Positions 1-64,000 of a stretch of 64,000 bases of DNA are shown one piece after another. The stretch comes from Octopus vulgaris (taxonomy: Eukaryota). The position numbers and the translations under genes are program-made. The notes beneath the pieces were generated by a model. It saw only the letters and a list, made by a program, of their open reading frames with translations. It had not been told where the DNA came from and did no database searches. The stretch covers positions 64,728,001-64,792,000 of the forward strand of contig OX597826.1 of NCBI GenBank assembly GCA_951406725.2. Reading direction: 5' to 3'. Each line of letters opens with the position of its first letter. Position 1 is the stretch's first letter.

Positions 1-8
1 GTGAACAA

Positions 9-61
<53 letters not shown>

Positions 62-678
62 GAGTAAACAAAATACTTGAAGCAACCAGAGACGTTTAGT
101 TCAAGGAACGGATGTGGAGGCGTCTGCGCCGTAATAGAAGTCACTTAGAGACATGGCTTAATAATTCAACAACGCATAAGCATACATTCATATATGCACA
201 TGTAAACGACACACACGCACGCACACACATACACACACATATATCTATATATACACGTATGCATGTGTGTATATACATATATATATTTGTACGTGTATAT
301 ATATATATAAACAGGTACACACACACACACAAACATAGAGACTCACATACACACATACAACACACGTATATACGGACATACATTAATATTTCATTCTCAC
401 ACATTTATATACAAACGAGAAGATATATACCGGACATGCGTGCACACAAGTGTGTGTGTGGGGGAGGGGGTCGTGTTGGTTTCCGGTAGTCTCAACCTCT
501 ATTGTGCCACTGGTGTTAGAGCTGATTTCGCAGAAAAGTGGGTTCGGTGATGCGCAACACTTTATCCAAAGCAAACTGACGCACAGGAACTGCCTGGACT
601 CTCGGAACGTTTGCATGGAGTTACTAAGTTGAAGAAGTGGTCACATTTAGTCATGTGTTGACTGCCACCACCATATAC

Positions 679-841
679 GTCAAATCGCTCTGAGTGCTTC
701 AGATAACAAGTAATCCAATACAACCCGATGCATAGTCGGGCGATTTGACTGGTAACATCGCCAAGCCTTCACCGTGGGCAGGGTGGTTTTTTGGAGATGA
801 AAAACAAAGGGTGGATGAACTCAGAAGCATCAACGGCCATC
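679..841 (+). mobile_element. Old diverged copy of the RTE-5'UTR-like element seen at 18268-18810
   Basis: Shares GATGAAAAACAAA...GGA(T/G)GAACTC...ATCAACGGCCATC and TACAACC.G.TGCAT.GT.GGG with 18268-18455; interrupted by the MITE at 856. Confidence 0.5.
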
Positions 842-855
842 TAAGTGCATGATAT

Positions 856-1325
856 CAGCGCTGGGTTGACCATTAAGCTAAATAAGCATGTGCTTAGGGC
901 ATTAAAAGACGTGGAGGCGGGAGCACCACAGAAATTGTAAATGGTTCACGGTACAAAAGAAATCGTTTTAAACATATTAAAATAATATTCGAAGTGGTTT
1001 ATATGATCGGGGATATAATTTTCGATGTTCTTATGGTGTCATAGAGAGGATCTGATCAAAGACTTTGCAATTAAAAAAAAAGCAGGAGAAAAAATTTCAA
1101 ATATAAATAAAATGGAAGAATACAAAAATAAACACTATTTTCCATCTTACTGTTAGTTTTGTTTCATTTTGAATACTAAAAGTTTATTTTATGATTTGTG
1201 GTAAGTAGCTTGCTTACCAGCCACATGGTTCCGGGTTCAGTTCCACTGCGTGGCACCTTGGGCAAGTGTCTTCTACTATAGCCTTGTAATTGGATTTGGT
1301 AGACGGAAACTGAAAGAAGCCTGTC

Positions 1326-1363
<38 letters not shown>

Positions 1364-1690
1364 GTGTACGTGTGTTTGTGTATCTGTGTTTGTCTCCCAA
1401 CATCGCTTGACAACCGATGCTGGTGTGTTTACGTCCCCGTAACTTAGCGGTTCGGCAAAAGAGACCGATAGAATAAGTACTAAGCTTACAAAGAATAAGT
1501 CCTGGGGTCGATTTGCTCGTTTTACATGTTTCTGTCATTTGACTGCAGCATGGTCGCAGTCAAATGACTGAAACATGTAAAAAAGAGAGAGAGAGAGAGA
1601 GAGAGACTTTATATTTTGAATTACATATATTTGTGGGGCACTAAAATCTTTTAAATTGCTTAGGGCTTCTATTGGTCTTAATCCGGCATA
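856..1690. mobile_element. hAT-like MITE (copy 1), interrupted by SINE A
   Basis: Ends CAGCGCTGGGTTGACC / GGTCTTAATCCGGC; body aligns by eye with 30994-31780 (AAAATAATATTCGAAGTGGTTTATATGA, TTTTCCATCT, GGGGCAC.AAAATCTTTTAA). Confidence 0.6.
1197..1590 (+). mobile_element. SINE family A (tRNA-derived head, internal (TA)n)
   Basis: TGTGGTAAGTAGC A-box region, GGTTCAGTTCC B-box, body matches the many other copies. Confidence 0.9.
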
Positions 1691-1952
1691 ATATAACAAA
1701 TAAGTAGGCGCGAAGATTTAGAAATTTCTGGTTTGATACCAAACTGCGCATTTAGTCTTCCAGGATGGATTGAACTCTAAGCCAACTAACCAAGGAAATG
1801 GAGAATTCTAATAGAAAAGCCTGAGATATGTTATTCATTATGCTTGTGACAAACAGCTGCACTAGCTCTCTGCTGTTATCAACACTTCAATAAGCGTGGT
1901 TGGTCCTACACAAGCCTTCATTACTGAAAACTAATCATTTGTGTGAGTTGTC

Positions 1953-2025
1953 TAACGGCTATAACATTTCTTTCTTTATTTTGGTACTACGGCCATAACA
2001 TAGAGGGGATAACGGCTATAACATT
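1953..2025 (-). mobile_element. About 40-bp 5'-truncated retroposon tail (SINE C-like) with 16-bp TSD
   Basis: TAACGGCTATAACATT at 1953-1968 and 2010-2025 flanks TTTCTTTATT...ACATAGAGGGGA, similar to the SINE C 3' end. Confidence 0.6.
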
Positions 2026-2341
2026 GGCTGTTAGATCTTCAGGCGTCGGAGTCGACAGAAGAGTCAATTATGTGGATGGGTGGACATAATAAGCTTCAGA
2101 TTAAATCATACGGACGCGAAAGTGTTGTATTCACGCCCGCACACACACGCACACACACACACACACACACACTAGAAATAACTTAATTTTCTTAAGTCGT
2201 TTATTTTTCCTCAACCGATCAATGGGCCGTTTGAGCAAACCTATCAACAACGATTCTACTGGAGACAGCTGTAAGTTAAAGAAAAATATGTAACGACCAT
2301 TATCTATGCCTTGTCTTATATATGTATATGTATATATATAG

Positions 2342-2621
2342 GTGGAGGCGCAATGGTTAGGGCAGCGGACTCGTGGTCGTAGGATCGTGGTTTCGATTCC
2401 CAGACCGGGCGTTGTGAGTGTTTATTGAGCGAAAACACCTAAAAGCTCCACGACGCTCCGGCAGGGGGTGGTGATCCCTGCTGTACTCTTTCACCACTCT
2501 TTCTTCTGTTGGCCTGCTCGCTTAGCCAGCGGGGTGGCGTCATTCAAAGGCTAAAACAATGCGAACGCATTGTGACCAGCAATGTGTAACAACATTTGAT
2601 GGTCTGGTCGGTCACGTGATT

Positions 2622-2628
<7 letters not shown>
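2342..2628 (+). mobile_element. SINE family B, tail type 2
   Basis: GTGGAGGCGCAATGG...GGTTTCGATTCCC tRNA-like head; tail ends GGTCACGTGAT, same as 20522-20817. Confidence 0.88.
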
Positions 2629-2688
<60 letters not shown>

Positions 2689-2920
2689 AGAAACCATGGC
2701 GACTGAAGAAGGGGATTTTTTCTTGTGTTATTTGTCCTGTACTCCATTTTTTTGTTGTTGAAGAAAAATGTCCAGTTCCTTGGTTTTGTGTTTATGTTTT
2801 TCGTTTCTCCGTGTTCGACGTTTTTTTGATGTCCTGTACCCATATATGCGTGCATATATACATGTAGAGGTAGGTACGTACATATATGTATATATATACG
2901 CATATGTTTTATTTATTAAT

Positions 2921-2998
<78 letters not shown>

Positions 2999-3236
2999 TG
3001 ATTGATAGATAGATAGATAAATAAGCCGAATATCCGAACCACTAAACCACACACCTTAGTGTGGGGGGTACGAGTGAGTAGACAAACAAAAAAAGGCACT
3101 CAACACATGTAGTAGGAGTTACATGTCTTATTCTTTAAAAGAGTTTAATTCGACTCCATGCGACTTAAAGTTTCGCGGGCTTCTAACAGAAACCAGCGAA
3201 ACATTAAGTTGAATGCAGCCGAATCGAACTGTTTTA

Positions 3237-3310
<74 letters not shown>

Positions 3311-3327
3311 TGATGATGATGATGATG

Positions 3328-3383
<56 letters not shown>
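3237..3383. repeat. (TAA)n/(TGA)n microsatellite
   Basis: Direct reading. Confidence 0.95.
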
Positions 3384-3804
3384 TCCCTGTGAGCACAATA
3401 TAGCGGCGAAAGAATTTGACAAGATTAGTAAATATAAAGATTTGCTAATGGAAATTGAAAAAATGTGGCATCTCAAGGCGACTACAGTACCAGTGGTTGT
3501 AGGATCTCTAGGAATGATAAAAAAAGGTACTGAAACCTATTTGAAAATGATTCCAGGCTTACCATCCCTACAGGAAGTGCAAAAAACCGTATTAACTGGA
3601 ACGGCTCATGTACTGAGAAGAGCACTATCGTTGTGAAAATAACATCCATCCATGAATTTATTTTTTATTAATTTTTAAATACATATTTTATCTGTGAATT
3701 TGCGCGTGTAATCTGGGAATGCATACAATGCCCTTCTCTGCCCTAGGTGTATGGAAAACACTCGGCGAGAAACGGAAGAAAATTTGAAGAAAGAAGGAAA
3801 AAAC

Positions 3805-3806
<2 letters not shown>
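3382..3806 (+). mobile_element. 5'-truncated R4/Dong-clade LINE 3' end (restriction-like endonuclease C-terminus plus 3'UTR)
   Basis: IPCEHNIAAKEFDKISKYKDLLMEIEKMW...VPVVVGSLG...QKTVLTGTAHVLRRAL; (TAA)n on both sides. Confidence 0.85.
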
Positions 3807-3860
<54 letters not shown>

Positions 3861-3861
<1 letters not shown>

Positions 3862-4124
3862 TTTGGGAAGTTGTGGTCGATGAAAAAGGTAGCAGTAGTA
3901 CCAATAATTGTCAGAGCCCTGGGAACAGTGAGTAAAAATCTCGAGGAGTACGTGGAACAAATAGGGGCTGCATTAAGGTTGGAGCACTTGCAGAAAACGG
4001 CACTGCCTGGAACCGCTCGAATACTCCGGAAGGTGCTCGAAAAATAAGAGGTGTTACCTTTGTTCACTGGCAGTGAACAGCTGACCCTGTAGTACATCTC
4101 CAGCGTTAGAAGCTGTGCAAAGGC
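3861..4124 (+). mobile_element. Second, different R4/Dong-clade LINE 3' end
   Basis: KLWSMKKVAVVPIIVRALGTV...LQKTALPGTARILRKVL; (TAA)n on both sides. Confidence 0.85.
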
Positions 4125-4144
4125 AATAATAATAATAATAATAA

Positions 4145-4298
4145 TCCTTTTCTACAAAAGAGACATTTGCGGGAGGGAACTAGTCGATTACATTGACCCC
4201 AGTATTGAAATGGTGCTTAATTTATCGAAACCAAAAGGATGAAAGGCAAAGTCGACCTCGGCAGAATTTGAACTCAGAACGTAGCTCGCCAGCACGCC
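4145..4298 (-). mobile_element. SINE family C, partial
   Basis: AAAGGATGAAAGGCAAAGTCGACCTCGGC.GAATTTGAACTCAGAACGTA core. Confidence 0.75.
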
Positions 4299-4357
<59 letters not shown>

Positions 4358-4554
4358 TAATAATAATAATAATATATATAGCCGAAATTGCAAGGATGAT
4401 CCGATTCTTGACTGAAGATAAAAGGCTTCGAATGACCCGTCCGTGTTTTTTGGTATCGTCTATCTGGCTATCTGGATGTTTTGTTGTCCCCTTTTGTATC
4501 ACCTACTTGTCCGGATGTTTTGCGTTCTTGTCCCATTTTATTTTATATATATAT

Positions 4555-4772
4555 ATAAAGTTAATCCAAACATGAAAACACAAAGAGAAAACACAACAAC
4601 GCGAGGACGTGAAACAAATAAAGTATTATTGGACGCTCAGAAAAGAAGGGAAGAAGGAGGGTTTAACGTTTCGAGCGGAGCTCTTCGTAGGAAACAAAGA
4701 AGAAGGAAAGATCCCGAGAAGGGAAGACAGAGGAAAAAAAATTGCTGGCGGTGCTCACGAGGTCACATGTTG

Positions 4773-4775
<3 letters not shown>
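4555..4775 (-). mobile_element. (TA)n-embedded Penelope-like terminal fragment with degenerate hammerhead motif
   Basis: Minus strand 4695-4661 reads GUUU-CCUACGA-A-GAGC-UCC-GCUC-GAAACGU-U-AAAC; T-rich 3' part resembles 44050-44230 and 60590-60745. Confidence 0.6.
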
Positions 4776-4815
<40 letters not shown>

Positions 4816-5778
4816 CTAAACTGGCAACATGACCATTCCTAAATACAACAACATATATATATATATAATCCGCCCAGTAAAGTGTGTGCGCCCGCGCGTA
4901 TGAGTGCGTGAGTGTTTATATGTATGTATATGTATGTGTAGCTATGTATGTATATATATGAATGTACGTATGTGAGTGTTTATATGCGTGTATGTATGTT
5001 TGTGTCGGACTATATACACATGCTTGAGTGCTTATTAATTGCTAGATGCCCCGCAAGAACAAACACACTCTCACACACACACATAATGATTATGACATAT
5101 ACCAGGAAGCTTCTACTTGGTTGATCAACCCATCTACTAGAAATACCACCGAAATTTTCTTCAACTCACTTTTCCTGTCATTTTAAAGCATACACGCTGG
5201 CTAATGTGTCGCGCCATGCATAGTTTCTAGATGAAAAGACGAGGTGGACAAAGTTTGACTACCTTTATCCATACATCTGCTCGATCTAGACTGACCTTGA
5301 ACAAAAACCAGAAGGACCGTTAGATGGACCGTTAGAGAGCCTATCAACAAAGGAGTGTCTAAATGCTATAAGTGCGACATTGAAATAAAGCATTGTACGA
5401 TTGCAACTTATCTAATGTTTTACATATGAAGCAAATAATACTTGTTGAAATAAATAAATATTCTAAACTGAAACAGAAAACCTTCCACGGCAAATATTTC
5501 AGTTACCGAACATCCATAATTAGTGTCTTTACACAAGACTCTTGTTTGTACACTTACTCACTCCACGTCTATCCCCGGCCTTTCCTTGTCTATGCACGGC
5601 TTTCTACATCTCTACACCAGTCATTCCTGTGCTTACACAGCAATTACTCATTGTATATACACTAGTTTCTCTATCTCTGTACACCAGTATTTCCACATCT
5701 AGACATCACTCTCTCTTTTTCTCTCTCTTTCTCTCTCCCCCCCCCCTCTCTCTCTCTCTCTTCAAATTTCACAATATA

Positions 5779-6118
5779 AAATATATATATAAAATTTAGA
5801 GAAAAACCTCTATTAAACAATTCAATAGTGAAAAACGTTATTCACACCATATAGAAAAAGTTAAACATACTATAGAAAACATTATTCTAAAAATCAATAG
5901 AGTACATAAACAATAAATAGTATTTATTGTTTATGTACTCTATTGCTTTTTAGATTAATGTTTTCTATAGTATGTTTAACTTTTTCTATATGGTGTGAAT
6001 AACGTTTTTCACTATTGAATTGTTTAATAGAGGTTTTTCTCTAAATTTTATATATATATTTGATTTAGAATTGCTAAATTGAATTTTTCCCAGTAAGTTT
6101 GGAATTATATTCCCTATT

Positions 6119-6122
<4 letters not shown>
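5779..6122 (+). mobile_element. (TA)n-associated fold-back element (about 141-bp arms, 1-nt spacer) plus about 60-bp unpaired tail
   Basis: 5779-5919 is the near-perfect reverse complement of 5921-6061; tail TTTTCCCAGTAAGTTTGGA...ATTCCCTA is shared with 63510-63540 and 63843-63873. Confidence 0.85.
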
Positions 6123-6182
<60 letters not shown>

Positions 6183-6439
6183 TATCAGAGCGAGTTATAA
6201 ACAGTAGCTACAACACATCGTGACGCTGATATCGAAAATGGCAAATATACGTCACTATATATATATTGTTGTCTTTGAATGCTCGGGATGAGAGAGAGAG
6301 AGAGAGAGTGAGAGTGAGCGAGAGAGAGGGGAGGGAGGAAATGGTTAAGGAAAGAGGAAAGCAGGAAGGAAAAGTCACTTTAACGAAGGAGAGATGTTCG
6401 TGAGGTCAGGGACCACCGCAAGAAGCTTGTCAACAGTAG

Positions 6440-6473
<34 letters not shown>

Positions 6474-6978
6474 CGTGGATAGTGGGTGTAGAGACATGCA
6501 CGTAAGCACGTCTCTCCACATCTTGATACTAGTCACTCACATTAGTCTATAATATCAGCGTTTATAACCACATACGTATCAATCTATCCATGCCCTACCA
6601 ATCATATTCTTAAATCTGTACGTGGTGCGTGTGTTACACCTATGAAATATTAAAGTAGTTTAAGGCAGAAATAGGGATGACTTTCTGATGTGACGTTTGG
6701 TTTTTCGAATAGAATCCATAAGGCTAAACCATTGTATAAGAACGCAGGAGATTGCCAAAATGGTTGAAAGGATCTCCAGACCTTGTAGTACTATCAGTTT
6801 TGGTGTGTATTAAGGCCATGAGACATTATTCCAGATGTTTGCTTACACCATGGCCTCCAGCTCAATATGATATTATATTGTCGCCTGTTCCAGGATTCCT
6901 CATAAGTCTACTGCCGTCAACTTCAAAGATATTGAAATAAATGGAATCTCTTCTTTTTGGCAGACTATTGATAAGGAT

Positions 6979-7205
6979 ATTTCTTTATTGCCCACAAGGG
7001 GCTAAACATAGAGGGGACAAACAAGGACAGGCAAAGGGATAAAGTCGATTACATCTACCCCAGTGAGTAACTGGTACTTAATTTATCGACCCCGAAAGGA
7101 TGAAAGGCAAAGTCGACCTCGGCGGAATTTGAACTCACAACGTAGCGGCAGACGAAATACGGCTACGCATTTCGCCCGGCGTGCTAAAGCTTCTGCCAGC
7201 TCGCC
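6979..7205 (-). mobile_element. SINE family C, full length
   Basis: Matches 20288-20502 and 60989-61195 in reverse; short AAGGA duplication near both ends. Confidence 0.9.
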
Positions 7206-7966
7206 AAGGAGTTCGCAAATCCGGTACCCAAGATTCACTTTTAGTTTCATACTAATTTTTACTGGAGTAAAAAGAAACACACCAACCCGTCTGGAGCAAA
7301 GTATGGTTGAACTTGGAACCTTGGGGAGAGAATGCAAATCCTTTATTCATACGCTACAAATGATCACGATGCCTGGGATTATTAAATTCTGAAAAACCTT
7401 CATAAGATTTAAAAGGTGGCGATTAAATCAAGATACTTTCCTTCATAGCCTTACTACCAAGTCATTGGCCGGTCAACATATACACTAAATTAAAAAAGAG
7501 AAAGATAAAACATATACACACCGTTTATGTGTGCGTGTGTCTCGAACGTATCAGTTTACTGAGTAATTGGTCCTCTAGGACTGTCTCAATATTGAAACAC
7601 CCTCCCCCATCGACACTCCCACCCACAGCACGTTTAGTTCCGTGTGTTGCTGTTTTGACGCCCAAACCCAAAACGTGTTCATGATTTATAGACTCACGGC
7701 TAATTGATGTAATAACCTGTTCAATGAATTGAACGAACGAAGTCATTGCTACCATAAAGGAACTGTGCCAGAATTCCTAAAGGCCTTTCTTAATCCCTTA
7801 CCCTGCAGTTGTTGAGTGTATGCGACACGAGGGCCGTGTGGTAAGAAGTCTGCTTCCCAACCTCATGGCTCTGGGTTCAGTTCCAGGATATGACATCTTC
7901 GGCGAATATCATCTGCTATAACAAAAACCTTTATAAGTGGATTTCATAGGCGGAAACTGAAAGAAG

Positions 7967-8026
<60 letters not shown>

Positions 8027-8142
8027 TGAGAGAGAGAGAGAGAGAATGAGAGAGTATATGTATGTACTAAATCCACTCATAAGGCTTTTGTGTGTGTGTG
8101 TGTGTGTGTGTGTCTGTCTGTCTGCCTGTCTGTCTGTCCGTA

Positions 8143-8179
<37 letters not shown>

Positions 8180-8182
8180 GTC

Positions 8183-8541
8183 TTTTACCTTTTACTTGTT
8201 TCAATCATCAGACTGCGGCTAAGCTGGGGTACTACCCTGAAATTTTAGTCAAATGAATCGACCCTCGGACTTATTTTTTTAAGCCTGGTACTTATTCTAT
8301 CGAAACCTTTTGTCGAATCACTAAGTTACGGGGACGTAAACACACCAACACCGGTTGTCAAGTGGTGATGGGAGACAAACACACACACACACGCAGATAA
8401 ATACATATATATACAATAGGCTTCTTTCAGTTTCCGTCTACCAGTTTCAGTTTCGCCCGAAGCTATAGTAGAAGACACTTGACTGAACCCGGAACCTTGC
8501 GGTTGGGAAGCAAACATCTTACCACAGAGCCACTCCTGCGC
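8183..8541 (-). mobile_element. SINE family A (diverged)
   Basis: Tail TTTTACTTGTTTCA through head GCCACTCCTGCG. Confidence 0.8.
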
Positions 8542-8544
8542 TTA

Positions 8545-8993
8545 TATAAACAATGTCGATCAAACATGCGTAAGGTTTACTTTTTGCCAGTTCGTGGGCA
8601 GGCTGCGATTTATGGTACCTTGTGTATGTGTGTTCGATATCATTTATATCCCTCGGGTTGTTTCTTATTCATATTTTAATTATTTCTGTGGTATGAAACA
8701 TTGGGGCTTGCCATAGTTCTCACAGTATATTGCATATAGTCATGGAGACAGATTTAGCTTGCGCCTGGCCTTGTTTTGGATACGTGGTATTGATAAGTCA
8801 CGAAGATGGCGAAATATTAATGCCTCCCAATCCTGCAACAAGACCTGGCGCGAGTTATCTCACTTGTCTATGACTTCTAGGTGTTTTAGCACCAGGCCTA
8901 TTGAGAAAATATTCTCTCATGCCGATAAATCGCAGCCTGCCCACGAATTGGCAAAACATATGCCTCGTGTATGTGTTTTCGATATTGTTTATA
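8545..8993. mobile_element. Fold-back/MITE with about 73-bp imperfect terminal inverted repeats
   Basis: TATAAACAAT...TGCCAGTTCGTGGGCAGGCTGCGATTTAT (8545-8617) is inverse to ATAAATCGCAGCCTGCCCACGAATTGGCA...ATTGTTTATA (8921-8993). Confidence 0.6.
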
Positions 8994-9648
8994 TCTGTCG
9001 GGCTGCTTTTCATTCATATTTGAATGTGTGTGTGTGCGTGTGTATACGTATATATATACGTGTGTATATATATGCGTGTGTAGTGATCCTATACAACGGT
9101 GCGCGCGCGCGCACCGCCCTTTTCTGTTTCGCGCGTGCGGCGTTGGTGCTTTCACCAAGGCAGAGGGGAAGAGCCCTCTCGCGCATACGCGAAGACCGGA
9201 AGAAGGGATTTGCTGTCGTGGCATTAGTTGAATGGCAGGGGAAAGCGAACCTTAACAAAGAGGCAAGGGAGCGTAAAAACGTTGACCAACTAAGCGTCCA
9301 GAGACACGGCAGACACCAGACAGCAGAAAGCCTTTCATTGAAGCAGACGCGTATTATCTTCGCTCTCTCCTGACGCCATTTTGACCAGTTCTGTTTGCAG
9401 TTGAACATTGTAAAATCTTACAGCGTTAAAGTTCAGCCTTGCACGCCCAGAACCAAGGGATACCAGATACACCACTTATTTCGTGTTGGATAAGACAATA
9501 AAGAGTATATATATATTTTTTACGTTTGCGTCTTGTTGTTTCTGACTGGTAGAGTCTGGAAAGTAAAGCAACGGAAATCGTGATTGCACCAATTGCACCC
9601 AAAAAGTGCAAGCAGCGACTCATTTCCGTTACACGTGTATATATATAA

Positions 9649-9737
<89 letters not shown>

Positions 9738-11054
9738 TGTATGTATGTATGTATGTATGTATAGGTGTAGTTATGTGGTAAGAAGCTTACTTCCAAACCA
9801 CATGGTTCCGGGTTCAGTCCCACTACATGGCAACTTGTGTCGTGTCATGTTCTATAGCCTCGAGCTGACTAAAGCTTAGTAAGTGGATTTGATAGACAGG
9901 AGCTGCAAGAAGCACATCGCGTGAATGTGTACCTATGTGTGTGTGTGTGTATATACATACATACATGCATATATATATATGTGTATGTATGTATGTATGT
10001 ATGCACACACGCATACACACATATTGAATGCTCTACAAGTCCGATCGTTATGCATGTGTGTTATTGATTGTTGTATTTGTCTTTGTAATTGTTGTTGTAT
10101 ATTTTCAAATAGTGGAAGTTAATAAATTCGCCATATTACACCTGTGGGACCCTACTGTATTGATATGTAATACGAACCCCGTTGCCGCCGCCCTGCGCCA
10201 CGCTGCCGCCTCCGGTGTATTTTCCATAAGCCATTTTGTTGATATCTGTAACTAAATGCTATCGACATTTTGCTCGATGCTCCAACGATTCTCCTAAACC
10301 ACCGCTCCTTTCTGCGCGCACGGGTGGGTGGATGTATATATGTTTGGGGGCGGGGAGTATACATATCACCCCCAGTGTAGTAAATATTAAATTTTAGGCA
10401 AGTTTTGAGAAATCCCAAATCTTATCACTTTACTGATTGATTGATCCTATAGGACTGATTCAGTATTTCTAAGATATCCTACACCCAACAGCTTCCGACC
10501 GAAACACCTCCAGCATGTCTAGCCCACCAATATGCAAGTAGTTTGTTATGACGCCTACAATGACAACCTATTTATGATTTATAGATTCATCACGAATGGA
10601 TAGAGTAACATGTTTACTGATTTGAACGAACAAGTCATTGCTACAATAAACGAGCAGTCACTGGCAGAACTTATAAAGATGTTACTTAAACTTTTGCACT
10701 GGCGTGGTAGCGTTTTATATCATGGGGTCAGTTTTTGAGTGTGTTTTTTCCCTTGGCTTCGAGTTTGCCGCTTATATAGCAGACCCAAATATGGTGACAC
10801 CATAAAACCATTGCCCGAGGCGGACCACTCCACTCTTTTGCAAAGTTACATTACTAACCCTTTGTATTTTGTAGAATTGTAGGTTTTAAACTGGATTATA
10901 GCATGTCATTTACTTGCCTACCTTTGATCTCCACGACGACTCCTGATGGTGTCATAGGAGCAATGACGTGATATGCGGCGTGTCTTGGGTAATTCTAAAC
11001 CGGGTGAAATGCATCATCTCTACCAGGACTAAACGTAAAGATTTCCTTGCAGAG

Positions 11055-11430
11055 AGAAAGTAATAATAAGGGCACTCAGAGAGTGCAAATCTCCGCCAAG
11101 GCAACACCAACGTTCTCTCAACGATTAGCCAGAGTTGATTTTCAAAATGAGAATATCTGAAATAAACTCGACTGCTCTCACAAACGAGAATACTAAAATG
11201 AACCCGACTGCTCTCAAAAATTTAGTAAAGAAACAGGAAAGATAATCCAGAATCCTTGTCCGGTACCGGATCGATCCCTAAATCTATTCAGTTCAAGCCA
11301 GTCACAACACCAAACATCTCTGAAAGTTTCATCCGAATCCATCCACAAAGCGGTTCTTGAGATATCTTGTTCTCAGACAAACAAACACGACTGAAATAAT
11401 ACTTCCGCCTTCGCCAAAGCGGAGGTAATA
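11055..11430. mobile_element. Helentron/DINE-1-like non-autonomous element
   Basis: Subterminal CTCCGCCAAGGC, terminal hairpin ACTTCCGCC...GCGGAGGT followed by AATA, AAAC repeat near the end. Confidence 0.5.
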
Positions 11431-11439
11431 GTCATGTCT

Positions 11440-11630
11440 GATTAGGTACAAGGCCTGAAATTTGGGGGCAAGATACTAGTCGATTACATTGACTACTATG
11501 CGTTAGTGGTACATACTTCATCGACCCCGAAAGGATGAAAGATAAAGTGAACCTCGGCGGAATTTGAACCCAGAATGTGAAATCGGACGAAATACTGCTA
11601 ACCATTTCGCCCGGCATGCTGACGATTTAA
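11440..11630 (-). mobile_element. SINE family C (diverged)
   Basis: TCGACCCCGAAAGGATGAAAG...CTCGGCGGAATTTGAAC core. Confidence 0.75.
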
Positions 11631-12154
11631 GTTCATGGAAATAATTTGAAATTAAGTGTTTTACTCAACAGCACAATCCACTGACCAGTCTGGGAATCGG
11701 AACTAGGAACTTACGATAGTGAGTCCAAAGTTCTAATCACGGGACCAAGCGTTTCTGCAAATTAAATTAAACACTTTCAGAAAGAGAGATTTGAGTCAGG
11801 CTGAAGCCATACTTATTACAGAAATAGGTTAAAGTTTGTATGTTTATTTCTCATGTATACTTATGCCAGAGCAATATGTCAGCACATTGTACACCCTGTG
11901 AAGATAAGTATCACACGTCACAGGGATTACACTATGCGACATAGAAAACATTAAAAATAATCGGAAAATATATATTCTTATCATCTGAACATTTGTATAT
12001 ATTTTTTTCTACGTTTTTGTGCATGTGGTTCTTTTTCGTCATTACTGCAATAAATACGACGAAATAGGTTAAAGTTTGTATGTTTATTTCTCATGTTGTG
12101 TATGTGCGCGCGCGCTCATGTTTAAAAGCAAACACGTATGCGACGTATAGTAGA

Positions 12155-12540
12155 CTAGCAGTATCGCCCGGCGTTGCTCAGGTTTGTAAGGGAAATAACT
12201 ATAAAGCATTTTTAGAGAGTTATAGCCAAAAAATAGCAAAAAAATGGAAAAAAAATTATGGTAAATTTTTTTTTGAGAGTAAAAAAAGGTTGAGTTGCGT
12301 CCCCTAGACAGTTTGTGGTTTGTGTTTCTGATTCTCGACCCCATGTCGAATTTATCGATTTTCTTCAGAACTGGGGGAACTTTTCAAAATTTTCGCTGCG
12401 TTAGTTTTGAATTATGACATTGGGCTATGTGTGTGTCAAGTTTCATCAGAATCGGTTGAAAGCCGTGGTCAGGGTGAGGGTACAACCTGACAGACACACA
12501 GAAACACGCACAGACAAACTGCCGTTTATATATAGAGAGA
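12155..12540 (-). mobile_element. Non-autonomous Helitron
   Basis: Minus strand starts TCTCTATATATAAA and ends in a GC-rich hairpin region (GAGCAACGCCGGGCG) followed by CTAG. Confidence 0.75.
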
Positions 12541-12817
12541 TATCATCACAGCGTGTGCTACTGTGCTGACATTGTTTTGGTATAAGTATTTCGAAAATGG
12601 CGAAGACTTAAAAACATGAAAGTTTTGTGTTCGTTTCCACTGCTGTAAAGAAAAAACAAAAGTTATAAGAGCTCTCAAAATAGATGCTAGTGATATTCTG
12701 GGGTCCATACACCTACTGAAAGAATTGAAATAATATTTTGAATGATCTACAGATGTTTTTTTTGCTTTTTGTTTTTGTTTATTCGAGTTCTATATGTAAT
12801 TACATCTTTATATATTA

Positions 12818-13212
12818 CTAGCAGTATCGCCCGGCGTTGCCCGGGTTTGTAAGGGAAATAACTATATAAGCATTTTTAGAGATGTAAAGTATAATAGCCA
12901 TCTCAATATGGCTAACCTCAAAGGGGGGGATGTTACTGTAGCTTTTTACGTTCTGAGATTTAATAATACATTTTAGAGAGTTACTTCCCTTATATAATAG
13001 CAAAAAATGCATTAAAATGGGAAAAAAATGATGGTAATTTTTTTTTTTAATCGTAGACTCATCGTAGATGCGCGCTAATACCCAGAAGGGCTCGATATGA
13101 ATCACGACTATAAGATACCCGCTTTTGGCTACACTGCACCGCAAAATGTGGGAGTAGTTAGGAATCTAAATCGTAGGAGACAGACACACAACTTCACTTT
13201 TATATATAAAGA
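12818..13212 (-). mobile_element. Non-autonomous Helitron (same 3' end as 12155, different 5' part)
   Basis: Minus strand 5' TCTTTATATATAAAAG; 3' CCCGGGCAACGCCGGG hairpin plus CTAG. Confidence 0.75.
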
Positions 13213-13622
13213 TACGCACAAGTACATATGAATACACACACACACACACATAAATAATAATAATAATGAGCAGAAGATAGAAAAGTAACTTGAAGAGTGA
13301 GAGTTTAATATATTGCATACATCAAAGTAATAAATGCCATGCACGAAACTCTCAACCGTTAAGTCACTTTTGAAGATTAAAAATAATAATAATAATAGTA
13401 ATACGCACACATATACGTCTGTGTGTGTGCGTAAACATCGAACAATGAGAATGAGTGCTCAACACCAAATTGAAGGATAAAGATTCTTTAACTGTGTATT
13501 AAGGCCACCATTGGTTTCAGTTTTTCAAGCCGATCGCATTGAAAAATTGGCGGTCGTCTCCACTTTAATCCAAAATGAAATTCTTCTTAACATGCAACCA
13601 ATGGTAGCCTTAATAAGCAAAT

Positions 13623-13673
<51 letters not shown>

Positions 13674-14008
13674 GATTGCGTGTGTGTGCGTGTGCGCGCG
13701 CGCATATGTGTGCGTGTGTATGTGTGTATAAACTTAATGTAGGTTGCAATGTTTCACAATAAAAGAGAATTATAATTGTCACTAAATGTGACTAGGATGT
13801 TAGGAAACACCTACATTGCTAGCAATAAGAGCTAAAATGCTCTAATGTTGTAGTTAACGCATATAAATGAAAACATATACACTGACAGGGACAATAATTG
13901 TCCGAAAAATACCAACCGAGAATTCTTAAGACTGATGCATCAGTTTTGGCAATTCCTGTTGGTATCAGCAGTTAAGCCAGCTCGGTATTCGGCTATTTCC
14001 GGACCTCA

Positions 14009-14160
14009 GGAAGAAGAAGAAGAAGAAGAAGAAGAAGAAGAAGAAGAAGAAGAAGAAGAAGAAGAAGAAGAAGGAGGAGGAGGAGGAGGAGGAGGAGGAG
14101 AAGGAGGAGAAGAAGAAGAAGAAGAAGAAGAAGAAGAAGAAGAAGAAGAAGAAGAAGAAG
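14009..14160. repeat. (GAA)n/(GGA)n microsatellite
   Basis: Direct reading. Confidence 0.95.
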
Positions 14161-15829
14161 GCTCAATGAAAAAAAACAAGATCAGGGCAATGAACACATG
14201 GACTGTTTCCTTAATGCGATATGGCGCAGGTGTTCTTAAGTAGACAAAGAACGAGCTTGAGGAAATGGACAGGAAAACCAGAAAAGTGATGACAATTAAC
14301 AAGGAACAATACCCAAAAAGCGGTATTGACAAGCTGCATGTGTCTAGGAACAAGGGAAGAGGCCTAACAGGATGTAAGATTTGTGTTGTCAACGAGAACA
14401 GAGTCTAAGATGGTACATCAGGCAGGAGAGTGAATTCTTGCTCACCGCTGTTAGAATTTACAATACAATAGCTAACGAAAATGTGATACAACCACAAACA
14501 TTTAAGAAACAAGATGAAGGAAAAAGAATAAACAATTGGAAAATGAAACCACTGCATGGGCAATATCTCTGAGAAATCAAAAGAAAAGACGAGACCAACA
14601 CTTGGAGATGACTAAGAAAAAGTGATCTGAAAGGATGCACTGAGACATTGCTATGCAGCGCCCAGGAACAAGTTCTTAGAACTCACTACACTAAGTTTCA
14701 AATAGATAAGAGCAGCGAATCGTCTCTTGGTAGGATGTGTGGCAGCAAAAACGAAACAATTTCACATACTGTGAAAAAGCACTACAAAAGGGTTACAAAA
14801 GGAGCCACGATAACGTCGCTAAGTTTGTTCACTGGAGACTGGGAAAAGTACAGCCTGAACAGAGCACGAAAATTGTACGAACGTAGACCTGAAGGAGTCG
14901 CCGAGAACAATGAATATAAGATACTGTGGGATTTTACAATCCAGTGTGACTCCCAAATCGATGCTCGGAAACCAGACATTGTTATGGTAGATAGAGGATA
15001 AAAGAAAACAAAGATTATAGATATTGCAGTACCTGAGGATGCATGCATAAGTAACAAAGAACTAGAAAAGATGGAAAAGTACAGACTATTAAAAGATGAA
15101 ATTGCAAGAATGTGGACTAAGAGGAGAGCGTCTGTCAATCCCAGTTGCTGTAGGGGCACTGGAAGTAGAAACAACCAAGTTCGAGAAATATGTCAGAGAA
15201 ATCGGAATTGACATGAGAGCAGAGCAATCCCAAAAATCTGTTCTGCTGGGGACAGCTAGGATTTTGAGATTGGTACATGGATGTTGAATGTCACCAACGA
15301 TAATTAACAACCAAGTCGGAGCACTCCGTCGGTTACGACGACGAGGGTTCCGGTTGATCCGAATCAACGGAACAGCCTGCTCGTGAAATTAACGTGTAAG
15401 TGGCTGAGCACTCCACAGACACGTGTACCCTTAACGTAGTTCTCGGGGATATTCAGCGTGACACAGAGAGTGACAAGGCCGGCCCTTTGAAATACAGGTA
15501 CAACAGAAACAGGAAGTAAGAGTGAGAGAAAGTTGTGGTGAAAGAGTACAGCAGGGATCACCACCATCCCCTGCCGGAGCCTCGTGGAGCTCTTTTAGGT
15601 GTTTTCGCTCAATAAAAACTAACAACGCCCGGTCTCGGAATCGAAACCGCGATCTTATGACCGCGAGTCCGCTGCCCTAACCACTGGGCCATTGCGCCTC
15701 CACTAACAACCAAGTATCAAAGCTTATAATGTGTGGAAAGAGACCCAGTGAGATCTCTTACAATAGGCTGTTGTTCACTCTCACTGAATCAACCAGGGCA
15801 AACAAGACCGAGCACTCTGGGAAGTACAA
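14161..15829 (+). mobile_element. Decayed R4/Dong-clade LINE, 3' portion (RT thumb, degenerate zinc knuckle, PD-(D/E)xK endonuclease, 3'UTR)
   Basis: KNKIRAMNTW...MRYGAG; LCSAQEQVLRT; RMCGSKNETISH; ILWDFTIQCD...RKPDIV; IIDIAVPED...KELEKMEKY; GTARILR; many stops and frameshifts. Confidence 0.9.
15317..15703 (-). mobile_element. SINE family B, tail type 1, inserted in the LINE 3'UTR
   Basis: Full copy with 12-bp TSD TAACAACCAAGT (15305-15316 / 15704-15715). Confidence 0.92.
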
Positions 15830-15839
15830 CAATAATAGT

Positions 15840-16243
15840 AATCCTTTCTACTATAGGCACAATGCCTGAAAATTGCGGGGAGGGGCAAGTCGGATACATC
15901 GATCCCAGTGCGTAGCTGGTACGTACTTATTTCATCGACTCCGAAAGGATGCAAGGCAAAGTGGAACTTGGCGGAATTTGAACTCAGAACGTAGCGGCAG
16001 ACGAAATACCTATTTCATTACTACCCACAAGGGGGGAAACACAGAGAGGACAAACAAGGACAGACAAACGGATTAAATCGATTATATCGACCCCAGTGCG
16101 TAACTGGTACTTAGTTTATCGACCCTGGATGGATGAAAGGCAAAGTCAACCTCGGCGGAATTTGAACTCAGAATGTAACGGCAGACGAAATACCGCTATG
16201 CATTTCGCCCGGCGTGCTAACGTTTCTGCCAGCTCGCCGCCTT
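15840..16243 (-). mobile_element. SINE family C tandem dimer
   Basis: Headed unit plus headless unit joined at GAAATACCTATTTC (16003-16016). Confidence 0.85.
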
Positions 16244-16706
16244 AATGACAATCTGCCGCTGCCCAACTAGCTGTCTTTATCATCGTTTCTGTCGTTGAAA
16301 TGTCATTGTTGTTTGTTTTAACAGCGACATCAAGTACCAAAGATGACATTTAATTAATTATAATTATCGACCGATGTAGTCACCACTCAACTAACCTCGC
16401 ACAGTTTGTCAAATTTGTCACCTAAAACACGCAGGTCATTCACTTCTAACCTTGAAGTCAATTTTCAGACATAATAATTAACATTTTTTTCAAATAAAGT
16501 CTAAATAATATTTGTTCTTTTAATATTTTTTTTTATCATCAACCCCATTATAAAAGAATTTATTAATATGAAAATACGTTTTTCTCTTCGTTCAAAATAT
16601 TTTATTGCAAAATCGTTTCGTAGGGAAAATATTTCTTCAAAACACATGTACAAATACATATACACATACATGCACACACACACACACAAACACAGACACC
16701 CACTCA

Positions 16707-16750
<44 letters not shown>

Positions 16751-16835
16751 ACAAAAGCATACAGTATGACATACGGCAAAATAAAAGGAAATAAATTTTG
16801 AGGATGAACCAATCTCCATATTTTCTATCGTTATG

Positions 16836-16895
<60 letters not shown>

Positions 16896-16930
16896 TATAT
16901 ATATATACATACACATACATACATATGTGC

Positions 16931-16988
<58 letters not shown>

Positions 16989-17155
16989 GTAGTTATATAT
17001 ACAAAATATACCATTTGTTTCACATCTACTATTGCACTTTGTAATAGACATGAAACCAACGGTAACTTATTTGATTACATACAATATAACTGTTCAAAGA
17101 CCTTTTTAGAAAGTGTTTTATTCCAACCTATGGGCAACTGATCGCTTTATGTATT

Positions 17156-17199
<44 letters not shown>

Positions 17200-17399
17200 C
17201 ACACTAACTGAATAACTTATATATATATCCAAATCCAAAGGATGGAACAAGAACGGTTGACAATAAAACATACGGACAGATAGATGATAAAAAGACGGAC
17301 AAGAACAAACAAGGACTGGTCATTCGCAGCAATCTCTTCTCAATCAAAAAAACAGAAAATCACACCGGTTTCGGCCAAACACTTTTGCTCACCTTGTAA

Positions 17400-17453
<54 letters not shown>

Positions 17454-17523
17454 GAAATATGTTACGAAAATAAAATATAAAATACACGTGGAAATGTAAG
17501 GGTAAAACTGTAAAAATGTAAGG

Positions 17524-17588
<65 letters not shown>

Positions 17589-17590
17589 TA

Positions 17591-18168
17591 CTAACTGAAT
17601 TACCCGGCGTTGTCCGAATAACTGATGTTCTTATTCAGATTAGTAAACAATAAATATGAAGATATTTTTTTCCATAATTATTTAAAAATATCTATATTTT
17701 ATTTTAAAATATCCAAATTGTAATAGTAGAATTTAAAACTGAAAATCTGTCAATCTTGAAGCACCTCAGGGTAAACAATATTCATTGTGTAATTTTTTGT
17801 TGATGACCAAATGAATAAATTGTTGCTGCTTCCAACTCGTGAGCAACCAGCATAAAGTTGGCCGTGGGGGAAGCATGTAGTAGAGAGATGAAGTCTAACT
17901 ACCTTGAAGGATTGACCTTGAGATTTGTTAATTACCAAAACTTAATTTGACTGGAAACTGAAACCTCTTAAATTGAAATGGAACATCTGTAGGTATGAGA
18001 GGAAATTTTGGAATAAAGACATTTTCTTCTTTGTGACTACTTGGTACGATTGTTGCCTGTAGGACATGGGTCTTCATGGAAGTAACAATGAAGTGAGTTC
18101 CATTACAGAGGCGATGTGGGTCAAGATTCCTTAGCAACATAATGGAGCATCCAGCTTTTGTGTCAAGT
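17591..18168 (-). mobile_element. Autonomous Helitron 3' remnant (PIF1-family helicase C-terminus, decayed) with 3' terminus
   Basis: MLLRNLDPHRLCNGT...FQFKRFQFPVKLSF; INKSQGQSF...HGQLYAGCSRV...NIVYPEVL; 3' end CGGACAACGCCGGG...TTAG. Confidence 0.88.
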
Positions 18169-18267
18169 TATGTATGTATGTATGTATGTATGTATGTATG
18201 TATGTATGTATGTATGTATGTATGTATGTATGTATGCTTGTATGTATGCTTGTATGTATGTGTATGT

Positions 18268-18810
18268 CAGGTCACTTTCGAGTGCTACTGGTAACATGTA
18301 ACCCAGTACAACCTGTTGCATGGTTGGGTCGTCGGCGACTAAACCGGCAACCCCACCAAACTTGCTTGGTGAGGAGGGTGTTTATTGGACACCCTGCGGG
18401 ATGAAAAACAAAACCCGTCAAAGAGCGGAGGAACTCTTGAGAATCAACGGCCATCCAATAAATGTCTTAAGGCTGTAATCATGCGCGGGGACATAGAAAT
18501 AATCGGACTGAATACCCGATCGTGCCTTTAAACCATTGGGAGTGAAGTACTCCTAGCCTTTGTTAGGGCATCCTTCTAGGAGAAGGTAACTGGGATAACT
18601 CCGACATAAAACCTGCGGCTCAGTGGTTACCGATGATGTTGACTTGTTCTTCTTTTCGGATTATGGCTGCTGCTGCTTAGTGAGTGGGATTGACTCAGTG
18701 CACAGCCTTTCCTCACTTTAAAAAAAATATTCTTGCACAAGCATTGCACGATAACAACATTGATTAAGCTTCGTGCAATGGCCATACTCGATAACGAGGG
18801 GGCAGCCACC
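18268..18810 (+). mobile_element. RTE-LINE 5'UTR-like non-autonomous element inside (TATG)n
   Basis: GGGCATCCTTCTAGGAGAAGGTAACT...AAACC resembles RTE-clade 5'UTR motifs; second copy at 679-841; (TATG)n on both sides. Confidence 0.5.
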
Positions 18811-19465
18811 ATGTATGTATATATGCTTGTATGTATGTATGTATGTATGTATGTATGTATGTATGTATGTATGTATGTATGTATGTATGTATGTATGTAT
18901 GTATGTATGTACTGGCAATATATATGTTCAGGGAGCAATGAATCACCTTTAACCAGGTGTCGGAAGATCTGCCCAGGGTTAAACTAGTAATAACATGGAA
19001 CAGCAACACTGATGTGGCGATTAACCTTAATTGTTAGTATAGTTACTAGTCTCGTCTCTTATTGGGAATTTACAACTGACTACTTTGCTTGTTGCAAATC
19101 AGTGACTGATGGTTGCTTTTTTTTTATAATTTATTGCTAGCTGGAACGGACTCTAGCCACCAGTTTGGCGATCAGGTGTTCGCGACTGAGAATGAGCAAA
19201 CAAGATCGGAACCGAATTGGTCTCGCGATCCTTTTCAGGGTGCAGTGCTGCACCGATAACCAGCTGGCGGAAGATCTGCCTGGGGTTAAAGTAGGAGTAA
19301 CATGGAACACCCTACACACTGATGTGGCGATTAACTTTATCTACTGTTAATCACAATTATTTCGCCTTTGTCCACTTTATCAGCTTTCTATTATCATCTG
19401 GCACTCCGGGTTTTTTGCTCACATGCAAACACACACGTGCGCGCACACACACACACACACACACT

Positions 19466-19511
<46 letters not shown>

Positions 19512-19911
19512 ACGCAGAGCCAACTCCCTCACCAACCAAGGCCACGATACTTACAAACTTGTTCGCCTGTGTACAAACGCCACTCCTTTCCATACTCACT
19601 TCCCGGCACCCTCACCCACAGATACATTCATATATTTTAATCTACGCACCCCGTCCTTCTTCCTTTGCTGTGTACAACAACATTCCCACTTGCTTTCTAA
19701 CATTTCTTTTTCACGGAATACTTTTTTCTCTTTTTTTCAACTTCTCTATTTCCTATGCTTCGTTATTTCTTTCTTCTGATGCGGGATTAACAGAAAGGTT
19801 AAACGCTTTCACTTTCCATTGAAGTGTTAAGCTAATATCTTATTTTCAAACCTTTTCCCTTCTTTTTATTGTACATTACATTTATTCTTTCGTTCACTAA
19901 ATATATATATA

Positions 19912-20220
19912 TTGTTGTTGTTTGTACCTTCTCGATCCACGCCTGGCTCATAGGGCCGGTTTCCCGGTTTCCTTGGCGTATAGGTTCCCCACCTGGACGA
20001 GACGCCGGTCCATCGCAGGTGAGCTGCAAGATGCAGGAGGAAAGAGTGAGAGAAAGTTGTGGCAAAAGAGTCAGCAGAAGATCGCTATTACTTTCTGCCG
20101 GAGCCGCGTGGAGCTTTGGTGTTTCGCTCATAAACACACATATTACCCGGTCTGAGATTCGAACCCGCGATCCCTCGACCGTGAGTCCGCTGCTCTAACC
20201 ACAAGGCCATGTGCCTCCAC
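19912..20220 (-). mobile_element. SINE family B-like head with tail type 3
   Basis: Minus strand GTGGAGGCACATGGCC head; body CCTGCGATGGACCGGCGTCTCGTCCAGG...GAAACCGGG; (CAA)n tail. Confidence 0.75.
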
Positions 20221-20225
20221 ACACA

Positions 20226-20284
<59 letters not shown>

Positions 20285-20287
20285 TAA

Positions 20288-20502
20288 GGCGGTGAGCTGG
20301 CAGAAACGTTAGCACACCGGTCGAAATGCGTAGCCGTATTTCGTCTGCTGTTACGTTCTGAGTTCAAATTCCGCCGAGGTCGACTTTGCCTTTCATCCTT
20401 TCGGGGTCGATAAATTAAGTACCAGTTACGCACTAGGGTCGATATAATCGGCTTAATCTGTTTGTCCCCTCTGTGTTTAGCCCCTTGTGGGTAGTTAAGA
20501 AA
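20288..20502 (+). mobile_element. SINE family C
   Basis: GGCGGTGAGCTGGCAGAAACGTTAGC head, GAGTTCAAATTCC B-box, GCCTTTCATCCTTTCGGGGTCGATAAA core. Confidence 0.9.
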
Positions 20503-20521
20503 TATATATATATATACTAAA

Positions 20522-20817
20522 GTGGAGGCGCAATGGCCTAGTGGTTAGGGCAGCAGGTTCGTCGTTTCGATTCCCAGACCGGGCGTTGTGTGTGTTTATT
20601 GAGCGAAAACACCTAAAAGCTCCACGAGGCTCCGGCAGGGGGTAGTGGCGAACCCTGCCGTACTCTTTCACCACTCTTTCTCCCACTCTTTCTTCTGTTG
20701 GCCTGCTCGCTTAGCCAGCGGGGTGGCGTCATTCGAAGGCTAAAACAATGCGAACGCATTGTGACCAGCGATGTGTAACAACATCTGATGGTCTGGTCGG
20801 TCACGTGATCACGTGAT
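20522..20817 (+). mobile_element. SINE family B, tail type 2
   Basis: Matches 2342-2628. Confidence 0.88.
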
Positions 20818-21190
20818 ATATATACTAAAAAGTCTAATTAATAATGATATTGACTATTTAAATTGATGAACTTAATTAATTAACTAACGAAAAGAAAATC
20901 AAGTACTGGGGTCGATTCAGTCAGCTAAAAATTCTTCAAAGCAGTGCTCCAGCAAGGCCTGACTAAAACAAGTAAAAGATAAAGATAAAATATAAAATAT
21001 CTTTTACTTGTATCAGTCATTAAACTGCGGTCATGCTGGGGTATCGCCTTGAAAAATTTTAGTCAAACGAATCAACATCAGTAATAATTGTTAAGTTTTG
21101 TATCACTCTTTTACCGAACCGCTACGTTATGGTGACGTAAAACACACTGACATAAAACACACACACACACACACACACACATACACACAC

Positions 21191-21236
<46 letters not shown>

Positions 21237-21747
21237 ATATATATGCATTGTTACTCCCACGTGACTGATGCTCGACCAAACATGATTTTTCTTTCTTAGC
21301 CTGACCACCCCTCGCACAATACCTCATTTTCCTGTCTCCTGACTGTCGTCTATGTTTGTTGCCGCAAGGCTCCCACTTCACACGCCAGCTTAACTTCACT
21401 TGTTCTTTTATTCGAAAGACACCTGTTGTTATTCTTGTTGTTTGTATTTTTAATTGTGTAACACTTTCTTTGTTTTCTCGTTTTCTTTTTTGTCCGTATT
21501 ATCGCACATATTCGCTCGCTTTCTTCCAAAACTTTAATGCTCTTAGCTTAAATATTTGGGGCCTACCAATTTTGAACAGTCTCAAGTGTAACAGGCCGAA
21601 ACTGTAATGATGATTGGAAGATTGACTGATGAATAGAAACCACGAATGTTCCATCCTGGTTTTCCTGTCCGTCTTTGTATCGTCCATCTGTCCGTATGTT
21701 TCGATTGTCGTACGTTACGTTCTTGTTCCGTTTTTTTTTTGGTGGGG

Positions 21748-21815
<68 letters not shown>

Positions 21816-21840
21816 TATATGTATACATATGTATATATAT

Positions 21841-23028
21841 TGTTACGACCTGGTGGCCATAACCCGAAATTACGGATTCAACGAGGATAGGGTGAACCCA
21901 AAACAACAATACACTATGAAATTTTTTGCAAAATATTATTAACAATTGTCAACATGGAAAAAACAGCCTACATACAAAAACAAATATATACACGAACAAA
22001 AAAAAACAATGCCACACCAGACGTGCAGTCAAAATATTTACAAAGGTAACATATTATACAGTTCAGAAATTCGGACTCAAAATCTCGGCTTCACCAACTT
22101 GATTTCACAAACTGGGATCCGTAACTCTGGATTCACAATTTTTGGTTTCACCAAAATTGGCCTCACACAAAACCTGGTCTCACAATTTTGTTTTTTTTTT
22201 AAAGATGGATTCCAAAAATTTGGATTTCATAAAATTTGGATTTCCATTTTAGTACAAATTCGGTTTTCGAACCTTGGAATTCGAACCTTGGACCTAAGCA
22301 TAAATAAATCTAATGTCAAAGCAACCATTTAAACTTAAACGCTCATGTCACAAAATGGTTGCCAGTCAATCAAAAAATGTAGTTAGCTTTAAATTCACAC
22401 AAAACTGCTTCATACAAGTATACTGAGTAACCATCAGACAAAATTTACAGTTAGTAGTATAATACAAAAATTTGGCTACATGGAAAATTTATTCATACAC
22501 CCTTTAGCTATTTATATAAATTTTAACATTTATCTCAACGGAAAATAGCTAGCAAAATTACTACACAACCCGCCACAAATGCAGGGTTCAAATTTCACAT
22601 AAGTATTACAACATAGCATAACTTAAGAGATTTTTTTACTCACCCAGATGTGACACAGAAATTATTTTAAAACTGACAAGCAAAAAGTTCTGGCGAATTC
22701 CTGGAGCATAAAATAATTCCATAAATACCCAACACAAAGCACAAAGTGCATGAACTAAGCAAGCAATCATAGCTTCCAGAATCCAACTGAACCTTGTCTC
22801 ATAGAAAAAAACTCATTTCTTTATTATTCGCAGCGGTGCTCAGTAGACAAGTTAAACACACTAGCCGGCAGTGGCTAAAACGCGAACCAATCAAGTCTTT
22901 GTATAAATTTTCTTTTTATATGTTTGTTTCCTCTTACACAATATTCAAACAACGGCAAAAAATTTTCTGAAGCGGCACCCCCGCTAATTTTATCTACGAG
23001 CCGCCACTGTTCGAGACCCTCGGTCACA
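21841..23028 (-). mobile_element. Probable solo LTR (Gypsy-like)
   Basis: TG...CA termini with short inverted ends TGTTACGACC / GGTCACA; flanks ATAT / ATAG resemble a 4-bp TSD; about 1.19 kb and non-coding. Confidence 0.5.
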
Positions 23029-23052
23029 ATAGATGTGTGTGTGTGTGTATGT

Positions 23053-23117
<65 letters not shown>

Positions 23118-24122
23118 CGTGCGTGCGTGCGTGCTTATATATGTATGTATGTATGAATGTGGTTTGAGATGTGGCTGAATATGATCAGTAACATGTAAAG
23201 ATGAAACAAATTAAAAATTTGTCATTGCAACACAAGACATTGTGTTGCATGCAAAATACGGCCTTTCGACTTACGTATTCGGTGGAAGCCAGGTTTTAAG
23301 AAACACTGTCCTACCTGGTTTCACTTCCTATACTGAAGCTTTTGAGAAAAATCTTGCAATGACTAATTTTAAATTTGTTTAATTTTTACGTGTCATTGAT
23401 CATGTTCAACCACAGCTCAAACCAAATTGAGCTCACCCATCCTTAAAGGCATTGTGTATGTAACCATCCTCTTTCACTTAGATACGTGAGTCTTTTACTT
23501 TAGCAGTTATTTGACTACATCCATACTGAGGCACCACCATGAAGGGTTTAGTCGACCAAATCGACTCCGGTGTTTATGATTTTGAAGTATGGTATTTATT
23601 CTAGCGGGCTCTTTCACCGGACCGCCAATGTGAACGGGGTGTAGACAAACCAACACCGGTTGTCAAGCGGCGTGGAGTCAACGGCTAAAGCATAGACTCA
23701 CATATACACACATATATACATACATATTATGCATGTGTTATACAATTTATATTACATGCAAAACATATACCTTTTACCTTTTACTTGTTTCAGTCATTTG
23801 ACTGCGGCCATACTGGGGCACCGTTTTGAAGAATTTTTAATCGAATGAATCGAACCCAGTACTTAGTTTTTTTTTTCAAAACTTGGTATTATTTTATTAT
23901 CTCTTTTGCCGAACCACTAAGTCGTAAACGCACTAACACCGGGCTTCTTTCAGTTTCCATCTACCAAATCTGCTTACAAGGCTTCGGTAGGCGCGAGGCA
24001 ATAGCTGAAGACAACCGACCAAGGTGCCACACAGAGGGACTGAATCAAGAATCATGTGGTTGGGAAGCAATTTTCTTACTACATAGCCATACCTTTATAA
24101 ATATGCATGCATACATGTATAC

Positions 24123-24358
24123 GGATCTTTGTGGTAATCGCCACTGCATACTCTCTTTTACTCTTTTACTTGTTTCAGTCATTTGACTGCGACCATGCTG
24201 GAGCACCGCCTTTAATCGAGCAACTCGACCCCGGGACCTATTCTTTTGTAAGCCCAGTACTTATTCTATCGGTCTCTTTTGCCGAACCGCTAAGTAACGG
24301 GGACATAAACACACCAGCAATGCTAGGGGGACAAACAAAGACACACAAACACACACAC

Positions 24359-24420
<62 letters not shown>

Positions 24421-25532
24421 CCACTCACAAGGCTTTTGTCAGCCCGAGGCTATAGTAGAAGACATTTGCCCAAGGTGCCACGCAGTGGGACTGAACCCGG
24501 AACCATGTGGTTGGTAAACAAGCTACTTACCACACAGCCACTCCTGCGCCCATGTCGAAATCTTTAAAAAAATTTTTCAATGAATCACATAGATGTACTT
24601 TTTGACATTGAATCCGAATTTGTTATTCATTTATTCCAGAAAAATGTTGCGAAAATGTTACAGGTGTTCAAAGTTTGATAATTTTCAAAATAATCAGCCA
24701 ATCAAAAAACAGCGCGTTCGCTGCCTCTTCCATCATCTGTCCCAGTAGCGAGGAAGTGATGGCGGGAGGGCACCCGCATGTCAAAACATTAACTAGCTAC
24801 AGTAAACGGTAAAAATCATAAAAGATTCGCGAGCAAATTAAATATTTAAAAGCCACAAGTAAACCAACAGCAGTTGCGAGAAATAACAGTCAAAAAATTA
24901 AAATATACACGAGCAAAGTAAACAGTGAAAAACATTAAAACAATCGCGAGCAAATTAAATATTCAAAAGCTACGGGCAAACCAGCAGGAGTTGCTAGAAA
25001 TAACAATCAAAATATTGCTTAAAACAGACATTTATTAGTTAAAAAACTCAAGAACGAAAGTTTGCAATACACTCTAGGATTTTATAAAATAGATTATCTT
25101 TCTCATATCTCTTTCTCGACATAAACTCACAAAGATAAGAGTCAACCATGGAACGGTGTGTCCCACACCGGCGCTTGTTTCTACGCTTTAAAGATGCCCC
25201 AAGTACTCTCAGTTTGTTGATTACACTCAATTTGGCGGTTACACTCCTTGTGCGCATGCGCAGTATCTACGGTTACTATGGAAACAGAATTCTTCGCAAT
25301 CGGCTATGGAACACGTGGTGCTTCTTTGCTTAATATGCTAACAGAACTTCACGGTTCTGAATTGGCTAAAATAACTAAATTTTGCAAATTTTAAAGGCTA
25401 ATAACTTTTTAATTATAATTTTATAGGGAAAATGAATATCATTTTCATAAATGGTATACAAAAGTTAATCCATATACCAAATTTGAAAAAAATTGGAAAA
25501 TCGTAGACAACTGACGTTAACCACAAAGATCC
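24123..25532. mobile_element. Non-autonomous DNA transposon with TIRs, containing a nested SINE A
   Basis: Left GGATCTTTGTGGTAATCGCCA, right TGACGTTAACCACAAAGATCC; internal direct subrepeat (24785-24900 vs about 24900-25010). Confidence 0.65.
24151..24550 (-). mobile_element. SINE family A
   Basis: Near full-length copy. Confidence 0.9.
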
Positions 25533-25536
25533 CATA

Positions 25537-25912
25537 ATACATACATACATACATACATACATACATACATACATACATACATACATACATACATGCACAC
25601 ACCATATACACATACATAAATGCATACATACATACATACATACATACACATACACACACACATACATACATATATACATACATACACACACACATACATA
25701 CATACATACATACATACACATACACACACACATATATACATACATACATACATACATACACACACACATACATACATACACACACACACATACATACACA
25801 CACACACATACATACATACATACATACATACATACATACATACATACATACATACATACATACATACATACATACATACATACATACATACATACATACA
25901 TACATACATACA
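25537..25912. repeat. (TACA)n/(CA)n compound microsatellite
   Basis: Direct reading. Confidence 0.95.
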
Positions 25913-27228
25913 TGGCGGGCTTCCACACAGTTTCTGTATGGAAGCTCACAAGGCATTAATCAGTCTAGGGCTATCGTAGAAAAGAACTTACCCAAGGTGG
26001 TGGGTGCAATGGGACTGCATCCGGAACCATGGGGATTGCGAAATAAACATCACACACCGTATCTGCCAGTCCCTTACACCGACATCCAGCCAGAAAAAAA
26101 TTATTTCCAATGCTTTCTGCCCGATGAGTGTTAAGTTACCTTTCATCTATATCCTGCTATGAGTCAAATAACTGAGTGAAAAAGAAGGGCAAGTTCAGAG
26201 TAAAGGATTGGCGATAGGATATTTGAATTGCATTGTCTAAACAAAACAAATAACCGATTTCCTTGCGTCAGCAACGGAGAAATGTGAGGCAATGAGTTTC
26301 AGAAGTTGCTTTATTTGGGCAATTTTTTTTACAGATGACAGCCAAGTTCTCCCTGCAGACCATCACGTAAGACGCTGTGTAAAATGTGAGAATGTATATG
26401 CGTGTGTGAATGCGTGCGGGGTGTGTGTGAGAGTGTGTGTGTATATGTGTGTGCATGTATGTGTGTGTGTGTGTGCGTGCGTGCGTGTGTGTGTGTGTGT
26501 GTGTGCGCGTATGTGTATATGTGTGTGTGTGTGTGTGCATACGGGTGCATGTATGCGTGTGTGCGCGTGATTCACACTCCTATTTCTGTGTGTGCGTGTG
26601 AGCGCATGTATATATGTGTATGCTTACTTGTGTGTGTATGCGTGTGTGCTTGTGCGTGCGTCTGTAAGCGTTTAAATGTGTGTGTGTGTATGAGTGTACG
26701 TGTGTGAGTAGGTATGGATGGGTGCATGTGAATGCGTGTGTCTGTGTATTTGTGCGTGTATGTATGTGCATGTGAACGTGTGTACGCGCGCGTGTATATG
26801 TGTGGGCATGTCTTGCTGATGTTGTTTCTTCCTTCTTTAACCCCAGGTCAGCTCAAAGCAGACTCTAAACAGACCTACAAAGACATTTCATTCTTGACCA
26901 CATCACTATTCTTTTACATCCAAGACTACGTTATCCAACATGTACTTTCTATTTCTAGCAGGCCTCGTTGATGAGCTTCTCTCTTAGTCTCTGTGTGTGA
27001 GGAGGGATGAGTGGAGGGGTGAAATTTGCATGTCAGTGTGAGGATTATCATCATCATCCGGTCATGCTTATTGCACGGATTGCTCTGACTCGTTCTCTCT
27101 AGTCTGTTCGGCTCTCCATTGCACGTGATTGTTCTTCTAAGGTTCGCTGAAAATCCACGCACAGTTCCTTATATAGGTTTGAACATTAATCGGTCTAGGG
27201 CTATCGTAGAAAACAACTTACCCAAGAT

Positions 27229-27365
27229 TCGATGAGGTCTACCAGCATTTTTGTGCCCATGCTTCGGTTCCCACAGAAGAACGTCGCCGGTGATCTCATC
27301 CTTTGCTCTTTAGCAAAGACCAACGAATCTTGTTCTATTTCTATGAGGATATCTACTCTTCCATT
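27229..27365 (-). mobile_element. Decayed RTE-like LINE fragment
   Basis: Minus strand RTRFVGLC / RAKDEITGDVLLWEPKHGH...GRP, similar to RRVQFAGHCCRAEKEVISTLLLWKP at 49349-49696. Confidence 0.55.
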
Positions 27366-28409
27366 TTTGACCTCACATATTTTGACTTAACTTTTTTTTT
27401 AATGAACCAAATTTCAACTATTTTATCTCAAAATGTAGCTTAGGACCGGACCATTATTGCTTTTAAAAATGCATTTAATTTGATTGATTGAGAACTGAAT
27501 TAGTGATGAAGCCTAGATGTGCTTGCGAGTGACTAAAAGTTGAACTTTAGAATATTTTCACCTACTGCCGAGGGTGAATAATAAAATTGTGACAATCGCC
27601 AGCCAGTTAATTACATATTCTCGATAGTCCGAATCAGCGATCTGATTTAGATTGCAAGTCATTTGAAAGGCATTTCCTCATTGCCACTTGTTTTTGATAA
27701 CATTGGTACAAGGTTTTACTGAGGAAAATTAAAACAAGTATGAATGACAAGTCAGAAGTGATGTCTTTATTTATAAAGGCCGAAGTATTTCGCTAAAATA
27801 CTTATACTTTTAGCTTCCATTAACGGGACGTCGATGAAAATACTTCCTATACCCATGGTGAGAATTCTGGTAACTTTCTCAATTTCTAGCAGAATTTCCT
27901 GAAACATAACCACATTATTTAAACGAGGCGTGAGGCGTGAACTAACGAAATCGTTAGAAAGCCGGGGAAATGTTTTTCAGTTAATGTTCCTACTCTTTAC
28001 GTTTAGAGTTTAAATCGCGCCGAGGTCAACTTTGGCTCATCCCACGAGGGTCCACAAATAAAGTACCAGTCAAGTATTGAGGTCTACACATCGACTACTC
28101 TCCCTCAAAATGATTGGCCTTGCCCCTAAATCAGACACCATTATCTGTACTAAGTTACGTCGATGTACCACATACAGAAGAACAGAAGAAAAAACACAAA
28201 TTCACTATGCTTGAATCACCGACCATTATACTAGAATCAGAAGCGTTTCAGCCATGACCATCCCATTTATACTGTGTATCCAAAAGTAAATTTTCCCCAT
28301 TAACTGTTATCTTATTTTCTTTAAGACAAAAGTATGTAATTTATTTGCGTGATTTATAGGAGATTTGGTTGTTATTTCCAGCACATTTCGTTCTCTTGTA
28401 TTGCGGTAT

Positions 28410-28823
28410 CTTTCTTTTCTTTTTCTTTTACTTGTTTCAGTCATTTGACTGCGGCCATGCTGGAGCACCGCCTTTAGTCGAGCAAATCGACCCCGGAACT
28501 TATTCTTTGTAAGCCCAGTACTTATTCTATCGGTCTCTTTTTGCCGAACCGCTAAGTGACGGGGACGTAAACACACCAGCATCGGTTGTCAAGCAATGCT
28601 AGGGGGACAAACACAGGCACACAAACATACACACATACATATATATATATATACATATATACGACAGGCTTCTTTCAGTTTCCGTCTACCAAATCCACTC
28701 ACAAGGCATTGGTCGGCCCGAGGCTATAGTAGAAGACACTTGCCCAAGATGCCACGCAGTGGCACTGAACCCGGAACCATGTGGTTGGTTAGCAAGCTAC
28801 TTACCACACAGCCACTCCTGCGC
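28410..28823 (-). mobile_element. SINE family A
   Basis: Full-length copy. Confidence 0.92.
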
Positions 28824-29584
28824 TTCCAGAAGGTTCCAGTTTGGGAGATTGACACGAATGGTTGAAACACATAGGAATGGTGTCTGGATGGCTGATGGAT
28901 AAAATAAATAAATTTGGATAGCAACAAGCAAGAACTATGGTTTTAGTAAGAGTGAGAAAGACTGGATCCAGTGCTGGAGATGTTATATGTTCACTCATCG
29001 TAACAACCGACGAAGATTCATTTAATCTTGTGTTGGCTAATGAAACCAAACCAATTATTCCGATGACACTTTTATATGTTTTAAATAGGATCTAACAATA
29101 TCTGTTAATGGAGCAGCAATGGTAAATGGTGAGTTAAAATTCTAGACACCCTCCTCTTTATATATCATAAAAAAATATTTCGTTAAAATATTTTTATACT
29201 CTGATACCTCTTAATTCTCCCCTTGTCATCTCTACGGGTATGGATACTTAATCCAAGTTTGTTCGTTCAGCTCTACTAGTCATACAAGCTACCTGCTCGG
29301 TATCACTTCACCTCCTTCCGTTCAACTTTGAGTAAAAAAAAACACTTCAGGAACAATCCCCGCCTTAAAAAGGTTTTCTGGTCTAAAAAACCCGCTTATT
29401 TCCTTTAATTAAAGAAAATTAAATTACATAAATATGGGCGCAGTGGGGATTGTGTGTGTGTGTGTGTCTGTGTGTGTGCGTGTGTGTGTGTCTGTATGTG
29501 TGAGTGTGTATGCATATATGAGTGTATCTGTATGTGATTGTGTGTGTGTGTGTGTGTATAGATACACAATACACACACATGTAG

Positions 29585-29644
<60 letters not shown>

Positions 29645-29680
29645 TTATATACTTATAGGTATACATGTGTATGTATATAT

Positions 29681-29900
29681 ATACTTTATTTAAAGCAGCA
29701 GAAAATTCTACAAAACCTGTTACTCTGAGTTTCCCGTTACAGTTTTTGCTAGCAAAAACTGTCCGATGAACGGCAACGGGAAACTCAGAGTAACAGATTT
29801 TGTTGAATTTTCTGCTGCTTTAAATAAAGCATATTACTCTACCACTGGTATTTGAGTACTCTTTTTTCCAACTTGTTTCACATTTATGTGTTTACTCCGG
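29681..29900 (+). mobile_element. (TA)n-embedded fold-back element with hammerhead motif and about 70-bp unpaired tail
   Basis: Symmetry centre TGCT|AGCA (29750/29751); the left arm lacks 12 nt of the ribozyme core. Confidence 0.85.
29759..29796 (+). ncRNA. Minimal type-I hammerhead ribozyme variant
   Basis: CUGU-CCGAUGA-A-CG-GCAA-CG-G-GAAA-CUCAGAG-U-A-ACAG: stem I CUGU/ACAG, GNRA-capped stem II, near-palindromic stem III; U4C deviation. Confidence 0.6.
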
Positions 29901-29916
29901 TATATATATATATATG

Positions 29917-30270
29917 CTACTTCCCAACCACATGGTACTGCGTGGCACCTTGGGCAAGTGTCTTCTAATATAGCCTCGAGCCGACCAAAGCCTTGTGAAT
30001 GGATCTGGTAGACGGAAACTGAAAGAAGCCCGTCGTATATGTATATATCTATGTGTGTATCTGTATTTGTACCTCCCCCATCACCGCTTGACAATTGACG
30101 TTGGTATGTTTACGTCCCCGTAACTTACCGGTTCAGCAAAAGGATCTGATAGATTAAGGACTAGGCTTAAAAAATAAGTCCTGGGTTCGATTTCTTCGAC
30201 TGAAATCCTACAAGGCGGTGCTCCAGCATGGCTGCAGTGAAATGATTGAAACAATAAAAGAATAAAAGAA
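29917..30270 (+). mobile_element. SINE family A (5' truncated)
   Basis: Body and tail match other copies. Confidence 0.85.
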
Positions 30271-30277
30271 TATATAC

Positions 30278-30329
<52 letters not shown>

Positions 30330-30993
30330 ATGTTTATGTATATTTATAAATATATATATGTACATATATATACATTTATGCGTTTATATAAATATATATA
30401 TATATACGCACATATGCATAAATGATATATATACATATGTATGTGTGTATGTATATATTTATATAATATTCATGTGTGTATATATGTATATATGTATGTA
30501 TGTGTGTATGTATATGCAATCACACACACACACGCGCACATATATACGTGCATACAGTCATATGTATCCAGACACGCATATATACAAATGTAAACTTAAT
30601 AGCTGGGATTTACATATAAATCATAAAGCAGCTAAAGACATTAATCTAGGATTTCCGGCCCACCCATGCACCAATCAGAAACTGCCACCTAAGTAAGATC
30701 AGGGCACTGATCTTACTGCCAACTTTCGCTCCGATGTCATAGTCTGTAAACAGGGCTTTCCTGAAATATTCGTCTGTATCCCCCAGCCTCAATCGAGCAT
30801 CGAAGAATCACAGAATGTCCGGAGAGGATTGTTTGCTTAGATCCACAGTATCCCAAAAATTCCTGCAGAGCAAAATTAAAACAAACTTCTAAACACCCCG
30901 GCGGTTACATGGCGAAAAGAATAGACATCACTAGCGACGGACGCTACCAGTCACGTGATCGATCAAAAGTCGCATCATTCCAAAAGTCAGACG

Positions 30994-31780
30994 CAGCGCT
31001 GGATTAAGCAATAAGCAAGATAAGCCCCTGCTTAGGGTATCAAGGGAAGTAGGGACACTAAAGAAATCGTAAATAGCTTACTGCAAAAAGAAATCACTTT
31101 AACCTTGCTAAAATAATATTCGAAGTGGTTTATATGACCGGAAATATAATTTCGAAATGTTCATAATGTCAAGGACTTCGCAATTAAGAAAAAAAAAGAA
31201 TACTTTTCAGCTATAAATATAGTGGAATATACAAAACTAAACATGGTTTTCCATCTAAGTTTTAGTTTTGTTTCATTTAGAAACATGAAATTTTATTTTA
31301 TAGCTTATTATTGTTTATATCTTGAATTACTATAGGCGCAGGAGTGGCTGTGTGGTAAGTAGCTTGCTTATCAACCACATGGTTCCGGGTTCAGTCCCAC
31401 TGCGTGGCATCTTGGGCAAGTGTCTTCTACTATAGCCTCGGGCCGACCAAAGCCTTGTGAGTGGATTTGGTAGACGGAAACTGAAAGAAGCCCATCGTAT
31501 TTATGTATATGTATGTGTGTGTGTGTATATTTGTGTGACTTTGTCACCCAACATCACTTGACAACCGATGGTGGTGTGTTTACGTTCCCGTAACTTAGCG
31601 GTTCGGCAAAAGAGACCGATGGAATAAGTACTAAGCTTCCAAAGAATAAGTCCTGGGATCGATTTGCTCGACTAAATGCGGTGTGACTGAAACAGGTAAA
31701 AGAGTAAAAGAGTACTTATATATGGGGGCACCAAAATCTTTTAAGTGCTTAGAGCTTCTATGACTCTTAATGCGACCTTG
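30994..31780. mobile_element. hAT-like MITE (copy 2), interrupted by SINE A
   Basis: Ends CAGCGCTGGATTAAG / CTTAATGCGACCTTG; homologous to 856-1690. Confidence 0.6.
31335..31713 (+). mobile_element. SINE family A, full length
   Basis: GGCGCAGGAGTGGCTGTGTGGTAAG head to (GTAAAAGA)n tail. Confidence 0.92.
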
Positions 31781-32020
31781 GTCACACGGACTACTACGAG
31801 ATTAACTATAAAACAGAACCACGTAATTATACCAGACAATTAAGAGCGGACGTCATCGACAATACTGTCGCCCGCATGGTCAATCGCCTTTCTTAATAAC
31901 ATCTGATTAAAAGACGGTTTACCATTCCATTTTCGTAATTTCACACTCGCTTAGTTTCTAACAACAACCGTTCTACGAAACATTCAGGTACTAGGAAATA
32001 ACCCTGCTTACCAACAGGCA

Positions 32021-32101
<81 letters not shown>

Positions 32102-32181
32102 GTGCGCGTGCGTGTGTGTGTGTGTGTGTATCTATCTGTCTGTCTGAATGTTTTTGTGTGTTCGTGTATCTGAGTGTGTTT

Positions 32182-32600
32182 GTTATTTCTTTATTGCCCA
32201 CAAGGAGCTAAACACAGAGGGGACAAACAAGGACAGAAAAACGGATTCAGTGGGTTATATCGATCCCAGTGTGTAACTGGTACTTATTTAATCGACCCCC
32301 GAAAGGATGAAAGGCAAAGTCGACCTCGGCGAAATTTGAACTCAGAACGTAACGGCAGACGAAATACCTATGTCTTTACTACCCACAAGGGGCTACACAC
32401 AGAGGGGACAAACAAGGACAGACAAACGGGTTAAGTCGATTATATCGACCCCAGTGCGTAACTGGTACTTAATTTACCGACCCCGAAAGGATGAAAGGCA
32501 AAGTCGACCTCGGCGGAATTTGAACTCAGAACGTAGCGGCAGACGAAATACTGCTAAGCCTTTCCCCCGGCGTGCTAACGATTCTTCAAGCTCGCCGCCT
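32182..32600 (-). mobile_element. SINE family C tandem dimer
   Basis: Junction GAAATACCTA at 32361-32370. Confidence 0.88.
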
Positions 32601-33134
32601 TATCTGAGTGTGTTTGTGTGTATGTATATGTGTGCATGCTTGTGTTTGTGTATGCGCCTGTGTGTGTGTCTGTGTGCGTCTGTATGTTTGTGTGCACGCG
32701 TGAGTCTTGTGTGTGTTTGTATGTCTGTATGTATGTGTGCGTGCGCCCGTGCGTGTGTGAGAGAGAGGTGTGTACAAGCGCTCGCACACATATGCAAAGA
32801 AGTCTCGGTTTAATGGCCTAATATTGCATTGTAAGTAATTTATGTCAAATCCTTTAAAATCCAAATTAATCTCAATGTTATACAAACAAATTCTTGCAAC
32901 CATTTGACAAATTCGTAGTCTTATCTCCTTCCTTACATCTGCATAGTTAAAAAGTGCAGACTTGATGTTGTAGAGTTGTAGATTCTGGAAGGTTCTTCCT
33001 CCTATCTTCTACAGCTTTCGTTATCCTCCAACACAACCATTAATTCTCCCAAAACATTCTTACTATAAAGCGTCTGAGAGATTACCTATTTTCTTTGGTC
33101 TATTGACTAAGAAGCTGGCGATGCGTTTAACTTT

Positions 33135-33379
33135 TATCGTTTACCTCCAACTTGTTTCAGTCATTACACTGCGGCCATACTGGAACACCAACTTGAAGTG
33201 TTCTAGTTAAATGAATTGATCCTAGCACTTGTGTGTGTGTGTGTGTGTGTTTTCTTTTTTTAAGTCTGGCATTTATTCTATCGGTCTCTTTTGTCAAACT
33301 GCTAAGTTACGAGGATGTACACACCATTACACAAACTGTCAAGCAGTGGTGGGGACAAACACACATACACACAGATATG

Positions 33380-33441
<62 letters not shown>

Positions 33442-33600
33442 TCTTTCGACGTAATTCTTTCAGTTTCAGTCGACCAAATCCACTCGGAAGGCTTTGGTCG
33501 ACCTGGGGTTGTAGAAGAAAAACACTTGTTCTGGTACTGCGCAGTGTGTGTGAATCTGGAACCATGTGGCTGGGAAGAAAACTTCATACCACACTGCTAG
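33135..33600 (-). mobile_element. SINE family A (old, diverged)
   Basis: CTTGTTTCAGTCATT...ATTCTATCGGTCTCTTTTG...GGAACCATGTGG. Confidence 0.7.
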
Positions 33601-33974
33601 GCCAATTTAGGACGCTAAAAACACCATTTCTACCATTCTTACTAACTCCCCAATATTAGAACAAACAGGGGCCTTGTCAAGAAACATTTGTGCCTTTACG
33701 TTATTAGGAGACTCTAAGACGAGTTGCTGGAAGAATCGTTAGACGTAGGACATGCTTTGCCGTATTTGCTCAGGCTACCTACGTTCTAAGTTCAAACCCC
33801 ACTGCAATCAAATTTACCTTTCATTCCTCCGGGAGCGATAAAATAAAGTACCAGTCAGGTACTTTATTTCACCAATGGTACTGTCTAAGCCGCTCCTTTC
33901 AAAATTGCTGGTTTGTATCTAAATAAGAAACTGTTACTAGGGGAGTCTTCAATTCATCTTTCTGGAAGCGTCAA

Positions 33975-34300
33975 AAGTGGCTGAAAATAAAAGCAATATC
34001 TGAAATAAAGCACATGTTCTTTGAACTGAGATGGTGTATCTAATTGATTCATAATATCTTTAAGTGTACGTAATTTCTTTGGTTTCTCGACTACTACGGA
34101 CTGCTTCAGACGATACAAGCGATCACTATCATTTGTACATAAGGCAGGAATTCGCTCCTTATTTAACTTGCAACCATCGGTGCTACTTCAGTTTTGCAAA
34201 ACTGAAGACCAACAGCTCGACAGACCAAGTCATATTCCCTAGCATTGTAAACCCGCCACAAAATAAGACCCTCAGATTACATAAATTCTTGGCCTAACTT
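33975..34300 (+). pseudogene. Decayed LTR-retrotransposon (Gypsy-like) pol fragment, RT/RNase H connection
   Basis: Across frameshifts: KIKAISEIK...VRNF(F)G / LDYYG...CYFSFAKLK, matching the K(I/V)xAI...(V/L)RxFLG...YY...CxxAFxxLK pattern. Confidence 0.45.
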
Positions 34301-34501
34301 GTTAGATGTTCGCACTTAGAGATTCACCACGTATTCTCCTTCACCATGCCACTCCTTTTTCTAAAACATCACAACCACCTATCACTTGCCCGGGCGTCAA
34401 ATTTCTTGTGTTTTTCCTGAATTCCACATGCAGCCTTCAACTCGAGATTTCGTAAATTAACACCACTAATTCTCTGTCGAACACTTCATTTATATACGGC
34501 T

Positions 34502-34510
34502 TTATTATTA

Positions 34511-34596
<86 letters not shown>

Positions 34597-34597
34597 A

Positions 34598-34653
<56 letters not shown>

Positions 34654-34770
34654 ATCATTATTATTATTTTTATTATTATTATTATTATTTTTTTTAATTA
34701 TTATTATTATTATTTATTATTATTATTATTATTTTTATTATTATTATTATTATTATTATCATTATTATTA

Positions 34771-34850
<80 letters not shown>

Positions 34851-34880
34851 CATTATTATTATTATTATTATTATTATTTT
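34502..34880. repeat. Long (ATT)n microsatellite
   Basis: Direct reading. Confidence 0.95.
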
Positions 34881-35689
34881 ATCTTGCTCAAATTTCATGT
34901 TTTTCTTCTACCCATAATATAGCTACATTTTAAAGGAAACTGTTGCAATTCGGCGTTTGATTTGCGTATATCAAAAAGTGTTTGTTTTTTTATGCCGTAA
35001 ATTTTCTAACACGTGCTACAGAGACGCCTTGTTCTAATTAAGTTTAATTTCTGAGCTACATTTAAATTCACACGCTTCCTGGTAAATCTTCTGTTACATA
35101 ATACCATTTTGCTTTGTAAAGATTACAAATGTTTTAGGAAAATATTGTCATAATTCGAAAATCAAAGAAGTAGGCCGAATATAATGTGACCGCATTAAGT
35201 GCGTATTGAGGTAGAAAGTTTGAGGCAGAATGTTAAAGTTGACTTAGGTGATATCAGTCACATCCAACATATCTTGGACATAACTTTCGGTAGAGCCCAC
35301 ATCATCACATCAATATATAAAATTAAACGTACACAGCAGTTGCTCTGATAAAACCCTGTTAGGGCTCAGTGACTTCCAACAAGGAGCCATGTGCCCATCT
35401 GGGGTTACGTGAAAAAAATTAGGTCATTTGGGACCCACAAAGGTTTCACTTTTGATTGCCAGACTAGCAATCACCTCCCAATAATTCCACTGTGTTATGT
35501 ACAATCTAACTCAGTGGTTCTCCCTCTGGGGATTCATATAAGATTTTGGGGATCCACGAAAAATCGTAATTTGGGGCTCTACGGTAGAATCTTGGGTGTC
35601 CTTTACAAACTTTGCTTTAGACGTATTTATTTCAAGAAACAACTAGGCTTCTTTCTCTAATGTTTTATGTGTCTCCGACTACTGAAATA

Positions 35690-36274
35690 TATTCTTTTCT
35701 ACTCTAGGCACAAGACTCGAAATTTTTGGGGAGGGAGCCAGTTGGTTAGATCGACCCCAGTACGCAACTGGTACTTAATTTATCGACCCCGAAAGGATGA
35801 AAGGCAAAGTCGACCTCGGCGGAAATTGAACTCAGAGCGTAAAGACAGACGAAATACCTATTTCTTTACTACCCACAAGGGGTTAAAGACAGAGGGGGAA
35901 AACAAGGACAGACAAACGGATTAAGTCGATTACATCGATTCCAGTGCGTAACTGGTACTTAATTTATCGACCCCGAAAAGATGAAAGGCAAAGTCGACCT
36001 CGGCGGAAATTGAACTCGGAGCGTAAAGACAGACGAAATACCTATTTCTTTACTACCCACAAGGGGGTAAACACAGAGGGGACAAACAAGGACAGACAAA
36101 TGGATTAAGTCGATTACATCGATTCCAGTGCGTAACTGGTACTTGATTTATCGACCCCGAAAGGATGAACGGCAAAGTCAACCTCGGCGGAATTTGAACT
36201 CAGTACGTAACGGCAGGCGAAATACGGCTACGCATTTTGCCCGGCGTGCTAACGTTTCTGCCAGCTCGCCGCCT
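35690..36274 (-). mobile_element. SINE family C tandem trimer
   Basis: About 184-bp period; junctions GAAATACCTATTTC at 35851 and 36035. Confidence 0.9.
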
Positions 36275-36366
36275 TACTACTGAAATATATTCTCTCGGAG
36301 AATATATTGCAAACCTACACAAGTGAATGTATGAAAAACAAAATAAAAATCTTGAAAAAGGTATTT

Positions 36367-36760
36367 CTCTCTTTCTCTTTTACTTGTTTCAGTCATTTGA
36401 CTGCGGCCATGCTGGAGCACCGCCTTTAGTCGATCAAATCGACCCCGGAACTTATTCTTTGTAAGCCCAGTACTTATTCTATCGGTCTCTTTTGCCGAAC
36501 CACTAAGTGACGGGGACGTAGACACACCAGCATCGGTTGTCAAGCAATGGTAGGGGGACAAACACAGACACACAAACATATATACATATATATACATATA
36601 TACGACAGGCTTCTTTCAGTTTCCGTCTACCAAATCCACTCACAAGGCATTGGTCGGCCCGGGGTTATAGCAGAAGACACTTGCCCAAGATGCCACGCAG
36701 TGGGACTGAACCCGCAACCATGTGGTTGGTTAGCAAGCTACTTACCACACAGCCACTCCT
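36367..36760 (-). mobile_element. SINE family A
   Basis: Full-length copy. Confidence 0.92.
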
Positions 36761-37257
36761 ATTTTTTTTTAACATCGAATAGCTATGGGAGTCCATCAGA
36801 AAAAAAAAATGTAATCAAAGGGTTCCATAGGTAAAATTAAAGATTCAAAACCGCTGATTTAGCTGCTTGAACTGTAGTACAAGACATTCACAGAGAAACG
36901 ATAAACATTTAATTTTTATGAAGATATTTAACAATAAATGAAGAGCAAAGAAAGATAACACCGGATGTAGTGATTCCTCAGTGTTTCAATGATATTATAA
37001 GAATCTGTAATCCAAACATCAATCATGAAAGACACTGCAGAAGTGTCTTTTGTGTATTAACAGAAATTAAGACTGATATAATGGAAATAATATTAGTTTT
37101 GGTTATGATATGGCGGTTTCAGAGGGAAAATAGATCAATGATAAATGGTCGTTTTTCTGTTGTACGTATGCAATTATACACGTGCACACGCATGTATATA
37201 TATCTGTGTTAGAGACAGACAGGCAGGCAGGCAGACAGGCAGACAGACAGGCAGGCA

Positions 37258-37392
<135 letters not shown>

Positions 37393-38889
37393 GCTCGAGG
37401 AAGTGATTTCCTAGTGATGAGAGAAGGCTATATAAGGCGTGAGCGGTCGATTTGACATAATTGCGACTAATGTTAGTATTACGTGACAGGGAAGCAAAAC
37501 CCGATTTACATCACAAATGCATACATATTCGTCACCATGTCGATTATATTAGCTCGTCCTCATTTTTCACCAGCCATTTATCATAACAATACACTGATCC
37601 ACCAATGAAAAGATCAAAAATATAGTCATTAACTAAACCTAAAATATAAATAAATCCGTTAGGCGTAAACAAGGAAATAAGGACTTAAGCCACAGAAACA
37701 CAGCAACCTGGCAAACACTATATGTATCCATCATGAATAATGTTAACAACAACGACGATGGCAGCAACAGCAACAACAACGACCACACCTAATGTCATAA
37801 TAACCTAAAATATAATTTAGCCACTCCAACATCAAACAAACGCCTTTATCAGATTTTTCTCGTAAATCAGCCACAAAAACAAAAATAATAAATTACAGGA
37901 AAAAGGAACCCAGAATGAAAAAACTGCACCTTCCAACTAAGCTATGATTTCATTCCTTCATTTTTACTTTCTTTTAACCCTGTTGATGTTGAAATTCCAG
38001 TGAAAGAGCCTTTGATCTAGGTTAGAAACCGGTTCTTTCTCTATTGGCCAGAAATCTTGAAATAAAACTGAATAATGACATACCTACATACATACACACA
38101 CACATACATACATACATACATACATACATACATACATACATACATACATACATACATACATACATACATACATACGTACGTACGTACGTACGTACATACA
38201 TACATACATACATACATACATACATACATACATACATACATACAAACATACATACATACATACATACATACATACATACATACATACATACATACATACA
38301 TAACAGGACCCTTATAAGTTTATGTTTACTTAAACAGAACTCAAGTTGCCGTTTAATTAATGGTTTTTGACTCGTCTCTAAATTCTCATCACATTCATGG
38401 CGAACTTCTTCGAACTATAAATCATACCCCATTGCTTAGTCCGGCCTGACATGACATTCCACTATTTTTTCTTTCGTATTTTAACAGAACTGTGTTTGTT
38501 TCAAATCTATTCCTTATTTACAGTTTTGAAGCTGATGTTTATAAACGATGGAGAAAAACTAGAATTATGGCGTCGAATGTTTTTTGCTTTTTGGAAGGTC
38601 AGATCTTCATGGCCATAATCCCCAGCAAAATATCTGACGGTTTATCGGTTCAACTACAGATTTTAGTTAGTTTATGGCAGGTAGAGTTTTATCTGTAACT
38701 TTTTAAGACCTTTCTAGAAGATGGGCGATGTGAAGGGAAAGTGAAAAAGTGATGTGTTTAACGATCAGTTTGAAATGTGGGAAAGTAAATGTGAGTGGTA
38801 TGAGATTTCCGTTGGGTATAAGACCTGAGATACAAGGGTTGGAAATAAGAAGTGACATATGATATATGATGTGATACAAATTGAGTTCA

Positions 38890-39071
38890 CGTTCTGGCAC
38901 AAGGCCAGCAATATAGAGGAGGGGCAAGTTGATTAGATCAGCCCGATTGTTCAATTGGCACTTATTTTATCGACCCCGAAAGGATAAATGTGAACTTGAC
39001 CTCGGTGGAACTTGAACTCAGAACGTAAAGACGGACCAAATGCCGCTAAGATTCTGCTAGCTCGCCGCCTT
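38890..39071 (-). mobile_element. SINE family C (diverged)
   Basis: TATCGACCCCGAAAGGAT core and AGCTCGCCGCC head. Confidence 0.75.
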
Positions 39072-39468
39072 GATGTGATATAAATTACGATGGAATTATT
39101 ACGTAACATACAATAACATAAAGAAAAGAAACAAACTGAGTGTATCGAATATGTTACAATGGAAGGGAACGCAAATCCTCAATTCATGTTTCAAATGATC
39201 TCGGTATCTGAGACTATAAAAATCGGCAAGACCTTCCTAAGATTTAAAAATTGATGGTTAAAACAACATGCTTACTTCACAACCTTGCAACCAAGAAGGG
39301 GGTCGGTCAAAATTTATTTTAAATTAAAAAAAGAAAGAGAACATACATACATACATACATACATACATACATACATACATACATACATAAGCACACACAG
39401 ACCCAGAAACATTTACACGGGTGTGTGTGTATGCATATGGCTGTCTCTGTGTATGAGTGTGTGTGTGA

Positions 39469-39502
<34 letters not shown>

Positions 39503-41184
39503 ATGTATGTATGTATGTATGTATGTATGTATGTATGTATGTATGTATGTATGTATGCATGTATGCCGAAAAAGCAACGAGTGCAAATTCTAAATGAAAA
39601 TAACTCAGAAATCTCTACAGAATATTGTTACAATTGTCATAAATAACTTGTAAATTCACTTAAAATTGAAATTAAAAACGAGAAATTTGCGTTAAAACAA
39701 ATAAAATATATAGCAATTACATATTTTATTCTAAAATTTGTTTCATTACAAAACTCCACCCACGTTTTCATATGCACATGTGTGGGGTTTGCTTGCCTTT
39801 CTTATGTGTGTGTGTGTTTTCTTTTCTTCTATACATCTATGTATTACAAGTTTATTTACTTGGCTAAGTAATTATTCTTAAAGTTCGTAGGCCGTTTATA
39901 AAAATAAACATTGAAAGCACTCTTATAGGAATAAAATATCGGGGTTTTCAACACAACAATATATCTAATAAAGCTGTTTAATTAATCAGATGTTCATATT
40001 ATAAACCAACACTTGCTACCGACTTTTCTAATTGTTATATATCTATTCATTAATTGTTTTTCCAGTTGCCACAACTCAACTTGAAGTACAACACATCTAT
40101 CAACATATATTGTAAAAGTACTCAGCAACGTAATAGATCTTACACAACTATTCACTTCTCACATAATGAACAATTTATTTCATATATTCATTTTCTTCTG
40201 TGTTTTCACGGCTCCACAAAACTTTAGAGTTCAAATATTGGTTAAGAGCCTAACCTTCCTATTCAGCTATAATTCTGAGTTGCCTGTGATATCTGTAGAC
40301 TTCGATTGCTGATCTCTAGAACTTTGCACACAAAACAATGTAGGCGGTAACTAAAGATAGAAATATTTATATCAAATTACGTGTTTGTTAACAGTGTTCT
40401 ATTTCATTGCTATAATGTACTGTAAAACTTATCCATTGGTTTTTAGCCAACACTGCGTATTTTAAAAACCATAAGCTTACTAATGCCCACAATTGTCAAG
40501 ACACACAACATCAGCTAAAAATAAAATTTTAGATATGCTCTTCTTTTCTTTATTCTGTTTTTAGTTTACTTTGCTGTATATTTAAAATCATTGAAGTCAA
40601 ACTGAGAGTCAGAGATATCTAAGTTGATAAGATATTACGGCACCACAGTGCCATATGTTCTCTCTTGCTACAAAAAGATGTTTAAATCTAAATAGCTTCA
40701 CTACAGGAAACAGTACCAACACGGCTAGTTTTTCATTAGGTTGTTAAGTTCAAATGAAATGCCACCATGGTATTATCTTATAAAGCTCTTTTTTTTTCAA
40801 AGTGAGCGACACTGCCCTCAGAGGAGGTCGATGGAAAATTTTGTATGGCTACAGAGTTTAAAAGTTTTTGTGTCCTGTTTACATATAAACTTTTTAAACA
40901 ATCTGTAATATCATGATAAACTAGTTTTTAATCGGTCGCAACGGCAATATTAAAAATAATAATTGATTTTAAAATGAGAATAAGTAAATAAATAAAAACT
41001 TGATATATACCATTTGTACATGAAGATTATTGTCAATTAACAAAAGTATGAGTTACAAAGACGTCAAAATTTGTGACGATTTCCATACAGGCAATAAAGA
41101 CGGTCACTACACTTATAACGTTACGTAACATCCTGATTTAATACGCATATAAAAATGAGGGGTGTTAATTTATTGAGTTAGAGA

Positions 41185-41571
41185 GGGAGGAAGCACTCCG
41201 TCGGTTACGACGACGAGGGTTCCGGTTGATCCGAATCAACGGAACAGCCTGCTCGTGAAATTAACGTGTAAGTGGCTGAACACTCCACAGACACGTGTAC
41301 CCTTACCGTAGTTCTCGGGGATATTCAGCGTGACACAGAGAGTGACAAGACCGGCCCTTTGAAATACAGGTACAACAGAAACAGGAAGTAAGAGTGAGAG
41401 AAAGTTGTGGTGAAAGAGTACAGCAGGTATCACCACCATCCCTGCCGGAGCCTTGTGGAGCTTTAGGTGTTTTCGCTCAATAAACACTCACAACGCCCGG
41501 TCTGGGAATCGAAACCGTGATCCTACGACCACGAGCCCGCTGCCCTAACCACTGGGCCATTGCGCCTCCAC
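41185..41571 (-). mobile_element. SINE family B, tail type 1
   Basis: Full copy; 11-bp TSD TGAGTTAGAGA (41174-41184 / 41572-41582). Confidence 0.92.
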
Positions 41572-42403
41572 TGAGTTAGAGAACATGTGTTAGTAAAAGG
41601 TGGGTAATAGTTTAAAAAATTTTTAAATACTTCTTAGAAAGAGATATTGAGCATTATGAAATTAAAATGTCCAAAATATAAACCTAGTTGCATGATTAAG
41701 AAGTTTGCTTCGAAATTACGGGGTTTAAGATTCAGTTCCATTCTAAAGCAACTTTGCAAATGTCTTCAGCCGTAGTTTCGGATTAACCAAATCCTTATGA
41801 GTGAAATTTAGCGAACAGGAGCTGTTTGGAAGCCCGTCTATAGAACAGCTCCTGTTCTTCTTGAGTACCAGAGCTTCAAAGGATACTAGATCGTTGTAAC
41901 TCCGTAGGTGAATATTTAGGAAATCACTGTTCATTGAAGCAATGCAAGTATGGCATAATGTAATGAGGTTGTGTATGGGTAAATTTAAATACGAGTGAAA
42001 TTAGTATTATTTTCTCAGATCAGGAGTTTGTATCTGCCTCAAGCCTACGGGGGTCACGAGGCTGGAGCTTATCCTGACTTTCAGTGTGTTTTAGACTGAA
42101 ACTACAAGATTCCCCCCACCACCACCAGCGTACAAGATGCATGTTAGTCGTAGGGCTAACTCTCAAGTTTCACTAGTACTCGTTTTCAGCTGGGTATACT
42201 GGAGATACTGAAATGAGTATGAAATTCATTACCTTAAGATCAAGAGCTTAGTTGTTTAACCACTAAACCACGTACCTTTGCGATTAATCTGCATGAAAGG
42301 AGTGACTTGATTTTCTGATCCCAAGGAAAGAAGCTGTGGGAGGTTAAACAGCAGGAAATCATTGAACAACTCGAGGTACCGGTGCTTGGATGTGTGTGCT
42401 TGA

Positions 42404-42481
<78 letters not shown>

Positions 42482-42861
42482 ACATGTTTCTTGATTCATA
42501 AGTCATTGTTCTAATGTTAAAATGTCCTTAGTTGACATTCTCGTCTCTTTCTCTACCCGTTGTTCTCAAGTTTAAGAGCTGGCTATATCGTCTCAAGATT
42601 AAAGACAGTAAGTGCTTTCGGAGTCAAACTGCCTTATTGTATTAAGCTCTCGCGAGACTTATTTAAAACACCTCTCATTGACTCAAAGAATTAGAGCAAT
42701 ATGTTCCGAATATTAGAAACACATGACTCTCCTCTGCTGAACTTAATATTCAAATGGTTATTTTATAGAACTGTTAGCCACACCCCGTCATCTATACTCA
42801 GTTACACATTGTCACATAGAGAACCAAGAGACGCAGGCATATATATATACTGTAGCAATAG

Positions 42862-42933
<72 letters not shown>

Positions 42934-42943
42934 GCTGCTGCTG

Positions 42944-42980
<37 letters not shown>

Positions 42981-43294
42981 ACACACACATCTGTATGTAT
43001 ACACATGTATGCACACGAATATTCTAGCATTTTTACACACGTGTATATATATAGAATACAAAGTCACCCACCATGTATATTCATTGACAGGCACAGTGGC
43101 GCGCGTATATAGTGTTTGTATATGTATATGCATATACATACATGCATACATACGTTATTTACAAGCATACATACATACGTTATACACACACACACACACA
43201 CACATATATATGGATAGATGGGTGAATACATATACATATACAAACACACACATTTATAGATGCATGTATTTCCATAATACACATTTGCATTTAT

Positions 43295-43458
43295 GTTGAG
43301 TTCAAATTCCGCCGAGGTCGACTTTGCCTTTCATCCTTTTGGGGTCGATAAGTTAAGTACCAGTTACGCACTGGTACTTCGATGTAATCGACTTGATCCG
43401 TTTGTCTGCCCTTGTTTGTCCTCTCTGTGTTTAGCCCCTTGTGGGTAGTAAAGAAATT
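43295..43458 (+). mobile_element. SINE family C (5' truncated)
   Basis: TGAGTTCAAATTCCGCCGAGG...GTGGGTAGTAAAGAAAT. Confidence 0.85.
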
Positions 43459-43712
43459 ATTTATGTATATAGATAATTATATGTGCATAGATATGCTTAT
43501 GGCAATACACGACCTACATGTATAGATAAAAAATATACTATTTACTCAAAAATACTAGTAAAACAATTGGAACTGATAAGATTAGTTAAATGTGAATAGA
43601 TTTGTCATACTTAAAAAACGTCCTATTCTGTTCTCTACATAGTGTAGAAAATATGAAATAAACTGTATTCACGTTCATTGGTTGAAAAACTCTGAATATA
43701 GATATACAGTAC

Positions 43713-43771
<59 letters not shown>

Positions 43772-44049
43772 CAAAGAAATTCCAACTCTGTTTTTTATGT
43801 TTTATTTATATTTTTTATAATATTAATGTAAAATATAGAATATATAGTATAAATAATATACTATATACCTCGGCGGAATTTGAACTCAACATATATATGT
43901 ATGTATAGTAAAATGAAATGAAGTATTGATTGTCTTATTGAATAGATGAAGTATTGAATATCAAATATTAAGGGACTAGTATACTTTCTTGCATTAAAGC
44001 AGTCTTCAAGGTCCCAGGTTGTGACAGGAGTATTTCAACTGACTATATA

Positions 44050-44230
44050 TATAGGGAGAGTTTACGAAAAAAACAAAAGACAAAGACAGGTGGTGTACAA
44101 AACAAACATATGTATTAGTATAACGCTCAGGAATAGAAAAAGTCCTTTACGTTTCGAGCCTACGCTCTTCTACAGAAAGGGACACAGAAAAAACAAGGAG
44201 AGAAAAAAATGTGTGTAGTGGCTAACGATC
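44050..44230 (-). mobile_element. (TA)n-embedded Penelope-like terminal fragment with hammerhead motif
   Basis: Minus strand 44180-44144: CCUUU-CUGUAGA-A-GAGC-GUAG-GCUC-GAAACGU-A-AAGG; T-rich 3' part ends CTCTCCC-(TA)n. Confidence 0.65.
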
Positions 44231-44255
44231 ATATATCATATATATCATATATATC

Positions 44256-44341
<86 letters not shown>

Positions 44342-44368
44342 CCGTGTGTGTCCGTGTGTGTGTGCGTG

Positions 44369-45862
<1,494 letters not shown>

Positions 45863-45919
45863 CATATACATATATATATATACACACCATACATACACAC
45901 ACGCACACATAAATATATA

Positions 45920-47199
45920 CAGGGTAGGACAAAATAATGGAAACACTAGCATCATAGCATCATAATTTTGAAATATCTATAAAACTACCAAAAGCTTGTT
46001 TATTTTTATGTTTGTTTTTTTTATTATTATTAGTGTTGCTTAATATGTTTTGCTAAAATTGTTGTTTCTTTTCAGATATCATAAGAAAAAGGTAATTAAA
46101 ATTCATTAAACTGACTGACCTATCGGACTTTCAAAGAGGTCAAATCGTAGGTGCTCGTATGGCAGGCGTTAGCGTAAAGAAACTAGCCGAAATGCTTAGT
46201 GTATCTAGAAGTACTGTCTCGAAAGTAATGACAGCCTTTGAGAAAAGGGGAAAACCACCTCGTCGAAACAAAATTCCGGAAGAAAACCAAAACTTTCAGA
46301 TAGGGACCGTCGGACTCTTACGCGAATTGTTAGAAAGGATCACAAAAGTACAGCTCCTAAAATTACTGAAGAGCTTAATGGTCACCTCGAGAACCCAGTT
46401 TCCACAAAAACTGTTCGCCGGGAGCTGCACAAAGCCGGATTTCACGGGAGGGCTGCAATCAGAAAACCACTACTTTCAAAAACAGACGTTGCAAAGCGCT
46501 TAGAGTAGAGTAAAAACCTACAGAATTGGTCTCTAGAGCATGGAAGAAAGTTATTTTCTCGGACGAGTCATCCTTTACCTTATTTCTGACCACTGGCTGA
46601 GTATACGCGTGGAGACAGCCAAAAGAAGCATTTGACCCAGACTGCCTTCTTCCAACTGTTAAACATGGAGTGGGATCTGTGATGATCTGGGGAGCGGGGC
46701 TAAATCTTGAAAATCCGCCGGCCCAATGGTTTCCCTTAATGGCAGAATTAATAGTCAAGACTATTTAAGCATTTTATCTGATCAAATTCATCCTACGGTT
46801 GCGGAACTGTTTCTGGAGGGAAACGCAATCTTTCAGGATGATAATGCACCAATTCACACAGCTAAAGTTGTTACTGAATTGTACGAGGAACAATCTAGTG
46901 AAGTTGAACACCTTATCTGGCCACCACAGTCCTCAAATCACAATATTATTGAACATTTATGGTGCATTTTAGAAAAACAAGTAACGAGTTGATATCCTTC
47001 ACACCATCATCACTACAAGAATTGGAGTCTGTTTTAGCTGAAGAATGGACAAAATTTCCTTTAGAGATAATTCAAACTTTGAATGAGTCCATACCTCGTA
47101 GAATTCAAGTTGTAATTACTGCCAAAGGTGGTCCTACCCCATAATAAAATAAATTTGTTTGAAATTTTAATGTGTTTCCATTATTTTATCCAACCCCTG
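45920..47199 (+). mobile_element. Full-length Tc1-family DNA transposon, decayed
   Basis: TIRs CAGGGTAGGACAAAATAATGGAAACAC / GTGTTTCCATTATTTTATCCAACCCCTG, TA target duplication. Confidence 0.92.
46111..47144 (+). pseudogene. Tc1 DD34E-type transposase pseudogene
   Basis: DLSDFQRGQIVGARMAG (HTH); WKKVIFSDES; TVKHGVGSVMIWG; FQDDNAPIHT; WPPQS...NIIEHLW; SIPRRIQVVITAKGGPT; stops and frameshifts. Confidence 0.9.
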
Positions 47200-47299
47200 T
47201 ATATATATTCTTTACGTTTCTCATTTTTTCGAGGTTTTTTTTGTAAGATTCCTGATGTGAAATCGTGCGTTGAAACAGATATTGTTGTATTTCGAGATT

Positions 47300-47945
47300 C
47301 TTTTATTCTTTTATTCTTTTACTTGTTTCAGTCATTTGACTGTGGCCATGCTGGAGCACCGCCTTTAGTCGAGCAAATCGACCCCAGGACTTATTTTTTG
47401 TAAGCCTAGTACTTATTCTATCTGAACCGCTAGTTTACGGGGCCGTAAACACACCAACATTGGTTGTCATATGATGGTGGGGAACAAACACAAACACACA
47501 ATTACACACACACTCACACACACACATACATACACACACAGAGGGAGGATATATAGATTGGCTTCAAATTTTGGCACAAGGCCAGCAATTTGGAATGAAT
47601 GGGTTCAACGGTGTTCCACGGGTTCAACGGGTACTAATTTTACTGACTTCGAAAGGGTGAATGGCAAAGTCGGCCTCAGCAGAATTTGAACACAAAGCGT
47701 AAAAGACGGACGAAATGGCGCTAAGCATTTTGCCCAGCGTGCTAACGATTCTGCCAGCTCTCTTTTTACTGGTCACGCTGGGCACCGCCTTGAAGGGTTT
47801 TAAACAAGTAAATCGCCCCCAGTGCTGAGTTTCTGAAACCTAGTATTTATTCTATCGGTCTTTTTTAGTGCTGAACCGTTAGTTACGGGGATGTAAACAA
47901 AGCAACTCCAGTTGTTAAGCGGTTGTGAAGGACAAACTTCGACAC
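47300..47945 (-). mobile_element. Cluster of partial SINE A (47300-47500, 47762-47945) and SINE C (47560-47760) copies
   Basis: Family-diagnostic motifs. Confidence 0.7.
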
Positions 47946-47972
47946 AAAAGCACACGTGCATAATATATATGC

Positions 47973-48031
<59 letters not shown>

Positions 48032-48079
48032 TGTGTACGTATGTGAAAATGTGTGTGCATGCGTATATGTGTATGTGTA

Positions 48080-48177
<98 letters not shown>

Positions 48178-48695
48178 CAAAATTAAAGCGATGCAATACA
48201 GAAAATGTTTAATGGAAAATGAACAATTGGACATGGAATACCTCTCGTCAGCGTCTTGGAATTCAGAATCAGCGCAGTTTCGGTGTCTGAAAACTTGATG
48301 TGATGAACTACTTACGTGGATATGCCAGTGATTGGAAATATTGCTGCGGTAGTGTATATTGAAGAGAAAAATATTTTAGAATACGGAGGACAACAATCGT
48401 GTGAGGCTGAAAATTGTGGACACGCAGTTACATGTAATACAGTTTAACACAAAAAATGGTGTATTATGTTCGCATACACGTATGCGCGTCTGTGTCAATG
48501 TATACACATCTCATATACATATACACATATGCATACGCACATACATAAATACATACGTAGCTACATGCATATTCGAATGTACAGCTATCGAGCTATCGAA
48601 ATAGATGAAAATTGAATCGATTGTACCTTCCTACGCATATAAACAAGCGTACACACTATTATATGTAAATTAAAGCATATACACTCAATTAAATA

Positions 48696-48987
48696 CGCGT
48701 AAGAGTCCGACGGTCCCTATCTGAAAGTTTTGGTTTTCTTCCGGAATTTTATTTCGACGAGGTGGTTTTCCCCCTTTCTCAAAGGCTGTCATTACTTTCG
48801 AGACAGTACTTCTAGATACACTAAGCATTTCGGCTAGTTTCTTTACGCTAGCGCCTGCCATACGAGCACCAACAATTTGACCTTTTGAAAGTCCGATAGA
48901 TCTGTCAGTTTAATGAATTTTAATTACCTTTTTCTGATGATATCTGAAAAGAAACAACAATTTTAGCAAAACATATTAAGCAAACAC
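48696..48987 (-). mobile_element. Inverted partial copy of the Tc1 5' region
   Basis: Reverse complement of about 46034-46324 with few differences. Confidence 0.88.
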
Positions 48988-48989
48988 GC

Positions 48990-49039
<50 letters not shown>

Positions 49040-49265
49040 TCATTCATTCATTCATTCATTCATTCACTCTATACGAACAATAAATATATACACTGAATCA
49101 TCAGAGTAAACAATATAAAACACACCAGTACTCTGCGCTCTTCTCCCTGAAAGATAAACTCATTCTATCTTATAACCTGAACTCACCGTATCAACACATA
49201 TTAGAATGCTCGAAAGATACAGACGAAACAGTATCTGTCTAACATCAACATAGTAGTCATTTACT

Positions 49266-49704
49266 AGTAGTCATTCAAAGCCACAGTCGAACCAATTCTA
49301 CTATATGGCTCAGAAACCTGGACGTTATCAAAAAAGCTTGAGAGGCGGTTGGATGGAACCTACACTCGCCTCCTTATGAGAGCTCAAAATCTCTCGTGGA
49401 AGCGCCATCCAACCAAAATGCAAATATATGGGAAATTACCACCTGTGTCATCTCTTGTGAAAGGTAGGAGAGTCCAGTTTGCTGGACATTGTTGTAGAGC
49501 TGAAAAAGAAGTAATCTCTACTCTTCTCCTCTGGAAGCCATCTACTCGCAATACCAGAGGGCGCACACTCTCCTACCCTGATGTAATCTCCAGGGATACA
49601 GGCATCCAGCAACAGGACCTCCGTAATGCTATGATGGACCGTGAAGTCTGGCGTAACATAGTAAATTCCATTGTCTCGACCACGGTCGAACAATGATGAT
49701 GATG
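49266..49704 (+). mobile_element. 5'-truncated RTE-like LINE 3' end
   Basis: FKATVEPILLYGSETWTL...RRVQFAGHC...LLLWKP...MDREVWR; (TGA)n tail; 11-bp TSD AGTCATTTACT (49255-49265 / 49705-49715). Confidence 0.9.
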
Positions 49705-49871
49705 AGTCATTTACTGAACTATACGCAGAGTTCCATGCATTTGATGTAGTATTTTTTAATGATGACCAGGAAGCGATTTACTTCTTGTGTTGAATAATTA
49801 ATATGCATAGTTTGAATCTGGGTTTTCACAACCTACCATACCTAACCAGATGTCCAGATGTAGTTGTACTT

Positions 49872-49945
<74 letters not shown>

Positions 49946-50077
49946 TTTATATATGTATGTATGTACCTATATATTAATTCGTGTGTTTGTATACATACAC
50001 ACACACTTAACTGCGTGTGTCTGTAAAGCTTCGAGCTTCAGTTCTTTTACAGAAGGATAGATAGATAGATAGACATG

Positions 50078-50149
<72 letters not shown>

Positions 50150-50219
50150 TAGACAGACAGACAGACTAACTGACAGACTGACTAATTGATAAGATAGATA
50201 GATAGATAGATTGACAGAC

Positions 50220-50302
<83 letters not shown>

Positions 50303-51616
50303 AGTGCCGAGAAATCGGAAAAAATCGGAGTGTATGTGCATGCGTGTGAGTCTGTGTATGTGTGTGTGTGTGCGCGTGTGTGTGCGTGTGTGTGTATGCG
50401 ATCGCGTGTCCGTGCGTGTATCTCCTAGACCAAATCTATTAATTCTAATTATTGACTATCAAAGACAAATGATTTGCAGGCTCCTCGACATTTCTACTCT
50501 GTCTCACCCAAAACAATCACTTCAAATTTTGCTTAATCCGCGTCTGGAATGTTTTAGTACCAATATTTTCCGTATAGTTACCCATAGAATTCCAAACTGT
50601 ACGTGAAACTGTGGTGTTCACATCGGTCTGTGCTAGGTTGAAAATTCCATGGACTCTGTCACTTTCTTTGGAGTTTATAAACATTACGTACACATTTACA
50701 TTCACACATACACACATACACACACAGTCAGACACACACACACACACACACACACAGCTTGATACCCGTAAGTGACCTTGGTTCTTTTTTCTTTTCTTTC
50801 TCTGTATTTTTACGTTGTCCGATCTATTGACTCAAAGTAAAAGTTGTTTTGATCTGGTATTCAATAATTTATTAATCACTGGCAACCATTTTTTTTATAT
50901 TATATTATATAGTGTTACGTGAATGTCCTTGCATCTTACACAAAATATTCATACAAATAAACATTTATACACACAGATGCGTATATGCATACACATACAG
51001 AGTGATGAGGAGGGAGAGAAAAAGACAGATAGATAGACAGACAGACAGACTGGCAGACAGAAGGAATTAATATCAAATTTTAGTTTCATTAGAATGCACT
51101 ACATCCACTCAGCTACTACCGTCGATCTACGGGGTGGGTGTCTCTTGTCTGGTATCAAAATTGTGCACGTTACCATTTTTATATCTTTTAAGCTATTCCT
51201 TCGTCGCCAAACATACTTTTAGCTAACTCTGTGACTTGGGCCACTAAGTTGAGTTGATAGTTTACCCCCAAAACCCACACCATGTCTCCCTGTAACACAC
51301 CAGTCTAAGATGCAATGAACACCATGCCTTATGCAACCCATAAGCAAAAAAATCTGCAGATATTTGCTGCAGCAGGCTAATACTGTATGGAATTAGAGAT
51401 AGCGGTGTCAAATGTTGACTTGTATAACATATATAAGTGGAGACATTGAATGCTGACATGTAGAATAGCACCATAATTGGTAACATATGTTTGTTAAACA
51501 AAACATATTTTGATAGACTTTAAAATGGAACCAATAAAGATTCCTTAACATTAAGTCTTACTGTGGTTAAAATATGTGGAAAGTCACACTTGAGTTTTTC
51601 ACTAACTGTTTACTTG

Positions 51617-51843
51617 TCAAGTGTGTACCAAATCACCCAAACTAATTTTGATTGATTCTTCCTCCCCGCGGAGCTTCACAGTTTTTTTTTCTTTCTTAAA
51701 ATTCTTACTCCACCCAAATACTAACTGAGTGAAGTTCAAACTGGATACACCCGTATTAACGTCATCAAGATACCCAATGCCTCGTCTAGACTGTTTACGA
51801 ATATAACTCTTTTGACAAATATCGCGATCTATCCTAAGCACTA
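51617..51843 (-). pseudogene. Decayed GIY-YIG endonuclease of a Penelope-like element
   Basis: VLRID(R)DICQKSYI(R)KQSRR...FGWSKNF...KE...EESIKI; the two R codons (CGC, CGT) are each one change from C and G, giving the PLE pattern V..I.CxxCxxxYIGxxxR...F.W...KE...ES..I. Confidence 0.5.
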
Positions 51844-52329
51844 ACTTAACTGGTTCTTCATTTTATCGATTCCTTAATTACTTCGTACTGAAGAAATCCA
51901 GTTAGATCGAAATGGTGGCTTCCGTATACGAGTATTAAAAACTTTATGGCCGAAACGGACAAAATCAAAACGAATTAAATAAATGTATAAAAATCATGTG
52001 ATATACTCCAGTGAACTTAAACTTACTTCACTGACAAACAAATGAAATAAAAATACAAAAAAAAAAGATAAAATTGAGTGCCTTGCAATAGACAGAAACA
52101 TTCATACAATATTGGTAGGAAATATAGTCACGTTAGATTAGTCATTGGTGCCTTGGTAAGTTGGAACAACGTATCTTTTAGTTATTTGGCATTTTAATTT
52201 AATTAAATGTTATTAAGATGGCATTCGTGTGCTTGAAAAGAAATTAAACTATCAGAATATACTTCTATAAAGGAAGTTAAGCTTCGAAGGAACTGTTATA
52301 TGTAGGAAATTACGATGACATTCTACCCC

Positions 52330-52588
52330 AGTGGTTCACAACCGGGGTCCATATGATCCTTAGGGGTCGGCACAAAATTTTGTTGTTAGAATTTATGTGC
52401 AGTAAATCGGTTATACTTCTAATATACAGAATATATTTTAATTTTTTAATGAAATTCCTAATAATATTTAATAATAAAAATACAGTAAGATTTTTTTTAA
52501 TATACAGCGAATGACTATGGAGGTTCAATAGAGTAAAATAGGAATCAAAAGGGTCCGTTGGTAAAAAAAAAATGGTTGAAAACCACTG
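52330..52588. mobile_element. hAT-like MITE
   Basis: TIRs CAGTGGTTCACAACC / GGTTGAAAACCACTG. Confidence 0.7.
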
Positions 52589-52658
52589 GGAATGTTTACT
52601 ATCAAGGTTCACATTTTGGTTTGTAATTAAACAAAGTACTCTTCTATCTGAGACATGA

Positions 52659-52853
52659 ATAACCCTTTTGATACCAACCTACCTGGTACACCCTTAGTTC
52701 TATGGTAGAAACTGGGTTTTAAAATTATCTGAATTAAAACCTTTCCCCCGAAGTTTCACAATGACAAAGTTATTTTACTAAATTCTTCAGTATTTTTTAA
52801 ATTAAATGATACAAACTGGGTGTATCGCAACGAAAGTATGGTAACAAAAGAGT
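52659..52853. mobile_element. Small MITE with (T)TAACCCT-type ends (piggyBac-like)
   Basis: AACCCTTTTGATACCA / TGGTAACAAAAGAGT. Confidence 0.4.
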
Positions 52854-53642
52854 CATGCAGTCAGAGTTACCGTCTATCTGAGAGCTTATATTCTAAATCT
52901 CCCTTTCTATCTGAGAAATTGTGTTGTTAAGCTCCGCTGTTAAACTTAAGCTTAAAACCAGATTAGTGTGGAATTCAATCTGCTGCAACAAAAAGCAGTC
53001 AAAATTCCCTCAAATCACACCCTACCACCTAAAAAAATGAGTAGCACATTAGATAATATATTCCAGATACATTATGTCCAAATAAGATATGAGATAATCA
53101 TTATTAAAGAATCAATATGTGTGGAAGTAAAACTTAAATACAAAAATATTCACATAAACTTATTTGAGGATTGGATGTGTCTTTCTATTTCAAGGACCTC
53201 CATTTTATCTTTTTTTAATTTTATTTTTCGTCATTGAAGTAAGTTTAAGTTCACTGGAGTATATCACATGATTCTTATACAGTTATTTAATTCGATTTGA
53301 TTTTGTTTGTTTCGGTCATAAAGTTCTTAATACTCGTATATAGAAACTACCATTTCGATTTAAATGGATTTCTTCAGTACGAAGTAATTAAGGAATCGAT
53401 AAAATGAAGAATCATTTAAGTACTGAAATCAGTGGTATTAACTATTTCTTCCCCTCAAAATTTGTGGTTTTGTACCAAAATCAGAAGCCATTAATAAGCA
53501 TTACATTATTTACAACATATGAAGATGGCCCTGCTCGATCTGTAGAAAAGATGTAGGTAGAAGTTCCATAAGTTGTACCCAGTGTAAGCCATGGACGCAT
53601 AAGAAGTGCAATAACATCATAGGAAGGTTAACTGGGATGATA

Positions 53643-53851
53643 GGCTTTGTGTACGGCAGATGCACAGGGGCAATAAACACCGAAGATGCTCAGAAAACAG
53701 ATTCCATCACATGCCAGGGGGAGAAACTAGAAGTAGTTGATAGCTTCCGCTACCTAGGTGACCAAGTCTGTAGTGCGAGTGGATGCTCTGAGGGCGTTGC
53801 CACTAGAATAAGAATAGCCTGGGCAAAGTTCAGAAAGCTCCTACCTCTGCC
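53643..53851 (+). mobile_element. RTE (BovB-like) LINE internal fragment
   Basis: GEKLEVVDSFRYLGD...RIRIAWAKFRKLLPL, RT C-terminal motif. Confidence 0.8.
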
Positions 53852-54224
53852 AGTCAGGAGGCACTGGTATCGGCCAGTGAGGTGCGGTGGGGAGCAGCGT
53901 CCACGTTTGGATAGTGTTTTTTACGTGCCACCGTCACGGGGAGTCAGTCAGGCGGCACTGGCAATCACCTACGCATGAATGGTGCTTATTACGGGCCACC
54001 AGCACGGGAACCAGTCAGCTTCGGTTACAACTACAATTACCATTTTGATTTCGATTTGATTGAGATTCTGATTGTTATTTTGATTTTGATTTTTGATTTT
54101 ACTTGACTCAATAGGTCTCCTCAAGCACGGCGTGTTGCACGACGATTCAAAGGTACTTTTTAAATGGCTGATTATGCGACACTGGTATAAGCCACGGCTG
54201 TGATCTCTACTTGCCGGCGTTGCG

Positions 54225-54465
54225 TTGTGTCCTTGAGGAAAACAGTTTATTTCACGTTGGTCCAGTTCACTCAGCTGACATAATGACTAAGTAGCACCTG
54301 TATTTTAAAGGCCCAGCTTCGTCACATTTTGTGTCCCGCTGAATCTTCCTGAGAACTATGCTAAGAGTACGCGTATCTATGGAGTGCACAGCCACTGGCA
54401 CGTTAATTTCACGAGCAAGCTGTTCCGTTGATCGGATCAACTGGAATACTCGTCATTGTGACCAG
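54225..54465 (+). mobile_element. Old SINE with CORE-like middle and tail type 1
   Basis: GTGTCCTTGAG..CCAGTTCACTCAGCTG followed by CACGTTAATTTCACGAGCA.GCTGTTCCGTTGAT shared with SINE B tail 1. Confidence 0.6.
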
Positions 54466-54539
54466 TTCATTTACATTATAGAAGAAAACAGAAGAAAGAA
54501 GGAAGAAAAACTTTTGATGGAAGGCATTTTATCAATTCT

Positions 54540-54770
54540 TATTTCTTTACTACCCACAAGGGGCTAAACATAGAGGGGACAAACAAAGACAGACAAACGG
54601 ATTAAGTCGATTACATCGACCCCAGTGCGTAACTGGTACTTAATTTATCGACCCCGAAAGGATGAAAGGCAAAGTCGACCTCGGCGGAATTCGAACTCAG
54701 AACGTAGCAGCAGACGAAATACGGCTAAGCATTTCGCCCTGCGTGCTAACGTTTCTGCCAGCTCGCCGCT
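54540..54770 (-). mobile_element. SINE family C, full length
   Basis: Matches other copies. Confidence 0.9.
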
Positions 54771-55028
54771 TTCTTACATTTTATCGATTCTCGACAGACG
54801 TGTGAGTATGTAGGAGATGATTCTGATGCTGATTAATCCAGTGCAGCTCTGATCCAAAAGAGCTATCGTCAAAAGTATTTCAACTGTGACCCTCACATCA
54901 CCGTTTCTTTTTCTTTTTCTTTTTTAAAATTAATATAATTTAGATTACATTATCAATGGACCAATGGACCTTCCCTTTGTATCAGCTCTTTCTTTGGTTT
55001 ATAATGGTGTTGTTGCTGTTGTTATTGT

Positions 55029-55079
<51 letters not shown>

Positions 55080-55258
55080 CAAAAACGACGTCGACGACGA
55101 TAATGATCAGGATCAAAATTATGATGACAGTGGAAGAACAATGGGAATTATAATCGCTGTGGTTGGGACTGTGGTGGTGTTGGTGGTGGTAAAGGTGGTA
55201 GTGGTGATGGTGATGGAGGTAGTGATGGTGATGGAGGTGGTGATGCTGTTGCTGTTGA

Positions 55259-55290
<32 letters not shown>

Positions 55291-56320
55291 ATTGAGTTAG
55301 TAACCAAGCGATGGTGTGGTGATGATGTCGCTATTGACAACGGTTAAAACTAACAAACAGGCTGGAAACTGGACCAACGTAAGAAATAAATAAATAAATA
55401 AATAAATAAATAAATTCATAAATAGATTTAGACATAAATAAATAAATAAATAAACGGAATGAAATTAGACATGAGAAAGTGTTGTATTATTAACATTTAA
55501 TGCTTTTATCCTTTATTTTCCTTTCGTTTCTTCAACAAAACTTAGACTTAAACAAGAGCCAAATCCGCCGCATTGATATAACACTAAGTTTGTTTGATAA
55601 CAAACCACGACTGATTATAACAAAGTTTGTACCAAGAACTCATAAAAAGAAATTAAAACCAAATTGAAAATTTATCCTTTTGCTATGAAAAGCCTATTTT
55701 GTTGTCGTTTTATAATGTTTACTGTTGTTATTGTTGTTGTTGTTGTTGTTGTTGTTTGGTTTCTTTGTTTTTGTATGCGATTTTTGTTTCGTGGTATAAA
55801 TTTTAAGCTTCCCTTTCGTTCTTGTAATTTATATCGTCATCAAAGAATTCTGAAGAATGCACTATTGAAGAATACCCACAAGGCAATATCTCAACCAGTT
55901 CAAATTTCTATACAAAATATTTATTCAATGTAAAAATACTTTAATCTGGTTGAGCAGTATTTTAAAATGAAATGGAGTGAGGATTAGAAAAACACGGAGA
56001 ACATTCAAGAACGGATTATATCGGTTAGATACGCTAATACGATCCATGATATATTATGTTTTTGTATATATATATATACATATATATAGACACATATACA
56101 CACATACACACATGCATACGTACATGTGTGTGTGTGTGTGTGTGTGTATCTGTGCAATATAACTTATAAATCATCTATGCACACACATGCATGAGTGCAC
56201 TCAACACACATTCACACATGATCGTACGCACACACACACATACATACACAAACACACACACACGCGCGCACGCGCGCGCGCATCCATACAAACAAAACGA
56301 AAAACTTCCCAGTAATGGAT

Positions 56321-56704
56321 GGAAGCACTTCGTCGGTTACGACGACGAGGGTTCCGGTTGATCCGATCAACGGAACAGCCTGCTCGTGAAATTAACGTGT
56401 AAGTGGCTGAGCACTCCACAGACACGTGTACCCTTAACGTAGATCTCGGGGATATTCAGCGTGACACAGAGAGTGACAAGGCCGGCCCTTTGAAATACAG
56501 GTACAACAGAAACAGGAAGTAAGAGTGAGAGAAAGTTGTGGTGAAAGAGTACAGCAGGGATCACCACCATCCCCTGCCGGAGCCTCGTGGAGCTTTTAGG
56601 TGTTTTCGCTCAATAAACACTCGCAACGCCCGGTCTGGGAATCGAAACCGCCATCCTACGACCGCGAGTCCACTGCCCTAACGACTGGGCCATTGCGCCT
56701 CCAC
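56321..56704 (-). mobile_element. SINE family B, tail type 1
   Basis: Matches 15317-15703. Confidence 0.92.
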
Positions 56705-56974
56705 CATGTAATAACTAGACAGAATAACGTAGCAGACAACTACTGGGCTAATAGCATCGATCAAAAGGACGGCGAGCTGGCAGAATCGTTAACGCGTCAG
56801 AATAAATCGTTACAACATTTCTTTCGACTCGGTATGTTCCGAGTTCAAATCTTGCCGAAGAAGATTTTGACTTTCATCAGTCTGAAGGTTATGAAATAAA
56901 GCAGTCTTCGTACTCGAGTCGATAGTATCGAGAAATCATCTCCCTTCAAAATTGTTAGCTTTGTACCTAAATGT

Positions 56975-57136
56975 GAAGGTGCATGGCTCAGTGGTAAGAG
57001 CATCGGGCTCACAATCATGAGGTACTAAGTTCGATTCCCGAAGTAGACTGTGTGCTGTATTCTTGAGCAAGACACTTGAATTCGCATTGCCCCAGTTCAC
57101 TCAGCTGTAGAAATTAGTTGCGACGTCACTGGTGCC
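56975..57136 (+). mobile_element. tRNA-headed SINE with CORE-like domain, partial
   Basis: TGGCTCAGTGG A-box, GTTCGATTCCC B-box, CTTGAGCAAGACACTT...CCAGTTCACTCAGCTGTA. Confidence 0.6.
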
Positions 57137-57282
57137 ATTTATCAGTCAGAATATCTAAGGCAGCAGTTTTAGCATGGGTTTTCATGCTTGTTTCTAGTAC
57201 GTCTAATTCCAGAATTTGTTGTATTTGGAATTCACTTAGATATTCCTTTGCCTGCTTTGTTACTACCATTTACTATTTACTA

Positions 57283-57676
57283 TTTTACTTGTTTCAGTCA
57301 TTTGACTGCGGCCATGCTGGAGCACCGCCTTTAGTCGAGCAAATCGACCCCGGGACTTATTCTTTGTAAGCCCAGTTCTTATTCTATCGGTCTCTTTTGC
57401 CGAACCGCTAAGTGACGGGGACGTAAACACACCAGCATCGGTTGTCAAGCAATGCTAGGGGGACAAACACAGACACACAAACACACACACACATATATAT
57501 ATATACATATATACGACAGGCTTCTTTCAGTTTCCGTCTACCAAATCCACTCACAAGGCATTGGTCGGCCCGGGGCTATAGCAGAAGACACTTGCCCAAG
57601 ATGTCACGCAGGGGGACCGATACCGGAACCATGTGGTTCGTTAGCAAGCTACTTACCACACAGCCACTCCTGCGCC
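57283..57676 (-). mobile_element. SINE family A
   Basis: Full-length copy. Confidence 0.92.
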
Positions 57677-57805
57677 TATTGAGTATGAAGCTCTCTTGTC
57701 TTCGTGTTTTGAGGCAAGTTTTAATACCCAGTCCTCGCAGTTTTTCAGGTAGGTGTCTAGGCCAATTGTGGCAATCCACATTGTTAATGCCACGGCCTTC
57801 TTCTT
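57677..57805 (-). mobile_element. Short R4/Dong-like LINE internal fragment
   Basis: EEGRGI...(frameshift) TIGLDTYLKNCEDWVLKLASKHE, resembling the region after the RT domain. Confidence 0.45.
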
Positions 57806-57890
57806 AAATACCAGTCGAGCATTGGGGTCGATATAATCGACTAGCCCCCTCACCCAAAATTTTAGTCCTTATGTCTATAATAGAAAGGAT

Positions 57891-57958
<68 letters not shown>

Positions 57959-57976
57959 TCGTCATCGTCGTCGTCG

Positions 57977-58052
<76 letters not shown>

Positions 58053-58978
58053 TTGAATGTTTCCCCGTCAGGATGTGTCCACACACAGCTCCCGCCAAGG
58101 ACAAATTTTGCTTCAATTACGTTTTTTTAACGTTTTGCGTCGGTCTTCTGTCGTGATAGAATAGAGTCTCCGCCCATTCCGGGGTAGAAAGAAAGGTTCA
58201 TTTTGACAGTATTTTACCAGCTTAACAGTATTTTCTTTTCTTTTTTTTTTTTTTTTTTTTGTGAGGGGAAAGCGTCCATTTGTATTTATATTCCTTATCA
58301 ACATAGTGACGTCAGAGGTGGCAGCCGGAAGTACTTGTCACGATGGTAGTGGGTGTCTAGGCGACGAAAATAACAACGCCCCAGCAATTCCTGTTTTGAA
58401 AAAAAAGCAGATTTATGTTGAAATAAAATAAAAACACAGGCTACATAGCAGGTGAATAAACAGAATTGCAAACACGTTACAAAAATGAAATAGCGGGGAA
58501 AAAGTTTTCATTGAAAATTTTACATGGTTATATGATTAGGTTCGCTTTGCAACTACATGGTTTCAAGTTCAGCTCCACTGTGCGGCACCATGGGCAACCG
58601 TTTTCCAGTAGAACCCCAGCCTGGCCAATGCCTTGTAGGTAAATTTGGTTGACAGAAACTGTGCGCAATCCCATCGTATATATCTGTGTGTGTATATGTG
58701 TGTATGCGCATGTATGTACGTATATATATACACACATACATACATATGTAATATGTGTGTGTGTTTGTGTGTTTGTGTGTATGTGTGTGTGTGTGTGTGT
58801 GTGCATGTGTACGTGCGTGTGTGTACTTGTGAGGGTAGATTTGGAGTAACAAACAGGATAAATAGCACTCAATACAGAGCGTAAGTTTAATGTTTATTAT
58901 TTTTAATTGGCTAGAAGTTACATAGATGATCAATGATCGAGTGGCTCGTGCTTGGCACTTGTCAAAGTTTGATAAATG

Positions 58979-59392
58979 ACTTACTCTTTTACTCTTTTAC
59001 TTGTTTCAATCATTTGACTGCGGCCATGCTGGAGCACCGCCTTTAGTCGAGCAAATCGACCCCGGGACTTATTCTTTGTAAGCCCAGTACTTATTCTATC
59101 GGTCTCTTTTTTGCCGAACAGCTAAGTAACGGAGACGTAAATACACCAGCATCGGTTGTCAAGCAATGCTAGTGGGACAAACACAGACACACAAACACAC
59201 ACATGCATATATATATATATACATATATACGACAGGCTTCTTTCAGTTTCTGTCTACCAAATCCACTCACAAGGCATTGGTCAGCCCGGGGCTATAGTAG
59301 AAGACACTTGCCCAAGATGCCACGCAGAGGGACTGAACCCGGAACCATGTGGTTGGTTAGCAAGCTACTTACCACACAGCCACTCCTGTGTC
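58979..59392 (-). mobile_element. SINE family A
   Basis: Full-length copy. Confidence 0.92.
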
Positions 59393-59429
59393 ACTTTTGT
59401 TATTTCCTAGCGATTAAAAATTATAGATA

Positions 59430-60296
59430 CGAAGGGGTACCGAAAGTAACCGGGAACTTCTCTGTGGGACAAACCCGTTGTAGTTCAGGCTTCCGCCGCT
59501 AGAAGACACTTCATGCGACCCACAGGTATCAGTCTGCTGACCATCGTCGTCAGGTGATGTCGTACTTCAATGTGGTGCGTCTTTATTTTGCAGTGCTTCT
59601 CCCCTACTCGTCGCTTTTGTGATGGCGAAAACGAAGTAACAATGTGCTTCCGTGAAATTTTGTTCTCTGCTGGGGAAAACGGCAGCCGAACAGGCCGCTA
59701 CCATGAGCAAAACACAAGTTTATGAGTGGTTTCCACGCTTTAGGAATGGTCACTTGTCGCGTGAAGACCAGTCTCGTTCAGGGCAACCGTCGACCTCCTG
59801 AACGAATGAAAACAACATGAAAATTCCTGAACAGATCTTGGAAGGCCGTCACCGAACAATTGACGAATTTGATGATATGTCCTGGAACTCCTGCCATCAA
59901 ATTTTGGGCGAGGAATTGCGAATGGAAAGAGTTACACCAAAATTTGTGCCTTGCTTACTCACGGAAGATCAAAGCATGCCGCGAATGCATGTCCGAACTG
60001 AAAAAAAAAACAGTTGGAAGTTGATTCTGACGCTTTTTTCGAAGGTCATCACTGGTGATGAAAGCTGGTGCAATGGAATTTGCAGATGTGGAAGAGGTGA
60101 AGAAAAGAACAACAGAGGCGTTAAACGGAATCACTTCGCAAGAGTTCAAGCACTGCTTCGAATAGTAGAAAACGCGGCTTGACCGATGCATTGCTTCAAA
60201 TGAAGAATACTTTGAAGGCGATAAAGGTGTAAACATGTAAAACTAAGTGAATAAAATAATACTGCAAAATTCCGGTTTCTTTCGGGTACCCCCTCA
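59430..60296 (+). mobile_element. Internally deleted mariner transposon
   Basis: TIRs CGAAGGGGTACCGAAAGTAACCGG / CCGGTTTCTTTCGGGTACCCCCTCA with TA flanks; MSKTQVYEWF, KFVPCLLTEDQ, KVITGDESWC, RCIASNEEYFEGD. Confidence 0.88.
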
Positions 60297-60589
60297 TATA
60301 CATACGCGCGCGCGTATGTGTATGACTGTTTCGTGTTATTGCGTGGAATTTTAATAATAGTTCCAAGGTGCCTAATATGAGTATAGTACGCACACAATCA
60401 CACACACAGACACAGCATTGCCTCCCCTTTAAGCAATCTCAAAACACGGATACATACAAGCACCCCAAAAGTGTGCACTTCGCCTACTTCTTCCTTTCTT
60501 AGCTCCTCCATACAGAACCGCATTCCCACTTGACCTCTAATCAATCGTCAGTTTTTCCCTTCTCAACCACATTTCTTTTGTCACACTCC

Positions 60590-60745
60590 TTTTCTATTCG
60601 TCTATGATTTCTTTCTGATGAAGGACTAATATCCAAAACGTTAAGATTATTTTCCTTCCTTTTCAAGCGTTAAGCTTATACATTAATTGTTAAAACCTGT
60701 CCGCCCCGGTGATGTCTTTTGTCTTTTGTTCATTATCTTCACTCC
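60590..60745 (+). mobile_element. Penelope-like terminal fragment with inactivated hammerhead
   Basis: UCUUU-CUGAUGA-A-GGA-CUAAUA-UCC-AAAACGU-U-AAGA (G12A); downstream text resembles 44050-44140 minus strand. Confidence 0.55.
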
Positions 60746-60759
60746 ATACATACATACAT

Positions 60760-60790
<31 letters not shown>

Positions 60791-60803
60791 TACATACATA
60801 CAT

Positions 60804-60850
<47 letters not shown>

Positions 60851-60988
60851 TACATACATACATACATACATACATACATACATACATACATACATACATA
60901 CATACATACATACATACATACATACATACATACATACATACATACATACATACATACATACATACATACATACATACATACATACAAA

Positions 60989-61195
60989 GGCGGCGAGCTG
61001 CCAGAAACGTCAGCACGCCGGGCGAAATGCGTAGCCGTATTTCGTCTGTCGTTACATTCCAAGTTCAAATTCCGCCGAGGTCAACTTTGCCTTTCGGGGT
61101 CGATAAATTAAGTACCAGTTACGCACTGGGGTCGATATAATTGACTTAATCCCTTTGTCTGCCCTTGTTTAGCCCCTTGTGGGTAGTAAAGAAAT
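60989..61195 (+). mobile_element. SINE family C
   Basis: Full head and core. Confidence 0.9.
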
Positions 61196-61199
61196 ATGC

Positions 61200-61230
<31 letters not shown>

Positions 61231-61635
61231 CATACATACATACATACATACATGCATGCATGCATGCATGGTTTTCAACTATTAAATTCCACTCATAAAC
61301 TATTAATGTCTTTAGACAAGTTACTCAACAGTCAGACCGAAACCGGGACCACTTGATTCTCAAGTAAACTTCTTATCCACCTTTGCTATGCCTCAAGTTA
61401 ATTTTTTTTCTCCTACTTCTTAACTGTTATCTAATCTTTCTTCTTTACTCTTATGGCCTTCAGAATTTTCAGCAATTAGCTTTTATCCTTTTAGAAATTC
61501 TTGCACAGCGATGACTGACAATTAAGATTAATTTACTGTAATTTGGCATACGAAATACAAATCAAGCATTTCCTATTTAAAGTTAATCAAACGTTACACA
61601 TCAAACTAAATATCATGGAATTTATTTTCTGTGCA

Positions 61636-61741
<106 letters not shown>

Positions 61742-61869
61742 GATTATGCGTCTGTGAATGAGGGAAGCGCACCAGATACACACTCAAGTAAACACATATG
61801 CAAAGCATATATTTAAGCGTGTAATTCTAAAAGTGTAGAGTGCATGTACATATATGTATGTATATGCCG

Positions 61870-61906
<37 letters not shown>

Positions 61907-62115
61907 TGATAAATAGACGGATCGACCGACAGGCAAATAAATAGATGGACAGAATACTGGTGCCAACTGTCTTTTTAAATCCCCAGCCGAAATCCTTCCA
62001 CTGAGAAAGAACACCAAGAATATAGTTTATATTCCTTCAGAAGAAATTATTATTCCGGAATTAAGCCTTGATTGGACAACTAACCCCGTTTTTGAGTTGT
62101 TTTTTTTTAAATACG

Positions 62116-62202
<87 letters not shown>

Positions 62203-62229
62203 ACACACAGCTACTAACACGCGATACAT

Positions 62230-62336
62230 ATGTGCATAAACATATATATTTATGTAGATATATATACATATAATATACTTACGTGTACATTTATATGTAT
62301 GTATATATATATGTGTGTGTGTATACAAATTTATAT

Positions 62337-62389
<53 letters not shown>

Positions 62390-62520
62390 TATAAATGTGT
62401 ATACACACACACACATATATATATATATATACATACATATAAATGTACACGTAAATATATTATATGTATATATATGTGTGTATATATAAATATATATATG
62501 TATGTATATATGTGTGTATA

Positions 62521-62596
<76 letters not shown>

Positions 62597-62750
62597 CATA
62601 TATGTATGTATATATATATGTATATATATACACACATATATACATACATATATATATTTATATATACACACACACATATATATATACATATATATGTGTG
62701 TATGTATGTATATATGAGTGTATTTAGATATGCATACATATATATATAAA
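62230..62750. repeat. Complex (TA)/(TG)/(CA) microsatellite with internal inverted symmetry
   Basis: Direct reading. Confidence 0.85.
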
Positions 62751-63025
62751 GAGAGAGAAAGAGAGAGATACGTACATATGTATGTATAGCCGCTCACGCA
62801 TACACTTGCATAAGCACAGCAATTAAAAACCTAGTCTTCGCTCATGTCCCATGAGAATCGCGGACAATTTAGCAGCTACTTAGCCACCAACAGAGAGCCT
62901 ACGCCAATTAGCATCATACCAAATTCTTCCTAGATTTCTTCTGACTTAGACCAACCCCAGCAATTTACTGTAACGATTAAGATCTCTAACTATGATTGAA
63001 ACAAGTAAAAGAATTGAATAGATGA

Positions 63026-63059
<34 letters not shown>

Positions 63060-63082
63060 ATGTATGTATATGTATCTATATG

Positions 63083-63150
<68 letters not shown>

Positions 63151-63153
<3 letters not shown>

Positions 63154-63555
63154 CGAGACAAAACCACTATTTTAAAATCAAACAAGGAAAGACTTAATCA
63201 ATACGTAAAATTTTAATATAAATTAAATAAACCGCCACTACAATTGTTTCCTGTCTTCTACTGACATTCTTCAGGTGGATTTTCGATCTTCTAATCAGTA
63301 TCAAATTTGATACTGATTAGAAGATCGAAAATCCACCTGAAGAATGTCAGTAGAAGACAGGAAACAATTGTAGTGGCGGTTTATTTAATTTATATTAAAA
63401 TTTTACGTATTGATTAAGTCTTTCCTTGTTTGATTTTAAAATAGTGGTTTTGTCTCGAATTATATTATATAATATTTTACTATAAAATTGGATTTAACCC
63501 TAAATCTGATTTTCCCTGTAATTTTGGATTCATTCCCTAATATTTATTATTATTA
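63151..63555 (+). mobile_element. Perfect 310-bp spacerless palindrome plus about 95-bp unpaired tail, embedded in (TA)n
   Basis: 63151-63305 is the exact reverse complement of 63306-63460 (checked block by block); centre TCAAA|TTTGA. Confidence 0.95.
63333..63376 (+). ncRNA. Minimal type-I hammerhead ribozyme (mirror copy on - strand 63235-63278)
   Basis: CCAC-CUGAAGA-A-UGUC-AGUAGAA-GACA-G-GAAA-CAAUUG-U-A-GUGG: stem I CCAC/GUGG, palindromic ACAAUUGU stem III, GUA cleavage after 63372. Confidence 0.75.
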
Positions 63556-63578
63556 TATATATATATATATATAATATA

Positions 63579-63881
63579 ATTCGAGACAAAACCACTATTT
63601 TACAAAACAAACAAGGAAAGACTTAATCAATACATAAAAATTTGTAATATAAAGAAATAAACCGCCACTACAATCGTTTCATGTCTTCAATGACATCCGT
63701 CAGGTGGATTTTCGATCTCCTAATCTGTTTTAATTTATGTATTGATTAAGTCTTTCCTTGTTTGTTTTGCAAAATAGTGGTTTTGTCTCGAATTATATTA
63801 TATAATATTTTACTATAAAATTGGATTTAATCCTAAATCTGATTTTTCCCTGTAAATTTGGATTTATTCCCTAATATCTAT

Positions 63882-63888
<7 letters not shown>
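63579..63888 (+). mobile_element. Second, diverged copy of the palindromic element with a central deletion
   Basis: Same arm start ATTCGAGACAAAACC and same tail; only the - strand hammerhead remains (63665-63707: CCAC-CUGACGG-AUGUC-AUUGAA-GACAU-GAAACGAUUGU-A-GUGG). Confidence 0.9.
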
Positions 63889-63965
<77 letters not shown>

Positions 63966-64000
63966 ATATATATATATAATATATATAATATATATATATA

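What the first reader, a model, noticed from the sequence alone, without database searches (positions are those of the whole stretch)
63151..63888. Hammerhead-ribozyme-bearing perfect palindromic retroelement inserted in (TA)n: candidate Penelope-like/retrozyme system
Seen: a 310-bp perfect spacerless palindrome whose arms each contain a complete type-I hammerhead (stem I CCAC/GUGG, CUGAAGA, stem II, GAAA, palindromic ACAAUUGU, GUA), followed by a non-mirrored 95-nt tail, with (TA)n on both sides. A diverged sister copy follows in tandem. Its stem II keeps pairing (AUGUC/GACAU) while the loop differs, which suggests selection on the fold. Known: Penelope-like elements carry minimal type-I hammerheads with palindromic stem III that are thought to cleave as dimers. 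Inference: these are recent non-coding (TA)n-targeted insertions whose transcript could self-cleave whichever strand is read, and could also form long dsRNA.
Basis: partly seen in the sequence, partly recalled or inferred. Interest (0 to 1): 0.85.

Follow-up and report, generated by a model that had tools for sequence, protein, structure and literature searches.

The report
Spliced-leader Penelope palindromes record ribozyme cuts
The palindrome is one of hundreds of short head-to-head copies of the spliced front end of a Penelope-like jumping gene's RNA, and their end points suggest that both arms are likely copied from one sense RNA and that its hammerhead ribozyme likely cuts in the cell, two open questions for this class of elements.

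Summary
The 310-bp palindrome, the hammerhead-like motif and the (TA)n flanks are real. It is not a stand-alone retrozyme. It is a by-product of an autonomous Hydra-type Penelope-like element (PLE) in the same genome, whose predicted protein fold is closest to telomerase RT. Long copies read exon 1 | GT...about 1.3-kb intron...AG | hammerhead + tail, and the ORF starts about 52 nt after the tail. Both window arms cross the exon junction with the intron precisely removed. Genome-wide, spliced junctions outnumber donor sites 226 to 24, and splicing recurs in three (sub)families. Of 49 two-armed insertions, 47 carry the 80-nt tail on exactly one arm; paired arms share splice state and subfamily. 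5' ends pile up at a putative start site and again at, or a few bases past, the predicted ribozyme cut in two families. Likely mechanism: both target strands prime cDNA on one sense RNA from two internal start sites, and the cDNA ends are joined head to head. This argues against the published antisense-template idea. The sister copy has one hammerhead, with a core mutation. No RNA or cleavage data were obtained.

The parts
63063..63150 (.). (TA)n target microsatellite, left
63151..63305 (-). Copy 1 inverted, tail-less arm: spliced leader read on the minus strand; exon junction at 63288|63287; mirrored hammerhead with predicted cut 63239|63238
63306..63323 (+). 3' part of exon 1 of the PLE transcript (followed by a GT donor in long copies)
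63324..63475 (+). Exon 2 up to the internal (tail-less) end point; preceded by an AG acceptor in long copies; 96% identical to long copy L174
63333..63376 (+). Type-I hammerhead motif: stem I 63333-63336/63373-63376, core 63337-63343, stem II 63345-63348/63356-63359, GAAA 63361-63364, palindromic stem III, predicted cut 63372|63373
   Evidence: sequence; family table; no Rfam hit
63476..63555 (+). About 80-nt PLE tail, present on one arm only; the ORF starts about 52 nt after it in long copies
63556..63573 (.). (TA)n spacer between the two insertions
63574..63733 (-). Copy 2 inverted, tail-less, spliced arm of a sister subfamily; hammerhead 63707-63665 with core change A9G
63734..63888 (+). 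Copy 2 tailed arm, 5'-truncated downstream of the hammerhead
63889..64000 (.). (TA)n target microsatellite, right (runs on beyond the window)

Best explanation
Each palindrome is a head-to-head pair of short copies of the spliced 5' leader (exon 1, hammerhead, tail) of an autonomous Hydra-type Penelope-like element, likely made when the element's protein cuts both strands of a (TA)n site and primes one cDNA from each strand on the same sense RNA. Shown by sequence: the parent element, its GT-AG 5'-UTR intron, the exact spliced junction in the arms, the one-tail rule, and the shared splice state and subfamily of paired arms. Inferred: reverse transcription starts inside the RNA at two sites, the two ends of the tail, as shown in vitro for the anole element. 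On a transcript that starts at exon 1 this yields only about 180- and 255-nt cDNAs, whose 3' ends are then joined. Inferred: three RNA forms serve as template, namely spliced (5' ends at a TCACTT initiator-like site), intron-retaining (long copies, the only ones that can carry the ORF) and ribozyme-cut (both arms stop at or just past the cut site). The palindromes are probably dead-end products.
For: Parent: 4 of 20 loci hold unbroken 838-852-codon frames just downstream of an 88% match to the arm. Family-A ORF is P0001. The model (pLDDT 78) has telomerase RTs as top fold hits. Intron: all 12 donor loci examined have the rest of the arm about 1.3 kb downstream at 94-96%; length 1260-1326 nt in 17 of 20 loci. 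Spliced 22-mer 226 against donor 22-mer 24. Acceptor side: 79 spliced and 21 intron-retaining among the first 100 listed of 398 (my count). Junction exact in 87 of 93 arms; the other 6 differ by one base. A junction predicted for a second subfamily was then found 36 times; family C shows the same. One tail: 47 of 49 pairs among 76 insertions chosen without regard to tail, p 2e-13. Splice state: 22 spliced-spliced, 3 retained-retained and 0 mixed pairs in the listing (p 4e-5 to 3e-3). Subfamily variants shared between arms 82, unshared 14. Cut site, family C: 12 ends in -60..-1, 29 in 0..+11, 15 in +12..+40, 4 exactly at 0, of 74 arms. Family A: 19 of 69 ends at +7..+9; both arms stop together in 13 pairs against 8.1 expected, p 0.004.
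Against: No RNA evidence and no cleavage assay. In family A the pile-up is 7-9 nt past the cut, at a GC-to-AT boundary, with only 2 of 69 ends at about the cut. An RT stall at the ribozyme or AT-biased end joining could produce it. Two of 15 pairs with an end near the cut have a partner reaching further upstream (in both the end is poorly defined). The family C sample left out some copies already known to hold the whole ribozyme, so class ratios there are biased. Rfam does not score the motif, the energy model does not favour it, and stem II's closing pair is mismatched in the two commonest variants. Exceptions to the one-tail rule exist (L057 and L168/L169 none, L065 both). 27 of 76 insertions show no partner arm. 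29 private differences between arms against 10 shared. No Pfam or PDB sequence hit for the protein. The initiator reading rests on a motif only.
Confidence: 0.7

Rival explanations
1. Same parent and same spliced sense RNA, but one cDNA folds back and copies itself. The second strand stops at the internal AT-rich site, which gives the tail-less arm.
For: Explains the shared splice state, the shared variants (10 shared private changes) and the one-tail rule; 23 of 47 pairs have centres within 5 nt.
Against: Predicts that the tailed arm always reaches furthest 5'. Observed: tailed further in 14, tail-less further in 10, equal in 23. The same recurrent centre junction occurs with the tail on either side (L058 and L063 against L056 and L075). 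Later deletions at palindrome centres could rescue it.
Confidence: 0.18
2. An intronless non-autonomous master (retrozyme or SINE-like) arose once and amplifies itself in trans.
For: High copy number, fixed 5' end, hammerhead in each full arm.
Against: Spliced and intron-retaining forms coexist within each of four hammerhead variants, including the window's (29/19, 15/4, 14/5, 10/1), and in two further families with their own junctions. No head-to-tail arrays were seen except one local triplication.
Confidence: 0.06
3. Self-priming on an antisense RNA template, as proposed for head-to-head PLE palindromes in PMC3846280.
For: Published reading of the same geometry; it fits the intron-retaining long copies.
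Against: Most arms that cross the junction lack a sense-strand GT-AG intron exactly, which an antisense transcript cannot give.
Confidence: 0.03
4. MITE-like DNA transposon with long terminal inverted repeats, or an assembly artefact.
For: Perfect palindrome in TA repeats; long reads were not examined.
Against: Variable inner truncation, asymmetric tail, spliced junction, linkage to an RT ORF, and arms that differ in many copies.
Confidence: 0.03

Closest known systems
Hydra clade of C-terminal EN+ Penelope-like elements (Craig et al. 2021, PMC8557442; section 11 and passages read)
   Same: DKT motif, CxCx5C linker, no CCHH, CxxC and CxH in the endonuclease, (TA)n targets, hammerhead, inverted 5'-truncated copy, tail on one end.
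   Different: Repeat unit about 5.4 kb (described as generally under 3 kb); KWK in place of RWK; tail about 80 nt against 30-40; Asn-rich insert; mass retrotransposition of the spliced leader is not mentioned in the parts read.
Drosophila virilis Penelope (PMC2377424, passages; PMC4209133, parts 1-2 of 4)
   Same: 5'-UTR intron a few tens of bases after the start site, ending just before hammerhead helix I; spliced and unspliced RNA both exist; inverted terminal repeats.
   Different: Known for keeping its 75-bp intron on transposition. Here the intron is about 1.3 kb and most short copies have lost it precisely.
Anolis Poseidon element PAc in vitro (Frangieh et al. 2024, PMC11167929; parts 1-2 of 4 and passages read)
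   Same: Both target strands are cut and extended; two internal RT start sites bound the tail; AT-rich targets; the uncleaved RNA is a substrate.
   Different: That paper does not link the two sites to the two arms of one insertion and found no RNA ends at the ribozyme cut. Here the genomic copies show both patterns.
Animal non-LTR retrozymes (bioRxiv 10.64898/2026.07.22.740005; part 1 of 5 read)
   Same: Short, non-coding, type-I hammerhead, derived from PLE pLTRs.
   Different: Retrozymes are head-to-tail tandem arrays; these are dispersed head-to-head pairs made afresh from each autonomous subfamily.

Membership tests
Penelope-like element (EN+) | ORF with telomerase-like RT | tested here: met
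   Model of the L128 ORF: top Foldseek hits are TERTs, E 3e-9; YRDD motif
Penelope-like element (EN+) | C-terminal GIY-YIG endonuclease | tested here: inconclusive
   VVY...YIG, R, E and N positions conserved in the alignment (read by eye against recalled motifs); no Pfam hit; domain not fold-searched alone
Penelope-like element (EN+) | pLTR in partial tandem, inverted 5'-truncated copy, tail on one end | tested here: met
Penelope-like element (EN+) | 5'-UTR spliceosomal intron in the pLTR | tested here: met
   GT-AG segment of 1260-1326 nt and exact spliced copies; splicing is inferred from DNA, not seen in RNA
Hydra clade | DKT, CxCx5C linker, no CCHH, CxxC and CxH in EN | tested here: met
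   protein sequences compared with PMC8557442 section 11
Hydra clade | RWK motif | tested here: inconclusive
   KWK in this family, RWK or close variants in most homologues
Hydra clade | (TA)n insertion and hammerhead | tested here: met
Hydra clade | Generally short (<3 kb); a described tendency, not a strict criterion | tested here: not met
   ORF start to next hammerhead about 5.4 kb
Hydra clade | Placement in an RT phylogeny | not tested
   no named reference PLE proteins were on hand
Type-I hammerhead | Core CUGANGA/GAAA/NUH with three stems, kept across families | tested here: met
   CUGAAGA in 154, GAAAC in 167, GUA in 152 of 169 copies (mostly young); core kept between A and C while stem II differs in length; compensatory pairs were not counted
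Type-I hammerhead | Match to an Rfam hammerhead model | tested here: not met
Type-I hammerhead | Self-cleavage | not testable with these tools
   indirect only: step in 5' ends at the predicted site
Non-LTR retrozyme | Head-to-tail tandem units, each with a hammerhead | tested here: not met
   dispersed head-to-head pairs; one local triplication
Non-LTR retrozyme | Circular RNA | not testable with these tools
   no RNA reads were laid

The most novel reading that the evidence does not exclude
The genome holds a fossil record of the whole PLE integration reaction. A dimeric RT-endonuclease reads one sense RNA twice, from the two ends of the tail, onto the two strands of the target. Splicing and in vivo hammerhead cleavage of that RNA decide the product: intron-retaining RNA gives full elements, while spliced or cut RNA gives short palindromes. 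This would explain head-to-head inversions, the one-sided tail and apparent intron retention in PLEs generally, and give the first genomic evidence that a PLE hammerhead cuts in vivo.
Probability: 0.5. Interest if true: 0.85.

Novelty: new variant of a known kind. Interest (0 to 1): 0.72.

Why it matters
PLEs are the sister group of telomerase RT, and their transposition cycle is poorly known. Three points are open in the papers read: the template strand behind head-to-head palindromes (antisense proposed in PMC3846280), why introns are retained (PMC8557442, PMC2377424), and whether the hammerhead cuts in vivo (no such RNA ends found in PMC11167929). This young family has unbroken ORFs and hundreds of countable products. 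It gives sequence evidence on all three and precise predictions for the existing in vitro assay. Such palindromes may also be misfiled as MITEs and could feed double-stranded RNA into silencing (untested).

Tried and rejected
Rfam scans gave only miRNA-hairpin noise or nothing. The RT ORF beside locus L029 first looked like the parent; 19 of 19 other copies examined continue into their own endonuclease region and a different 3' end, so L029 is a chimera with another PLE family (no similarity between the L128 protein and that family's N-terminal RT piece). Pfam and PDB sequence searches of the parent protein found nothing useful; homologues carry precomputed PF26215 and mostly no names. Dimer folding gave stems I and II but not the intermolecular stem III. 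Sequencing runs: no RNA holder listed; no reads were laid, so expression, splicing in RNA and long-read support stay open. Earlier findings of this scan: nothing. Literature searches for spliced or head-to-head PLE copies and for cleavage-site truncation showed no paper describing this pattern. Subscription papers (for example Arkhipova 2003 and 2006, Evgen'ev and Arkhipova 2005, Pyatkov 2004, Lunse 2017; recalled, not read) and all supplements were unseen and may mention intronless copies. PMC13282606 and PMC12910113 were read as passages only and did not bear on the mechanism.

Full report
Observation. The palindrome is exact: 155-nt arms, 63151-63460, between (TA)n runs. Each arm carries a type-I hammerhead motif with a predicted cut at 63372|63373. 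Stem II in this copy is 4 bp with an A.G closing mismatch. The sister copy (63574-63888) has the motif in its inverted arm only, with core change A9G. Rfam does not score the motif and the energy model prefers another fold. The case for a ribozyme therefore rests on the core and stems being kept across diverged families and on the end-point test below.

A family. A DNA search of the 2.8-Gb genome gave 2311 first-look candidates, 40 scored; an exact 34-mer occurs 668 times. Copies have two fixed outer ends about 80 nt apart (with or without the tail), variable inner ends, and a 5' limit at a TCACTT motif. The host is probably an octopod (inference from repeat content and named homologues).

The parent. 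An older relative next to L018 ran from a tail-like stretch into a decayed RT frame. Searching with it gave long copies: 4 of 20 loci hold unbroken frames of 838-852 codons just after an 88% match to the arm. The window's own family has the same layout, with 94-96% matches to the arm; the three ORFs read there are frameshifted. The predicted fold is closest to telomerase RTs. The motifs are those of the Hydra clade as listed in PMC8557442 section 11, except for length and KWK; no tree was built.

The arms are spliced RNA. In long copies the first bases of the arm lie about 1.5 kb after the ORF end and are followed by GTATGT. The rest of the arm follows a TTTTAG acceptor 1260-1326 nt later (all 12 loci; 17 of 20 measurable). 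Both window arms join the two parts exactly (63323|63324 and its mirror). Spliced junction 226 against donor 24; 79 to 21 at the acceptor among the first 100 of 398 (hand count). Four hammerhead variants each occur in both forms (loci not randomly drawn). Family C does the same with its own junction, and a junction predicted for a third subfamily was found 36 times. Splicing followed by retrotransposition is thus recurrent, and the template is sense RNA. PMC3846280 (section 11 read) proposed an antisense template for such palindromes while leaving an unspliced sense template open.

Rules of pairing. I examined the 76 insertions behind the first 100 matches. Of these 49 had two arms: 47 had one tailed and one tail-less arm, 1 had two tail-less arms, 1 was unclassed; 27 showed no partner (p 2e-13). 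Paired arms agree in splice state (14 spliced pairs, 2 intron-retaining pairs, none mixed; 22, 3 and 0 in the listing) and in subfamily variants (82 shared, 14 not). The tailed arm reaches further 5' in 14, the tail-less in 10, and they are equal in 23, which a simple fold-back does not predict. PMC11167929 showed that a PLE protein cuts and extends both target strands and starts at two internal sites bounding the tail. The simplest joint reading is one RNA, two cDNAs, one per strand and start site, joined at their 3' ends. That step is inferred.

A trace of ribozyme cleavage. In family C, 5' ends among 74 arms number 12 in the 60 nt before the predicted cut, 29 in the 12 nt from it, and 15 in the next 29 nt, which are also AT-rich; four end exactly at the cut. 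That sample omitted some copies known to hold the whole ribozyme, which biases class ratios but should barely affect positions inside this range. In family A, 19 of 69 ends fall 7-9 nt past the cut, often with AT-rich filler, 2 at about the cut, and 14 in the 52 nt before. Both arms stop together in 13 pairs against 8.1 by shuffling. Cleavage followed by loss of a few bases on joining fits both families. An RT stall at the folded ribozyme, or AT-biased joining, is not excluded, above all for family A.

What the window copy would do. A transcript through it meets the antisense arm first from either side and would fold into a -252 kcal/mol hairpin, so cleavage there is unlikely; double-stranded RNA is possible but untested.

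Verdict. A real, ordinary class of element (PLE), but a form I did not find described in the searches listed: mass head-to-head retrocopies of the spliced leader. Identity about 0.9; two-cDNA mechanism about 0.7; in vivo cleavage about 0.65. No RNA, long-read or bench evidence was obtained.

Noticed in passing
L029:1-1488; L033-L052: A second, unrelated PLE family (1041 first-look candidates) with a Neptune-like Cys linker (label recalled) and its own 3' end. One copy (L040) shows a minimal hammerhead-like motif with a U3-A8 core and 7-bp stem I. L029 is a chimera of this family with the hammerhead arm.
   Followed up: partly
window 35746-36225: 2.6 tandem copies of a 184-nt unit; similar sequence occurs in L020. 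Looks like a common SINE-type repeat (recall).
   Followed up: no
L345 (G000:C5, about 64451500-64452100): Three head-to-tail copies of a 107-109-nt unit holding the spliced 5' end, the hammerhead and a short inverted piece, inside one insertion: a possible seed of a retrozyme-like array.
   Followed up: partly
L168/L169 (G000:C6, about 107965000-107977000): A head-to-head pair of long intron-retaining copies about 11 kb across, with an ORF and both outer ends tail-less.
   Followed up: partly
L126, L128, P0001 residues about 490-600: Asn-rich low-complexity insert of variable length between RT and endonuclease, absent from most homologues, like the inserts reported in rotifer Penelope elements.
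   Followed up: no
L018, L020, L023, L024 and window 63151-63888: Copies of different ages and subfamilies sit side by side in or near the same (TA)n run, which suggests repeated insertion at sites already used.
   Followed up: no
L192, L197, L218, L225, L259: Arms that stop just past the predicted cut are often joined through reiterated TTTA-type filler copied from the arm end, resembling template slippage.
   Followed up: partly
L126:4810-5373 and similar places in L125, L128, L130, L131: 150-190-codon open frames in the 3' region after the main ORF, rich in His, Thr and Pro; probably not coding.
   Followed up: no
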